Source: Candidatus Poribacteria bacterium | GTDB taxonomy: Bacteria > Poribacteria > WGA-4E > PCPOR2b | Direction of reading: 5' to 3' | DNA length: 64,000 nt | Assembly (NCBI GenBank): GCA_965218095.1 | Contig: OZ244587.1 | Span: 5,696,001-5,760,000, forward strand | In this document: positions 1-64,000 of the stretch, piece by piece | Position numbering within the stretch: the first letter of the stretch is position 1 | Layout: every line of letters starts with the position of its first letter | The notes under the pieces: generated by a model | The model's database searches: none | What the model saw: the letters and a program-made list of their open reading frames with translations, nothing else | What the model was told of the DNA's origin: nothing | Program-made: the position numbers and the translations under genes

Positions 1-270
1 CCAAGAGCGCATCTTATCAAGATGGATGGTCGGCTCACCGAACTCAATTCCCCAATGCGTAGCCTCGCGTGATTCTGTGAGCACCTTTGCCAGATGCAGC
101 AGGGCTTTGGATGGAATGCAACCCCGATATAGGCAGACGCCGCCGGGGTCTGGCTCCAGGTCAATCAGGGTGACCTGGAGCCCCAGATCTGTAGCCATAA
201 ATGCAGCTGTATATCCCCCCGGTCCACCACCAATAATAGCAACTTGTGTTGAATGCGTTGTTTCAGGCAT
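1..270 (-). CDS. lpdA: Dihydrolipoamide dehydrogenase (E3), N-terminal part; runs off the window
   Basis: Manual translation from ATG at 270: [24 protein letters not shown]...[16 protein letters not shown] (FAD-binding GxGxxG and redox CxxxxC); follows aceF. Confidence 0.95.
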
Positions 271-291
271 AATCAATGTAATGCGGTCAGA

Positions 292-333
292 AAACGTGAT
301 GCGCGATACATATTGCGTATTGCATGATTCGTA
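292..333. repeat. Degenerate heptamer array upstream of lpdA
   Basis: AAACGTG ATGCGCG ATACATA TTGCGTA TTGCATG ATTCGTA, six 7-nt units. Confidence 0.7.
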
Positions 334-345
334 GATGTATTGATA

Positions 346-1728
346 TTAACCTTCGAGAGTCATCAGGAAAGGCTGTTCCAGTGCTTCAACCACCCATCGC
401 AGAAATCGGGCTGCATCTGCTCCATCAATCAAGCGATGGTCATAGGAAAGCGCAAGCGGTAGCATCAAGCGCGGTTGAAGCTGATCGTCGATGAAAACCG
501 CCTCGATTTGCCCACGGGCAATACCGAGAATCGCAACCTCTGGCGCATTTATGATGGGTGAGAAATTCGTGCCGCCAATGCCGCCCAAGTTCGTGATGGT
601 GAATGTTCCGCCCTGCATCTCTTCCAGACTGAGTTTCTTATTTCTGGCTTTCTCTGCAACCTGCCCCAATTCAACGGACAACGCGATGATATTTTTCCGA
701 CTTACGTCCCAAATTACTGGGACCAAGAGGCCGGCTGGCGTATCCACCGCTATCCCGATATGATAGTATTTTTTATAGATAATCTCATTGTTGTCCATAT
801 CCACGCTTGCGTTAAATTTGGGGAAAACCTTCAAAGCGGAAGCCACGACTTTCAGAATTATCGCCGTGATGGTCAGTTTGCCCCCTGCCGTTTCGGCTTT
901 GGGCTGAAATTGCTTTCGGAGACCTTCCAATTCGGTAATATCCGCCTTGTCGAAGTTGGTCACATGCGGGATAGTAGACCAAGCTGCACTCATGTGTGTT
1001 GCTGTCGCACGACGGATATTGCTCATCGCCTCCCGTTCGATTTCACCCCATTTTGAGAAATCCGGCAGAGGTGGCGCCGAGATCTGACCTGTTGGCGTGG
1101 AGGTGGAGACCGCATGCTGTGTTTCTGTGTTTATCTGTCGAGCGTAATTTTTGACATCTTCAATGGAGATTCGTCCTCCCGGACCCGTTCCCGAAACATG
1201 GTGAAGGTCGATCCCAATTTCCCGCGCAAAACGACGGACAGATGGCGCGGCTGGAGTAATTTGGGAGGGTATTTTCGGTGGTGAGAGTTCCACGTCACTA
1301 GGTGGAAGTCTGTCTGGTTGAACCTGTTGCGCCGAAGAGCTCAAGGGGATGGCAGGCTGTGCCCTTACTGCCGGAGTTTCAGGGGGTTGCGGTATTTCAG
1401 TGGGCGCTTCTATGACCGGGGTTTCGCGGGTTGTATCGGGCTTGTGGGGCTCAACATCTTCCGTAGTCTCGGCGACTGTTTCGCCCACGACCGCTGTATC
1501 GACCGTCAGAATCGGTTGACCGACTTCGGCTGTTCCGCCCTCTTCTACGTGAATCTTCGTGACGACGCCACTCACGGAAGAAGGCACCTCGATTGCGGCC
1601 TTATCCGTTTCAATTTCCAATACCGGTTGATCTTCTTCGATGGCATCACCTGCGGACACCAGAATCGTCACGACATCGCAGGATTCAATGTTTTCACCGA
1701 GTTCCGGGAGTTTAAATTCTGTTATCAT
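346..1728 (-). CDS. aceF: Pyruvate dehydrogenase E2, dihydrolipoamide acetyltransferase (single lipoyl domain)
   Basis: ETDKA lipoyl motif, E3-binding domain (PSVRRFARE...GTGPGGRI), catalytic DHRLIDG. Confidence 0.93.
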   Translation of the reverse strand: MITEFKLPELGENIESCDVVTILVSAGDAIEEDQPVLEIETDKAAIEVPSSVSGVVTKIHVEEGGTAEVGQPILTVDTAVVGETVAETTEDVEPHKPDTTRETPVIEAPTEIPQPPETPAVRAQPAIPLSSSAQQVQPDRLPPSDVELSPPKIPSQITPAAPSVRRFAREIGIDLHHVSGTGPGGRISIEDVKNYARQINTETQHAVSTSTPTGQISAPPLPDFSKWGEIEREAMSNIRRATATHMSAAWSTIPHVTNFDKADITELEGLRKQFQPKAETAGGKLTITAIILKVVASALKVFPKFNASVDMDNNEIIYKKYYHIGIAVDTPAGLLVPVIWDVSRKNIIALSVELGQVAEKARNKKLSLEEMQGGTFTITNLGGIGGTNFSPIINAPEVAILGIARGQIEAVFIDDQLQPRLMLPLALSYDHRLIDGADAARFLRWVVEALEQPFLMTLEG

Positions 1729-1742
1729 ATCAATTATCCGTA

Positions 1743-1770
1743 ATGTGTAAAACGTGAAACGTGATGCGTG
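1743..1770. repeat. Degenerate heptamer array upstream of aceF
   Basis: ATGTGTA AAACGTG AAACGTG ATGCGTG. Confidence 0.7.
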
Positions 1771-2316
1771 AAGATGGGTATTGGGGTTATGTTGTTCGGA
1801 GATAGATTAACTCCACTGTGCGAGTCTATTCACCAAGGTCTGTACCCACAAAACTTTTGAACCTTAGCTCCCTCATTCTTCCAGTAAACTTGAATGCTTT
1901 GAAGTTGTTGTATTGAGGATAGTTACCAGATACAACTAACTCACCATTGATATATAATTTGAAAACACTCCCTTTTTATGAGTTTTCAGTTGATTGTCTT
2001 GATTCCTACCGAAGTTACAGGCTTTCATAGAATCTGCCTCAGGGAATTGAAATATACCTGAACGTTTATGGTAAACCTTAAAATGTTGAATTTTCTGTAA
2101 TGGTCAATAGGATGATCGACACTTTTGCTCGCCAAATCCAAGCCGCAAATTGTAGGAGATAATGTCCACCATCTTCCTGACCAATACAGTTTTTCGGAAA
2201 GTTCCTGAATCTGCGCTTTGATCTCCGCGACATCGTTTTCTAAATGTCCAAGTTTTGTGAGAATCTTCTTGAGAATGGCTTCGATTCCGAATTCCTCTTG
2301 TTTTCGAGTTCGAAAA

Positions 2317-5010
2317 TCAACTGGCAAAAGGATCCGGTTTCTCTGGATTAGTCTCTAATTCCCGAATCGCTTGCTGAACTGTGTCGAACGAAATCTGCCC
2401 CTCGCGTGCTAGGGCGTTGAGTGTTCCCAACGTGATAAACCGGGCGTCCACCTCAAAGAAATCGCGGAGCGCCTCCCGACTTTCGCTCCTGCCGAATCCG
2501 TCTGTCCCCAACGAGACAAGCGGTTTGGGAAACCATCGGGCAATCGAGTCCGGCAGTGATTTCATGTAATCGGAAGCTGCGACAAAGACACCCGGTGCGT
2601 CCCCAACACACTGACTCACATAAGGCGCTCTCGATGGTTCGGACGGATGGAGCATGTTCCAACGCTCCACGGCATGTCCGTCACGATAAAGTTCTTTATA
2701 GCTGGTGATACTCCACACATCCGCGGCGACGTTGTATTGTTCTTCAAGAATCTTCTGGGCTTTGAGAACCTCATTTAAGATTGCCCCGCTTCCGAAAAGT
2801 TGTGCGTGAAGGTGTGTGTCCTTTTTATCTGACGCTTTGTACCTGTACATTCCCTTGAGGATGCCATCTTTGACCCCATCGGGCATTGGTGGCATAGCAT
2901 ACGGTTCATTCTCTACAGTCAGGTAGTAGAAGATGTCTTCCTGCTCTTCGTACATTCGACGAATACCATCGCGAATGATGACAGCCAATTCGTAAGCAAA
3001 TGCGGGATCGTAAGTGACAAGGTTTGGGACGGCGTATGCTGTCAGGTGACTATGTCCATCCTGATGTTGGAGTCCTTCGCCAGCCAGCGTGGTGCGTCCC
3101 GCCGTTCCACCGAGCAGAAAGCCACGACAACGCATATCGCCGGCAGCCCAGATTAGGTCGCCAATTCGCTGGAATCCGAACATGGAGTAATAGATAAAGA
3201 ACGGAATGGTATTGATTCCATGAATGGCGTGAGCGGCACCTGCGGCGATAAACGATGCCATCGAACCGGCTTCCGTGATTCCCTCTTCCAAGATCTGCCC
3301 ATCTTGGGCTTCCCTGTAATAGAGCAAGGTATCCGCATCGACAGGTTCATAAAGCTGGCCAACGTGAGAGTAAATCCCAACCTGGCGAAACAGCGCCTCC
3401 ATTCCGAAAGTACGGGCTTCGTCAGGAACAATGGGAACGATCAGCTTCCCGATCTTCTTATCGCGAAGCAGTCTAGCGAGAATTCGCACAAAGGCGAAAG
3501 TTGTGGAAACCTCACGCCCTTTGGACCCTTTGTAAAACTCTTCAAATACCGACTCTGGCGGTATCTTGAGAGGAGTAACTGTGGCAGTACGGCTTGGCAC
3601 ATAACCACCGAATTTCCGCCGGCGTTCGTGCAAATACCGCATTTCGGAACTATCCTCTGGCGGCTTATAAAAAGGTGCATCGGCAACTTCCTCATCTGGA
3701 ATAGGGATGCCAAACCGGGTGCGAAATTCCCTCAGTTCGTCCTCATTTAGCTTCTTCTGCTGATGGGTGATATTCTTGCCCTCCCCGCTTTCACCGAGTC
3801 CGTACCCTTTGATTGTTTTTGCCAGGATAACGGTGGGCGAGCCCTCGTGTTCAACTGCGGCTTTGTAGGCATTATAGATCTTCTCGGGATCGTGTCCACC
3901 GCGCCTCAGCTTGATTAACTGTTCATCAGAAATATGTTCGACCAATTCCAGCAGACGAGGATATGCGCCAAAAAAGTGTTCACGGAGATATCGCCCAGCC
4001 TCCGTTCCAGATCCGGCCTTATACTTTTGATACTGTCCGTCTACAACTTCGTTCATCCGCTTCACCAGGAGGTCGCCGTGGTCTTTGGCAAACAACGGGT
4101 CCCAGTCAGTTCCCCAAATCACTTTGATCACATTCCAGCCAGCCCCACGAAAAATGGCTTCTAACTCTTGAATGATTTTCCCGTTGCCGCGTACCGGACC
4201 ATCGATCCGCTGCAGGTTGCAGTTAATCACAAAGATTAGATTATCCAGTTCCTCACGGGACGCAAGGGTAATCGCCCCAAGGGTTTCCGGCTCATCAGTC
4301 TCGCCATCCCCCAAAAATGCCCATACCTTTCTTCCGGTGTCTTCTTTTAGACCGCGATCTTCGAGATAACGATTAAAACGCGCCTGATAAATTGCCTGGA
4401 TCGGGCTCAGGCCCATGGAGACAGTTGGAAATTCCCAAAAGCCGGGCATCAACCACGGATGGGGATATGAAGAGAGACCGCCCCCCGTTTGTAACTCACG
4501 CCGAAAGTTTTCCAACTGCTGCTTAGATAGGCGTCCCTCCAGAAAAGCCCGTGCATAAATCCCCGGCGCAGCATGCCCTTGAAAATAGACCTGATCGCCG
4601 GCCTCCTCCTCTCCATGCGCCCGGAAGAAGTGGTTGAAGCCGACCTCATATAGCGTTGCCGCTGAGGCATAGGTCGAAATATGTCCACCGATCCCATCAA
4701 CCTGTTTGTTAGCACGAACAACCATGGCCATTGCGTTCCAGCGAACCACATTTTTGATACGCCGCTCGATTTCTCGACTGCCGGGGAAAGGGACTTCCTT
4801 CTCAGGAGGGATGGTGTTGATGTAGGGTGTATTCGCGGTGAATGGCGATCGGACGCCAAATTGAAATGCGTGAAGGTTCAACATATTGAGGAGGCGCTGA
4901 ACCCGCTCTGGACCACCACTTTCGAGTACGTACTCCAGAGACTCAAGCCACTCAAGATTTTCAATAATTTCTGTTTCAGGACTTTCGTTATGATTTACTT
5001 TGTCATTCAT
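2317..5010 (-). CDS. aceE: Pyruvate dehydrogenase E1, homodimeric type
   Basis: GGHISTYAS, GLSSYPHPWLMP, TPP motif GDGETDEPE...NCNLQR, GEGLQHQDGHS; ATG at 5010 preferred. Confidence 0.96.
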   Translation of the reverse strand: MNDKVNHNESPETEIIENLEWLESLEYVLESGGPERVQRLLNMLNLHAFQFGVRSPFTANTPYINTIPPEKEVPFPGSREIERRIKNVVRWNAMAMVVRANKQVDGIGGHISTYASAATLYEVGFNHFFRAHGEEEAGDQVYFQGHAAPGIYARAFLEGRLSKQQLENFRRELQTGGGLSSYPHPWLMPGFWEFPTVSMGLSPIQAIYQARFNRYLEDRGLKEDTGRKVWAFLGDGETDEPETLGAITLASREELDNLIFVINCNLQRIDGPVRGNGKIIQELEAIFRGAGWNVIKVIWGTDWDPLFAKDHGDLLVKRMNEVVDGQYQKYKAGSGTEAGRYLREHFFGAYPRLLELVEHISDEQLIKLRRGGHDPEKIYNAYKAAVEHEGSPTVILAKTIKGYGLGESGEGKNITHQQKKLNEDELREFRTRFGIPIPDEEVADAPFYKPPEDSSEMRYLHERRRKFGGYVPSRTATVTPLKIPPESVFEEFYKGSKGREVSTTFAFVRILARLLRDKKIGKLIVPIVPDEARTFGMEALFRQVGIYSHVGQLYEPVDADTLLYYREAQDGQILEEGITEAGSMASFIAAGAAHAIHGINTIPFFIYYSMFGFQRIGDLIWAAGDMRCRGFLLGGTAGRTTLAGEGLQHQDGHSHLTAYAVPNLVTYDPAFAYELAVIIRDGIRRMYEEQEDIFYYLTVENEPYAMPPMPDGVKDGILKGMYRYKASDKKDTHLHAQLFGSGAILNEVLKAQKILEEQYNVAADVWSITSYKELYRDGHAVERWNMLHPSEPSRAPYVSQCVGDAPGVFVAASDYMKSLPDSIARWFPKPLVSLGTDGFGRSESREALRDFFEVDARFITLGTLNALAREGQISFDTVQQAIRELETNPEKPDPFAS

Positions 5011-5072
5011 CTTTATGATTCCTTCTGTCAAACTTGCACGTCCCCCGGCTTTGAAAATAATCGAATTAGCTA

Positions 5073-5856
5073 GGACGTGTTGACATTTATGGCATAATAA
5101 CGATATGTCAACACTTACCTTATCCGATAATCAATGGTCAAAAATAGCAGCATTCCTGCAAACCTGTTCCGATGTCTACACCGGACAGCAAGCGAACTTA
5201 AAACGTTTTGTCCAAGCAGTGCTTTGGATAACTCGTAGTGGTAGTCAATGGCGACTCCTACCAAAAGAGTACGGCAGTTGGAACAGCGTCTATAAACGAT
5301 TCGCTTGCTGGTGCGATAAAGGCATCTTCCAACGGTTGCATCAACACTTTGTCAACGACCCAGATATGGTGACAGTACCATCATCCACGCTCACCCCTGT
5401 GCTGCAGGGGCTTTGAAAACAAGTGGTGGTCAAGCCTCACAGGCACTCGGATGTAGTGCGGGTGGATTTTCAACCAAAATTCACATCACGGTTGATGGCT
5501 TAGGCAATCCATTACGTTTTGCGCTGACGGCTGGACAACGCCACGCCATGACTTGTGCGGAAGGGTATAGCAGTGAGTATGTGATAGCCGACTCAGCGTA
5601 TGACGCGGATTCATTGGTGCAGTTGATAATCCGTATGGGTGCAGAGCTAGTGATTCGTCCCCGTATCAACCACCGTGAGTCACGAGACTATGATACGCAT
5701 CTGTACCGAGAGAGACATCGGGTGGAATGCTTCATCAACAAAATCAAGCACTATAGGCGTATCTTCAGTCGTTTTGATAAGTTGGCGGGTCGCTATTTGG
5801 GGTTTCTGAGTTTCGTTGCTGCGATTATCTGGTTACGATGAAATGTCAACAGAACC
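5073..5856 (+). mobile_element. IS5-family element type A, copy 1; transposase frameshifted
   Basis: Ends GGACGTGTTGACATTT / AAATGTCAACAGAACC flanked by TA; QWRLLP...YKRF and GGFSTKIH...YRERHRVECFINKIK motifs; a deletion after DPDM puts DSTIIHAH out of frame. Confidence 0.92.
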
Positions 5857-6222
5857 TACTCATTACTGACCTTTTGCATAATCCGTGGAGTAGTTTCGAG
5901 AATTATGGGAACCGGAAACTGAACTTGGGAGCCAGGGAGGACACAAAAGTAATCAGAATTGGGCGCTGGGGGTGCGGGACTTCTCGGCTTGTTGGGTGTG
6001 ACGTGAGATGAAATCGTATAATTGAAGGGGGCCGGTATGATGGCGGTGTTGTCCTGCTCGGCTATAAATCGAATTTGATACTGAACTCAAAGGCTCATGG
6101 TGAAATTGAATGAGTTCAAATACAACGTCAATCCGATAATCAGTCAAAACAGGCAGCCATAGGAAGTGACCAAGAATATCCTGCCGCTGCTTCAAAGCGG
6201 GAGCGTCTGCCACGATACATTT

Positions 6223-7287
6223 CTACGAATCCGCCGATTTTTCATCGATTTGGATAAGTTGAGCCTCCAGTTTAGCGACACGCTGCTGAAGTCGTGCAAA
6301 TTCGTGTAGGATCTCTGGCATTCTGCGGAGGGAGGCTTGTATGCGCAGTTCGTGTGCATGCGGTTTGGCTGGAAAACCAGACACGTAACTTCCTGCTGGC
6401 ACGTCTTTCGTCACGCCTGATTTGGCAAATACGGTGCTATCCTCGCCAATGGTGGTATGTCCAACAACGCCGGAGTGTCCAGCCATTGTTACACGGTCCT
6501 TCAGCTTGCTGCTGCCAGCCAACGCAGATTGCGCGACGATAATACAGTCTTCGCCGACCACAACATTATGAGCGATCTGCACCAGATTATCCACCTTGGT
6601 GCCCTGCTTGATGATGGTCGCACCGTTGGCCATCGTGGCGCGGTCAACGGTTGTGTTGGCGCCGATTTCAACGTCATCTTTAATGATGACCGTTCCGATC
6701 TGCGGGATTTTATGGTGACGGTCACTGACGGACGCGAAACCGAAGCCATCGCTGCCGATGACCGCGCCGCTGTGAAGTATGACCCGACTCCCAATCTCGA
6801 TATCTTCACGAATTGTCACATTAGGGTAAATGAGAACGTCCGCCCCGATCTTGACGTCATCGCCGATGTATACAAATGGACTGATAATCGTCCCGTCGCC
6901 GATTTGGACATTTTCACCGACGTACGTATGGGCTTGAACGGAGACCATCTCGCCGATTTGGACGTTATCGCCGATTATCGCCGTTTCGTGGATGCCGTAC
7001 TCGGTTTTCCGCTTACGCCACGCAAACAATTCCAATACCCGAACAAAGGCGTAGTACGGATTGGCAACGCGGATAAGCGGCTTGCCGCTGTAGGCGGTGT
7101 CTTGCCCAACAATAATCGCGGAAGCCTGCGTACGCGCTATCTCTTGCAGGTATTTCGAGTTGGCGATAAACGTGATTTCATGTTCTCTCGCTTCCTTGAT
7201 CCCCGAAACGCCTATAATCTCAATCTCACCGTCACCTAACAACTCCCCATCGATTAATTCACCAATTTCTTTTAGTTTTTTTATCAT
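6223..7287 (-). CDS. lpxD: UDP-3-O-acyl-glucosamine N-acyltransferase
   Basis: Hexapeptide repeats, GSDGFGF, GANTTVDR, KVDNLVQIAHN; downstream of skp. Confidence 0.96.
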   Translation of the reverse strand: MIKKLKEIGELIDGELLGDGEIEIIGVSGIKEAREHEITFIANSKYLQEIARTQASAIIVGQDTAYSGKPLIRVANPYYAFVRVLELFAWRKRKTEYGIHETAIIGDNVQIGEMVSVQAHTYVGENVQIGDGTIISPFVYIGDDVKIGADVLIYPNVTIREDIEIGSRVILHSGAVIGSDGFGFASVSDRHHKIPQIGTVIIKDDVEIGANTTVDRATMANGATIIKQGTKVDNLVQIAHNVVVGEDCIIVAQSALAGSSKLKDRVTMAGHSGVVGHTTIGEDSTVFAKSGVTKDVPAGSYVSGFPAKPHAHELRIQASLRRMPEILHEFARLQQRVAKLEAQLIQIDEKSADS

Positions 7288-7311
7288 AATTGCCTAGGGT
7301 GGAAAATAAGA

Positions 7312-7501
7312 CCCGTATTCCGCACCCCATGAATACTGGGTTTGTGACCATTTTGGAGGCCAAAAACACCGTTTTTTCGCGCAACTCGAATAAAATCCAC
7401 GATCCAATCGGATTGTCAAAAATTGAAGAACTCAGTATCCATACTGGTTTACAGGATTTCAATAAATGCCGGAAACCCCAAAAACAGGTGCGGAATGTAG
7501 G
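7312..7501. mobile_element. 190-bp MITE with IS1634-like ends and 6-bp target duplication
   Basis: Ends CCCGTATTCCGCACC / GGTGCGGAATGTAGG (12/15 inverted match); ATAAGA repeated at 7306-7311 and 7502-7507. Confidence 0.8.
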
Positions 7502-7519
7502 ATAAGAGGGCTTGAATTA

Positions 7520-8131
7520 TTAATTATTTTTTCCCCCTTTTTTCCCGGTCTCCTTTTCAGGGGGAGTAGACGACTGTTTTGAATTCTTCAATATCTCCTG
7601 GTCATGTTGATCGTTCAGTAACTTGAGAACTCTTTCTGTTAAGTCATATTTTGCATCCACATAAAGCGTTACCAAGCGTTTCTCAAGAATAAGGCTATAC
7701 CCTTCACTTTTACCGATCTGTTGAAGCAAATCTTCTATTGCTTTCGTAAGTGGTTCAAACAATTCCTTCTGTTTCGCTAGAATCGATTCTTGACCAATTT
7801 CCAGTTCACGCTGGAGTTCTTGCTTCTTGAGACGAATGTCATTTTCCAGCGTTTCCGTCTCCGGATTATCAAGAAACAGCTTTTGCTTCGTCAGGCGTTC
7901 TTCCATCGTTTTGATTTCGTTCTGAATGTCTTTGAGTTGATTCGTTAACCGATTCTCTGCGGTTTTCAGAATTTCAATTGCTTCCTGGGCTTTTCTAAAG
8001 TTCTCAAATACCTTTTGTGTGTCAACGACGCCCAATTTGAAGCTATTTTGCGCTGCAACCTCAAAATTCAAAAAGAACAATCCGATTAAAGCAACGCCAA
8101 GTAAAAGATAAAATCTCGAAATTCTAGTCAT
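7520..8131 (-). CDS. skp: OmpH/Skp periplasmic chaperone
   Basis: Signal peptide, KLGVVD start, coiled-coil body, DLTERVL end; between bamA and lpxD. Confidence 0.9.
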   Translation of the reverse strand: MTRISRFYLLLGVALIGLFFLNFEVAAQNSFKLGVVDTQKVFENFRKAQEAIEILKTAENRLTNQLKDIQNEIKTMEERLTKQKLFLDNPETETLENDIRLKKQELQRELEIGQESILAKQKELFEPLTKAIEDLLQQIGKSEGYSLILEKRLVTLYVDAKYDLTERVLKLLNDQHDQEILKNSKQSSTPPEKETGKKGGKNN

Positions 8132-8163
8132 AACTTTATATCCTTGTGCTCCACAAGAGAGTT

Positions 8164-10494
8164 CTAAAAACCCGGACCAATGGTGAAGTGAAATTTCCCC
8201 CTTGGTTCTTTACGTCCGTCAATTTCTCGATCAAACCCATATCCCCATTCGAGACGTGCTAACATACCCATCAGGTCAAAGCGAACACCTACCCCTATCC
8301 CTTTCTTGAGGTCAATATCTCTGAAGATACTATCGGTGCTTTCATCCCACACCTGCCCAATATCGAAGAATACGACGCCACTCAACTGATTAGCCAGTGG
8401 AATCCGATATTCAAAATTTGCGTAGAAGACCTTATTGCCACCGTTTGGGTTGTTACTGTTCGGGAGGATTTCATAATCCTCATAACCACGAATTGTATCA
8501 ATTCCGCCAAGCAGATAACGCTCAAAGAAAAGGAAGGTGCTTGCGGTGCGTCTGCTGTCCAGATATGCCCCGCGCACATGAGTTGCAAAGACCGTGTTAT
8601 GCCATGTCTTCAGGAACCAGCTTGAATCTGCCGTATACTTTTGAAATTCATTGTCCGCGCTGAGAAAGCCACCGGAGTATTCATACGAAACGGTATTAAG
8701 CGAGCCTGACACAGGTTCATAGAGGCTCCTCAGATAGTTACGAGTGTCCCTGGCCAGCACGAAAGTAATGCTGCGGGTTGTGCGATCCGTAATTTCCTCA
8801 AGATCTGATCGCCTTGCATCCACATCCTCATTTTTGAGGCGAATCGAGAAATCCGCGTTTTTGCTAATCGGGCGCCCAACCGTCAAAGAAGCGCCTTTGC
8901 GCTTATAAGTATATCGATCGTAACCCCGATCGCGGAAGATTTTGCCATAGTATCGACGAACCCTCTGGGTGTTGTACAGACTGATGTTGAGACTGGTCGG
9001 TGTCCCAAGCATCCATGGGGTACTGAAGCGGAGTTCGGCGGTATGCCGATCTCGAGCGCCTAACTCACCTTTCAGATGCACGCGATAAGCGCGTCCGAAG
9101 AGATTATTCTCGCCAATCTCCGCCACACCAAAGATGCCGCCCTCCGTGCCATAACCACCACCGAGACTGAATAACCCGGTACGAGGCGTTTCTGTGATGT
9201 TGACAATCAGATCGCGATTACTGCGATCCGAATCACTCGGAACAAAGTGAACATTCCGAATGAATGAACCCATCTGAAAAATCCGTTGGTGCGCTTTACG
9301 CAGGGCTTGGTCGTCAAAGAATTTACCCGGCTTGATATCCAATCGATTTAACTCACGCCGTATCACGTTATCCTTTGTCTTCTCTAAACCGTTGATATGC
9401 ACCTGATCAATGATGATAACGTCGCCTTCATTGATTTTCAGCGTCATATTCACAATGCCGTTAGTTTCATCAAAATCGGGAATTGCCTCCACGTCTGCTA
9501 GAAGATATCCTTTATCCCGATAGGCTTGCCGAATCTTATCAAGATTTTCATCAAACGCGCGAAGACTGAAAATCTCTCCTTCAACCGAATGCAGCATCTT
9601 ACGAACCTTTATCTCAGAAAATGCAGGCTTCTCGGATTCTTCAATTTCAACCTTATACGTTCCGATGATAAACTGTGTGCCCTCATCAACCGCAATATCA
9701 AGCATTAATCCTGTTTTATCATCAGAAAACTGTTTCTCATGATTGGAGACCCTTGCATGGTAGAAACCTTGATCTTGATAGTATTGCACTAAAGCAGTCA
9801 GATCTTGATCAAAGAAGCCTTCATCGAAATGCTTCCCTACACGCGTTTTCATCTGTTTGCTAAGTGCTTTTGAGGACATATTATAATTGTCAATGAAATT
9901 AATCTCCTCAACTTTAATCCGTTGTCCTTCCGTGATATCGAATGTCACCTGTACTGTATTCTCGTCCGGGTTTACATCAGTATACGTTTGTACCTCTGCC
10001 AGATAATAGCCCGCTTCTTTGTATACTTTCAGAACATTCCGCTTGCTTTCCCAGAGGCCTAGATCGCTGTAAAGTTCTCCGGGTTTTAGGGTAACGGCCT
10101 CTTTTATTTTTTTATACTTCAACTTTTCGTTACCGATGATGTTAATGCTACCTTCAACCTTCGGATTTCCGGTGAGTTGATAAATGACCTCTAATCCACT
10201 CCCGTTAGCAGGTTCAACATCAATGTCTATATCGGCGAAAAAGCCTATTTTATAAAGTTCTTTAATATCCTTTGATAACAGGTCAGGAGAAATCTCCTCG
10301 CCAACTTTGGTCTGTACGATTGCGTGAAGCATATCCTCTGTTCCGCTGTCTGTTCCTCGAAACGAGAGCTTGTTCACAATTAAGGCATTATCGCTTCCCG
10401 TAGTTTTGGTTTCATCAGCAACAGTAGGTACTAGGGGCAAAATTATCCCTACCATTGCAGCTAACAAACCGATCTGCCAGCCTATCAATTTCAT
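8164..10494 (-). CDS. bamA: Outer membrane protein assembly factor BamA
   Basis: POTRA repeats (KTKDNVIRRE), IRGY motif, C-terminal FHFTIGPGF. Confidence 0.93.
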   Translation of the reverse strand: MKLIGWQIGLLAAMVGIILPLVPTVADETKTTGSDNALIVNKLSFRGTDSGTEDMLHAIVQTKVGEEISPDLLSKDIKELYKIGFFADIDIDVEPANGSGLEVIYQLTGNPKVEGSINIIGNEKLKYKKIKEAVTLKPGELYSDLGLWESKRNVLKVYKEAGYYLAEVQTYTDVNPDENTVQVTFDITEGQRIKVEEINFIDNYNMSSKALSKQMKTRVGKHFDEGFFDQDLTALVQYYQDQGFYHARVSNHEKQFSDDKTGLMLDIAVDEGTQFIIGTYKVEIEESEKPAFSEIKVRKMLHSVEGEIFSLRAFDENLDKIRQAYRDKGYLLADVEAIPDFDETNGIVNMTLKINEGDVIIIDQVHINGLEKTKDNVIRRELNRLDIKPGKFFDDQALRKAHQRIFQMGSFIRNVHFVPSDSDRSNRDLIVNITETPRTGLFSLGGGYGTEGGIFGVAEIGENNLFGRAYRVHLKGELGARDRHTAELRFSTPWMLGTPTSLNISLYNTQRVRRYYGKIFRDRGYDRYTYKRKGASLTVGRPISKNADFSIRLKNEDVDARRSDLEEITDRTTRSITFVLARDTRNYLRSLYEPVSGSLNTVSYEYSGGFLSADNEFQKYTADSSWFLKTWHNTVFATHVRGAYLDSRRTASTFLFFERYLLGGIDTIRGYEDYEILPNSNNPNGGNKVFYANFEYRIPLANQLSGVVFFDIGQVWDESTDSIFRDIDLKKGIGVGVRFDLMGMLARLEWGYGFDREIDGRKEPRGKFHFTIGPGF

Positions 10495-10616
10495 TCCTTT
10501 CATCCTCCATTTTGTAATGCACACAGTGGCAAAGCCCGCATTTGACGTTTTACGCTTTTCACAGCTTGAGTGAGACGAAATCTCCCGATAGATCGGAGCA
10601 ATCGGAATAGGACTGT

Positions 10617-11501
10617 TCAGCGGAGTTCATTCGGATAAATAAGGGTTCCCCATACACTCGTCGCTCTGCGGAATTCTTCAATCAGTTTCTGTGTCACTAT
10701 GCCGGGACGACCACCACCAATAACACGACGATCTATTTTAACAACAGGAATCACTTCGGCGGCGGTCCCCGTCAAAAAGCATTCGTCAGCGATATAGAGG
10801 TCGTGCCGTGTGAACACCCTTTCTTCGACAGTTAATCCCAATTCGCGTGCCAAGTCTATGACGGCATTGCGTGTTACCCCTTCCAAAATACCGATATGGG
10901 TGGGCGGCGTAACAATCACATTATCCTTGACGAAAAAGATATTATCGCCGGTACATTCGACAACATAGCCTTCGGCGTTCAGCATGAGTGCTTCGATAAC
11001 CCCTGCTTGTTTACCTTCTATCTTTGCCAGTATATTATTGAGATAGTTCAACGATTTGATCCGTGGATTGAGGGCTTCAGCGTAGTTTCGGCGTGTTGAA
11101 ACTGTAGCGATTTCCAAGCCGTCCTCATAAAACTCCTGAGGGTAAAGCGTAATCTTATCCGTGATGATAATAATCGTTGGCGTGGGACACTTATCCGGGT
11201 CTAAACCGAGATCGCCAACGCCGCGAGTCACGATCAGGCGAATATAAGCATCATAAAGATTATTCCGACGGAGCGTTTCCAATACACCTGCTTTTATCTC
11301 CTCGATCGAGATTGGAATTTCGAGCATAATGGCTCTTGCTGAGTCATACAGGCGCTGCAGGTGTTCGTCAAGCTTGAAGACGCGCCCCTGATAGGATCGA
11401 ATGCCCTCAAAAACACCGTCTCCGTAGAGCAAACCGTGATCAAAAACGGAAATTTTAGCCGCTGCTTGCGGCAGGAATTCTCCGTCAATATAAACCAGCA
11501 T
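10617..11501 (-). CDS. ilvE: Branched-chain amino acid aminotransferase
   Basis: DHGLLYGDGVFEGIRSY, KSLNYLNNIL, ILEGVTR, FLTGTAAEV (class IV PLP enzyme). Confidence 0.93.
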   Translation of the reverse strand: MLVYIDGEFLPQAAAKISVFDHGLLYGDGVFEGIRSYQGRVFKLDEHLQRLYDSARAIMLEIPISIEEIKAGVLETLRRNNLYDAYIRLIVTRGVGDLGLDPDKCPTPTIIIITDKITLYPQEFYEDGLEIATVSTRRNYAEALNPRIKSLNYLNNILAKIEGKQAGVIEALMLNAEGYVVECTGDNIFFVKDNVIVTPPTHIGILEGVTRNAVIDLARELGLTVEERVFTRHDLYIADECFLTGTAAEVIPVVKIDRRVIGGGRPGIVTQKLIEEFRRATSVWGTLIYPNELR

Positions 11502-11532
11502 AACGTTTTCCTCGAATCTGTGAATGACGCAT

Positions 11533-12228
11533 TCAAAAGTCTAACATGTGCACCTGATCGGAGACTTGTCCATCAACGAGATGAATCAACCGATCCGCCC
11601 GCTGTGCAAGCATCTGATTATGTGTTACGATGATAAACGTCTGACCGAACCGGTCATTAAGATCCCACAGCAAATCATGCACGGCTTCGCTCGTTTTTCG
11701 ATCGAGATTGCCTGTGGGCTCATCCGCCAGCACAACCTTGGGATGATTCATTAAGGCGCGGACGATGGCAACGCGCTGCCGTTCCCCGCCCGAAAGTTCA
11801 TACGGACGATGTGTCAGGCGCTCTGCCAAGCCAACATAATCCAGTAACTCTCTGGCTCGATTATACGCGACATCGGATTTACCCCCGGCAATCAATGCCG
11901 CCATCGCAACATTTTCCAGCACAGTAAATTCAGGTAAAAGGTGGTGAAACTGAAAGACAAAACCGATTTCTTGATTACGGAATTGATCCAGTGCCTTATC
12001 GTTCAACGCAAAAATATCCTGTCCTTCGTAGAAGACCTTCCCCTGTGTTGGCCGGTCAAACGCACCAAGTAAGTGAAGTAGTGTACTCTTTCCGACGCCA
12101 GAGGCACCGACAATTGCCAGAATCTCCGCCATCTGGACTTCTAAATCAATCCCTTTAAGCACAGGGAGCTCTCTTAAGCCATCGTAGTAGGACTTGTGCA
12201 GGTCAATAACATGGATGAGGTTATTCAT
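11533..12228 (-). CDS. lolD: Lipoprotein-releasing ABC transporter ATP-binding protein
   Basis: GASGVGKST, GFVFQFHHLL, LSGGERQR, ADEPTGNLD; overlaps the lolC/E stop. Confidence 0.9.
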   Translation of the reverse strand: MNNLIHVIDLHKSYYDGLRELPVLKGIDLEVQMAEILAIVGASGVGKSTLLHLLGAFDRPTQGKVFYEGQDIFALNDKALDQFRNQEIGFVFQFHHLLPEFTVLENVAMAALIAGGKSDVAYNRARELLDYVGLAERLTHRPYELSGGERQRVAIVRALMNHPKVVLADEPTGNLDRKTSEAVHDLLWDLNDRFGQTFIIVTHNQMLAQRADRLIHLVDGQVSDQVHMLDF

Positions 12229-13687
12229 GTCGGAGCGCCTCAACGGGGTTGAGGTTGGAAGCCTTCCCTGCCGGATACAGCGCCGCGAGCCAGCAGATTG
12301 CGATCGACAGGACGTTCATAAAAACGACGAAGAGCCAATTAATCTTGACAGATAATCGGTTGAGTTGATAAACACTACTCAAATCCCTACCGAAGATGTT
12401 ATTGAGGTAAATGGGTTGCGCAATGAAATAGAGGGACAGACCGACTGCCCCGCACCAGAGCAAAAGCAGCGCAGTTGAGTTGATAGGTAACGCCAACATC
12501 CGCCGGATGACTTGTGTACAGATTGGAATCAGAAGAATCAGAAGACCATACCAGCGTGAGAAACTGTCGACCTGAAACTCAAGCCGCCAACAGACATATA
12601 CGCCCAGCACTGTCCCCAAAAGAGAACCCAAAATACCAATAATACCGCCCTGAAGGATGAAGATTTTTCTGATGCTCTGTTTTGACGCCCCCATCGCTCT
12701 GAGAATACCGATGTCTTGTGTTTTTTCCATGACCATCATGATCAAGGTGCTTGCAATATTGAACGCCGCAACAAGAATGATTAGGGCAACGACAATCATC
12801 GTTACGATTCTCTCTAGTTTGAACGCTTCAAAAAAATCTGCACGCGATTCCATCCAGGTTGTTGTTATCGGCATTGCGCCCAAACCTTGATCAAAACGGA
12901 TATCGTGTTTGATGCGATCGCTGACTATCGGCGCCATATCTGCATCAATGGTGCGAACCTCAATCAGGTTGATCTGATCCGGCTTTTGGTACAGCTTTTG
13001 GGCGGTTTTCAGATCAATAAAGCCGAATGCGTTGTCGTGAATGTAGAACCCCGATTGGTAAAGCCCGATGACGACAAAATTACGCATCATCGGCAAAAAA
13101 CTCTCTGGATTGGCGGGGTGTTGTACCATCTTAGAAATGAGACGCAGAACATCCCCCGGGACAACGCCGATACGCCTTGCAACGTGATATCCTAAGACAA
13201 TGCCGCCTGTAATTGTCTCTTTTCCAGCCAAACGCGCCCGCGCTTCATCGATAAACGGTGAGCGATGAAACCCAGCAAAGTCAGCCACAAAATCTGAGAA
13301 CCCCGTAACGCGGTTTTCTTGTTGCAGGTCAATCCCTTTAACATAAATCGTCGCTTCGATTGCCTCGCTGCCCTGGGGTTGAACGGCGAGTTGACTTAAA
13401 ATCACAGGAGAGGCAGCAACCACGCCTTCAATCGCCTCAAGCTGTTCAATCTTTTCTTGGTAATTTGAAAAGTAACCATCAATCGATCTGACAAACACAT
13501 GGGCCTCATTGGCGAGGAATTTCTCTTTCAACCCATGACTAAAACCGTCCAAGACGGAAACGACGATAATAACAGCGGCAATGCCGAGGGCAACCCCTCC
13601 CACGGAAATAATGCTAATGATTGAGATAAAGGATTGTTTCCGCCGCGATTTCAGATAGCGTAGTGCAATGAATCGTTCATATTTCAT
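12221..13687 (-). CDS. Lipoprotein-releasing ABC transporter permease LolC/E
   Basis: IALRYL...FISIIS, VAAFNIASTL...EKTQDIGILRAMGA, C-terminal PVEALRHE. Confidence 0.9.
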   Translation of the reverse strand: MKYERFIALRYLKSRRKQSFISIISIISVGGVALGIAAVIIVVSVLDGFSHGLKEKFLANEAHVFVRSIDGYFSNYQEKIEQLEAIEGVVAASPVILSQLAVQPQGSEAIEATIYVKGIDLQQENRVTGFSDFVADFAGFHRSPFIDEARARLAGKETITGGIVLGYHVARRIGVVPGDVLRLISKMVQHPANPESFLPMMRNFVVIGLYQSGFYIHDNAFGFIDLKTAQKLYQKPDQINLIEVRTIDADMAPIVSDRIKHDIRFDQGLGAMPITTTWMESRADFFEAFKLERIVTMIVVALIILVAAFNIASTLIMMVMEKTQDIGILRAMGASKQSIRKIFILQGGIIGILGSLLGTVLGVYVCWRLEFQVDSFSRWYGLLILLIPICTQVIRRMLALPINSTALLLLWCGAVGLSLYFIAQPIYLNNIFGRDLSSVYQLNRLSVKINWLFVVFMNVLSIAICWLAALYPAGKASNLNPVEALRHE

Positions 13688-13690
13688 AAA

Positions 13691-15169
13691 TTAGTGTTCA
13701 GGACGCATTAGGGGAAATAAGATCACGTCGCGGATTGAGCTTTGATCTGTGAGCAACATGGCGAGTCGATCAATACCAATGCCAAGCCCACCCGTCGGTG
13801 GCATGCCATACTCAAGCGCCCGCAGATAATCTTCATCCATCATAAACGCTTCCTCATCTCCAGCGTTGCGTCTCTTGGCTTGCGCAATAAACCGCTCACG
13901 CTGATCGATGGGATCATTTAACTCACTGAAAGCATTGCCGAGCTCCATACGCGCCACAAAGGGCTCAAATCGCTCAACTACCCGATCGCATCCACGCTTC
14001 TTCTTCGCAAGCGGTGAAACCTCAATAGGGTAATCATAAATAAATGTTGGTTGAACCAAGTTCGGTTCGACGAGCGCATCAAACAGCTCCCCGATGAGAT
14101 GCCCTCTGGATTCAGTACCTTCCAATTCAACGCCAGCGGCTGATGTCACGTTCCATAATTCGTCGTCACTCAGCGCATCAACGTCAATGCCAACTTCTTC
14201 CTTTATTGACTCGATTAACCTTAGCCTGCGCCAGGGCGGGTCTAATGAAATCGAATCGCCCTGATAAGAAATCTGCGTGGCGCCGAGGACGCTTTTCGCA
14301 GCGTATGCGACGAGGTTTTCTGTCAAACGCATCATATCTTCATAATCCGCATACGCCTGATAAAGCTCAAGCATCGTAAATTCGGGATTGTGATCGCGGT
14401 CCATACCTTCATTCCGAAAATCTTTCGCAAATTCATAGACCTGATCAAACCCACCAACGATAAGCCGTTTGAGATAAAGTTCATTCGCAATACGGAGGTA
14501 AAGCGGCATATCAAGTGCGTTGTGATGCGTGGTGAAGGGGCGGGCGTGTGCGCCTCCATAAATTGGTTGAAGGATTGGCGTTTCTACTTCAATAAAACCT
14601 TGCTGATTGAGGTAGTCGCGGAGGGCTTGGATTATTCGGGTGCGGTTGATGAAAACCTGCTTCACATCGGGATTGATGATCAGATCGGCATACCGCTGAC
14701 GATAACGGGTTGCCTTATCCTGCAAACCATGCCATTTTTCGGGAAGCGGACGGAGGGACTTTGCTAAAAGCTCAATTTCATTCACCAACACGGTAATTTC
14801 ACCGGTTCGAGTACGAAAAACGGAACCAGCGCCACCAATGACATCACCGATATCAAGCTTCTTGTAGACTAGATATGCGTCTTTTCCAACCAGGTTTTGG
14901 CGCATGTAAATCTGGATGTGCCCACTTCCATCCTGTACGTGCGCAAATCCGCTCTTGCCATGATCTCGTTTGGTCATGATGCGCCCGGCAATACGCACAA
15001 GTTTCGTCTCATCCGGCTGATCGTGCACATCTGCAAATTGTTGACGAATTTCCAGGGTAGTATGGGTGGGTGAGTATTTGTGAGGGTATGGGTTGACGCC
15101 GATTTGACGAATTTCTTCCAGCTTTTCTCGACGTTGACGCATCAAATCACTAAAATCTTCCAATTGCAC
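13691..15169 (-). CDS. lysS: Lysine--tRNA ligase (class II)
   Basis: RYRQRYADL, YLRIANELYLKRL, FRNEG, EYGMPPTGGLGIGIDRL. Confidence 0.97.
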   Translation of the reverse strand: MQLEDFSDLMRQRREKLEEIRQIGVNPYPHKYSPTHTTLEIRQQFADVHDQPDETKLVRIAGRIMTKRDHGKSGFAHVQDGSGHIQIYMRQNLVGKDAYLVYKKLDIGDVIGGAGSVFRTRTGEITVLVNEIELLAKSLRPLPEKWHGLQDKATRYRQRYADLIINPDVKQVFINRTRIIQALRDYLNQQGFIEVETPILQPIYGGAHARPFTTHHNALDMPLYLRIANELYLKRLIVGGFDQVYEFAKDFRNEGMDRDHNPEFTMLELYQAYADYEDMMRLTENLVAYAAKSVLGATQISYQGDSISLDPPWRRLRLIESIKEEVGIDVDALSDDELWNVTSAAGVELEGTESRGHLIGELFDALVEPNLVQPTFIYDYPIEVSPLAKKKRGCDRVVERFEPFVARMELGNAFSELNDPIDQRERFIAQAKRRNAGDEEAFMMDEDYLRALEYGMPPTGGLGIGIDRLAMLLTDQSSIRDVILFPLMRPEH

Positions 15170-15200
15170 ATTCCTTCCAGAAAGAATTTATTGAAGGGTT

Positions 15201-15229
15201 AGTATAGCACGTCTCAACGCTTTAGGCAA
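15201..15229 (-). promoter_or_regulatory. Candidate sigma70 promoter for lysS-lol-bamA genes
   Basis: TTGCCT-N17-TATACT with extended TG on the minus strand, between the IS and lysS. Confidence 0.55.
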
Positions 15230-15253
15230 TAAAAAAACTGGCATCACTGACTA

Positions 15254-16074
15254 GGTTCTGTTGACATTTGAGTATAAGGTTGTGGCATAATAGAAGAATG
15301 ATGCCAATAACCTTACCCGATGACCAATGGAATAAGATATACTCGTTTCTTCTAACTTGTCCCACCATCTATGTTGGCAACGAAGCGACAACACGCCGCT
15401 TTATCGAAACTGTTCTCTGGGCGACCCGTAGCGGTGCTCAATGGAGACTTCTGCTAGACACCTATGGTAAATGGAACACCCTCTATAAGCGGTTTGCTCG
15501 GTGGTGCGACAAAGGGGTCTTCACACAGATGCACCCCCACTTCGCCTCTGACCCCGATATCGAGTCGCTTATTGTGGACAGTACAATCATTCGAGCGCAC
15601 CCGTGTGCGGCAGGTGCCGAAAAAAAAAGGGTGGCACTGAAAACCAAGCGTTAGGCTGCTCTCGCGGGGGATTCAGTACAAAAATTCACATCACAGTTGA
15701 CGGCCTGGGTAATCCCCTAAGAATACATCTGACGCCCGGTCAAAGAAACGACATAGCGGAAGCAGAAGGGTTGATACTTGGATATAAAAGTGAGTATGTG
15801 ATTGGAGACAAGGGATATGACTCCGACAATTTTATCGCGGTTATTGAGGCGAATGGAGCGATTGCGGTGATACCGCCCAAAAGTCATCGTGTGGATCAAA
15901 GAGATTACGACAAACATCTGTACAAAGAGAGACATCGGGTTGAATGTTTCATTAACAAGATAAAATGGTATCGCCGCATCTTCTCTCGGTTCGAGAAGTT
16001 AGCTATCCGTTATTTTGGATTTCTCAGCTTTGTCTCCACATCTTATATGGCTCCGTTGAAATGTCAACAGAACC
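15254..16074 (+). mobile_element. IS5-family element type B, copy 1 (two ORFs joined by -1 frameshift)
   Basis: Perfect 16-bp IRs GGTTCTGTTGACATTT, TA duplication; A9 run at 15620-15628 in the ORF overlap; extra base near the 3' end alters the C-terminus. Confidence 0.93.
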
Positions 16075-16099
16075 TAATACGCATTCCTTCCCAATTCCC

Positions 16100-17210
16100 T
16101 CATTCTCTTTCGCGCCTTACGTCTTTTAAGTAGCTTTCGATAAAAACGTTCAGCCCGCCATCCATGACCGCGTCAACATTCCCGGTCTCAACCCCTGTTC
16201 GCAAATCTTTCACCAGACGGTAAGGGTGGAACACATAGGATCGGATCTGGCTGCCAAAGTCAATACCAAGTCTGTCTCCCTGTAGTTTTGAAATCTCTTC
16301 GTTACGTTGGGCTCGATAATACTCATAAACTCGTGAGCGAAGCACCTTCATTGCGATCTCGCGGTTTTTATGCTGCGACCGTTCGTTCTGACACTGGGCA
16401 ATAATCCCAGTGGGCAGATGGGTCATCCGCACCGCTGAATCTGTGCGGTTGACATGCTGCCCGCCAGCGCCACTCGATCTGTAGGTTTCGATACGCAGAT
16501 CCGCGGGGTCAATCTCAACATCAATGGCGTCGCTAATGTCAGGAGAAACAGCAACCGCTGCAAAGGAAGTGTGACGGCGATTATTGAAATCGAAGGGAGA
16601 AAGACGAACGAGACGGTGAATGCCTGCTTCTGCACGGAGATAGCCGTAGGCATACTCTCCGGTCACCAGGATTGTTGTGCTCTTGATGCCTGCCTCTTCA
16701 CCATGCGCCAATTCAATGGTCTCAGTTTTGTAGTTATGTCGCTCGCACCAGCGAAGATACATCCGCATGAGCATCAACGCCCAATCCTGAGATTCGGTGC
16801 CGCCTGCCCCGGGGTGAATACTCAAGATTGCATTGCTTCGATCATGTTCGCCACCGAGCATCAGCTTGAATTCGATTTCCTCAATCTGTTGCGCAACCCC
16901 TCTTAAGTCTGCTTTAATCTCTTCGCCTATGGTCTCATCATCCTCCTCAACAGCAAGCTCAATCAGGAGTTGGAGGTCTTCGAGTTGAGTGTGGAGTTTC
17001 CTATATTGTTCTACGTCTTCCCGCAAGATCGAGATCTGTTGAGTGACTTTTTGGGCATCCTGGGGTTCGTTCCAAAAATCGGGCTTTGAGGCTTCTTCTT
17101 GAAGTGTTTCCAGTTCTTCTTCCTTACTCGTCAGGTCAAAGATGCCCCCTGAGTTCAATCAGTCGAGCGGTCATACCCTCAATTTCAGCCTTCAAATCTG
17201 CAAGCATCAT
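16100..17210 (-). CDS. prfB: Peptide chain release factor 2 with programmed +1 frameshift
   Basis: AAGGAG RBS, ATG at 17210, MMLADLKAEIEGMTARLIELRGHL then CTT-TGA-C shift into DLTSKEEE; SPF and GGQ motifs. Confidence 0.97.
17135..17150 (-). promoter_or_regulatory. RF2 autoregulatory frameshift cassette
   Basis: AGGGGG-CAT-CTT-TGA-C (internal SD, 3-nt spacer, slippery codon, UGA). Confidence 0.95.
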
Positions 17211-17235
17211 CTGTCTCCTTGTGATTGCGCCCTCA

Positions 17236-17808
17236 TTATCGCGTGAGTGCATAAGATTGTAAGGTTGTATAAACAGCCCCTTTTGGGTGAAGTTGACTCT
17301 GTATCAGCGAAATTTCATGGACAGTCATCGCGCCATCATCAATCTTATCATATTGACGATACAAGTTCACGAAAGGTCTCAGATCTACTCGTCTTTTCAG
17401 CCGAGCAATCGTTAAATGGGAATTGAATTTCTTGTCGTCAGGCGGGAATCCACAGCGACTCAGCGCCTGGTTGATGTCCTGGGCGAGGGCAGATACTTGC
17501 TCCTCTCCAACTTTTACACCGGACCAAATTACCCTTGGACGCGCCAGACTAGGGAATGCGCCAACCCCACCCATCCGCAATGAAAAAGGACTGTGATGGG
17601 CTGCCGCTTGCTCAGTTGTCTGCCCGATTGATTCGATGTCAGCCGGATTAACATCGCCTAGAAATTTCAGCGTGAGGTGAATGTTACCCGGTTTAACCCA
17701 AGATGCCCTTTGAATCTGTTTCCGCAATATCGTTTGGATCTGCGCTAACTGATTCTGGATGGTCATGGGTATCTCGATTGCGACAAAACACCGTATCTGC
17801 TGTGTCAT
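17236..17808 (-). CDS. thpR: RNA 2',3'-cyclic phosphodiesterase (2H family)
   Basis: RCFVAI start, two HxT motifs (HLTLKF, HLTIAR), PRVIWSG. Confidence 0.9.
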   Translation of the reverse strand: MTQQIRCFVAIEIPMTIQNQLAQIQTILRKQIQRASWVKPGNIHLTLKFLGDVNPADIESIGQTTEQAAAHHSPFSLRMGGVGAFPSLARPRVIWSGVKVGEEQVSALAQDINQALSRCGFPPDDKKFNSHLTIARLKRRVDLRPFVNLYRQYDKIDDGAMTVHEISLIQSQLHPKGAVYTTLQSYALTR

Positions 17809-17838
17809 GTTTTCTAATTTACCAATTCCAGAGCACCA

Positions 17839-17870
17839 AACCTTCGGAAGGTTCAAAACCTTCCAGGGTT
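17839..17870. repeat. REP-like double palindrome
   Basis: AACCTTCGGAAGGTT-caa-AACCTTCCAGGGTT between pgsA and thpR. Confidence 0.55.
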
Positions 17871-17875
17871 GGAGA

Positions 17876-18502
17876 CTAGATGTCATCATCTGTATAAGCG
17901 TCCGGCGATCTCATCAGTTCATAAAGCGCCTTGCGATTGTTGTACAGAAATTCCAATCCTGAAACAACGGTTAAGACAAGAGGAAGGTACATTATAAAAT
18001 AGATTGGTCCCTGTACTTGAATCATAAAATCCAGTTCTATATTTAATAGCCCTCTATATTCGTGGCTAACGAGTAAACCGAGGCTAACTATAATGACAGT
18101 CATCTGGGAGGAGGTTTTATATTTTCCCCACCTGCTCGCTGCAACCACAGTTCCATACCGCCCAACGAATACCAGTCGTAAGGTGGTGATGACAAACTCA
18201 CGCCCCATGATTATTAAAACTATCCAACCTGGAATCAATCCTCCTTTAAATCGGGTAAAGCAAATCAACGCCGCCCCAACGAGTAGCTTATCTGCAAGCG
18301 GATCCATAAATTTTCCAAAACTGGTGATTCCTTGCCTGCGAGCAATCTTGCCATCAAGATAATCTGTAAACGATGCCACGCAAAAAATAACGAGAGCAGG
18401 CAGCATGCGCTGGTATCGAAAAGAGAGCATAAAGAAGGGAATCAGGAGAATGCGTGAAATCGTTAAGGAATTTGCTAGGTGCATCAGGCTGTAGAGATTC
18501 AT
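17876..18502 (-). CDS. pgsA: CDP-diacylglycerol--glycerol-3-phosphate 3-phosphatidyltransferase
   Basis: NSLTISR, TDYLDGKIARR...GKFMDPLADK, GKYKT. Confidence 0.9.
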   Translation of the reverse strand: MNLYSLMHLANSLTISRILLIPFFMLSFRYQRMLPALVIFCVASFTDYLDGKIARRQGITSFGKFMDPLADKLLVGAALICFTRFKGGLIPGWIVLIIMGREFVITTLRLVFVGRYGTVVAASRWGKYKTSSQMTVIIVSLGLLVSHEYRGLLNIELDFMIQVQGPIYFIMYLPLVLTVVSGLEFLYNNRKALYELMRSPDAYTDDDI

Positions 18503-18637
18503 ACGGTTTTATCACTTTGTAAGGTGTACCCTACACTCAAAGGTTGAGAAATGCTGTCACCCTGCATCGGACGTAATGCGTAATAAACTATACGCGGGGT
18601 TTTTCGCATATCACACTTACTCATCACATCTTTAATG

Positions 18638-19354
18638 TCACTCATCTGGTGAAAGATCTATCACTTCAACCCCGTCCGGAATGACAAATTTGAATGTATC
18701 GGCGCCTACTTCCTGATCTCGCTGAATGTTAGCCAACGAAACGATTACACTCATATCGTTTTCATCGTCGCTTTCAGATCGATAACCGAACTGCACAGGT
18801 AACCACTCATCCGATTGAACCCAAACCTCAAGGATCTCGCGAGGGGGGACGGCCCCGTTTTCAGCACCGGGTATCATGTGCGGTTTGGGAGTCAATTCAA
18901 TGCGGTAAACGCCCTTCGCATTCGCAGCGGCATCTGCAACCAGCTTTATGTCATAATTCTTCTGGACATCTTCTAAGGACGCCCCAACCCCCGGCAATAA
19001 TTCTTTGCGGTTCGATTTGTTCCATCTCATTTTATTGACCTGGTTGAGCAGCGGCGTATATGACCAGGAATATTCACCATCAAGAATAATTAACTGTGCA
19101 AGCTGGGTCGGATCTTTTTGGCTGACATACTCCTTCCGCAGTAAATTCGGTTTGCTAAACGCTACTCGTCCGCGTGCAACGTTTTTATTGCCGGCTCGAA
19201 ACGTCGTCTCCTCAAAGTCGGCGCTAAAGTTCTTAGACTTCTCGTAAGCTGTCTTGAAGCTTTGAAACACCTCATCGACAGTATTGGCGGATATGTAATT
19301 CACACTAATGGTCAGCAAAAGCGTAAGCATGCATCTGAAATAGAGCTGTTTCAT
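18638..19354 (-). CDS. LolA-family lipoprotein carrier
   Basis: Signal peptide, FSADFEE...GRVAFSKP, DGEYSWSYTP, FKFVIPDGVEVID end. Confidence 0.8.
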   Translation of the reverse strand: MKQLYFRCMLTLLLTISVNYISANTVDEVFQSFKTAYEKSKNFSADFEETTFRAGNKNVARGRVAFSKPNLLRKEYVSQKDPTQLAQLIILDGEYSWSYTPLLNQVNKMRWNKSNRKELLPGVGASLEDVQKNYDIKLVADAAANAKGVYRIELTPKPHMIPGAENGAVPPREILEVWVQSDEWLPVQFGYRSESDDENDMSVIVSLANIQRDQEVGADTFKFVIPDGVEVIDLSPDE

Positions 19355-19450
19355 AACCCCTTCGCGGCGTGAACTTCTTGGAAAGCCGCTCTCCTTTCCA
19401 ATTTCAGATTGACAATTTTATGCACACATTATTATTTTGGGTTAGCAATA

Positions 19451-19666
19451 CTATTCTGACGACCTTTCCAAGAGCGTGTCAAGTTTTTGGTTACTAAGTT
19501 GATCTATGTTCTGTGTGTTTTTTCTGACCATGCCTTCCAATTGATCAATTTGTTGAGAGTGCTTTTCGGTGATCGTTGTCAATTTATCAATGCGGCGATC
19601 ACATCATTCAATGAGTTTTTGATTCTCTCCAATGAGATCGTGATTCTGTCGGAGTTCATCGGTCAT
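19451..19666 (-). pseudogene. Small coiled-coil ORF with one in-frame TGA
   Basis: MTDELRQNHDLIGENQKLIE*CDRRIDKLTTITEKHSQQIDQLEGMVRKNTQNIDQLSNQKLDTLLERSSE; TGA at 19604-19606. Confidence 0.45.
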
Positions 19667-19890
19667 TTTTTCCAACTCTGGAATATGGTCTTGATCTCCT
19701 TCCGGGGTTGGCATCATTTTCTCTCCTTGTCTGTTGGGGGATGCCACCTAATACTATAAACAGTGGAGATTGTTAGCAAGATAGGTGTACTGCCATTGGA
19801 AATTGATGCATAAGATGGACCGCTCTCATCCACAAAATCCAGATAGCAGTATAGCACTTGCGATGCAGTTTGTCAACGCCGTTTTTCCAG

Positions 19891-20391
19891 TTAAACGGAT
19901 GGCGTTTCTGCTCTTGCAAGGCGTTCCTGCTCGACAATTTTCCGAGCCTCCTCCTCTGTCACATGAACATGAACCCTCGCCCAATCCACGAGCGCAACCT
20001 CTATCTCATCGGGGGATTCGATTGCGTGTTTTATAAAACGCTCCAACAGATCGATAACCTGTTCATCTCTAAAAAACGCTTGAAACCATATAGAAAACTC
20101 CTTAATGGTGTCCGGTTCTTCTGCAAAGGCCCAAAAGGTCACCCTACAAAAATCAAGCCCCTCATCGACGACTTGCTGGGAGATCCACACCCCTTCGGGG
20201 AATCCTTCAAATAAAGGCAAAAATTCAGGGAGTAATCGAGGGAGCGGATCAGTCAGATAGGAGATCTCCGGCGAAATATCAAACTGGATGCCATACTTGT
20301 GCGCCTGAAGATGGACCTGGAGCGCCTCGGTGGGTCTATCTGTGGCTGGTTGCTCAGCGGGTTCAATTTTCCCTTTGCGTCGAAATCGCAT
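19891..20391 (-). CDS. Hypothetical protein
   Basis: 166-aa ORF with GAGGAGG RBS; no motif recognised. Confidence 0.7.
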   Translation of the reverse strand: MRFRRKGKIEPAEQPATDRPTEALQVHLQAHKYGIQFDISPEISYLTDPLPRLLPEFLPLFEGFPEGVWISQQVVDEGLDFCRVTFWAFAEEPDTIKEFSIWFQAFFRDEQVIDLLERFIKHAIESPDEIEVALVDWARVHVHVTEEEARKIVEQERLARAETPSV

Positions 20392-20556
20392 CGTTGATAA
20401 TTCCTCCTCTGACCTGCCTTTGTATCCTAGCTAAAGTATTATACTCAAGACCCCTGTCTCCCGCAACCACAATTCCAAGAAAAGTATTGACAACTCAAAT
20501 TCACTTTTTTCACGTTAAAGTCAAAATACTTCTGATGTCTATTCTACCTCATTTTC

Positions 20557-20579
20557 GACTTTTTAGATAGGCTCTTAGC
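20557..20579. mobile_element. Solo IS-like end, identical to 50499-50521
   Basis: GACTTTTTAGATAGGCTCTTAGC occurs twice in the same orientation, each near a truncated gene. Confidence 0.55.
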
Positions 20580-20679
20580 CAGGATGGATGTCGCTTGGCG
20601 GTCGTCGACTTGGAGGTGCTGGTGTGGAATCTGGAAGCACTGTTTGATACATTTTCGCCGGTTGGGTAGAACCCCAGAA

Positions 20680-20760
20680 GTCGTCACAAGCGGCGTCTAT
20701 TTCTACTCACTTCAAGCCGGGGATTTTCGTGCCACCCGAAAAATAGTCTTGAAAAGGTAG
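20680..20760 (+). pseudogene. Remnant 3' end of a secreted protein (T9SS/FlgD-like C-terminal domain)
   Basis: VVTSGVYFYSLQAGDFRATRKIVLKR* resembles VASGIYFYALSTASFHATQKMVILK* of 31367-33694. Confidence 0.7.
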
Positions 20761-20801
20761 CGATATGCTGCTTTGGTGTCCCCACCATGCCGAACTTTTT
20801 T

Positions 20802-22426
<1,625 letters not shown>

Positions 22427-22458
22427 AATGAATCGACGAATCTGCGATCGAAGTAAAC

Positions 22459-22488
22459 TTGACATTAACATAAGAATTGTGCTACTAT
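22459..22488 (+). promoter_or_regulatory. Candidate sigma70 promoter upstream of nuoI
   Basis: TTGACA-N18-TACTAT with TG, about 240 nt before the start codon. Confidence 0.55.
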
Positions 22489-22725
22489 CATTATGCGTTT
22501 ACCCGAGATGCGTTGGGATGGACTTTACTGACAAGAAGGTTATGCAATTGGTTCTGACCCACCGATAGATCGGAATAGGGCGGTACTTGCTCAATATGAA
22601 ATGCGTAAGTCCTAATTACTTTTAATTTCAAACCCTTGAAAGGAGAACGGCTTTCTGGAAGAGATACAGTGACCGGGTTATCCACATTCAACCACAAATG
22701 AAATTGAAGCCGCTACAAAGTTTTT

Positions 22726-23271
22726 ATGAAAGTCAATGAAGAAATGTCGTTTTGGGACAGGCTTTATCTTCCTGGCCTCATCAAAGGCATGTTCACCACA
22801 CTGAAACATATTCCCAAAAAGAAATTTACATATCAATACCCAGAAGATCTACGTAGCGTTGAAGAGCGAAACGATCGCTATCGTGGCATCCATAAGTTGC
22901 CATTAGATGAGGTGGGAGATGTCAAGTGTGTGGCATGTTTCATGTGCGCAACAGCTTGTCCGGCGGATTGTATCACGATTAAAGGCGCCCCTGCGCCTGA
23001 AGGCTGGAAGACCAAAGAGGGCTATCAACGCGAAAAATACCCGGAAGTTTTTGAAATAAATATGCTGCGCTGCATCTTCTGTGGTTATTGCGTTGAAGCG
23101 TGTCCAGAGGATGCAATCCAGATGACAGGAATCACGCTTCCTCAATACTTCAGAGAAAAACAGAAAGAAGGTGAAATCTTGGGACGTTCCCGCAGCGATT
23201 TTATCTTCGATAAAGAGATGCTGATAGCCAATAATGATATTCCTGAACGGGGACTTCACCCAGATTCGTAA
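22726..23271 (+). CDS. nuoI: NADH-quinone oxidoreductase subunit I-like 2x[4Fe-4S] protein, standalone
   Basis: TYQYPE, RYRGIH, CVACFMCATACP and RCIFCGYCVEACP. Confidence 0.88.
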   Translation: MKVNEEMSFWDRLYLPGLIKGMFTTLKHIPKKKFTYQYPEDLRSVEERNDRYRGIHKLPLDEVGDVKCVACFMCATACPADCITIKGAPAPEGWKTKEGYQREKYPEVFEINMLRCIFCGYCVEACPEDAIQMTGITLPQYFREKQKEGEILGRSRSDFIFDKEMLIANNDIPERGLHPDS

Positions 23272-23471
23272 AACGTGGAAAATATTTGCATCTCAGCATG
23301 GACGTTTAGGGCAAGGATTCCCATACATTTCAAGTACAGTGTGGGCGAGAATTGCCCGTTTTTTATGGATTTTTTGCCATCAAGTGAATAGTCAGGGGGC
23401 TGGTGTTTACCTGTTTCGACGTGGGCAGGTCATCGGCTGGTAAGCAACATAGATACTGTTAGGATAAGGCT

Positions 23472-26342
23472 TTGGACAAACACCAACACAATCAAATTCA
23501 GGCCCTATCCCTAAACTTTAGTCCAGATTCTCTTTTCGCTTTAACGGATAAGATAAATTCTAGCGTCGAAGGGCGAATCGGTTGGGGGGACACATTTGGG
23601 ATAGGGCTTGGCGCAAAAAATGACAAATATTTGCTCGTCTGGACACCGAAGAAATCATCTGAGGGACAAATTCTCCCCGGGTTTGACTCAGAAGATGGAA
23701 AACTCACACTTAAAATGAAACCACGGCCCGGGGCTTGGATTTCCTGGATTGACGAGGCCAAGGTCGCAGCAGAGGCGACAGACGACTATGACCGAGTTCG
23801 CAAAAGTGTACAAGAGCTAGAGCGTAATGTCCGCCAGGTGACAGACTTTGCTGATGGTATTCTTAAAGACATCACGACGCTACATCTCGGTAAATCGCTC
23901 ACGTTGTCAGATCTTGCGCAAGAGGTTTTGAAAATTGAGTTCGCAATACCAGCTACTGTCAAAACTGGCGGCTACATTCTCGCATGTTCTCAAGAACTCC
24001 CATCTGCATCGGCGAAAGTTATCATTCCTGAACAGACAAATATTCACGACGTTCACATGAACGAGGACGAGCTGTTCGGTTCAATCGTCACGGATGGCTA
24101 TGATCAGCTTCTGGTTGTTTATCGAACGCATATCAAGCGCTATCCCGACCTCCTCGATATTAGCTACTGTTTAACGCTCATTGATTACCTCCATGGTAAG
24201 CCGGCGCAAAAAGAGATTGTGTCGAATGTACCGTGTCACCCTGTACGAGGCTTAAGACCGGTAGCAGTTTTCCCAACCGCGGCCGTCTATAATCCGCTGC
24301 ACCCGGATAGAATCGAACTCGTTGTCACCACTCTCAATGGCTCCCATGAAGCCATTCGTGAAGCAATCGCCAAATGTTCATCGGCCGTCGATCAGTATGT
24401 GTCGCAGGCCAATCGACGTGCCCAGGAAATCATGGCGAATTTTCAGGGGCGTATCAATAGCCGGCTTCAAGCACTTACGCTCCAACCCGGGCAAAGGATT
24501 TATGAAAAAGTTTGGGATGACCTTGCAATTAACGGACTGCGGAATCAGATGTTTGAATTTACCGAATTTTTCGGTAAGTATATCGGGGAGCGGCTGGGTG
24601 AGGATAAAGTGGAATCCAGAAAAGCCCTGCTTAAGCGCAGCATAGATCCGATCCTCGAAGCATGGCAGCTTCAAGATATACGGCAGACAACTATCAGACA
24701 CCTCATCTTATCTGGCTACAAATTGGCGAATCAAGTGTTGGATCAAGCGTCCGGGCTCTTCTACGATCTTGTATTTGAAAAGCACTTTATCGAAGCCGGG
24801 TTGATCGGTACGGTTGACTTGTTGGTGCTCGAAAATGGAGAATTTCTGGGTGAGATTCATTTGCCAGAGTGGACGGAAAAAACCGTGCGAGATCGGCTCC
24901 ACCGCTTTGGGTTGAACCCCGCCATCCATCCTAAGCAGCTTGAGAGACTCCGAAACCTGTGGGTGGAATTACTGGAAATCGGCAATTTTGCAAGCCGACA
25001 TCAGCAACAGTTTGAATCCATTCTAAACCCTTTGGCTGATATTCTGTTGATGAGAAAGCAACCTAAAACCGATACTTCCCCAACGGAGAGCTTGAGCTCA
25101 CGTAAAATCTCGCTCCGGAAAGAAAATACTTTTGAAGGATTCGAGATTTCGGAGCAGGAGTTTGAAGCAGCCCTCAATTGTCTTAAAGACAATTTCCCTG
25201 TGATTAAACGTTGGATCCAGAATGTGCCGGAAGAGCGGGACGAGTATGAGCGATATTATGCGATACTGTGGATGATACTGACTGATGGGTTGGTGCGAGA
25301 GATTCTTTGTCGGAAATTCCAGCCGATTTGCGAAATCAATCTCAGCCTCCCTTTAGAAACCAAGAGATTGATAGATCTTGTTCTTGGTGGGAAAATTGTC
25401 ATACGCAATGAGAAAGATCTAAACGCGCTAAAGCGAAACCTTGATCGCGCCTTAAACGCGAAAATCGGTCGTGGGTTACAGGAGATTGCTACGCCTGCCA
25501 TGCTTAAAATTCATAGCGATACCTTGCTACGTGTGTTGCACGAGGAATTGCTCGCATATCAAGAGGGACTCGATAAACAACTCATCCGTGCTGCGAATCC
25601 CAGGACACAGAAGAAGCGGGGCAAGACGAAAAAGGGGCGGAGAAAGAATTTACCTGCCGAAAAAATTATAGCGGAGATCGAAGAGGAAAAGCCCAAAATC
25701 GCTGAACTCATAGAGTTTCTGAATCCCTACACCGATGCTCCATTGATATTGCTCGAAACGGCGATGCATTCCGACTTTCAGCAAATCAATCAGATACGGA
25801 AGCATCAGGTGCTGAATTTCGACCTGCAATCCTTGCCCCCCGTCGAGGAGACGTGGCTGGAAAATGTGAAATCGCTTGATGACTATCCCAATCTGCGCGC
25901 ATTTCTGTTTGAAAATAAGCTGCCCATCTCCACTACCGGGCGCGTGTTGATGAAACTAAGACGGACTTTTCCTGAACCTGCGGCGGCGGAGAATTCTTCG
26001 GCGAATGCGTTCGATGTCGCCGTGGATCTAATCCAAGAGCTAAAAGCCCTCCAGGACGCATCATACGCTGGCGATACGCTGAAACGATATATAAACTACA
26101 TTTCCGAAAAATTGTGGCGATGGGAGCTCACGCAGCTTACAGAGGCGGAACTGCCGACGCTGATTAAAGAGAAGGTTCTGTCTTCGGCAATCTGCTACGA
26201 AGAAGAGGTCGAAGCACTCCTAGAGTATGTTGAACGCTACGAGCAGTTATTAGAAACAAAACTCGCCCCTGGATCTGAGATGGATAAACCGTGCGAGCTG
26301 TTAGAGGAGAACTTCCAGGCGCTCGCTGAAACACTCCTGTAA
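23472..26342 (+). CDS. Large hypothetical protein (956 aa)
   Basis: Uninterrupted 2.9-kb ORF, apparently helical, Lys/Arg-rich patch; no motif recognised; TTG start uncertain. Confidence 0.85.
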   Translation: MDKHQHNQIQALSLNFSPDSLFALTDKINSSVEGRIGWGDTFGIGLGAKNDKYLLVWTPKKSSEGQILPGFDSEDGKLTLKMKPRPGAWISWIDEAKVAAEATDDYDRVRKSVQELERNVRQVTDFADGILKDITTLHLGKSLTLSDLAQEVLKIEFAIPATVKTGGYILACSQELPSASAKVIIPEQTNIHDVHMNEDELFGSIVTDGYDQLLVVYRTHIKRYPDLLDISYCLTLIDYLHGKPAQKEIVSNVPCHPVRGLRPVAVFPTAAVYNPLHPDRIELVVTTLNGSHEAIREAIAKCSSAVDQYVSQANRRAQEIMANFQGRINSRLQALTLQPGQRIYEKVWDDLAINGLRNQMFEFTEFFGKYIGERLGEDKVESRKALLKRSIDPILEAWQLQDIRQTTIRHLILSGYKLANQVLDQASGLFYDLVFEKHFIEAGLIGTVDLLVLENGEFLGEIHLPEWTEKTVRDRLHRFGLNPAIHPKQLERLRNLWVELLEIGNFASRHQQQFESILNPLADILLMRKQPKTDTSPTESLSSRKISLRKENTFEGFEISEQEFEAALNCLKDNFPVIKRWIQNVPEERDEYERYYAILWMILTDGLVREILCRKFQPICEINLSLPLETKRLIDLVLGGKIVIRNEKDLNALKRNLDRALNAKIGRGLQEIATPAMLKIHSDTLLRVLHEELLAYQEGLDKQLIRAANPRTQKKRGKTKKGRRKNLPAEKIIAEIEEEKPKIAELIEFLNPYTDAPLILLETAMHSDFQQINQIRKHQVLNFDLQSLPPVEETWLENVKSLDDYPNLRAFLFENKLPISTTGRVLMKLRRTFPEPAAAENSSANAFDVAVDLIQELKALQDASYAGDTLKRYINYISEKLWRWELTQLTEAELPTLIKEKVLSSAICYEEEVEALLEYVERYEQLLETKLAPGSEMDKPCELLEENFQALAETLL

Positions 26343-26370
26343 GCCAATTGTTAGATTGAGTGGTATTGAG

Positions 26371-27261
26371 ATGAAGGTTAGCATCCTCGGACGAGGAAAT
26401 GACATTATTCCCGTTGTATCAGCAGTTTGTCACTTAGATCTCATATCCGAAGTTGTTTGGGTAGACGATAGGCCAGGGGTACCCCATGATGTCCTGCAAG
26501 ACCTGAAACAAGCAATTGCAATCAGAGGTTCTGACACTGGACTGCATTGCGCCAAAGAGTTATCTGCGCTGGAAGACTCTCAAATTGTCATTCTCCTTTC
26601 TCATTCATCAGGTCCAGCCGTGCGTCCTATCCAAGTTCAACGCCGGGCAAATTCTGTGCTTGCCTGTCGTTTCGCTCGGTGTATCAAACAGCATGCGCCG
26701 GGGGCGCGAGTCGTCGTCGCAATGTCTCCCGCATGTTCTCTTGCTTTTTACGTTTGTCGTGAACTTGAGGCGGATACGAGCCAGGTCATTGGACTTTCTG
26801 GAGGGACAGCCAGTGCGTACCTGAAAACCCAAATCGCCAATCAACTAGGCGTCTCTGTGCAAGATGTTACGACACTCGTGATTGGGAATGATGATACAGT
26901 CTATCCGCTTCCGCAATACTGCCGTGTGAACGGTATACCGCTGGAAGGATTATTAAGCGCGAGGCAGATTCATGAGTTGACTGATGCAGTGAATGGCAGA
27001 CATACAAAGTCTGGGAACATTGATGCGCCGTACACGCTCGCCGCCTGGATTTCACAAATTATCACGGCAATTGCGTTGGACAAGAAGCGAATCATGAGCG
27101 TTGGTTCCCTAATTCAATCGAGCGCCGCGGATGTCTACCTCACTGTTCCGACAAAAATTGGTCGGAACGGGGTTGAATCAATTCTTCAATTGGATCTGAC
27201 CAACTCCCAGCGTGAGCAGTTCACGCAATTGGTTGCCAAGAGTGTTATGGGACAAAATTAA
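26371..27261 (+). CDS. Malate/lactate dehydrogenase-fold protein, catalytic residues degenerate
   Basis: MKVSILG start, IANQLGVSVQDV, VNGIPL, DKKRI, VPTKIGRNGVE match LDH-like MDH; LDxxR and GxHGD motifs are absent. Confidence 0.8.
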   Translation: MKVSILGRGNDIIPVVSAVCHLDLISEVVWVDDRPGVPHDVLQDLKQAIAIRGSDTGLHCAKELSALEDSQIVILLSHSSGPAVRPIQVQRRANSVLACRFARCIKQHAPGARVVVAMSPACSLAFYVCRELEADTSQVIGLSGGTASAYLKTQIANQLGVSVQDVTTLVIGNDDTVYPLPQYCRVNGIPLEGLLSARQIHELTDAVNGRHTKSGNIDAPYTLAAWISQIITAIALDKKRIMSVGSLIQSSAADVYLTVPTKIGRNGVESILQLDLTNSQREQFTQLVAKSVMGQN

Positions 27262-27274
27262 GGAGAGGATAAAA

Positions 27275-28384
27275 ATGAGAGAAATATATCAAAAAGTTAC
27301 CGAACTCATCCAAGCCAGAGAGATTGGCGCTTACTGTACTGTCGTGGAAACGAAGGGGTCCACGCCACAAAAGTCAGGGTCCAAGTTGCTCATCTTACCA
27401 GACCTGCGCAATGTTGGGACGCTCGGGGGCGGGTGTGTGGAAGCAGAGGCGCGACAACAGGCAATCGGCTTAATGCAAGGCGGCGTTCCACGTCTACTTG
27501 AATTTCAGTTGGACAGTGACTACGGGTGGGACGATGGGCTGATCTGCGGCGGCAATATGAAGATATTCATCGATCTCCCTCAGACCAAGGAAGAATCGTT
27601 TTTGTTAACCCGATTGCAGGAACTCGCAGATGAAAAAATTCCCCTCGTCTTTACAACAGTCGTTAAAAGCGAGATAGATGATGTCAAAGTTGGCGCAAAG
27701 ATGCTCTTCGCAACCAACGGTGAACAGAGCGGTTCTTTGGGAAATGCAGAATTAGAGGCAGAAATCCAAGGTGAACTGACTGAAATCCTTGAGACAGATG
27801 CGCCCAGCGTCTTTCGCTGGCAAGATGGGGCGGTCTGGGTCTTTATGGACCCGATGCAGCCACGCCCCACCCTGCTCATCGCTGGCGCAGGGCATGTCGG
27901 ACAAGCGCTTTGCCATCTCTGCAAGTGGCTTGGTTTTGACATCGCAATCGTCGATGATCGCGCCGATTTCGCCTCTGAAGAGCGTCTGCCCGAAGCTGAT
28001 CAGATCATCATCGGTGACATCGCAGAGGAATTGCGGAAATACCCCATTGACCATTTAACCTATGTTGTCATTGTCACACGCGGACATCAGCATGACGAGG
28101 AGGCGCTCCACAGCGTCGTTGAGTCCGATGCGCATTATGTGGGGCTGATTGGCAGCCGCCGGAAGGTCAAGCTCATCTTCGATGATCTGATAGAAGTCGG
28201 TGTTCCAGAAGAAAGATTGGCGCAGGTCTATTCCCCAATTGGATTGGACATCAACTCCAAAACCGTGCCGGAGATCGCTGTGAGCATCGCCGCGCAACTC
28301 ATCCAGGTCCGCAATAGCACGAAGCCAGATGTTCACTTTGATGCACAGCCGGCGAAAATGCCCACGATTAAGGTCGGCACATAA
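27275..28384 (+). CDS. XdhC/CoxI-family molybdenum cofactor chaperone
   Basis: GSTPQKSG, GTLGGGCVE, GLICGG, GAGHVG, TRGHQHD, GLIGSRRK, PIGLDI. Confidence 0.92.
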   Translation: MREIYQKVTELIQAREIGAYCTVVETKGSTPQKSGSKLLILPDLRNVGTLGGGCVEAEARQQAIGLMQGGVPRLLEFQLDSDYGWDDGLICGGNMKIFIDLPQTKEESFLLTRLQELADEKIPLVFTTVVKSEIDDVKVGAKMLFATNGEQSGSLGNAELEAEIQGELTEILETDAPSVFRWQDGAVWVFMDPMQPRPTLLIAGAGHVGQALCHLCKWLGFDIAIVDDRADFASEERLPEADQIIIGDIAEELRKYPIDHLTYVVIVTRGHQHDEEALHSVVESDAHYVGLIGSRRKVKLIFDDLIEVGVPEERLAQVYSPIGLDINSKTVPEIAVSIAAQLIQVRNSTKPDVHFDAQPAKMPTIKVGT

Positions 28385-28402
28385 TGTCCGCAAGTCAGAG
28401 CC

Positions 28403-28744
28403 ATGGTGACAATTCAATTAGATAACGACAAAAACTACACCGTAAAAGAAGTCATTGAGCTTGCTGGGCTTGCCCTAGATTTTATCGGGGAGCAAGCGCC
28501 TGATAATGAGCTCCAGTTCTCCGCAACAGATGTCTACTGGACCTTGCGAAATCTGCTTGACTACGTTAACAGACAGACACGAGGAGAATTTACCCTCAAA
28601 CGCCTCAAGAAAGGCTCCTGGGGGCTTGAGTATACAGATAAAAAAGCCGCAAAACGCAAAGCCGATGAACGGCATCGGCGGGAGAAAAAACGCACAGCAG
28701 ATTATCTTCATAAGCTCACCGGTCATCGCCCGCCCTGGGGGTAA
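28403..28744 (+). CDS. Hypothetical protein with basic C-terminus
   Basis: 113-aa ORF directly after xdhC. Confidence 0.6.
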   Translation: MVTIQLDNDKNYTVKEVIELAGLALDFIGEQAPDNELQFSATDVYWTLRNLLDYVNRQTRGEFTLKRLKKGSWGLEYTDKKAAKRKADERHRREKKRTADYLHKLTGHRPPWG

Positions 28745-28897
28745 CTGCCCACCCATTCCCCACTTCCGCAGGGACAGTCCCGTATTGGAAAAACACGCAG
28801 GTTCTCCCCTACTTATAGTTTGTATCAAATGACCCCATGAGCTAAACTAAAAGGAGATGGTATTGCCATCAACTACAATCCACTCATGGAGGTCAAT

Positions 28898-29474
28898 ATG
28901 AAACCACAAAGCAATACAGCCTACGGTATCAACCGTCTACAATCAAAGACCGCAAGGGCAGCTATCATTCAGAAGATTTCATCAGACTTTAATCTAATGC
29001 CACTGATTGCCGAAGCCTACTATAAACAGATTGCTTCCTACTTTGCTCAACATGCCGAAATTGAACTCACGTCAGGCCAAATCTGCTATGAGGCAGTCGC
29101 AGCCGATGAACCGGCAGGCAAACATATCGCGTTAGCGAAAAAAGTCTCATGTCAACTCACTCTCAATGATGTCCAAACTGACCTTGAGATGTTAGCCGAT
29201 TATGGGCTTTCTGGACTCAGACGCCATCGAATTCTCCGATTAACCAAACAAGCCTATGACCAAGATGCCCTGCTCAGCTATGAAGATTTAGCGGTGCTAT
29301 TAACCACCAGTCCAGCGACCGTCAAGCGCGACATTCGACAGTTGAAACAGGACGGTTACTTTGTTATGACTCGCGGTGCCAAACATGACATGGGGCCTGG
29401 CATCTCTCATAAGACTCAGATTCTGGAATTGTACTTCAAAGGGTATCAGTTCACTGAAATTGAGCAAAAGACTA
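28898..29474 (+). pseudogene. DUF1670-like HTH protein 1, truncated by IS
   Basis: GGAGG RBS; RLTKQAYDQDALLSYEDLAVLL...TVKRD...TRG..HDMGPGISHK; ends at the IS end. Confidence 0.65.
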
Positions 29475-30326
29475 GGTTCTGTTGACATTTCAAGGGAGCC
29501 ATATAAGAGTGGGGACAAAGCTGAGAAATCCAAAATAACGGACAGCTAGCTTCTCAAACCGAGAGAAGATACGACGATACCATTTTATCTTGTTGATGAA
29601 ACATTCAACCCGATGTCTCTCTTTGTAGATGCCTCTCTTTGTATAAGCGTTTGTCATATGTTCTTTGGTCAACACGATGACTTTTTGGCGGTATCACCGC
29701 AATTGCTCCATTCGCCTCAATAACCGCGATAAAAGCGTCCGAATCGTACCCCTTGTCTCCAATCACATATTCACTGTTATATCCGATTATCAACCCTTCT
29801 GCCTCAGTTATGTCATGTCTCTGACCGGGGGTCAGATGAATTCTTAGGGGATTGCCTAGTCCGTCAACTGTGATGTGATTTTTTGTACTGAAACCGCCCC
29901 GAGACCGACCTAATGCTTGGTTTTCAGTGCCACCGTTTTTTTTAAGGCGCCAGCTTTTTAAGGCGCCCGCCGCACACGGGTGAGCGCGGCAGATGGTACT
30001 GTCCACAATAAGCGACTCGATATCGGGGTCAGAGGCGAAGTGGGGGTGCATCTGTGTGAAGATACCTTTGTCGCACCATCGAGTAAACCGCTTGTAGCGG
30101 GTGTTCGATTTGCCATAGGTGTCTGGTAGAAGTCTCCATTGAGCCCCGCTACGAGTCACCCACAGGACGGCTTCGACGAAGCGGCGTGTAGCAGCTTCGT
30201 CGCCAACATAGATGGTGGGACAGCTTAGAAGAAACCGGTATATCTTATTCCATTGGTCATCGGGTAAGGTTATTGGCGTCATTCTTCTATTATGCCACAA
30301 CCTTATACTCAAATGTCAACAGAACC
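29475..30326 (-). mobile_element. IS5-family type B, copy 2, with two 16-bp duplications
   Basis: Same IRs, TA flanks; 852 bp = 820 + 2x16; C-terminus frameshifted. Confidence 0.93.
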
Positions 30327-31140
30327 TAATTCATCGCTTTATCAATTCTTACGGTTATGACAAAGGAGAAGTCACGGCGGCTGTCATTGTTGATGACATT
30401 GTCAAAACCATTGAAGGCTATTTCTTGATTGCCCTCCCCCTTGAGAAACTCGCCACAGGAGACCAAATCCCTAATCAGCGAATGCTCAGTTATGGGCAAT
30501 TGGTCTGGATGGCTGTGCCGATTGATGAATACCCACAAAAAGGGAAGTCAATCGTCAAAACCGCTATGAAGCCGGTTGTTCTGACCTACCTCGCTTCTGA
30601 GGATATTGAATCCTTTCGCAACGGTTTTACTTCCCGGCAACTCAGAATCAATTGATTAGTCCGATGGTGTTATCAAGCCTATGACCAAGGCGCATTATTG
30701 ACCCAACTCGACCTAGCTGTGTTGCTCAATATCTGTGATGCCATCGTCAGCGACTATGTCAATGAGTGGCAAAAAAATAGTGGAAAACTCTTGCCCACCC
30801 GGGGCAATATCCATGATTTATCGGGAGCGATTACCCACAAGAAAGAGATTGTTACCCTCTATCTCCAAGGGCATCTGCTGCCAAAACCAGCCACTCTAAA
30901 GAAGCGGTTGACCGATACATTCGCGATTATGAGTCCGTTAAGACGGTTCGTGCCGCTACGGAGGATATTGACAAAATCTCTCAGATTACCCGGCTCTCCA
31001 AACGCGTCATCTCTCAATATCTTGACCTGATTCCTCAACATTCGCTTGATGACATGGACGCTAACTTAGCAACCGAATCAGAAAGCTGTAAAGATGCCAA
31101 CACCCTGTTCCGTTCCGAACCTACAGGAGACCCCCAATGA
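30327..31140 (+). pseudogene. DUF1670-like HTH protein 2 (5'-truncated, nonsense, frameshift)
   Basis: LRIN*LVRWCYQAYDQGALLTQLDLAVLL...PTRGNIHDLSGAITHK; shift near 30880 into KTSHSKEAVDRYIRDY. Confidence 0.65.
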
Positions 31141-31207
31141 TAAAATCGGACAAACGTTGCTTAGCGTTTTGCCCAACAAAACATCGTAATTTTACTTGAA
31201 GATTGGT

Positions 31208-31236
31208 TTGACACCCGCTATCTTTTTTGCTATACT
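31208..31236 (+). promoter_or_regulatory. Near-consensus sigma70 promoter with no downstream plus-strand gene
   Basis: TTGACA-N17-TATACT with extended TG. Confidence 0.6.
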
Positions 31237-31366
31237 TCGTTATGCTTATATCCAAGCGTATCCATTTCTCGAAGGAGATGCGAGTTCACCCAATCCAACC
31301 CGCTCATGGGTGATGGCTGGAAGGCAATAGACATCAGCATTCCAACCATCATCTGGTCATTTGATA

Positions 31367-33694
31367 CTATTTCAAGATGACCATCTTCTGCGTTGCATGG
31401 AAGGACGCTGTGGAGAGTGCGTAGAAATAGATTCCGCTGGCGACAGGTTCACCATACACATTCGTCCCATCCCAATAGGCTGCATCGGCGCGACTCAGAT
31501 AGCGTCCGGGGGCCAGGTATCCCAGGTCAAGCTGACGGACGAGAATCCCAGCGGTATCATAAATTTTAATAGTGACCTGACCGGCTGAGGCGAGGTGGAA
31601 GGGAATCCATGTCTCCGGGTTGAATGGATTGGGATAGTTTGGCAGCAACAGGTTATGGGCCGGAATCGATGGAAAAAGGAGACGACGCAAAACCTGTCTA
31701 GTACGGTTGAACGCGAGGGAATCCTCAGACATGGACAGGAGCTCGGAGTAAATCGCCTCAAGCTGCTTGCGTGTCGTTGGTGATATTGAGCGTAGAAATT
31801 CACTGGCGGATTCGGGAGCAGCGGCTGATGTTTCATCAATCTGATAGGATTCGCCAAAATGTGAACCAACCAGCACAAAATCACTGAGATTGACAACGCC
31901 ATCACCGTTGATATCCGGATAGATCTCCAAATCTGTTGGAATTGGTTGCTCAAAGTATCGCGCTACGATACTGAGATCAAAAATGTTCACAACTCCATCT
32001 CGGTTGGCATCCCACGGTCGGACAAGATTTTCGACAATCACTTTGAACCCGTGAATGTCACAATGGATCTGCTCCTGATTTGAATCAACAAGAATGAGAT
32101 TTTGTAATTGAATTTCGCTCGATCCGAGGGCTTTCGCCCGAAATGAGGCACCGAACAGGATACCGTTGCCGCTTACCCCACCGGCGCCGGTTTTGGCAGC
32201 GATGACGTTTTTGTATATCCCATTTTTCTGGTCTGGCGGCTCTGTCGGTTGCTGCCCGAATCCAGATTCTCCAAAGATATTTCGGAACTTGGTGACAGTC
32301 ACAAATGTAAGTACATCAGGGTCTGTCCATCGGAGATCGAACTGAAACCCTCTCAAGTCGATGACGGACTCGATGGAAACATCGACGGTAAACTCCTCTC
32401 CTAAGTTGACCCGTCGAATCGGCGGTACTATCCTGACCACGCAACTTGGGACTCGGAAAGTCCCGACTTCAGACCACTCACTGACCCCACCGAAGCTGCC
32501 GGTACGAACACGCCACCAATAGCTGGGGACATTGTTCTCAGCCTCGAAGGAGGTTGAGTTAACGGTGACAGCGAACCGCGTATTTGATGCGGTAAAATCC
32601 GAATCGCTAGAAATTTCGACATCATAGTAGACTGAACTTTCAACGGCTTCCCATCTCAAGGTGACTTGCGGGGCTTCGACGAGCAGTCCCCCTTGTGGCT
32701 CAAGGAGCGCCGGCTTTGGATGGCTCGAATCCCAGACAGTAATCGTTCCGGCAGCCGCCCCTACGACTGCGAGTTGGGGGCGAGTCGGGCTGAAAGACAG
32801 ATCCTGTGCGATTTGCGTATCGAAAGATCGGAGTTCAGAATGGGTCGGGACATCCCACAATTTGAGGGTATTGTCAGTCGGTGAGTTCAGCAGACCAACG
32901 GCGAGGGTTCGCCCATCAGGATTAAAGCGAACTGACAAAACCTGACGGTCATAGGTCGCAAACGGCTCCGTCTCCCCGATAGCGTCGGCGGGTTCTGCTG
33001 GATGGATGTTCCAGAGTCGGACAGTTCCATCCCTTGCTCCCGACGTGATTACGTTGCCATCGGGATGGAACGCAACAGACAGAACCCCTTGTGTATGTCC
33101 AACCAAGCTATGGAGGTGCGAGCTGTCTGAGGCGTCCCAAAGGCGAACGGTGCCGTCTTCTGATCCGGAGGCGACCATGCTGCCATCTGGACTGAATGCA
33201 ACCGACCAGACAACGTCTATATGCTCTTCAAAGGTGGCCAGAAGTTCACCGGCGTCGGCCTCCCATAGCTTGAGCGTCCGATCTCGCGCGCCAGAAACAA
33301 TGCGTCTTCCATCGGGACTAAAATCGACAGACGTGACCTGCCCAACGTGCCCCTCGAACACACGGATTTCTCGTTCCTCCGGCACGTCCCACAAACGAAC
33401 TGTCCCATCAACAGACGCCGATGCCAGATCGCCGTTAAGACGAAAAGCGAGGTCTTTGATTTTTCCTTTGTGCCCGGTGAGGGTGTAAATCGGTTCATTG
33501 GCACCGGCATCCCAGATGAGAATTTCATTTGCACCACCGGAGGCGAGCCACCTCCCATCAAGGCTGAACGCAACCGCAAGTACGCGTCCGGTATGTCCAA
33601 ACAAAAATTGGTGAGGGAGTTCAGCGTAACTGTTTGCGCATAAGACAACAACGATAAAGATTGGAAATAGTGCAATCAGGCGTTTCATGACCAT
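31367..33694 (-). CDS. Secreted WD40 propeller + Ig/FN3-like + cohesin + dockerin + T9SS/FlgD-like CTD protein
   Basis: Signal peptide; GH..V.SV.FSPDG...DGTVRLWD repeats; DANRDGVVNIFDL and DINGDGVVNLSD; PNYPNPFNPETWIP...SGIYFY...KMVILK. Confidence 0.88.
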   Translation of the reverse strand: MVMKRLIALFPIFIVVVLCANSYAELPHQFLFGHTGRVLAVAFSLDGRWLASGGANEILIWDAGANEPIYTLTGHKGKIKDLAFRLNGDLASASVDGTVRLWDVPEEREIRVFEGHVGQVTSVDFSPDGRRIVSGARDRTLKLWEADAGELLATFEEHIDVVWSVAFSPDGSMVASGSEDGTVRLWDASDSSHLHSLVGHTQGVLSVAFHPDGNVITSGARDGTVRLWNIHPAEPADAIGETEPFATYDRQVLSVRFNPDGRTLAVGLLNSPTDNTLKLWDVPTHSELRSFDTQIAQDLSFSPTRPQLAVVGAAAGTITVWDSSHPKPALLEPQGGLLVEAPQVTLRWEAVESSVYYDVEISSDSDFTASNTRFAVTVNSTSFEAENNVPSYWWRVRTGSFGGVSEWSEVGTFRVPSCVVRIVPPIRRVNLGEEFTVDVSIESVIDLRGFQFDLRWTDPDVLTFVTVTKFRNIFGESGFGQQPTEPPDQKNGIYKNVIAAKTGAGGVSGNGILFGASFRAKALGSSEIQLQNLILVDSNQEQIHCDIHGFKVIVENLVRPWDANRDGVVNIFDLSIVARYFEQPIPTDLEIYPDINGDGVVNLSDFVLVGSHFGESYQIDETSAAAPESASEFLRSISPTTRKQLEAIYSELLSMSEDSLAFNRTRQVLRRLLFPSIPAHNLLLPNYPNPFNPETWIPFHLASAGQVTIKIYDTAGILVRQLDLGYLAPGRYLSRADAAYWDGTNVYGEPVASGIYFYALSTASFHATQKMVILK

Positions 33695-34183
33695 CCCCCG
33701 GAAACGTAAAACGTGAAAACTCGGATTTTAAGGAATGCACAATTTATGCCAATACAAACTGTCAACCGTAAAATGTGTCAATGAGTAAATGCCGGCAGAT
33801 TACCGCGTGATGCGAAAAGCGTGGCACATTAACGATGTCGTCTTCCTCTGTAATGTCTGGATTGGTGTGAAATTCGTCCGTCAGCACGTTCAGCAGACCG
33901 ATAAGGGCCGACTTTGCCCGTAATCTTGCCACCGGCGATGATCGGGACGGCATGTCCTTCGGCAAGACCGATACGATGGCTGTAAAAGAGGAGCAATAGG
34001 GGAGATCGGCGAAAACTAGCACGTGGGATACCGAAATCAAACAACCCTGCTCCTTCTAACTGAAGAACCGTGCGCTCGGAAACGCAGCACGCACGGTTCG
34101 GACAGGGGGCAAGGGAGAAGCAATCCGCTTGCGCCACCCTACAACTCTGGACTTAAATCCGTAATCGAGGCCGTTTGAGACAC

Positions 34184-35101
34184 CTAGACAACGAGCCCAC
34201 TGAATAATCTCGGATAATCGCCCACCTTCTGCCAACTCGTCCCCCGGTCATGAGTTTCATATAAAGCAGTGTTGTCCACAATTACCAGCGCATGCGCCTC
34301 ATTGACGATGATAATTTGAAAAGTGTCGATGTTCTCGCCGATGTGTTCCGGGAGGCCGCTCACCAACGCCCAGTTTTTTCCGGCATCTTCGCTCCGGTAA
34401 AGCAGGGCATCTACACCGCTGTGCGGACCGCGTGATGTAGAAACCAGATAGGTATCGCGTTCAGGGAAACAGGCACACGCCCGTTGATAATAGTAGGGCA
34501 TCCCATCTCGCTGGTGGGTAAATGTTTCGCCGCGGTCTCGACTGAGATAAAACCCCCTGGCGGTGGCAGCGAAAACAATCCTAGGATCGGATGGATGCGC
34601 GGCGACCTGATGCACATCCATCTCCAACCTCTCCTGAAGATTTTGCCAGGTCTTCCCGTTGTCCCGCGAACGGACAATCCAGCCGACATGAATGTTCGCG
34701 TAGATTGTTCCATCCGTGGAGACCGCCAAAGAACGTACATCCGGAGGACCGCCCCAGGGCGTTTTCCAGAGATTGCGTTCCGGCACCGCGTCAAAACTGT
34801 CGATGAAGTTTAGCTCCCCATCGGCGACACACGCCAGACGGGCACATTCAGTACCCACCAGCAGTCGCTCATTGGGCGTACAGCAGATGCAGTTCAGTGT
34901 GACGTCCGTTGAGACTGCTTGATTCCACGTCCCCCCTGCAAACGTCCACACATCGTGGTTGTTGGTGATGACGGCTAACCTGTCCTGACCCGCATCTCCT
35001 GCGATGACCGACGTGGGGTGAAATGGAACATCGTGGATTGGCTCGCTACTGAGGTCTAAGATGCCTTTTTCTGAGAGTAGCCAAACTGTCTCTTGACTCA
35101 T
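34184..35101 (-). CDS. BNR/Asp-box beta-propeller protein
   Basis: SRDNGKTW, SRDRGETF, SEDAGKNW, THDRGTSW Asp-boxes; WKTPWGGPPDVRS. Confidence 0.8.
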   Translation of the reverse strand: MSQETVWLLSEKGILDLSSEPIHDVPFHPTSVIAGDAGQDRLAVITNNHDVWTFAGGTWNQAVSTDVTLNCICCTPNERLLVGTECARLACVADGELNFIDSFDAVPERNLWKTPWGGPPDVRSLAVSTDGTIYANIHVGWIVRSRDNGKTWQNLQERLEMDVHQVAAHPSDPRIVFAATARGFYLSRDRGETFTHQRDGMPYYYQRACACFPERDTYLVSTSRGPHSGVDALLYRSEDAGKNWALVSGLPEHIGENIDTFQIIIVNEAHALVIVDNTALYETHDRGTSWQKVGDYPRLFSGLVV

Positions 35102-35320
35102 GGGAAACGCTCCTTTCTTGAAAGTGCTCTGTTAATTTTAGAACACGGATCTCCAAGATTAGCAGATTACATAGATATTGTAACCCCATCGGATCAGAAT
35201 GACAACAACTTTTACGCATCTCGTTTTTTTTCTTGACCCAGATTCGTATATGCGTATAATCAAAGCCACACAGAAAAGTATCGTCCAAAACCATATTCAT
35301 CAAGTGGGGAGGAAATGCCA

Positions 35321-35978
35321 GTGAAGATCACCTGTGTAGAGCCTATTAGTCATCAGACATCCGGTCGGACCATCGGAAAAAAGCATCACCCGAGATTGGA
35401 CAAATGTGCTTGTCCACACCAACGACGGTTTGACCGGCATCGGTCGAGGGGGAAACGCCCAACCGATCTCTCGTGAACTCGCACCCGTCCTCATCGGCCA
35501 GGGCCCACGGCGGATCGCTCTGCTCTGGGAGCGGGTGTGGCGGCTTCTAGGTGGTTACAGGGACACCATCCCCGCCTATGCCGATGGCATCGGTCATCTG
35601 GACCAGTCTCCAGAGGAAGTCGCGGCAGAGGTGAAAGAGCACGCTGGCTTGGGCTTTGATGCCATCAAACTCCACTTTAACAGGGGCGAGCCCCAGGAGG
35701 TTCTGGATAAGGTGCATGGTTCCAGGGAAGTCCTGGGTCCCGATAAGAAGCTGATGATTGATGTGTCCCGAGCCTGGTCCGGTAAAGTTGCAGTGGAGAC
35801 CGTCCAACGGCTAGAGCCCTACAACCTGTATTGGATAGAGGAGCCGGTACGCCACGACGATGAGCCTTTCTACATGCGGATGGTACAGGAGGCAACCAGC
35901 GCCATGGTCGCTGGAGCGGAGGGCGAGGGAACCTTCTACGGGGTCAGGGGACTGATTAACGAGGGCGCCCTCCAACTA
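35321..35978 (+). pseudogene. Mandelate racemase/muconate lactonizing enzyme family, degraded and IS-truncated
   Basis: MKITCVEP start out of frame with VHTNDGLTGIG; VWRLLGG, GFDAIKL, LMID, WIEEP; the usual DIALWD segment is missing; ends at IS. Confidence 0.8.
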
Positions 35979-36813
35979 GGTTCTGTTGACATTTCAAGGG
36001 AGCCATATAAGAGTGGCGACAAAGCTGAGAAATCCAAAATAACGGACAGCTAGCTTCTCAAACCGAGAGAAGATACGACGATACCATTTTATCTTGTTGA
36101 TGAAACATTCAACCCGATGTCTCTCTTTGTAGATGCCTCTCTTTGTATAAGCGTTTGTCATACGTTCTTTGGTCAACACGATGACTTTTTGGCGGTATCA
36201 CCGCAATCGCTCCATTCGCCTCAATAACCGCGATAAAAGCGTCCGAATCGTACCCCTTGTCTCCAATCACATATTCACTGTTATATCCGATTATCAACCC
36301 TTCTGCCTCAGTTATGTCATGTCTCTCCGGGTGTCAGATGAATTCTTAGGGGATTGCCTAGTCCGTCAACTGTGATGTGATTTTTTGTACTGAAACCGCC
36401 CCGAGAGCGACCTAATGCTTGGTTTTCAGTGCCACCCTTTTTTTTAAGGCGCCAGCTTTTTAAGGCGCCCGCCGCACACGGGTGAGCGCGGCAGATGGTA
36501 CTGTCCACAATAAGCGACTCGATATCGGGGTCAGAGGCGAAGTGGGGGTGCATCTGTGTGAAGATACCTTTGTCGCACCATCGAGCAAACCGCTTGTAGC
36601 GGGTGTTCCATTTGCCATAGGTGTCTGGTAGAAGTCTCCATTGAGCCCCGCTACGAGTCACCCACAGGACGGCTTCGACGAAGCGGCGTGTAGCAGAGAT
36701 GGTGGGACAGCTTAGAAGAAACCGGTATATCTTATTCCATTGGTCATCAGGTAAGGTTATTGGCGTCATTCTTCTATTATGCCACAACCTTATACTCAAA
36801 TGTCAACAGAACC
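35979..36813 (-). mobile_element. IS5-family type B, copy 3 (defective)
   Basis: Carries both 16-bp duplications of copy 2 plus 15-bp and 2-bp deletions; 835 bp. Confidence 0.93.
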
Positions 36814-36815
36814 TA

Positions 36816-37688
36816 GTACAAACAAGACCACTTTCAATTCAAATCCCTGTCGCGTCACCGCATGGATACAACGCGGAAGCAGTCTCTCAATCAAACTTCC
36901 AGCCGTCTCAACAGACTTACGATAGTAATTAGCCAAATAGGTCTCCCATGGCGGATATGCTCGTTTTGAATGCTTCTTGCGTATTGGCTTCAATTCCACT
37001 TCAACTGCTGCAACAATATCTTCTATCTCATAGTTATTGTACGCTTTGTCGCCGTAGACCCGGCTGCCCGGTGGCAAGTCGAAGTCAAACCACTGTAAGC
37101 CTTCGACGTCTCCTGTGCTCGCTGGGGTCACAAAAAATTCAACGGGGTGTTGGGCGGCGGTCACCAGCAGATGAACCTTCAAGCCGTAGAAATACCGATG
37201 TTTGGACGCTTGATAGCCTCGAAATGCCTCATCTGTGTGGGTTTTTGACCGATGAATGCGAATATTGTCACAGTATCCAGCGCATACAACTTCTGTTGAT
37301 TGAGTTGCACAAAACTTTGTGCCAAGATTTTGAACAGTGTAATGAACATCGGTTTCATTCGATGAAGTCGTCGATTGAATCGACTCTTTGAGAGCATATT
37401 TGGTATATAGCCATGAGTTTGAAGAAAATCGCGAGCCGTTTGGAAGTTGGCATCGAAAAAGAGAGCAGCAACGACAGCGGTGGTCATAACTTCGGCGTCA
37501 GACATCTGAGTTTGTGGATTGAGTTTTGGGTTGAATGCTTCTAAGAGTGGGTTGAATGCTTCTAAGAGCTTGTCACACAGATAGAAAACGGTTACAATTT
37601 GGATGTCCATGGGTTTCTCCTTTGAGGTTATTGAGGTTATGGTTGAACACCTCAACTTTAACGGAAAACCCATGGATTTGCAATAGGT
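36816..37688 (-). mobile_element. IS982-family remnant, frameshifted and truncated
   Basis: ATG at 37610: MSDAEVMT, LSKSRFNRR, YFYGLKVHL, GDKAY, RKSVET, IHAVTRQGFELK; 21-bp tandem duplication 37527-37568. Confidence 0.85.
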
Positions 37689-37689
37689 A

Positions 37690-38473
37690 GGACGTGTTGA
37701 CATTTATGGCATAATAACGATATGTCAACACTTCCCTTATCCGATAATCAATGGTCAAAAATAGCAGCATTCCTGCAAACCTGTTCCGATGTCTACACCG
37801 GACAGCAAGCGAACTTAAAACGTTTTGTCCAAGCAGTGCTTTGGATAACTTGTAGTGGTAGTCAATGGCGACTCCTACCAAAAGAGTACGGCAGTTGGAA
37901 CAGCGTCTATAAACGATTCGCTCGCTGGTGCGATAAAGGCATCTTCCAACGGTTGCATCAACACTTTGTCAACGACCCAGATATGGTGACAGTACCATCA
38001 TCCACGCTCACCCCTGTGCTGCAGGGGCTTTGAAAACAAGTGGTGGTCAAGCCTCACAGGCACTCGGACGTAGTGCGGGTGGATTTTCAACCAAAATTCA
38101 CATCACGGTTGATGGCTTAGGCAATCCATTACGTTTTGCGCTGACGGCTGGACAACGCCACGCCATGACTTGTGCGGAAGGGTATAGCAGTGAGTATGTG
38201 ATAGCCGACTCAGCGTATGACGCGGATTCATTGGTGCAGTTGGTAACCCGTATGGGTGCAGAGCTAGTGATTCGTCCCCGTATCAACCGCCGTGAGTCAC
38301 GAGACTATGATACGCATCTGTACCGAGAGAGACATCGGGTGGAATGCTTCATCAACAAAATCAAGCACTATAGGTGTATCTTCAGTCGTTTTGATAAGTT
38401 GGCGGGTCGCTATTTGGGGTTTCTGAGTTTCGTTGCTGCGATTATCTGGTTACGATGAAATGTCAACAGAACC
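37690..38473 (+). mobile_element. IS5-family type A, copy 2
   Basis: Same 784-bp length and same frameshifting deletion as 5073-5856; TA flanks. Confidence 0.92.
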
Positions 38474-39579
38474 TACTCAGAGAAACGCTTTTTAATCTCG
38501 CCATCTTCAGAAAATTTGAGCGCCGTTCCCGCTTTGATTAGCTCGCCCTTAGGGGATTTCCAGTCCTTCGCTAAAGTTGCTCGACGGAGATGACCATTTT
38601 CAAAGTATTCCACCCGAGTACCCGCCTTCAACGAAAGACCATCGGGTGACTGCCAATCTCGATCGAGCATCAGGCTGACGACTTGCCCATTTTCAGTGTA
38701 GAAAATCGGCGTATTCGCTCTCGCCCAGGTCCCATCAGAAAACTCTCGGTCTTCAGGAAACACGGCGAACTTTGGATTGCCGTTTTCATAAGATTCCAGG
38801 ATGTGGGGTTTCCCATACTTTTTTAGCAAGACCTTAAAAACTTGGTCAGAGGGGAAAGCCTTTTCCTCGTCCCGATACTTTTCTAAGAGGGACATCCATG
38901 TTTCTGACGTCGCATTCGCTAAAGGGAAATCGGCATCAGATCGTTCAATGAAAGGAATTAAATCAGGATTTTCTTCCAAAATCTTTGACAGCCAATCGAA
39001 ACTTAATGGGGTTAAAACTAACGAGGTATCGTCCGGGTCAATTTGGACTTTATACACAACGTGAACTGGGCTCCAATGCAACATTGACCAGAACGTGAAC
39101 GTGGTATTTGCGAGAAGATTCGCATCGTTAGCTAGCGCGTCTTCATCGTTCCCGTCATCAAAAAGATCCGTATTAAAATTTGCCATGACGACGTCAGCGA
39201 AGAGTGCATCTTCTATCTGAAAAAAGTTGGTACGAGCTACAGAGACTTGCCTGTTTTCATCGAAGATTTTTATTCTGCTGTCCTCAAAAATCCACGGCTT
39301 TACACTCATTGGTGAAACGTCATCGTCAAGAATCATAAAAGCAAGCCATTCTCCTTCGAGTTGCAGAAGTTCAACGACGGCTTCTTCTGTGTAGAAGGGG
39401 TTTAACGACTGCACAGAACTATCAATGCAGCCTGCGAATATACTGGATAAAAAAACGAGTAGGCAAAGATATAGCTTTGCAGCAGAGGTTGCCGAATTCA
39501 CCGCAGAAACGAAGCGGATCGACCACACTGCCGAAGTAACTTGAAAGACTCGCCAACTCGTGTGGTTTTCTCTGTTCAT
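38473..39579 (-). CDS. Putative lipoprotein with C-terminal tandem repeats; stop codon formed at the IS junction
   Basis: IFAGC lipobox-like motif; repeated DWxSPxG..KAGT...ENG units; TAG uses the last IS base. Confidence 0.7.
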   Translation of the reverse strand: MNRENHTSWRVFQVTSAVWSIRFVSAVNSATSAAKLYLCLLVFLSSIFAGCIDSSVQSLNPFYTEEAVVELLQLEGEWLAFMILDDDVSPMSVKPWIFEDSRIKIFDENRQVSVARTNFFQIEDALFADVVMANFNTDLFDDGNDEDALANDANLLANTTFTFWSMLHWSPVHVVYKVQIDPDDTSLVLTPLSFDWLSKILEENPDLIPFIERSDADFPLANATSETWMSLLEKYRDEEKAFPSDQVFKVLLKKYGKPHILESYENGNPKFAVFPEDREFSDGTWARANTPIFYTENGQVVSLMLDRDWQSPDGLSLKAGTRVEYFENGHLRRATLAKDWKSPKGELIKAGTALKFSEDGEIKKRFSE

Positions 39580-39895
39580 AATCGATACTCCTCAGCCATC
39601 CTGATGAAATAGTTAGTTTCTCTCCATCGAGAGTTGGAAACGTTACCAGTAGTGTCGCACGGCGTAAGTTTCTCCTCGGTTCCGTACAATTCTCCAGTTG
39701 AAGGAATGTTTGGAGAATTCACCAAAAACCAAAGGATTTGCCAATGGATATTATCTCACAAGTGAACACAGCAATGCAAACAATATTGACAACTGTTGCC
39801 GATGCCGCCGCTCGTACGACTGGCTGTGGTGAAATAACACTCATGGCGGACGAGACAATCCACGAATAACAAAAAAGGAGAAGCCGAATGACAAC

Positions 39896-40498
39896 CGGAA
39901 ATCCTACGCAACGTCCACAATCACCGAGCATCAGGGAAAGAAGCAGCTAATCAGCCCCGCGGCCGAAGTCACAATCGCCTACGAGCCGAAAACGGGTGCG
40001 GAACTCTGGCACGTGCGCCATGAAGGCTGGGGGTGGAACGTGGCATGCCGTCCGATTTTTGAACACAATCTCGTCTATTTCACCACTAGCGTTGCCAAAC
40101 GACTGTTGGCCGTGCAGCCTTCAGAGACCGGTGATGTGACCGATACGCACATCGTCTGGAGGGTTTGCAAGGGGACGCCCGAAATATCATCGCCACTGAT
40201 TGTGGATGAACTCATATTCTTTACGAATGATGTCGGCGTGGTATCTTGTCTGGAGGCGGAGAGCGGGCGGGTGGTTTGGAAAGGACGGATCGGCGGGAAC
40301 CACTGGGCGTCTCCCCTGTATGCCGACGGAAAGATCTATTTTTTTAGCCAAAAGGGAAAGGTGCCGGTGATTTCAGCAACACAAATATTCAAATTGCTTA
40401 CCGAAAACAAGTTCGACGCAGGCTTCATCGCATCCCCGGCGGTTGCTGGCAATGCCATGATCCTGCGAACGCGCACTCACCTTTACTCCATCGAGTGA
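39896..40498 (+). pseudogene. PQQ-like (BamB-type) beta-propeller, C-terminal fragment
   Basis: RKSYAT...QLISPAA...AYEPKTGAELW, SSPLIV, WASPLYADGKIYF, ASPAV...RTRTHLYSIE; no N-terminus. Confidence 0.75.
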
Positions 40499-40718
40499 CT
40501 TGGAAGCGTTGGCTACCAAATTGAAGACGGCTGTAGCCAGCAGTAAAATGGCTAAAAAAGAAGTGTATGCCAAGTACGAAAAGGCGGCTACAGAGACGAG
40601 ATCACTCGCGCCGCTGAAACAACCGACTTCCTGATTACTAAGGAATATAGGCGTTTCGAGGAATTTTGTCATACCTGCTGTCGTGATCGCTATATTGGAA
40701 TCTGTTGAAAAAAACTGA

Positions 40719-40971
40719 GGTGTTCATTTTCTCCTTGATGATTTCACCGACCAAGAAGCGGTTGCTACAGTCATTCGTGTCACAGCAGGTAACTTCCGTC
40801 TACTACAGCGCTTGTTCAGTCAAATCAAACGCATTCTCAAACTCAATGACCTGACAGCCATTACCAAGGAAGTCGTCGAAGCCGCACGAGAGTGTCTGAT
40901 CATTGAAACAACCTAGAACGCCAAATAATTCTAAAAATATCGCGCTATTTATAACTTACTTAAAATTTACA
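40719..40971 (+). mobile_element. Remnant of a transposition AAA+ ATPase (TniB/Tn552-like) and candidate transposon end
   Basis: 40719-40916: DFTDQEAVATVIRVTAGNFRLLQRLFSQIKRILKLNDLTAITKEVVEAARECLII; AT-rich tail ending ...TTTACA. Confidence 0.6.
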
Positions 40972-41047
40972 GCAGACCAACAAAAAACCTCCCGATGACT
41001 TTGAGCCATGGGAGGTATACACTGTCCAGAAGACCATCAGCCGATTA

Positions 41048-41078
41048 GGTTCTGTTGACATTTGAGTGTAACAGAACC
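41048..41078. mobile_element. 31-bp mini-IS derived from type B
   Basis: TA-GGTTCTGTTGACATTTGAGTGTAACAGAACC-TA: full left IR plus outer 9 bp of the right IR. Confidence 0.85.
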
Positions 41079-41084
41079 TAAACT

Positions 41085-41285
41085 GTGTCAAAAAAAGTAA
41101 AACATCAAAGCATCGAAGCGATATGGCAATCAAAGGCTTATGGATATCCGCTTGCTGATGTCTGTGCGGCTCATGGTGTTTCTCGACAGACGTTTTACCA
41201 ATATCAGAAACATCAGGCCAACAAGCGGTTCAAACAAGAGATCGTGCTTCAGCTGGTTTCTCAAGTGCGTACACGACAACAGTGA
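41085..41285 (+). pseudogene. IS3-like transposase N-terminal remnant
   Basis: YPLADVCAAHGVSRQTFYQY...IVLQLVSQVR. Confidence 0.55.
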
Positions 41286-41356
41286 GATTGTTGGTGTAAC
41301 CACATGTTTCTTGTGAAATCACAGCTATCTACACTCGATGACTCAATAAAGTGGAG

Positions 41357-43930
41357 TCAGATACCCAACCAATAATTTAACTTGATGAGGAAGACATTAT
41401 CCCCCTTGTCAATGAAGCTCTTTCTTACACCTTCGTACAGGTTGAACTCTGGATTATCCACATCTATGAAGGCCCCACGAGATTGCGACCACACCGCAAA
41501 TAGGGTGCTTCCAGGCTGATACTCCCAGCGAAGTACCATGTTACTCCTCAACGATCGACGGATAAAATCCGGATTGTCGTCAACAAAAGTGTACGGGGCA
41601 AAGTCATACGAGTCGGGACGCGCTAGTTCTTTGAAGTTGCGGAAATTTCCGACCGTGGCAAACGGTTGGAGATACAGTTGGAACGTCAGATTGGTAGTGA
41701 AGGCAACAGTCGCTCGTGTTGTGAAGTCGAGTACTTGACTCCTCAACTCTCCAAATACGTAGTGATCGGTTTCGCCATCTCCATCATCGTCGATGTTCCT
41801 GACCCACTGCGCAAAATCTTTGGCATTTCGGTACGAAGGGCCAAGTTCGAACTGTAGATTGGACGCGGGACGAATGGAGGTGGTTATCTTAAGGCTTCGT
41901 TGCCAACTGGATGCACCGTCGGTTCGGTCTCCGAATACATCGAGAGACAGGCCAATTGCCCGACGATTATCAGTTTGTAGAAAAAACCAATACTCAATCT
42001 GAGCAGGTCGCACCATCACGGGGCCGCCTCGTGTTTCAAGATCGTCTCTCGCCTCGAATTCTCGACTGATTCCGACGTTAAAGAACCAGTAATTCTTCAG
42101 GTTATGCCAAGTGTTGAAATTGATTCCCTTCCTTAAACCTACACCGTCATAATTCCAGTGTGACCAGGCATTGAAGTTAAAAAACGACTCGCGAGCAAGC
42201 ACCCAGGGCTGCCGAATATGTGTATAAACGTGCCCTCCTGACTGGACTCGGTTCGTCCGATTCATGAATCCCAGATCATTGGCGTCAAACTCGGGGGATC
42301 GCGCATCTAGATATAGTTGTCCTCCAAACCCGCCAGAGAACTTGGAAAAGTAGGCAATGGCTTCATAACCGTCGGCTTGATTATTGGTAGCATCGCTTCG
42401 GCTGCCTACCAGCCGTGTGAAGATGCGGTACGCATTCTCCTTCCACTTGAGAGTTCCGTCAATGCTTGCGACATAGGCAGCTTCGACATCATGCCGATTC
42501 ACGGCTGTAATCGTGCCCCCTATTGTCGAGTGCGTTCGCAAATCCTGCTGTACTCTTGCGGTAAGGAAGTTCGTAAAGGGTTCAATGCGATGCCGCTGTC
42601 GTTCTGTTTGTTCCAACCCTGTCTGCTTATCGATTAAGATCTGTTCGACAGTAGCGTATTCGCTTGCGGTTATGGCCTCCAAAATGCTGAAGGACGTTTT
42701 CTTCACGGTCTTCCCAGAGAGTTTCGCTGCACCTAAGATAGTTGTAGAATCCGGACGGTCGATAATCACGCCGCCGTCAGGTGTCGAAGAGTGCCCTGGT
42801 TGCTTTCCGATGCGTCGGGAGTAAAAGAGTTGGGCGGGACCATCGATGCCGACAATCTGCGGTTGTGGGAACCGGAAGATTGTATTCCCCTCGATAAAAA
42901 AGGGACGCCTCTCCTCAAAAAAGTTCTCGAACACCGACAGATTCAGCACTGCAGGATCAGTTTCAACTTGCCCAAAGTCGGGATTGAATGTTGCATTGAG
43001 CGAAATGTTGGGCGAAAGACCATATCGCAGGTCCATGCCTACACTCGAAAACAGCTCATGGCTGTCAATGTATGCATCGCTCTTGCTTTCGAACGTTGCG
43101 CGAGCCCTCATAAAGGGAAGAAACTCCAGGTGTGTGGGAGGCTTTATGCCCTTGATGCCTTCGAGGTGCCCCAAGCGGGAGACCCAACCACCTGTCCCTC
43201 GTGGAACTACGATCCACTGGTCATGCTCTTCTTTCCGCGTGATGTATCGTTCAATATTTGTTCCCCATATATACTCTGCACTGGCACCGAATCGTAGAAC
43301 ATGGTATGGAATTTTGTACTCGATGCTCCACCCTTGGTCATGGACTGAGGTCTTGGCTTGCCAAACGCCATCCCATGTATCGTCTCGCGAAGTGTCGTCG
43401 TAGAGCGTGCCATCACGTATCCATCCAGAGGGACCGACAACAAAGAAACGACCGTTCTGGTGATCGTGGTGCGGGTCAAGGCTAATTGAAACCCAGTCTG
43501 ATTTAAGTTCCTGATCTCGCCGACCCATGCGAGAGACAATCTTATCCGGCTCGCTGTCATAGCACATGATACCAATATAGAGCGCGTTGTCATCGTAGGC
43601 AACTTGCACATTTGTCCGCTCTGTGGGGAGCTCCCCTTCGTCCGGGTCCTTTTGAGTGAAATTGTGGTAGGATGGGGCGTATTTCCAGACTTCATCACTC
43701 AGAACCCCATCAATCTTGGGAGGCATGGGATTAACGCGGACGGCAGTCATAGTTTTTTCGGGATGATTGCTTTCTGTTCCCTGACCCCAAAGCTGGCTAG
43801 ATGAGCCGAGGACACAGAGCGCTAGAGCAGTCCAGCCCAACGCCAACCGATAAAATTCTCGGACAGGGCAAGTCACACAGGAACCGCCGGTCTTTTTACT
43901 TTGCACCGGTTTGCAATTGGCTTTTATCAT
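41357..43930 (-). CDS. CBM9-like + DUF5916 putative outer membrane protein
   Basis: PKIDGVLSDEVW, ATFNPDFGQVE, ERRPFFIEG, LFYSRRIG, LRWEYQPGS...IKLNYW. Confidence 0.82.
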   Translation of the reverse strand: MIKANCKPVQSKKTGGSCVTCPVREFYRLALGWTALALCVLGSSSQLWGQGTESNHPEKTMTAVRVNPMPPKIDGVLSDEVWKYAPSYHNFTQKDPDEGELPTERTNVQVAYDDNALYIGIMCYDSEPDKIVSRMGRRDQELKSDWVSISLDPHHDHQNGRFFVVGPSGWIRDGTLYDDTSRDDTWDGVWQAKTSVHDQGWSIEYKIPYHVLRFGASAEYIWGTNIERYITRKEEHDQWIVVPRGTGGWVSRLGHLEGIKGIKPPTHLEFLPFMRARATFESKSDAYIDSHELFSSVGMDLRYGLSPNISLNATFNPDFGQVETDPAVLNLSVFENFFEERRPFFIEGNTIFRFPQPQIVGIDGPAQLFYSRRIGKQPGHSSTPDGGVIIDRPDSTTILGAAKLSGKTVKKTSFSILEAITASEYATVEQILIDKQTGLEQTERQRHRIEPFTNFLTARVQQDLRTHSTIGGTITAVNRHDVEAAYVASIDGTLKWKENAYRIFTRLVGSRSDATNNQADGYEAIAYFSKFSGGFGGQLYLDARSPEFDANDLGFMNRTNRVQSGGHVYTHIRQPWVLARESFFNFNAWSHWNYDGVGLRKGINFNTWHNLKNYWFFNVGISREFEARDDLETRGGPVMVRPAQIEYWFFLQTDNRRAIGLSLDVFGDRTDGASSWQRSLKITTSIRPASNLQFELGPSYRNAKDFAQWVRNIDDDGDGETDHYVFGELRSQVLDFTTRATVAFTTNLTFQLYLQPFATVGNFRNFKELARPDSYDFAPYTFVDDNPDFIRRSLRSNMVLRWEYQPGSTLFAVWSQSRGAFIDVDNPEFNLYEGVRKSFIDKGDNVFLIKLNYWLGI

Positions 43931-44112
43931 ATACTTGATGACCTTTTTTAATAGGTGTGTAACTTGACTTTGTCAGATTAGAAATTGCCTGATAGAATTT
44001 AGTAGAAATCGATGTTCATTTTGTCAGGTGGAACTTGAGAAGAAGGATCAAGCCGCCTGGGTTTTTGGCGGGTCGCGCGATGATTACAGCGTTTCCCGAA
44101 TTCGCGACAGCA

Positions 44113-44128
44113 AAATGTCAACACGCCC
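44113..44128. mobile_element. Solo IS5-family inverted repeat (third variant)
   Basis: AAATGTCAACACGCCC followed by TAG; related to the type A/B ends; no transposase attached. Confidence 0.6.
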
Positions 44129-44167
44129 TAGTTTGAAACCAAAGATCCAATCATAGCAACGATCTAT

Positions 44168-44213
44168 TCTTTGCAAGTCGAATATGTAAATCTTTGCAAG
44201 TCGAATATGTAAA
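44168..44213. repeat. Perfect 23-bp tandem duplication
   Basis: TCTTTGCAAGTCGAATATGTAAA x2. Confidence 0.95.
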
Positions 44214-44251
44214 TTCTACAACCCTTGTGGAAATTACATCCTCACCAACTA

Positions 44252-45071
44252 GGTTCTGTTGACATTTGAGTATAAGGTTGTGGCATAATAGAAGAATGAC
44301 GCCAATAACCTTACCTGATGAACAATGGAATAAGATATACCGGTTTCTTCTAAGCTGTCCCACCATCTATGTTGGCGACGAAGCTGCTCCACGCCGCTTC
44401 GTCGAAGCGGTTCTGTGGGTGACTCGTAGTGGGGCTCAATGGAGACTTCTACCAGACACCTATGGCAAATGGAACACCCGCTACAAGCGGTTTGCTCGAT
44501 GGTGCGACAAAGGTATCTTCACACAGATGCACCACCACTTTGCCTCTGACCCTGATATCGAGTCGCTTATTGTGGACAATACCATCTGCCGCGCTCACCC
44601 GTCTGCGGCGGGCACCTTAAAAAAAACGGTGGCACTGAAAGCCAAGCATTAGGTCGGTCTCGGGGCGGTTTCAGTACAAAAAATCACATCACAGTTGACG
44701 GACTAGGCAATCCCCTAAGAATTCATCTGACACCCGGTCAGAGACATGACATAACTGAGGCGGAAGGGTTGATAATCGGATATAACAGTGAATATGTGAT
44801 TGGAGATAAGGGGTACGATTCGGACGCTTTTATCGCGGTTATTGAGGCGAATGGAGCGATTGCGGTGATACCGCCAAAAAGTCATCGTGTTGACCAAAGA
44901 ACGTATGACAAACACTTATACAAAGAGAGACATCGGGTTGAATGTTTCATTAACAAGATAAAATGGTATCGTCGTATCTTCTCTCGGTTTGAGAAACTAG
45001 CTGTCCGTTATTTTGGATTTCTCAGCTTTGTCTCCACTCTTATATGGCTCCCTTAAAATGTCAACAGAACC
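44252..45071 (+). mobile_element. IS5-family type B, copy 4, inserted in the panC stop codon
   Basis: 820 bp, perfect IRs, A8 slippery run; first DDE motif reads DNT versus DST in the other copies. Confidence 0.93.
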
Positions 45072-45928
45072 TAGTCTAGGACGTTAATCCGCAAGTTATC
45101 AATTAGGTGTGTACGACCGATGAATACGGCAAGTGCAATTAAAATCTCTCCGTGTATCTGTTCCCTCGGTTCAAGACAGTTTGCATCAACAATATCAATG
45201 TAGTCAATCCGGGCCGGTTTTTCTTCGCCGATCAACGCCCGCATTGCATCAATAATCCTTGTTGAACTGCGCACACCGGCTCCGATCAGGTCTTGTGCAA
45301 GTTCCAAAGATTGATAAAGCACAGTCGCTGAATGCCGTTCCTCTGGATTCAGGTAGCGGTTTCGTGAACTCATCGCGAGGTCATCCGGTTCGCGGATAGT
45401 GGGCATTGGGACAATCTCGGTATCAAAATTGAGATCTGCAACCATTCGCTGGATGACGGCAAGCTGCTGGGCATCCTTCTGCCCGAAGTAAGCGCGGTGG
45501 GGCAGGACAATGTTAAATAGCTTGGAGACGACAGTCATCACCCCGCGGAAATGACCGGGACGTGAGGCGCCACAGAGCCCTTCCGTGAGCGCGCCGGTCA
45601 CTTCGATAAAGGTCACACTCCCCGCCGGCGGATACATCCCCTCAACTGTCGGGGCGAAGATCAGATCAACGCCCTCTGCTTCCAATAACCGTCGATCATG
45701 CTCGAAATCGCGCGGGTAGCTAGTAAAGTCTTCATTCGGTCCAAACTGCGTCGGATTTACGAAGACGCTGACCACGACGAAGTCGTTATCGGCGCGCGCA
45801 CCGCGGACAAGGCTGAGATGCCCTTCGTGGAGAAAGCCCATCGTCGGAACAAGGCCGATCTGTTTTCCTTCGGCGCGGCAAGCACGACAATAAGCTTGTG
45901 TTTCTGATGGAGATATGAGGGTTTTCAT
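45071..45928 (-). CDS. panC: Pantoate--beta-alanine ligase
   Basis: VPTMGFLHEGH, VFVNPTQF, RPGHFRGV, FGQKDAQQ, MSSRN, LIDN. Confidence 0.97.
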   Translation of the reverse strand: MKTLISPSETQAYCRACRAEGKQIGLVPTMGFLHEGHLSLVRGARADNDFVVVSVFVNPTQFGPNEDFTSYPRDFEHDRRLLEAEGVDLIFAPTVEGMYPPAGSVTFIEVTGALTEGLCGASRPGHFRGVMTVVSKLFNIVLPHRAYFGQKDAQQLAVIQRMVADLNFDTEIVPMPTIREPDDLAMSSRNRYLNPEERHSATVLYQSLELAQDLIGAGVRSSTRIIDAMRALIGEEKPARIDYIDIVDANCLEPREQIHGEILIALAVFIGRTHLIDNLRINVLD

Positions 45929-45956
45929 AAGCGTAAAACGTGAAGCGATTAAGGAG

Positions 45957-46604
45957 TTACGATGCACCCCCAACTTCAAGGCGGAAGAATAGTTTTCCCA
46001 TAATCAACTCATCACCGTGATTCAATGAGGCTTTCTGTCCCTGCACAAGCCGTTTGCCTCGATTGATAAACGTCCCGTTGAGGCTCCCGAGATCTTCGAT
46101 GAAATACCCCCCATTTTCAAAAGTTACCTTCGCGTGACTGCGAGAGATTTTGCTGTCGAGGTTTTCATCCGCGAGGTCAATCTTAGGGAAATGCCTGTTC
46201 TCCGCATCCCGCCGACCCATGCGAATCTCTGGGGAATCAAGCGCGTAGATTTTTCCGACCGGACCGTTTCGCAAGATAACGAGCTTTGCATCCCCATTGG
46301 TTGAGGCGCGGTTGTCTGGAATTGGCACGGGTAGAGGCATCGGTGAAGCGACCGCGTCCGGTACACTCTGTGATGAAATTTGCGTTTCTAGCGCCTGTAC
46401 TGGGAAAGAGAGCGCCGGTAGCAGCGGCGATGGTAATTCTGCTGCTTCCTGTTTTTCTTCGACAACTTCGACGTCAATCACATCCGTATCGGCGGTAACT
46501 TGGTTCCTGAGATCGCTGCCGCAATCGTCGCAAAAATCGAGACCATCTGGATTAGAATATCCACAGACCTTTCCATCGATAATGGCTTGACATATAATTG
46601 GCAT
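45957..46604 (-). CDS. Zinc-ribbon + Pro-rich linker + FHA domain protein
   Basis: C...CGYSN..FCDDCG; FHA motifs GR, ISRSHA, EDLGSLNGTFIN; GGAGG RBS. Confidence 0.9.
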   Translation of the reverse strand: MPIICQAIIDGKVCGYSNPDGLDFCDDCGSDLRNQVTADTDVIDVEVVEEKQEAAELPSPLLPALSFPVQALETQISSQSVPDAVASPMPLPVPIPDNRASTNGDAKLVILRNGPVGKIYALDSPEIRMGRRDAENRHFPKIDLADENLDSKISRSHAKVTFENGGYFIEDLGSLNGTFINRGKRLVQGQKASLNHGDELIMGKLFFRLEVGGAS

Positions 46605-46627
46605 TTTGCCCTCCTGCCTTTCTGTTG

Positions 46628-46690
46628 ATCAGGATTAGGGTGAAAGGTTACAATATTCCTATCGTCTAACCTTCACGCCCAATCCCGGAT
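46628..46690. other. Long imperfect hairpin between the sigma-PafA and FHA genes
   Basis: GGATTAGGGTGAAAGGTTA ... TAACCTTCACGCCCAATCC; no U-tract. Confidence 0.6.
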
Positions 46691-46756
46691 AATCTATAGC
46701 CCATGTTTCATGAGTGCGTTAGATAACGTTTAAGGAGGGGATGCCGTTTCGATAGT

Positions 46757-48811
46757 TCAGTTTGTTGGTTTGGGCGTCAAGGCAAAGTGGGGCGCTCCCT
46801 GCTTCTGCGCTGCTTGATACACTTCCACTGCTTGTGGAAAATCCTCTGGCGCAAGATCTTCTTCTTCAAATTCCGGTTGCAACGGATCAAGCATGAGAAA
46901 CAGTTTCTGATACGGTTCATAGAGTTGGATATAACTCCAATTGACGCCGCACAGAACTTCCTGTTCATTCGCCAACTTGACGAATCTACCGCGAAATTTG
47001 GCGCGAGTAGTTTCGGGCGGATGGTGCATCGCATACTTAATATCGTCGTCAGTAACGATTCGTTCAACGAGTCCTTCTTTCAGAAGTTTGTGATACAGCC
47101 CAATCTCTGGCTGAATGTCGTGATATTGAAGATCCAGTTCTGCGACTTCATCGGAATCCCACGCTAAGCCTCGACGATTAACCTCCGTATCAATCAGTTT
47201 CTTCTTAATCACCCAATCGATCTCGCGATCCAGTTGCATCGGATCCCTTTCCAGACGGCTCAACACAGATTCCCATTTTGCCATGATCTGATCGGTCATT
47301 GGATCCGATTCGGTCTGATCAAAGTACCGTTTCGCAAGCTCCAGGTATTCTCGCTGCATCCCGATCGCTGAGAGCTGTCTCCCGTTCGCCAATTCAACCT
47401 TTTGGGTACAGGTCGTATCCGCTGAAATCTGCTTGATGGCACGCACCGAGTCGCGTAGAGTCAAACCGTCTCCGAGAAAATTATCCTCTATTATGCGCAC
47501 GACGATCGCCGTCGTCCCGATCTTGAGGTACGTCGCAAATTCGGACATATTGTTGTCACCGGAAGTTACGTGCAACCGTCGATATTTTGTTGCATCCGCA
47601 TAGATTGCATCATCACACAGATTGATGATGCCGCGTACCTGATGGTCCGAAGTGATCTGCTCATGGATATGTTCGGCGCGTTGGGAGAGGGCGTATCCCC
47701 CTCGATCTGTAGGTTTGACTTGACCCGAGCCCGTGAAGATCTGGCGTGTGACCAGAAAGGGAACAAGCTGCAAAGATAGCTGCTCGTCGGTCACATGACT
47801 CGCCATCAGATAGTTTTCGTGGCAGCCATAGGTGCCAGAGCAACCTTTGTAAACGGAGATACGCTGCGTAAATCCATCGGCTCGCATCTTCTTCGCCGCG
47901 GAATCGAACAAACGCTGGAGGATTCGTTCTCCGGCTTTCTCGTGCGTAACCACATCAACGACATTATCGCACTCAGGGGTTGCATATTCAGGGAGGCGCC
48001 CCCGGTCTTGATAGAATCGCGCCCCATTTTCCAGAAACACATCGGGGTACATCCGACCTGAAATAATCTCACGGAAGAGGTACACAATGACATCTTCTCT
48101 CGGTAGAGGTTTTTCTCCCCCGGATTCAACCTGAAAATCATACTCGGACTCAATTCCAAGGATGCGACGCTGCAACGATTTTGGTTTCAAGATTCCTTCT
48201 GACATTTTGTAAATCTCCTCTCTAAGGTATGCCCGCTCAATCTGCAACGGTCCGGGACTGGCGGCAAAGGCGGGTTCTTTCGATAGTTTCTCTTTGACCT
48301 GCTGTTTTGCCTGCTGTAGCCGTCCTGAAACGGTTGATGTTGAGAGATCAAGGGTTGTCGCAATGTTTCGGTACGACCAACCTTCCAGATAGAGCAGAAA
48401 CACCCGTTGGTTGTTAGCAGGGAGCGCCGCCACTGCCTTGACGATAGTATCGGAGAGTTCACGTCCTTCGGCGAAAGCATCTGGTGTGGGCGAACCATCT
48501 GGCACGTCAGCGGCGTCTGAGGCTTCGAGTGATTCGAGCGTCAAACGCCGTTTCCGCAACGAGGCGTGGCACAGGTTGCGCGTAATGCGGTACATCCAGC
48601 CCGCAATTTTCTCTCGATCTTGCAGCGTTGCCAGGTGCTGATAGGCCTGGATAAACGCCTCCTGGACAAGATCTTCTGCCTCTGACAGATTGCCCACTTG
48701 CGACAACGCCAGGTTTAACAAACCCGGCTGATGCTGCTCCATCAAGCGCGCAAAAGCGTTTTGGTCCCCCTGAAGGGTTAGGTTGACTAACATTGCATCG
48801 AGCGATGACAT
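46757..48811 (-). CDS. ECF sigma-70 factor fused to a PafA (Pup--protein ligase)-family domain
   Basis: aa 1-175: AEDLVQEAF, GWMYRITRNLC, region 4 SYRNIATTL...TVSGRL; aa ~213-645: RRILGIESEY, FLENGARFYQD, PEYATPEC, YGCHENY, PFLVTRQ, LSQRAEH, YRRLH, IDWVIKK, DLQYHDI, PPETTRA. Confidence 0.92.
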   Translation of the reverse strand: MSSLDAMLVNLTLQGDQNAFARLMEQHQPGLLNLALSQVGNLSEAEDLVQEAFIQAYQHLATLQDREKIAGWMYRITRNLCHASLRKRRLTLESLEASDAADVPDGSPTPDAFAEGRELSDTIVKAVAALPANNQRVFLLYLEGWSYRNIATTLDLSTSTVSGRLQQAKQQVKEKLSKEPAFAASPGPLQIERAYLREEIYKMSEGILKPKSLQRRILGIESEYDFQVESGGEKPLPREDVIVYLFREIISGRMYPDVFLENGARFYQDRGRLPEYATPECDNVVDVVTHEKAGERILQRLFDSAAKKMRADGFTQRISVYKGCSGTYGCHENYLMASHVTDEQLSLQLVPFLVTRQIFTGSGQVKPTDRGGYALSQRAEHIHEQITSDHQVRGIINLCDDAIYADATKYRRLHVTSGDNNMSEFATYLKIGTTAIVVRIIEDNFLGDGLTLRDSVRAIKQISADTTCTQKVELANGRQLSAIGMQREYLELAKRYFDQTESDPMTDQIMAKWESVLSRLERDPMQLDREIDWVIKKKLIDTEVNRRGLAWDSDEVAELDLQYHDIQPEIGLYHKLLKEGLVERIVTDDDIKYAMHHPPETTRAKFRGRFVKLANEQEVLCGVNWSYIQLYEPYQKLFLMLDPLQPEFEEEDLAPEDFPQAVEVYQAAQKQGAPHFALTPKPTN

Positions 48812-48844
48812 CGAAAGCCTCTCCTTTCGATCTGTTCACCTTAA

Positions 48845-48870
48845 TAGATGCGAAAATTGAGGAGATTCAA
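48845..48870 (-). promoter_or_regulatory. Candidate ECF-type promoter of the sigma-PafA gene
   Basis: A-tract then TTGAATC-N12-GCATCTA on the minus strand, upstream of AAAGGAG RBS; loose match only. Confidence 0.35.
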
Positions 48871-48920
48871 TTTTTTTTTGGGAGAGAGGTGATAAGTTGA
48901 ACGGTCCACTCTTACGCCTT

Positions 48921-49675
48921 TCACGTTTGGTTATTCAATTTGCAGTAAAGGGTCTTGCGGCCAATGCCCAACAGTTTGGCCGCTTCAGTCAAGTGTCCGT
49001 CAGATGGATGGCGTGGGCAATTAGTTCCTTGCCGGTTCCATTTTCACCGGTGATTAGAACGCTTGTGCCCTCTGCCTTTTGAAGACGCCGAATGTTCACC
49101 AGGATTTCGTCAAGGGTTTCGCTCTGTCCCACAAAGCCTGCAATCCCCCAACGTTCTGCGCCCCGCTCAGAAATCAGCGAAAGCTGTTCGTCAGCGGTTT
49201 GCAGTACATTTTCTGCACGTTCACGCTTGGCGATTTCCTGTTGGAGTTCTCTGTTTTTGTGGCGAAGCACCTGCGCCAGTCGAGCGTTTTTCAGGTGGGC
49301 CTCGACACGGAGGAGGGCTTCCTTGGTCCGAAAAGGCTTGGTGATGTAATCCACGGCGCCAACTTCAAAACCTTCGATGACACTCTCGGCTTCATCCTTG
49401 GCGGTGATAAAGATAATAGGAGTATCCGCTGTTACGTCATCTTCCCTGAGTTGACGATAGGTTTCAAAGCCGTTCATCCCCGGCATCAGGATATCCAAGA
49501 GGGCGAGGTCTAGTTTCACCTCCGGGGTAATTTTCAGGGCAATCGCTCCACTCGGGACTGCTGATACTTGATACCCTTCAGACTCAAGTGTTTGGCGTAG
49601 AATCTCCAGATTTTCGAGTTGGTCATCAACGATGAGGATTTTTACGTCGGTGGAGTCAATGTGTCTTTGATTCAT
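48921..49675 (-). pseudogene. Sigma54-dependent response regulator with most of the AAA+ domain deleted
   Basis: Receiver domain, GENGTGKELIAHAIH, then stop; Fis HTH LTEAAKLLGIGRKTLY follows out of frame. Confidence 0.88.
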
Positions 49676-49679
49676 GACT

Positions 49680-50423
49680 TTAGCTCTCCCATTGTTGAAT
49701 CTCTGACAGAATCTCTGTAATCCCAGCCATATCATTGCTTTGACTCAAGCGTCGTAGATGTTCCGCGAGCTGTTGACCCACGGCGCTGACTTGAGCAACT
49801 TCGCCGAGATAGTTCTCAAATTCCGTCTGACTGTATAATTCCGCCGCTTGCTTCATGCGCGAGAGCAAGTCTTCCAGGAGTGTGATTGCTGAGAGATCCA
49901 AGGATACCGTATCCAACGACGTTGCTTCCGCATATTCGTATTTGACCTCCAAAAGCGTCGCCAAACACTGATAGATCTCCTCGGCACGGAAGGGTTTAGA
50001 GACAAACGCGTTGAAGCCTGCCGACAGATACCTCTCCCGTTCATGTGCAAAGGTCGAAGCCGAAATCTCGACGATTTTCACGCGCTCATCTTCTTCCTCA
50101 AATTCTTCCCAGATCTGCTGCGCTGCTTCCAAACCATTCATCACGGGCATACGAATGTCTATCAAGGCAATCTCCGGCTGATGTGCACGAAACATCTCCA
50201 CCGCCTGACGCCCATTTTTAGCCAACACTACCTCACAGCCGATGCTCGACAGCATTTCCGCCAAAATATCTCGATTCTCCTGGATGTCGTCGGTGATCAA
50301 GACTTTCACCGAACAGCCTGCTGCCAGGTGAGCGACTGGCGCCACCACCTCTGTTGAAGGCATGTCAACTGCTCCGGTGGCAGGTTCAAGCGGCACAGTG
50401 AAGAAGAAACGAGATCCTTTGCC
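49680..50423 (-). pseudogene. Hybrid histidine kinase, C-terminal fragment
   Basis: Begins at HATPase tail GKGSRFFFTVP; receiver DD...DIRMPVMNG...KP; 5' part missing. Confidence 0.85.
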
Positions 50424-50498
50424 CCCCGTTCCCCGTCCCTCTTGCCCCTCAACTTTGGGGGTATACCCGGCATTGGGGTTGATTTGATGTTTGTCCCA

Positions 50499-50521
50499 GA
50501 CTTTTTAGATAGGCTCTTAGC
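50499..50521. mobile_element. Solo IS-like end, identical to 20557-20579
   Basis: GACTTTTTAGATAGGCTCTTAGC about 75 bp from the kinase truncation point. Confidence 0.55.
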
Positions 50522-50536
50522 AAAAGGGGTGGAAAT

Positions 50537-50762
50537 CCCCCCTACCCCCCCTTGGCAAAGGGGGGAACATACCCATATGCACCAAGCTATAACGTGCCTA
50601 ACCCCGTAGGGGTGGTATGTTTATAGAACCTACGCCAACCATTACCATTAACCCTAGCTCCGTAGGAGCAGCATGTTTTGCGAGCTGGCCCACATGTCGC
50701 CCCGATGGGGCTAAGGTTAGAGAAAACACGGATGCTATAGACATTTCGTCCCTTTGGGGCTG
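50537..50762. repeat. Cluster of REP-like palindromes
   Basis: CCCCCCTT-GGCA-AAGGGGGG hairpin; CCCCGTAGGGG..ATGTTTATAG pairing with CTATAGACAT..CCCTTTGGGG; inner GCTCCGTAGGAGC and GCCCCGATGGGGC. Confidence 0.65.
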
Positions 50763-50885
50763 TGCGACAGCGTCCAGCAAATTCCTTAACCTCACCCAGC
50801 GTTCACATCCAGCCTTTCGCATGCAATCATCTCTGTTCGCCTACACATCGGATAATTTGCTGGATACGGCTTTGACGCCTATCAT

Positions 50886-51719
50886 TTAAGCCGGTTTGCC
50901 CGGGGCATTGCGCCCATAAACATCAGTCACGATGCTGCCAACATCATCGATTTCAACCCGTAGCGACGTGTTCTGTCTGATTTCGACCAACTCCACAGGA
51001 GATCCGGGGATGACGAGACTGCCGCGATGAAGGCATGTGCCTTTTCGGGTCAGAAATCCGACTAGCCATCTCAGAGAATTGAGTGGACCTCCCATGATTT
51101 CAGAAGCTCGCGCTTGCGTGACCCGTGACCCATCTTTGAAGACGCGGAACATCTCATGTCGGAAACTTAGCCCGTGAGGAGACACCTTTTGCGCACCGAT
51201 GATTAAACACGTGTGAATCCCGTTCGACGCAATCAACTCCTGTGAAGTGTTGGGCGAGAACCAAAACTTAAAAAGGTGAACTTCAATGCCTGGCGAAACG
51301 AACTCGATGGCATCAATCAATATCTCATCATCCAAATGTTCGCAACAAAGATCTGTGTTGATTTTCAGAACCAACTCCGGTTCGATGGCACAGTTGATGA
51401 AATCATCCCAGAAGAACGGAACTCCCGCATCATACACATAAGGCTCATACAATCTTCCACAGATAGGCTCTGTGAGACCAAATTGCCGCTGAATAGCCGC
51501 ACTGGTGCATCCCACCTTGTAACCGACGACGGGCTCGCCGCGCGCCACTCGCTTGTCAGCCACTGCATCTTGAATCTGATAGGCTTGCTCGATTGATAGA
51601 TCGGAGATAGGGTGTGACATATCAGATTCAAACCGGCCGTCATAAAAGGCGTCAAAAAATGCCTGAGCGAGTGTTTCAATGCGTTTCATCAGCGTGTTCG
51701 TCTGTGTTGGGATGCACAT
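50886..51719 (-). CDS. 2-keto-4-pentenoate hydratase-like protein (FAH superfamily)
   Basis: AYQIQ, VGYKVGCTS, EPICGRL, IEPEL, MGGPLNSLRWL, VIPGS. Confidence 0.85.
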   Translation of the reverse strand: MCIPTQTNTLMKRIETLAQAFFDAFYDGRFESDMSHPISDLSIEQAYQIQDAVADKRVARGEPVVGYKVGCTSAAIQRQFGLTEPICGRLYEPYVYDAGVPFFWDDFINCAIEPELVLKINTDLCCEHLDDEILIDAIEFVSPGIEVHLFKFWFSPNTSQELIASNGIHTCLIIGAQKVSPHGLSFRHEMFRVFKDGSRVTQARASEIMGGPLNSLRWLVGFLTRKGTCLHRGSLVIPGSPVELVEIRQNTSLRVEIDDVGSIVTDVYGRNAPGKPA

Positions 51720-51899
51720 CGCCAGCTCTCCCCGGGCGTCAACAACCCGTGAGCAATCAATGTCTGGATAGCCCTTGTACTATCAGTTGCAGTTGAGCTA
51801 CCCTATTTCGGCAGATAATCTCGGAAATGGATAATCGCGTTCTCGTTGTCACAGTAGGTAATCGGTTTGGGAGAAAACCATTCAATTAGGGGTAGCTGA

Positions 51900-52363
51900 C
51901 GCGGCGGCAACGAAAAAAGTTCTATGGTGGTCATCGCCCCAGATGTAGAGGAGGACGTACTCGGCACCCTCATCGGTTTCTTCGGCGCGTATCAGTCTGC
52001 GATAGGCCTAATATACCCCGAAGCTGCCTACGCCATAATTGCCGATGGGTTCGCCTATGTGTGCGGCCAAGTATTCCTGCTAAGTCTCCTGGTCGCTCAC
52101 CTGGGCACCTTGGGTGAAACTGTTGCCATAGGTGTTGATGCGACGGGGCGGTCGGCGTACAGGACTGCGCTGCGGGTGCCATTTTTTTGCACAGTGTTGA
52201 TGGTAGAACTATTGTCGATGCCGTCTTTGGGCAGATAGTTACCGAGGATATACCCGACTTCCGGATCGAATTGGGCCCATGAGAGTTTTTTGGGGTCAAG
52301 GAAGTGGTCAATTTCTTCTCTGGTACAGGCTTTTGCCCGAATGTGTTGTTCAAAAGCCGTCAT
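51900..52363 (-). pseudogene. SGNH-hydrolase-like gene, frameshift plus two TAG stops, truncated
   Basis: RINTYGNSFTQGAQVSDQET*QEYLAAHIGEPIGNYGVGSFGVY*AYRRL; 3' boundary approximate. Confidence 0.7.
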
Positions 52364-52534
52364 ATTTGAGTTCTCCTCTATTTCAGTCGTTTATGCAAAG
52401 GGCATCGGCTGAAAGAAGCCTTGCCTCTGATGTTTTGCGAGTTTTGGCAGATTGTTATCCAGCCGCTTCACTTCGTTTAATCTCCTTTAAATCGTATGAG
52501 CCTAGTACAGCGTGGCGGAAGTCCTTTACCATTT

Positions 52535-52567
52535 AGAAACCGAGCTTTTGGCAAAAACTCGGTTTCT
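52535..52567. repeat. REP-like palindrome
   Basis: AGAAACCGAGCTTTT-GGC-AAAAACTCGGTTTCT. Confidence 0.65.
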
Positions 52568-52876
52568 TCTAACCGTTCAATTATTTCTGCCGCCGTATCT
52601 TCAACCATTGTTCCCGCAAGTCAGTGCCTACCGCTGCAGGCGAGTGTCCCACTCTTATATCACGGCTGAGATTTCGCGTCAACAGAAAACGCCGCTTAAT
52701 TTTTCTTTCCCCCCGACCGGCCGTCGTCGAGTCCGAGCGTCCTCCCACCCGTAGGATTCGGGGAAAAGGTCGGATGTCCTCGTTGTGCGGGATTCAAAGT
52801 AACTAGGGGATTTCGCTACGCGGGTTCGGCTCGGGGCTTTCTGAGAAATCTCTGCAAATTGACAGCGAAGAGACCG

Positions 52877-53877
52877 CTATATCCACCTACCCTCAATCAT
52901 CAACGTCAATGGCGATTCCGTCTCTTCAAGCGGCAGATGAATCCGACGTCTTTGCCGGGAAGACTCATAAATTGCCATGAGCAGTTCGAGGGTGGCGTAT
53001 CCCTGGTAACCACTTGAGCGGTGCTCTCGGTCTTCCTCGATAGCTGCAATCAGGTCTTGTACGGCGCCAATTTCAGACGGTGACTCCGGTGTCACCCATG
53101 CTCCACCGGACTCCTGGTTGCGGAAACGGAGAAACGGTCCGTCCGGAACAGCGAGTTCGATTTCGCCTTCTGTCCCGTAGCAGTAGATGTGGTGGTAACC
53201 CGGTGCGGTATCGGTGCCCGATTCAATAATGCCCCGAACATTGTTCTCAAACTTGAAGTAACCGAGTGCGAAATTTCGGAGTGCAGGTCATAGTTCATCG
53301 GCGTGCCGATGTGTTCAATCTGACCCATGACCCAAATGACGGGACAATCGCCGTAGAGAAATCGCATGATATCAACGGTATGCGTGGCATTGTCCTTCAG
53401 GTCGCCCTCGCCACAGATGCCATGAATCCGAAAGAGTTCACCGATAAGACCGTCCGCAATCATTTGTTTCGCGGTCACGTAGGCGTCGCTAAACCGCGTT
53501 TGATGGTCAATTGCCAATTTCACACCATGCTGCGAACACGCCTCAAGCATTGCCTGCGCCTGTCCGAGATTCTCCGCCATCGGTTTTTCAGAAAGAATTC
53601 CCTTCACACCCCGTTTCGCGGTTTCGATCACGATTGGTGCATGCAGTTTCGGGCGCGTACAAACCGAAACAATATCAATTTCTTCTGTTTCAAGCATTTC
53701 GATGTAATCGGTGTACTGTTTGTCGATGCCATACTTTTCGCTATAGGCTTTCATGTGTTCTGGGGCAACGTCGGCAACCGCGCAGAGGGTTGCCCTTGGT
53801 TCATTCAGATACCACCTGGTATGCATGTGAGAGATTCCACCGCAACCAATTATTGCAACGTTGTAGGTCTTGTCCAT
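52877..53877 (-). pseudogene. Gfo/Idh/MocA oxidoreductase with one frameshift near 53277
   Basis: IIGCGGIS, EKPMA, THTVD; alternate frame FALGYFKFENNVRG... continues into 52877-53095 (MAIYESSR). Confidence 0.88.
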
Positions 53878-54061
53878 TGTAGATTCCTCTTGTTCCTTTG
53901 CGATTCGTTTTTTTACTTCTGAGTAAGAGTCAGATTACCTTGTGAGCATCAAAGGTTTTGCAAAACTGTTGTCCTCTATCAATCCTATTGGAACGGTAAC
54001 GCACTTTGGACATTATCGTGGCAAATGAAGTTCTTGATGGTATAATACTCCCGGTTCCACT

Positions 54062-55030
54062 CTAATCCTCATCCCAATGCAACGTGACACACATCACTTC
54101 GTCGAGCCGTTCATAGAGCAACCTGAAGGCTTCGACTGCCTCGATTCTGCCATCAAGCCGATGCATGATCATCTTCTGTGGGAGAACTTGACCGCCCAGT
54201 AGCAACCCGAGCGCGACCTTCGATGCTTCAACCCGCCGGTAAGGGATGTGTCCGGCGCCGAGAATCTTTTTATTCATCACCTTGTGGACATCAAGGCGAA
54301 GGGGTTCTTTGTGATAGAGACCTATCAGCAGGATCGTCCCACTTGCCCGCGTCATCTCTTGGGCTTGAGAAAACGCCTTCACTCCAGCCGGTCCCCCAAC
54401 AGTTTCGATGACGACGTCTGCGCCGATGCTGTCTGTCAAACGTCTGATCGCCGCAACAGGATCTTCCGCGTTGAAATTAATGACTTCGTCGGCGCCGAGT
54501 TTCCTTGCGATTTGACGCCGCAAAGGAATCCCTTCGACAACGATGACCTTTTCCGGTCCTGTCATTCGCATGGCCTGCATGCAGAGGCTACCGATGAGCC
54601 CACTACCGAGAATGACGAGGGTATCCCCGGGTTTAATAGAGGAAGCCCAGGACCACATGACAGCGCTGGTCGTCAGCAGCCAGAAAGTTGCGTCCTCAAA
54701 CGTCAGTTCATCAGGTAGGTGTCGAACAGAGACTCCCGGTTCGACATCAACGGCGACATACTCCGCATGTGGGGCGCTTGCCATGATTCTGTCCCCTGGT
54801 GAAAACGCCGTGACTTCAGTTCCCACCGCCTCGATGACGCCCGCGGTGGAGTAACCTATGGCGCAGTGGGACAGAGCGCCTTCACTGGTATATCGACCGC
54901 CGATTTCTGATCTGCGGCTGATGAGAGTGACTTTGTTACGGACGAGCACCTATTGCGGACCCACCGAAGGAATTGGAGCGTCCTCAAGGACAAAATTGAA
55001 TTGACCATCGCGTTTCATCAAGCGTTTCAT
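54062..55030 (-). pseudogene. MDR-family (Zn-ADH-like) dehydrogenase with in-frame TAG at 54950-54952
   Basis: MKRLMKRDGQFNFVLEDAPIPSVGPQ*VLVRNK; GYSTAGVI, GSGLIG, GADVVIETVG. Confidence 0.82.
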
Positions 55031-55237
55031 CGTTTTTCGTTGCGGAAACCCCGTCCCGAAAGGGCAGGCTTTGCCGCGCTCCTTTTTTCCTTTGACTTTG
55101 TGTCACATCTTACGCAACACCTTCGACATTATACTGCATGATATTCTAACACACCATTCAGGTTATCAACAGCCAAAATAATTTACTGAGCCCTGAAACC
55201 GTTTCTTGAAAGAGGGAATTCCCTGCGTTTATAGGAA

Positions 55238-55266
55238 TTGCTTTTTTTACGGATTCTTGCTATAAT
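55238..55266 (+). promoter_or_regulatory. Candidate sigma70 promoter
   Basis: TTGCTT-N17-TATAAT with extended TG. Confidence 0.6.
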
Positions 55267-55368
55267 GTCGATTTCAAATCGCCATTGAAGTTCGAAGCAG
55301 AGGGAATGGAGGTTCTGATGCTTATGAAGCCAAAACGACTAGACGGATAATCGGCAAGGGGCTTTGAA

Positions 55369-55915
55369 ATGAAACTCACCAACCAACAGATTCGGTTCTT
55401 TGACACCTTTGGGTTCCTCACGTTTCCAGGCCTGTTCGCTGAGGAGATAGCGTCCATCACTGAGGCTTCGAGTGGGTCTGGACTGAGCATGGCGGCGGAC
55501 ACAACAACCAACCTCACGATCACAAGCGGTGATCCGCCTTGATTCACTTCATTGACCAGAACGAATACCTGAGCGCCCTAATTGATGACCCACGCATAGA
55601 GGGTATTGCTGCCTCGCTATTGGGAGACGACTTTAACTACGAGGGGAGTGATGGCAACTACTACGTGGGAGACACCCGCTGGCACTCAAACGACTACTAT
55701 CGCAAATACCTGACCATTAGATCCTCTATCTGGACTCCCTCACGCGAGACGCTGGCTGCTTGCGGGTCATTACCAGGTAGCTACCGTACGGGCGATGGAT
55801 TTGCTGATGCGGTAAACTAGGTGGTTTCTGGCTCCATAGAAAATGACGTGCTGGCGCATTGGGAGGTTCACGGTCGAGATGTTCCCGCAGTCGCCTTGGA
55901 AACGGCGCCAGGAGC
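55369..55915 (+). pseudogene. Phytanoyl-CoA dioxygenase (PhyH)-family gene, multiply disrupted
   Basis: MKLTNQQIRFFDTFGFLTFPGL; SDGNYYVGDTRWHS; GCLRVI; VALETAPG; several stops and shifts. Confidence 0.78.
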
Positions 55916-56063
55916 GGAGTCCCTGGACTGAAAGTTAAACAAACTATTTATAAAATACTTATGTCAAATCAAATTGTTATAATGTCTACTATATCTCGGC
56001 TTCGCTCAATGGACAAACCGGGCAAAAGCTTCCATGTAAATGTCTCCGATGTTTTTCTATTAT

Positions 56064-56255
56064 TTACACCGGAGATTCTTCGTGGTTCTGAGCGTGAGCA
56101 GACTGCGTTGCGAGCTCCATCATCAGAACCTCGCTAACCAGCAACTGCATTGATAAGGCAGCCTTTTGACCTGTACCTCCATCCTCTGCCTCGAAGAAGC
56201 CCTTCAGCCCCTTTCGGATTGCTCTGCTTAGGTCGGTAAGCTTTCAACTAGCCAT
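56064..56255 (-). pseudogene. Small peptide gene with TGA at codon 4
   Basis: GAAGGTG RBS; MAS*KLTDLSRAIRKGLKGFFEAEDGGTGQKAALSMQLLVSEVLMMELATQSAHAQNHEESPV. Confidence 0.45.
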
Positions 56256-56496
56256 TTCGATTTCACCTTCTTTCTCAATGAGAATTTCGGGTGATGTTGA
56301 GCCATCACCCGCGTGCACGGGATGATACCCTTTTATACACGTTTTCAACTTCCTTCTTAGGCCGAACTTGGGTGAGGATAATAGATCGAAGGGAGACTGT
56401 CAGCGAGGAGACATGCACGAAAATACTTCCAATCCGTTCCATCTTATGCGAAAATAGTTGCTCCATCAAGTCACTGAGTCGAGAGAGGCGTTTCCA

Positions 56497-59400
56497 ATGA
56501 AACCGGCATTGTCACGGTTCCTACTGCTCGGGCTTTTACTTTCCGGCGAAGTGTGGGAGGCAACTGCCCAACCCCAGGCAGATACAATCAGCATCGTCGG
56601 CACCCTCTTTATGCCAATGCCCGATCACACGACCCCGCATGTTGCTGTTCTTGTCCAGGCTGTTAGGGACGGGAAAGTGGTTGACACAACGTTGAGCGAT
56701 GAAGCGGGTCAGTTTTCGTTCGTCAACCTGAAGCTGGGACAGTACCAGGTACGATGTCAAACGCCGGCGGGGTATGTCTACCCGGTAAGGTATGTCTACC
56801 CGGTAAAGGGGGAAATTCATCAGGTCGTCGCTGGAGAAACGCTACAGGTTCATTTCCACATCGGTCCGTTCAAAAAAGGAACGTGGAAGCACTATGATAC
56901 CCTTGATGGATTGGCAGATAACGATGTCACCGCCATCTACCGCAGCCTCGATGGTGTCATGTGGTTCGGGACCGATGGCGGCGGTGTTTCTGTATACGAT
57001 GGCGAACGGTTCAACACCTTCACGACTCAGGACGGATTGGCGAGCAACTTCGTCCGTTCCATCTATAGCACAGATGATGCCGCCATCTGGTTCGCAACCC
57101 AAGGTGGCGTGTCTCGCTATGACGGTGCCCGTCGGAATGACGGGATGACATTCACCAACCTGACGGAAAAAGAGGGTTTGGTGCATAACGATGTCTACGC
57201 GGTTTATCAGACGCTAGATGGCATGCTGTGGTTTGGAACGGCAGGCGGCGTCTCCCAATACAACGGCAAAGGGTTCGTCAATTTGACGGAAGAAGAGGGG
57301 TTAGCACATGATCATGTCTATGCTATTTGTCAAACTTTAGATGGCGTGCTGTGGTTTGCGACACACGGGGGCGGCGTCTCTGCATACGATGGAAAGGGAA
57401 TTATCAAACGGCTGATGGAGGAGGACGGCTTGGCGGATAGCCGTGTCCATACCATCTATGCCGCTCCTGATGACACACTATGGTTTGGCACTGACAGCGG
57501 TGTCTCTGTGTACGATCAGAGTAAATTTATCACGCATCTCACGGAGAAGGCTGGGTTAGTGGACAACCGTGTGCACGCCATTTGTCGGGTGTCGGATGGT
57601 GCGATGTGGTTTGGTACACCGGCGGGCGCTTCTCGGTACGACGGAAAGACAGTGGTCAACTTCACCACAGGAGATGGTCTGAAACACAACCACGTCACCG
57701 TAATTCACGCCGCTCCTGATGGGACGATATGGTTCGGGACGGATGGCGGCGGTATTTCCGCCTACGATGGGGAAGGATTTGTCAGCTTCACTGCGGCAGA
57801 AGGGCTGGCAAGTAACTGGATTCATGATATCTATCAGGTGCCGGAGGGGGCAATATGGTTTGGGACATCGGGCGGGGTATCTCGGTACGACCTCCATCCG
57901 TCGCCCGGGACAGATGGACGCCGATTTGTTAATTTTACGACTCAGGATGGTCTGGTCAATAACACCGTACGGACTGTTTATCATGGACGAAAAGATACAG
58001 ATGGGGTGATGTGGTTTGGCACGGACAGCGGTGTATCTCAATACAATGCAGCCCACCATGCTGACGGGCTGCCGTTCGTTAATCTCACGACACAAGAGGG
58101 CCTAATCAACGACACCGTGAGAGCCATCCACCGCACGCCCGATGGAACGATGTGGTTTGGAACAGATGGGGGCGTCTCTGCGTATAACGGAGAACGGTTC
58201 GTCAATCTCACCGCCCAAGACGGGTTGGTGGACAACCGCATTCGTGCCATCTGTGACACGCCCGATGGGATTCTGTGGTTCGCAACACACGGTGGTGTGT
58301 CCCGTTATCATCTCACAGCGCGTGAAGATGAAAATCGGCTTCTCAACTTCACCGGCGAAGATGGGCTGCCGAGTCATTTCGTCAATGACCTCCTGCCTGC
58401 GCCCGGCGGTGTGATGTGGTTTGCGACATACAGCGGTGTATCTCGATACGATGCCTCCCCGCATTCCGATGGGGTGCCATTTGCCAATTTTACAATCAAA
58501 GATGGATTGGTGGATAACGAGGTCAACGCCCTTTATCGGAGCGGCGACGGAACGATGTGGTTTGGAACAGATGGGGGCGTCTCTATGTACGATGGTATTG
58601 CGTGGGGTTCTTTGGATACATGGGAAGGATTGGTCGGTGCCAACGTGACGGCGATTCACGAAGACACAAACGGATTCTTATGGTTCGGAACAACCGAAGG
58701 TGTCACGCGCTATCGTCGAAATACCGTGCCGTCAACGGTTCGTATCGTTACTGTAAGTGTTGCGTCCATGCGAGCGGATAGGCGATATACGCCTTCTGAG
58801 AAAATTCCATCTATCACTGCTGGCAGCTACGTCACCATCGAATATCAAGCCATCGATTTCAAAACCCACCCACAGAAGCGACAGTATCGCTATCGAATTC
58901 AAGAAATTGACAGAGACGAGCGTTCTATTGCGCGTCCTTATCTCCCGCCAACCAAAGAGACGGTGTTTGCGTGGACGCCCCAAAGAGCGGGTGTCTATAT
59001 TTTTGAAGTGCGGGCGATTGATCGCGATTTGAATGACTCTGCCCCCGCAAGTATGACGTTGAAAGTCGTGCCGCGGTGGTATCTCAACGCCTGGATCGCT
59101 ATTCCCTCGGTGATGTCGATTGCGGGCTTCCTCGTTCTGTTCATCGTTTTCGTCGGGCGTTACTATGCCAAGCGCCGCGAAGCACAACGATTACGGGGAG
59201 AGATGTTTCAACAGGAACAAAGTGCCCGTGAACAGGCGGAGGGAAACGCCAATACGCTTCGCGGTCTGGCTCACGCCGTTAAAAATCCGCTGGCAATCAT
59301 CGAAGCCTGCTCAGAAAATTTGGTGCTGTTAGAAGAGACAGCGCCTGTGGGAATGCATTCTAGAGGTGCCACCGGCAGATGCTTGCGAGAAATCAGAGAA

Positions 59401-59937
59401 CAGGTAAATCACGCGCGTCAGACGGTCAATCAACTACTTAAGGCAACGGCGCAACCCGAATTTCGGCTTTTTGATCTGCGCCTTGAGATTGAACTCCTGC
59501 TGCACGAAACGCTGCAAAGAAATCCAGATTGGGAGCATAAAATCACTCTTCGTAAACAGTGCGAAGCGATACCACACATCAACGGAGATGTGGATAAGCT
59601 GTGGATAGCATTTGAGAACGTCTTTATCAATGCGTGTGAAGCGATGGAGGAAACCGGTGGCACCCTTACCCTCCGAATGACCCGGACGGTTAATGCCATC
59701 CGAATTGATATACAAGACACCGGCTGCGGTATTAACGCGGAAGCGTTGCAAAATGTCTTTAAGCCGCTGTATTCTACCAAGAAGGATAGAGGCGGCACCG
59801 GTTTAGGCATGTGGATTGCGAAGCAAATTATTGATGAACACCGCGGGCAGATTGATATTCTGTCAAAACCCGACGTTGGAACAACCATCCATGTAGATTT
59901 GCCGATTTCTCCGGATGAGGCGACTACTGCGCTGTAA
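56497..59937 (+). CDS. Sensor histidine kinase with periplasmic beta-propeller (Reg_prop) repeats and YYY-like domain
   Basis: Signal peptide, many DGL..N.V.AI...DG.MWFGT.GGVS.YDG repeats, TM helix, LAHAVKNPL, N box, DTGCGI, GTGLG. Confidence 0.92.
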   Translation: MKPALSRFLLLGLLLSGEVWEATAQPQADTISIVGTLFMPMPDHTTPHVAVLVQAVRDGKVVDTTLSDEAGQFSFVNLKLGQYQVRCQTPAGYVYPVRYVYPVKGEIHQVVAGETLQVHFHIGPFKKGTWKHYDTLDGLADNDVTAIYRSLDGVMWFGTDGGGVSVYDGERFNTFTTQDGLASNFVRSIYSTDDAAIWFATQGGVSRYDGARRNDGMTFTNLTEKEGLVHNDVYAVYQTLDGMLWFGTAGGVSQYNGKGFVNLTEEEGLAHDHVYAICQTLDGVLWFATHGGGVSAYDGKGIIKRLMEEDGLADSRVHTIYAAPDDTLWFGTDSGVSVYDQSKFITHLTEKAGLVDNRVHAICRVSDGAMWFGTPAGASRYDGKTVVNFTTGDGLKHNHVTVIHAAPDGTIWFGTDGGGISAYDGEGFVSFTAAEGLASNWIHDIYQVPEGAIWFGTSGGVSRYDLHPSPGTDGRRFVNFTTQDGLVNNTVRTVYHGRKDTDGVMWFGTDSGVSQYNAAHHADGLPFVNLTTQEGLINDTVRAIHRTPDGTMWFGTDGGVSAYNGERFVNLTAQDGLVDNRIRAICDTPDGILWFATHGGVSRYHLTAREDENRLLNFTGEDGLPSHFVNDLLPAPGGVMWFATYSGVSRYDASPHSDGVPFANFTIKDGLVDNEVNALYRSGDGTMWFGTDGGVSMYDGIAWGSLDTWEGLVGANVTAIHEDTNGFLWFGTTEGVTRYRRNTVPSTVRIVTVSVASMRADRRYTPSEKIPSITAGSYVTIEYQAIDFKTHPQKRQYRYRIQEIDRDERSIARPYLPPTKETVFAWTPQRAGVYIFEVRAIDRDLNDSAPASMTLKVVPRWYLNAWIAIPSVMSIAGFLVLFIVFVGRYYAKRREAQRLRGEMFQQEQSAREQAEGNANTLRGLAHAVKNPLAIIEACSENLVLLEETAPVGMHSRGATGRCLREIREQVNHARQTVNQLLKATAQPEFRLFDLRLEIELLLHETLQRNPDWEHKITLRKQCEAIPHINGDVDKLWIAFENVFINACEAMEETGGTLTLRMTRTVNAIRIDIQDTGCGINAEALQNVFKPLYSTKKDRGGTGLGMWIAKQIIDEHRGQIDILSKPDVGTTIHVDLPISPDEATTAL

Positions 59938-59981
59938 CATTGGTTTTGAGATGTACAACAATCTACATCAGAAGTGGGCTG

Positions 59982-60043
59982 GTAAAACGTAATGCGTAAT
60001 ACGTAAGAGCCTTCTTCTGATGTTTCACGTTTTACTCTTTACG
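59982..60043. repeat. Inverted pair of heptamer arrays
   Basis: GTAAAAC GTAATGC GTAATAC GTAAGAG ... GTTTCAC GTTTTAC TCTTTAC. Confidence 0.7.
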
Positions 60044-60141
60044 ACTCGACCAAGCTTGCCGAGGTCTCACGCCGAACGCCAATCCACAGCAAGCGAGACT
60101 AGCAGCATTTATCTGACAGCGTACGACTGGGGGACGAAATC

Positions 60142-61557
60142 ATGCCAGATGAACCGGGAAAAGTCCTCATCGTCGAGGATGAAGAAATCTACGCAGACGT
60201 GTATAGCGCCAGGCTGGTTCCTCTAGGATATCAGATTGAGACAGCAACGGATGTGCAAACTGCTTCTCATAAACTGCGGGCGTTCCAGCCGGATATAGTT
60301 ATTCTCGATTTGAGATTGCAGCGCCAAGATAGTGAAGAAGGACTTACGTTTCTAAGGGAGATTACGGCATACAACCCTGACATCAAAGTGATTGTCGTCA
60401 CCGTTGAAGGGACGATAGAAAACGCCATGAGAGCTCACAAGCTGGGTGCCTATGATTTCATTGAGAAAAAAACGCAAGGCTATAACGAACTTCCCTTCCG
60501 AGTCAATCAGGCTTATGAGAAGTTGCTGTTAGAACGCCGAATCGCAGAGTTGCAACAATCCGAAATTGACCGTATAAAAGGGTATCGCTACGGCTCCGAC
60601 AAGGTCATCGTTGGGGATTCCGAATGTATGCACCGTCTGTTTGAGCAAATGAACCGCGTCGCTTCAACAAACACAACCGTCCTCATCCTCGGTGAAAGCG
60701 GAACAGGGAAAGAACTGGTCGCCCAAGCGATTCACTATCACAGCCCCAGAGCCAGTCAGCCCTTTGTCGCGGTTGCCTGTGGACAAACAGAGAAGACCCT
60801 GCTCGGCAGCGAACTTTTTGGACATGAACGGGGGGCGTTCACCGGTGCAACAGGGCGAAAAGAAGGAAAATTTGAGACTGCCAACAACGGCACCATCTTC
60901 TTCGACGAAATTGCTGAACTCGATGCGGATTCTCAAGTGAAACTCCTGCGCGTCTTGCAGGAAAGACGGTTTGAACGGCTCGGCGGAAGGCAGACCATTG
61001 AAGTGGATGTCCGAGTGATTGCAGCGACGAATAAAAATCTGGAGCAGGCAGTCCAAGAAGGCACATTTCGAGAGGATCTCTACTATCGAATCAACGTTTT
61101 TCCGTTACACGTGCCTCCATTACACGAGCGCAAATCCGATATACCGCTGCTCTCCACCCATTTTCTCACTCAAAAATCGCATCTAACCCATGGCAAACAG
61201 ATCAGAGGCTTTCAGGAAGCAGCAATGGTGTTTTTAATGAGCTACTCATGGCCAGGGAACGTCCGTGAACTGGAAAACCGTATCGAGCAAGCGGTAGTAT
61301 TAGCCACAGGTGATTGGATTTCTGCCGCTGACATCCAGATTGACACCGCTAGACAATTCGATACCGAGAACAGAGCGCTTACCGAGTTGGTTGATGAATA
61401 CGAGCGAATTTTAATCATCGACGCGCTTGAGGGTGCTGTAGACCAGAAGGCTGCGGCAGACCATCTCGGTATCCCTGAACCAACGCTGAGATATAAGATG
61501 GATAAATACAATATTGAGAGGAGTCGATCCAGAAAACCTCGCAAAAATCTGCGATAA
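60142..61557 (+). CDS. NtrC-family sigma54-dependent response regulator
   Basis: Receiver, GESGTGKE, GAFTGA, FREDLYYR, WPGNVREL, Fis HTH. Confidence 0.95.
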   Translation: MPDEPGKVLIVEDEEIYADVYSARLVPLGYQIETATDVQTASHKLRAFQPDIVILDLRLQRQDSEEGLTFLREITAYNPDIKVIVVTVEGTIENAMRAHKLGAYDFIEKKTQGYNELPFRVNQAYEKLLLERRIAELQQSEIDRIKGYRYGSDKVIVGDSECMHRLFEQMNRVASTNTTVLILGESGTGKELVAQAIHYHSPRASQPFVAVACGQTEKTLLGSELFGHERGAFTGATGRKEGKFETANNGTIFFDEIAELDADSQVKLLRVLQERRFERLGGRQTIEVDVRVIAATNKNLEQAVQEGTFREDLYYRINVFPLHVPPLHERKSDIPLLSTHFLTQKSHLTHGKQIRGFQEAAMVFLMSYSWPGNVRELENRIEQAVVLATGDWISAADIQIDTARQFDTENRALTELVDEYERILIIDALEGAVDQKAAADHLGIPEPTLRYKMDKYNIERSRSRKPRKNLR

Positions 61558-61585
61558 TAGGGATCGGCATCGCAGGTTTTTGCGA
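61539..61585. promoter_or_regulatory. Candidate enhancer: two TCGCA-N6-TGCGA palindromes 31 bp apart
   Basis: TCGCAAAAATCTGCGA (61539-61554) and TCGCAGGTTTTTGCGA (61570-61585). Confidence 0.6.
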
Positions 61586-61979
61586 TACCGCCGAATTGCT
61601 GCGTATGCAAGGCATCTCGTGATTATCTGCCGAATTCAAAACAGCCATAAGCGCAATAATCTGCGAACTCACAGGGTGGGAAAAGTGAGGAATGATGAGT
61701 CATGTGGTCAGATTCCACTAACATTAACAGAATTTGAAACCAAATGACAAAGAGTTGTAATGGTCAGGAAGATGGTAGACACTAACCGCTCGGCTACCCC
61801 CGGCCCCGCAAGCGGGGAGAAAGAATTGCCAAATCCAAGCTACATCCGATGGATTTGGCACGGTTGCAAAGTACCCACCCCCTCTAGCTCCCCCTTAAAA
61901 GGGGGAGAACTCTCCATCGGGAGCCGTAAAATGTGTATACCTCCCATTGACCAATACACAAATGACAAGGAGTCCTCAA

Positions 61980-62761
61980 ATGAGATGGAATCTGTTTTGC
62001 ATGGTATCACTCTGTTTTCTCAGCTTGATGGTAAGTTGTGGCGATGGCGAAGATGAACCGTCGATGAATGTTGTAACAGAACCAATGGACAATCCGGAGG
62101 AAAAGGCTGCTACCCCTGACGTAGACGACCTTGGAAGAACTGACCCCGGCGCAGAAAACGTTGAAAATCCCCAGCCCGACGAGGACATGGATGCACCCGA
62201 GCCAGAGTTTGTCGAACCCGAAGTAGAAGGGGTCGACTTAGCACTCCAGGACGCCATTGACGGAGTTTTGGAAGCTTGCGTGAGGGATATAAAATGAGGA
62301 CTTGGAACTGTATCTGAGCGCGTTCTGGATAGATGGATTTCAGTACACCTCCGATATGGGAACACACCTAGAGCCATTCGATGATATAATATTTGATGAA
62401 CTCAAGGACGAGGGAAAATCTGCAGCGCGGGTTTTCGCATGGTTCCAGGATATTGAGTTGGAAACTTTCCCTCCCCGCCCACATCGTCAATGCAGCGCCC
62501 AAACGAATCGAAGCCATGAGCCATTATCGAATCCAGGGGTTCGTTAACGAGGGGCACGCCCTGGATGGTGGATTTCTCGCATGGTTCGCAGAAGGGGATA
62601 ACCGGTTCACCTTTGAGTTTCGCCAGGGGGAGTGGCGGATTACGAAGTGGATAGATGAAGCCTTTGATGTAGAAGCGATAAAGGCAGGCATCAATCCTGC
62701 ACCTGCTGCTCACCCCGGCGGGAAGTTGGTAACGATGTGGGGGATCATTAAGACAAGATAG
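61980..62761 (+). pseudogene. Lipoprotein with acidic linker and C-terminal GKLxTxWG motif, split by frameshifts
   Basis: AAGGAG RBS, MVSC lipobox; fragments continue via LELYLSAFW and EWRITKW to HPGGKLVTMWGIIKTR*. Confidence 0.72.
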
Positions 62762-63096
62762 TGCTTTAAAGAAGATTATAGTATGAGGTATTAACTCAAG
62801 TTGCGACCCTCAACAGAAGGTTGAAAATATGACAACGAATCACGGGATTTATCGAGTTTTTTGTCCAATCCTTTTTCTATTCGCTGTTATATGACGGTTT
62901 GCTACATCAGCTTCGATTCTTTTTCGATAGGTAGCAACTTGGGTGAGGTATTACATTAAGCACACCCGATTGGCAAGATCCGTCGCGCCCTCACTCTGTT
63001 TCTCCGCGAAACAAGCTGAAGACGACGTGGGGTGAGATCAAAAAGCGCGACAAACGATGATACGATTCCAAACCATTCTCCAAAGGAGGAACTCTC

Positions 63097-64000
63097 ATGT
63101 TTGAACGTCAAAAACAACGGATAGTCTTTGTCCTATGTCTCTCCTGTCTCGTACCTGTTCTCTCACCGATTGCCCGTGGTCAAGACGAGGCGGTTGATGA
63201 AAAAATAATGGAGCGCTACAAGCAGATGCTGAGTCGCAAACCGAAAGAGGGCAAGGAGGGGAGTCCCTTCGACAGGTTGTACAAACTCTACCTTGACGGA
63301 CCAGGTCTGGAACAGATGGTCGCTGACTATCGGGCGGAAGCACAGGTTGAGCCGGACAATCCCAACACACAGCTAATCCTCGGGCACATCTACAAACGGC
63401 TCGGCCGGGATGGTGAGGCACTCGCTGCGTACAAACGAGCTGTCGCCCTCGCACCCGCGGATTACTATCCCCATTCCGTTTTGGGGCAGATGTACTTTAC
63501 ATTGCGCCGACATGAGGATGCTATCGGGGTGCTCACACAAGCCGCCGCGTTGTTCCAACAATTGGATTCGGTGGCGAGCACAGAAGAACTGCTGTCGATT
63601 TACAAATCCCTTGGGCGCGCTTACTTCAACCGTGACCGCGTGGACGAGGCAATCGCCGCGTGGGGAAAGATCTCTGAACTCGACCCGACGAATATCTTCG
63701 TCCGCATCGAGCTCGCTGAACTATTCTGTGAACAAAAACTCTATGAACGGGCAATTGAGCAACACCGTGTGCTCATACAAATCAAGCAAGATGACCCATA
63801 CCGCATCTGCTTGAGCCTGCGTGAAATCGGTAGCATTCAAGAGGAGATGGACGATTATCGTAAGGCGATGAGTACCTACGATGCAGCACTCGTGCTCACT
63901 GTGACTGACAACTGGCTCCGAAAAGATCTACAGCGCCGTATCATTGCTATCTACGCTGCCACAGGAGATTGGGATGGACTGATTGAATACTATCAAAAAA
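63097..64000 (+). CDS. Secreted TPR-repeat protein, runs off the window
   Basis: AAAGGAGG RBS, MFERQKQRIVFVLCL signal, LGHIYKRLG...ALAAYKRAVALAP and further TPRs; absent from the ORF track (no stop). Confidence 0.88.
   Translation, partial: MFERQKQRIVFVLCLSCLVPVLSPIARGQDEAVDEKIMERYKQMLSRKPKEGKEGSPFDRLYKLYLDGPGLEQMVADYRAEAQVEPDNPNTQLILGHIYKRLGRDGEALAAYKRAVALAPADYYPHSVLGQMYFTLRRHEDAIGVLTQAAALFQQLDSVASTEELLSIYKSLGRAYFNRDRVDEAIAAWGKISELDPTNIFVRIELAELFCEQKLYERAIEQHRVLIQIKQDDPYRICLSLREIGSIQEEMDDYRKAMSTYDAALVLTVTDNWLRKDLQRRIIAIYAATGDWDGLIEYYQK

Follow-up and report, generated by a model that had tools for sequence, protein, structure and literature searches.

A gene at positions 46757..48811 on the minus strand of the window (the whole 64,000-nucleotide stretch that was analysed, from Candidatus Poribacteria, a sponge symbiont) encodes an ECF σ factor fused to a C-terminal domain derived from the Pup ligase PafA. 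The best explanation, to which a probability of about 0.6 is given, is that a duplicated PafA has turned into a non-catalytic or crippled pseudo-ligase, selected as a built-in regulatory or sensor domain of the σ factor to which it is attached.

The open reading frame list and its translation give a single frame of 684 aa without internal stops, the first 177 residues of which (48281..48811, minus strand) constitute the σ factor. Pfam places Sigma70_r2 at residues 23-89 (nt 48545-48745, E 1.8e-16), Sigma70_r4_2 at residues 123-171 (nt 48299-48445, E 2.6e-11) and Sigma70_ECF at residues 7-177, with no match to σ3 (r3) in the protein, so that σ2 and σ4 stand without σ1.1 and σ3, as is characteristic of ECFs (group 4). 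The ECF superfamily model TIGR02937 yields 92.7 bits against a cut-off of 42.9, the solved ECFs SigE and SigW match at E 1e-17 to 1e-18, and many residues of σ2 and σ4 are invariant across the two clades in which the fusion occurs, hereafter clade a (to which the window's protein, P0001, belongs) and clade b. The σ factor is followed by a linker of 35 aa (residues 178-212; 48176..48280, minus strand; dN/dS 0.218), which has L196, E198, E199 and M203 without exception in both clades and aligns as a homolog of the C-terminal tail of a stand-alone σ factor from another genome (G041). The PafA-derived domain itself occupies residues 213-650 (46862..48175, minus strand), and an acidic C-terminal tail (residues 651-684 plus the stop codon; 46757..46861, minus strand; dN/dS 0.256) is conserved within clade a only, being short or missing in clade b. 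Contigs of independent runs cover the gene without indels; the junction, i.e. the linker, is spanned by one 3,711-bp contig from run X1 and by overlapping contigs from run X4, and the window itself may derive from one of these two runs. Thus, the intact frame with ECF regions 2 and 4 described in an earlier note on this DNA, made from the sequence alone, holds, and the stretch that the note wished to see verified (48200-48300) is bridged.

When considered from the point of view of its extension, the protein is a PafA relative, although not a typical one. Pup_ligase (PF03136) matches residues 225-628 (E 1.7e-127), and the NCBIfam PafA model TIGR03686 aligns with residues 215-649, covering positions 1-448 of its 457, in agreement with the full-length, PafA-colinear domain that had been proposed; its score of 427.5 bits is nevertheless below the equivalog cut-off of 551.3, whilst the Dop model TIGR03688 gives 344.7 bits, below its cut-off of 492.3. 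The solved PafA structure 4b0t aligns with residues 212-665 (E 1e-82), and solved Dop with residues 257-627 only (E 3.9e-84). From GhExE to NGxR, all 15 clade-a fusions have a spacing of 40 residues; canonical PafA has 40-42, PafA2 has 54 and Dop2 has 84, which bears out the reported absence of the Dop-type insertion. The domain is 67% identical to the canonical PafA1 of the same genome, and the PafA-domain tree unites the fusions (SH-aLRT 88) and places them with canonical Poribacteria PafA (SH-aLRT 98). With the Corynebacterium glutamicum PafA (4B0T, 4BJR) it shares homology along the whole enzyme, as well as a CTD and the residues that contact adenine and ribose. Dop (4B0R, 7OXY) belongs to the same fold family, but the fusion lacks its approximately 40-residue loop before β2, groups with PafA, and has Cys and Tyr at the positions of Dop R227 and H231.

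The departure from PafA is concentrated in the active site, which was compared with 16 canonical PafA/Dop sequences at 83 invariant columns and, more closely, at 19 active-site positions, with residues assigned to published roles by manual mapping from the HMMER alignment. Clade a keeps 66-72 of the 83 columns and clade b 59-63, and the variation is unevenly spread: 33 of the 52 invariant columns in residues 219-418 vary among the fusions, in contrast with 6 of 31 in residues 419-625, the remaining 25 being unchanged in all 25 fusions. None of the 19 active-site positions is lost in any of the 16 canonical sequences, whereas clade a lacks 3-6 and clade b 12-13. H273, R338 and T398 are missing from all 15 clade-a members, all of which also carry an insertion in the extended loop, and 11 of the 15 have further losses, among them D269E (two members), E223K, E275K and R393 (seven members). 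The window's protein lacks four of the 19 residues (H273L, R338S, T398L and R399C), additionally has H404Y, and accordingly does not present the complete invariant set (GhExE, catalytic Asp, HPEY, GCHENY, NTRDEPHAD, YRRLH). Its remodelled extended loop, RGIINLCDDAIYAD (residues 393-406; 47594..47635, minus strand), differs from the canonical R-x-IINTRDEPHAD by T398L, R399C, a one-residue insertion, P403I and H404Y, and the same loop sequence, including R399C and H404Y, recurs in an independent protein cluster (P0002). In the catalytic-Asp loop, QDRGRL (residues 269-273; 47993..48007, minus strand), D269 is retained and the His of the canonical HPEY is replaced by L273; no role is documented for the equivalent of H273 in the PafA/Dop literature consulted.

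Published work on PafA and Dop helps to weigh these changes. In PafA, R201 holds the C-terminal glutamate of Pup, and R418 and W440 contact adenine and ribose; in Dop, R227 is the residue that keeps the phosphate in the active site. R137 belongs to the substrate rim. Exchange of either R201 or R207 of PafA for Ala (R201A, R207A) nearly abolishes pupylation. The position of R207 is that of R399, a Cys in the window's protein, and the position of R201 is that of R393, which is an Arg in 8 of 15 clade-a members and is lost in clade b, so that Pup, if bound at all, would not be held in the canonical catalytic pose. R603 and W625, corresponding to R418 and W440, are invariant in all fusions. Judged by these alignments, the fusions have been deprived of catalytic, Mg/phosphate and substrate-rim residues but preserve the fold, the CTD and the contacts to adenine and ribose, and the active site is degenerate, fully in clade b and partly in clade a. 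The domain of the window's protein is not an intact PafA, with R399C at the R207 position among the losses. Most clade-a members, including that of the window, do retain GhExE (E221, E223), D269, E275, H331, N333, R411, R412 and H414, which leaves room for residual ATP binding or weak catalysis in this clade.

The architecture is not confined to one assembly, and the suggested search for it elsewhere was productive. Clade a comprises 14 clusters of 673-684 aa (74-99% identical) and the more distant clade b six clusters at 46-49% identity, all with a σ factor plus PF03136; taken over Candidatus Poribacteria, the two clades are 74-99% and 46-52% identical, and, at about 50% identity to each other, occur in different families, in genomes as well as metagenomes. 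All 20 matches retrieved with the σ-plus-linker region carry PF03136, and the extension measures 472 aa in all full-length members. A frame spanning the junction is present in 8 of 176 Poribacteria species genomes, most genomes thus having no fusion gene; two copies are disrupted (a roughly 230-bp insertion in G054 and a frameshift in G036), and G041 and G049 have the σ factor alone, with no PafA-like part. The gene is dispensable in many lineages, where it is absent, disrupted or reduced to its σ factor, and the family is single-copy, rare (two clusters at 50% identity) and known solely from this uncultured sponge-associated phylum. Apparent upstream extensions of PafA matches in Nitrospirota (L059, L054) and in genus g9 (L024, L025) were also considered, and turned out to be in-frame prcA ahead of a stop codon rather than fusions.

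In the σ tree, both fusion clades and the stand-alone σ factors form one clade (SH-aLRT 99), and the σ and PafA-domain trees are congruent. Although an AU test does not reject a tree in which the two fusion clades are apart (p-AU 0.34), the σ tree together with the shared linker argues for a single origin, and phylogeny thus indicates that the fusion is old, arose once and has been inherited as a unit. Comparison with genome G055 gives dN/dS of 0.144 for the σ factor and 0.140 for the PafA-like domain (0.14 over 438 codons, at dS about 1), and the pair G005-G006 gives 0.133 and 0.243, respectively, values which point to purifying selection on both halves. The canonical PafA1 has a dN/dS of 0.027-0.045, nonsynonymous change in the PafA-like domain being 3-5 times faster.

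The surroundings of the gene contribute a candidate promoter and no regulatory partner. The promoter, TTGAAT-N14-CATCTA (48845..48870, minus strand), resembles the ECF form AAT/AAC...CGTC and lies at the 5' edge of a block of about 70 nt that is conserved in the window's genome, G055, G054 and upstream of the G041 stand-alone σ factor (consensus TTGAAT-N14-C(A/G)TCTA); G007 has TTAAC-N15-CGTCTA at the same site, and no such motif is evident upstream of the fusion in G005. A ribosome-binding site, GAAAGGAG (48821..48828, minus strand), can be read 9 nt 5' of the ATG and is preserved in all four upstream regions of the alignment. Scanning the genome with TGAA[TC]-N13-15-C[AG]TCTA[TA] returned 21 sites against 14-21 in shuffles, and a stricter motif 4 against 3-5, so no regulon can be called. 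None of the neighbour genes tested contains an anti-σ domain, and no gene is conserved beside the fusion across the carriers G000, G055, G036 and G005-G008. The downstream FHA/zinc-ribbon gene (45957-46604) was considered as an obligate partner and discarded, since, although found after the fusion in G036, it is not in that place in G055 and has no equivalent in clade b; likewise, a small membrane protein 3' of the G041 stand-alone σ factor belongs to no Pfam family and was not called an anti-σ factor. The neighbourhood holds one pseudogene and IS fragments. Of the upstream genes once described as pseudogenes, that at 48989-49735 deserves the name, being a regulator of the NtrC type that has kept the receiver domain but retains only positions 2-44 of the 168 in the σ54-interaction profile, with an HTH remnant following in another frame, whereas the response-regulator frame at 49680-50396 shows no break.

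How such a protein might work is suggested by ECFs with C-terminal extensions. According to the main text of the ECF classification 2.0, 19 groups carry them, such as the SnoaL-like extensions of ECF41, ECF56, ECF294 and ECF295, the TPR of ECF42 and the Cys-rich extension of ECF238 (PMC7826278). Like these, the fusion has, C-terminal to its σ2/σ4 core, an attached domain longer than 50 aa that is conserved and, as the congruent trees indicate, co-evolves with the core, and it has no conserved anti-σ gene nearby, all of which is in line with a “one-component” ECF; unlike them, its extension is approximately 470 aa long and stems from an enzyme of a ubiquitin-like tagging pathway. The main texts of PMC7826278 and PMC8999054 mention Pup, PafA, proteasome or ligase nowhere, and literature searches found no prior description of an ECF-PafA fusion, in keeping with the earlier statement that no such ECF group was known. 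ECF-WD40 and ECF-TPR fusions also exist in Poribacteria, where big C-terminal extensions are common, and similarly attach large protein-binding domains to ECF cores, but their extensions have another fold and they are many per genome, whilst the ECF-PafA fusion is rare and single-copy. ECF-WD40 proteins of a similar kind are known from Planctomycetes.

On the preferred reading, a Poribacteria PafA copy would have been duplicated to become the C-terminal extension of an ECF σ factor, would then have been converted into a pseudo-ligase that is non-catalytic or at best crippled, and would be kept by selection as a regulatory domain, as in one-component ECFs. Since key catalytic residues are gone, what was once an enzyme is probably a sensor that now controls the σ factor. 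Clade b is selected with the same architecture despite the loss of 12-13 of the 19 active-site residues, so the conserved function of the family cannot require catalysis. The pseudo-ligase may hold σ2 and σ4 inactive or active depending on what binds to it, the most natural ligand being the ancestral one, i.e. Pup in its free or conjugated form, perhaps along with a nucleotide, in which case transcription from the candidate promoter of the σ factor itself and from its regulon would track the state of Pup tagging. This more specific proposal, a Pup receptor that switches its σ factor according to the pool of free or conjugated Pup, is tentative and somewhat improbable as it stands. The genome does have the machinery. 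It encodes Pup, Dop, Mpa, PrcAB and a canonical PafA, and additionally a cluster of UBact type, the two full clusters being situated near 302-308 kb and 2205-2212 kb. Poribacteria PupE is 65 aa long and has GGE at its end, and Pup was found in four of the five other fusion carriers. None of the findings by which the earlier note would have abandoned its idea (a fusion specific to this assembly, no Pup or UBact machinery, an already published ECF group) was made, and its interpretation is supported in part: the one-component regulator remains the best-supported reading, but the ligase active site is degenerate.

It is nevertheless important to consider that the pseudo-ligase could bind a protein of the Pup machinery (PafA1 as a domain-swapped heterodimer, Dop or Mpa) instead of Pup, so that this machinery acts like an anti-σ partner or, conversely, the σ factor modulates PafA1. 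PafA forms domain-swapped dimers through an N-terminal β1/α1 motif that occlude the active site, and this motif comes right after the linker in the fusion (in C. glutamicum, hinge and CTD residues stabilise the dimer); the close similarity to PafA1 and the poor conservation of R393, the contact for the Pup C-terminus, fit as well. It is common for a pseudoenzyme to regulate an active paralogue. Yet the fusion, at 5.74 Mb, lies outside the Pup-proteasome clusters, 5.4 Mb from the first one, and partner binding is considered rather unlikely.

Less likely still is an active Pup ligase in clade a, either brought to RNA polymerase or pupylating the σ factor in cis, with the consequence that proteasomal turnover of the σ factor follows Pup availability. 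The retained residues listed above for most clade-a members, R603 and W625 in all of them, a PafA-type domain without a Dop-loop and a full Pup-proteasome system in the genome speak for it. Against it stand the three residues lost and the loop inserted in 15 of 15 members, the additional losses in 11, R399C where R207A nearly abolishes pupylation, the accelerated nonsynonymous change and the selected yet far more degenerate clade b; the idea that the domain tags the σ factor is accordingly disfavoured. Finally, a neutral relic, in which the loss of a stop codon or a misassembly joined two genes and the PafA part is simply decaying, would suit the patchy distribution, the disrupted and σ-only copies and the pseudogene and IS fragments nearby, but is largely refuted and very improbable in view of the dN/dS of the domain, the frame kept open between clades of different families, the 25 unchanged columns in residues 419-625 and the independent contigs across the junction.

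Signalling through ECFs with built-in sensors is an established principle, and bacteria have in pupylation their counterpart to ubiquitination; the literature searched describes no case in which the two are directly connected. One comparison is with PafBC, described in PMC8223512 as separate wHTH-WYL activators from the actinobacterial Pup-proteasome locus that respond to DNA damage: they, too, link the Pup-proteasome system with transcriptional (stress) control, but show no homology to the fusion, in which the σ factor itself bears the PafA-derived domain. If it is a Pup receptor, the fusion would be without precedent as a transcription factor that reads a prokaryotic ubiquitin-like tag, and, if a pseudo-ligase, it would be the first PafA/Dop pseudoenzyme as far as literature searches show. 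Although its function is deduced, and its occurrence rare and limited to one uncultured sponge-associated phylum, the case is a compact one, with a single polypeptide, a known ancestral ligand (Pup plus ATP) and a conserved candidate promoter, and nature has supplied its own “experiments” in the form of one clade that is fully dead, another that is half dead and derivatives that have lost the domain. An enzyme of the tagging pathway may thus have been recruited as a regulatory pseudoenzyme, which would add a new type of extension to the ECF catalogue.

The fusion is encoded by a single open reading frame of 684 aa that opens with ATG on the minus strand (46757-48811), in which Pfam models place Sigma70_ECF at residues 7-177, with Sigma70_r2 at 23-89 and Sigma70_r4_2 at 123-171, followed by Pup_ligase at 225-628 (E 1.7e-127). 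The protein passes the cut-off of the NCBIfam ECF superfamily model, and residues 215-649 align with positions 1-448 of 457 of the NCBIfam PafA model at 427.5 bits, a score below the equivalog cut-off of that model (551.3) and above the 344.7 bits reached with the Dop model. Among solved structures, C. glutamicum PafA (4B0T) matches residues 212-665 (E 1e-82) and the ECF σ factors SigE and SigW match residues 12-181, and the architecture first read from the sequence in the earlier note, a σ factor and a Pup-ligase-family domain in one frame, is confirmed. Its view of the domain as PafA-like rather than Dop-like is also borne out, since the spacing between the GhExE and NGxR motifs is 40 residues, against 40-42 in PafA and 84 in Dop2 of the same genome; the domain is of the PafA type.

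The two parts are joined by a linker (nt 48176-48280, minus strand) that is bridged in contigs from sequencing reads: in run X1 a single contig of 3,711 bp spans 46919-49000 without gaps, linker included, and overlapping contigs of run X4 also cover the region. Across four runs, drawn from three studies, no indel over the junction is recorded; one of these runs may itself be the source of the window. A protein from another assembly (P0002), with four differences from this one, is identical at the unusual sites. In four runs, contig depth rises 10- to 100-fold at 46843-47004 and 47977-48138, where contigs also end; among all segments of the fusion these two are the most conserved with canonical pafA genes, so that reads of paralogues or of other Poribacteria pile up on them.

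The architecture recurs elsewhere. In a collection of 5.8 billion proteins, close relatives (clade a) form 14 clusters of 673-684 aa at 74-99% identity and distant fusions (clade b) six clusters at 46-49% identity over 95% of the length; all 20 combine a σ factor with PF03136, one of them carrying only the name 'sigma-70 family ... Candidatus Poribacteria'. With σ and linker alone as query, PF03136 is present in 20 of 20 matches (E ≤ 1e-10, length 376-1197). Among the best 150 matches of an index-free phmmer search of 1.84 billion representatives, only P0007 and P0121 cover the whole query and one more is a fragment, the remaining 147 aligning from residue 201 onward only. Relatives are Candidatus Poribacteria MAGs, and a junction-spanning frame occurs in at least 8 of 176 Poribacteria species genomes, among the matches listed, beyond which lie 154 weaker ones. 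In family f1 the frame is intact in this genome (G000) and in G055, and broken in G054, by an insertion of ~230 bp after residue 430, following 'MSEFATYL' (L099:2790-3024), and in G036, by a frameshift near residue 267-300 (L152:~806-908); in families f5-f7 the carriers are G005, G006, G007 and G008, at 48-52% identity. Two further genomes, G041 and G049, encode a stand-alone σ factor of 211-219 aa, 60% identical through the linker. Truncated fusion forms (P0016, P0095, P0122) are seen in metagenomes. Upstream extensions of PafA in Nitrospirota and genus g9 were rejected as fusions, being prcA read through its stop codon.

As regards history, the σ tree is clearer than the tree of the PafA domain. 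In the former, both fusion clades and the stand-alone σ factors form one clade (support 99) that excludes six other Poribacteria ECFs; a long branch nested within clade a (98) carries the stand-alone proteins, which therefore represent secondary loss of the PafA-like domain in G041 and G049. In the latter, fusions group with canonical Poribacteria PafA (SH-aLRT 98) and with one another (88), with stems of 0.32-0.34 against canonical tips of 0.03-0.24, and a tree splitting the two fusion clades is not rejected by the AU test (p-AU 0.34). The linker and the tail of the stand-alone σ factor are homologous, and linker residues L196, E198, E199 and M203 are invariant across both clades. We infer from these patterns that an ECF gene fused once, long ago, with a duplicated copy of the canonical Pup ligase gene (PafA1), and that the product was inherited as a unit and frequently lost. 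Both halves of the protein are under purifying selection: between this genome and G055 (dS about 0.9-1.0, except 0.48 for the linker), dN/dS is 0.144 for σ, 0.218 for the linker, 0.140 for the PafA-like domain and 0.256 for the tail, and between G005 and G006 it is 0.133 for σ plus linker and 0.243 for the PafA-like domain. Canonical PafA1, compared with five relatives at similar dS, gives 0.027-0.045; the fused domain is therefore constrained, though 3-5 times less than the ancestral enzyme.

The active site is degenerate. In an alignment of 25 fusions with 16 canonical PafA/Dop sequences (the four paralogues of this genome, five Poribacteria PafA and seven from Nitrospirota, Actinomycetota and Myxococcota), clade a keeps 66-72 of the 83 columns invariant among the canonicals (71 in this protein) and clade b 59-63; the columns that vary in at least one fusion number 33 of 52 in residues 219-418 and 6 of 31 in 419-625. 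At 19 of the 83 columns, chosen by hand as lying in active-site strands or loops (PMC12053664) or as residues with published roles, none of the 16 canonicals shows a loss, against 3-6 losses in clade a and 12-13 in clade b. Among the losses of clade b are both Glu of GhExE, the catalytic Asp (D64 in C. glutamicum PafA; PMC7947786), the HPEY Glu, the GCHENY His, the NTRDEPHAD Arg and, in YRRLH, the first Arg and the His. H273, R338 and T398 are gone in all 15 clade-a members, 11 of which show further, differing losses (for instance D269E, E223K, E275K, R393C/G/H and H414R). This protein has RGIINLCDDAIYAD in place of the canonical R-x-IINTRDEPHAD, with T398L, R399C, a one-residue insertion, P403I and H404Y. 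As to published roles, with residue numbers mapped by hand between the fusion and PafA/Dop, Dop R227, the equivalent of PafA R207, is reported to hold the active-site phosphate and Dop H231 to stack in the nucleotide pocket (PMC8599861); R137, R207 and R218 are described as substrate-recognition site 2 (PMC10465538); and R201A and R207A nearly abolish pupylation, the extended loop 196-216 contacting substrate (bioRxiv 10.64898/2026.04.10.717840). R603 and W625, equivalents of PafA R418 and W440, which bind adenine and ribose (PMC12053664), are invariant in all fusions.

The earlier note's reading would have fallen had the genome encoded no Pup machinery, a ground that is removed by two gene clusters. 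The 6.35-Mb genome holds five Pup_ligase-family genes; cluster 1 (~302-308 kb) encodes Mpa, Dop, a 65-aa Pup ending GGE, PrcB, PrcA and PafA1, and cluster 2, of the UBact type (G000:C1:2205234-2212193), an ARC-like ATPase, a Dop-like gene, UBact (PF20513, E 1.1e-18; ORF end at 2209235), PrcB, PrcA and a PafA-like gene. Since UBact is present in 167 of 176 Poribacteria genomes, besides the Pup cluster, two ubiquitin-like tagging systems per cell are a phylum-wide trait. Pup is encoded by every fusion carrier checked save G007 (73% complete), and UBact was not found in the carriers G005 and G006.

Upstream of the fusion, within 48812-49735, lies an NtrC-type regulator gene (48989-49735, minus strand) retaining a receiver domain and positions 2-44 of 168 of Sigma54_activat, the Walker-A start of the AAA domain; its C-terminal HTH remnant, AAKLLGIGRKTLYCKL, follows the break in another frame, and the gene, immediately upstream of the putative promoter of the fusion, is a pseudogene with an internal deletion. 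A block of ~70 nt upstream, common to this genome, G055, G054 and the stand-alone σ gene of G041, holds TTGAAT-N14-C(A/G)TCTATTA and GAAAGGAG, and G007 has TTAAC-N15-CGTCTATA at the equivalent position; nothing clear was found upstream of the G005 fusion. The block is consistent with an autoregulated ECF promoter, and a scan of this genome gave no excess of promoter-like sites. Downstream follow a zinc-ribbon/FHA protein, panC and IS5-family fragments, an order (fusion-FHA-panC) shared with G036 and absent from G055; clade-b neighbours are unlike these and also differ from one another, save between G005 and G006, which are congeneric. No conserved anti-σ-like gene was found near the fusion across the compared neighbourhoods. 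The FHA gene (45957-46604, minus strand; 215 aa, N-terminal Cys-rich zinc-ribbon-like motif, C-terminal FHA domain) lies 152 bp downstream of the fusion and shares 23 bp with panC. Just past panC, an IS4/IS5-family element (44266-45056, plus strand) comprises two adjoining ORFs (DUF4096 and DDE transposase fragments), and this genome lacks the sugar-isomerase-like gene found after the fusion in G055 and G036, which suggests an IS-linked rearrangement. The region is flanked by an 857-aa DUF5916/CBM9 protein (41357-43930, minus strand) and a 1159-aa hybrid sensor kinase with Reg_prop/Y_Y_Y propeller repeats (56458-59937, plus strand). In G041 (L151:6897-9048), two membrane proteins come after the 211-aa stand-alone σ factor, one of 120 aa with a single pass and one of 328 aa; neither matches a Pfam family, and they may have replaced the lost PafA-like domain as regulator. 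Sigma70_r2 has 28 matches in this genome, and large extensions are common among Poribacteria ECFs, since WD40 propellers or TPR-like regions are attached to the others examined. Many occupy frames of 700-1280 aa (L141:1486-3537, L144:1-2148, L139:1-2151, L147:12420-14519), and in genera g17 and g18 several stand in tandem.

What the family conserves as its function cannot depend on catalysis, since clade b remains under constraint although catalytically dead; clade a would have residual catalysis at most, weakened further in this protein by R399C. The fold, the C-terminal domain and the contacts to adenine and ribose are kept, as is the linkage to an intact ECF core that has no anti-σ partner; together these fit a regulatory pseudoenzyme, and we put at roughly 60% the probability that this PafA-derived pseudo-ligase acts in cis on the attached σ factor. 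Clade a may still bind nucleotide. As ligand of the domain, Pup is the natural candidate; R201, described as the sole contact of Pup's C-terminal Glu in PafA, has no conserved counterpart among fusions, which counts against Pup in the canonical contact. A serious rival is that the domain instead binds PafA1 or other Pup-system proteins. Literature searches for an ECF σ factor with a Pup ligase, or an ECF C-terminal extension with PafA, gave no match, and those on Poribacteria pupylation or PafA pseudoenzymes nothing related; Pup, PafA, proteasome and ligase are absent from the main texts of PMC7826278 and PMC8999054, rare groups being listed in the supplements. ECFs with a fused regulatory extension are known; what appears to be new here is the type of extension, a pseudo-ligase of the Pup pathway.
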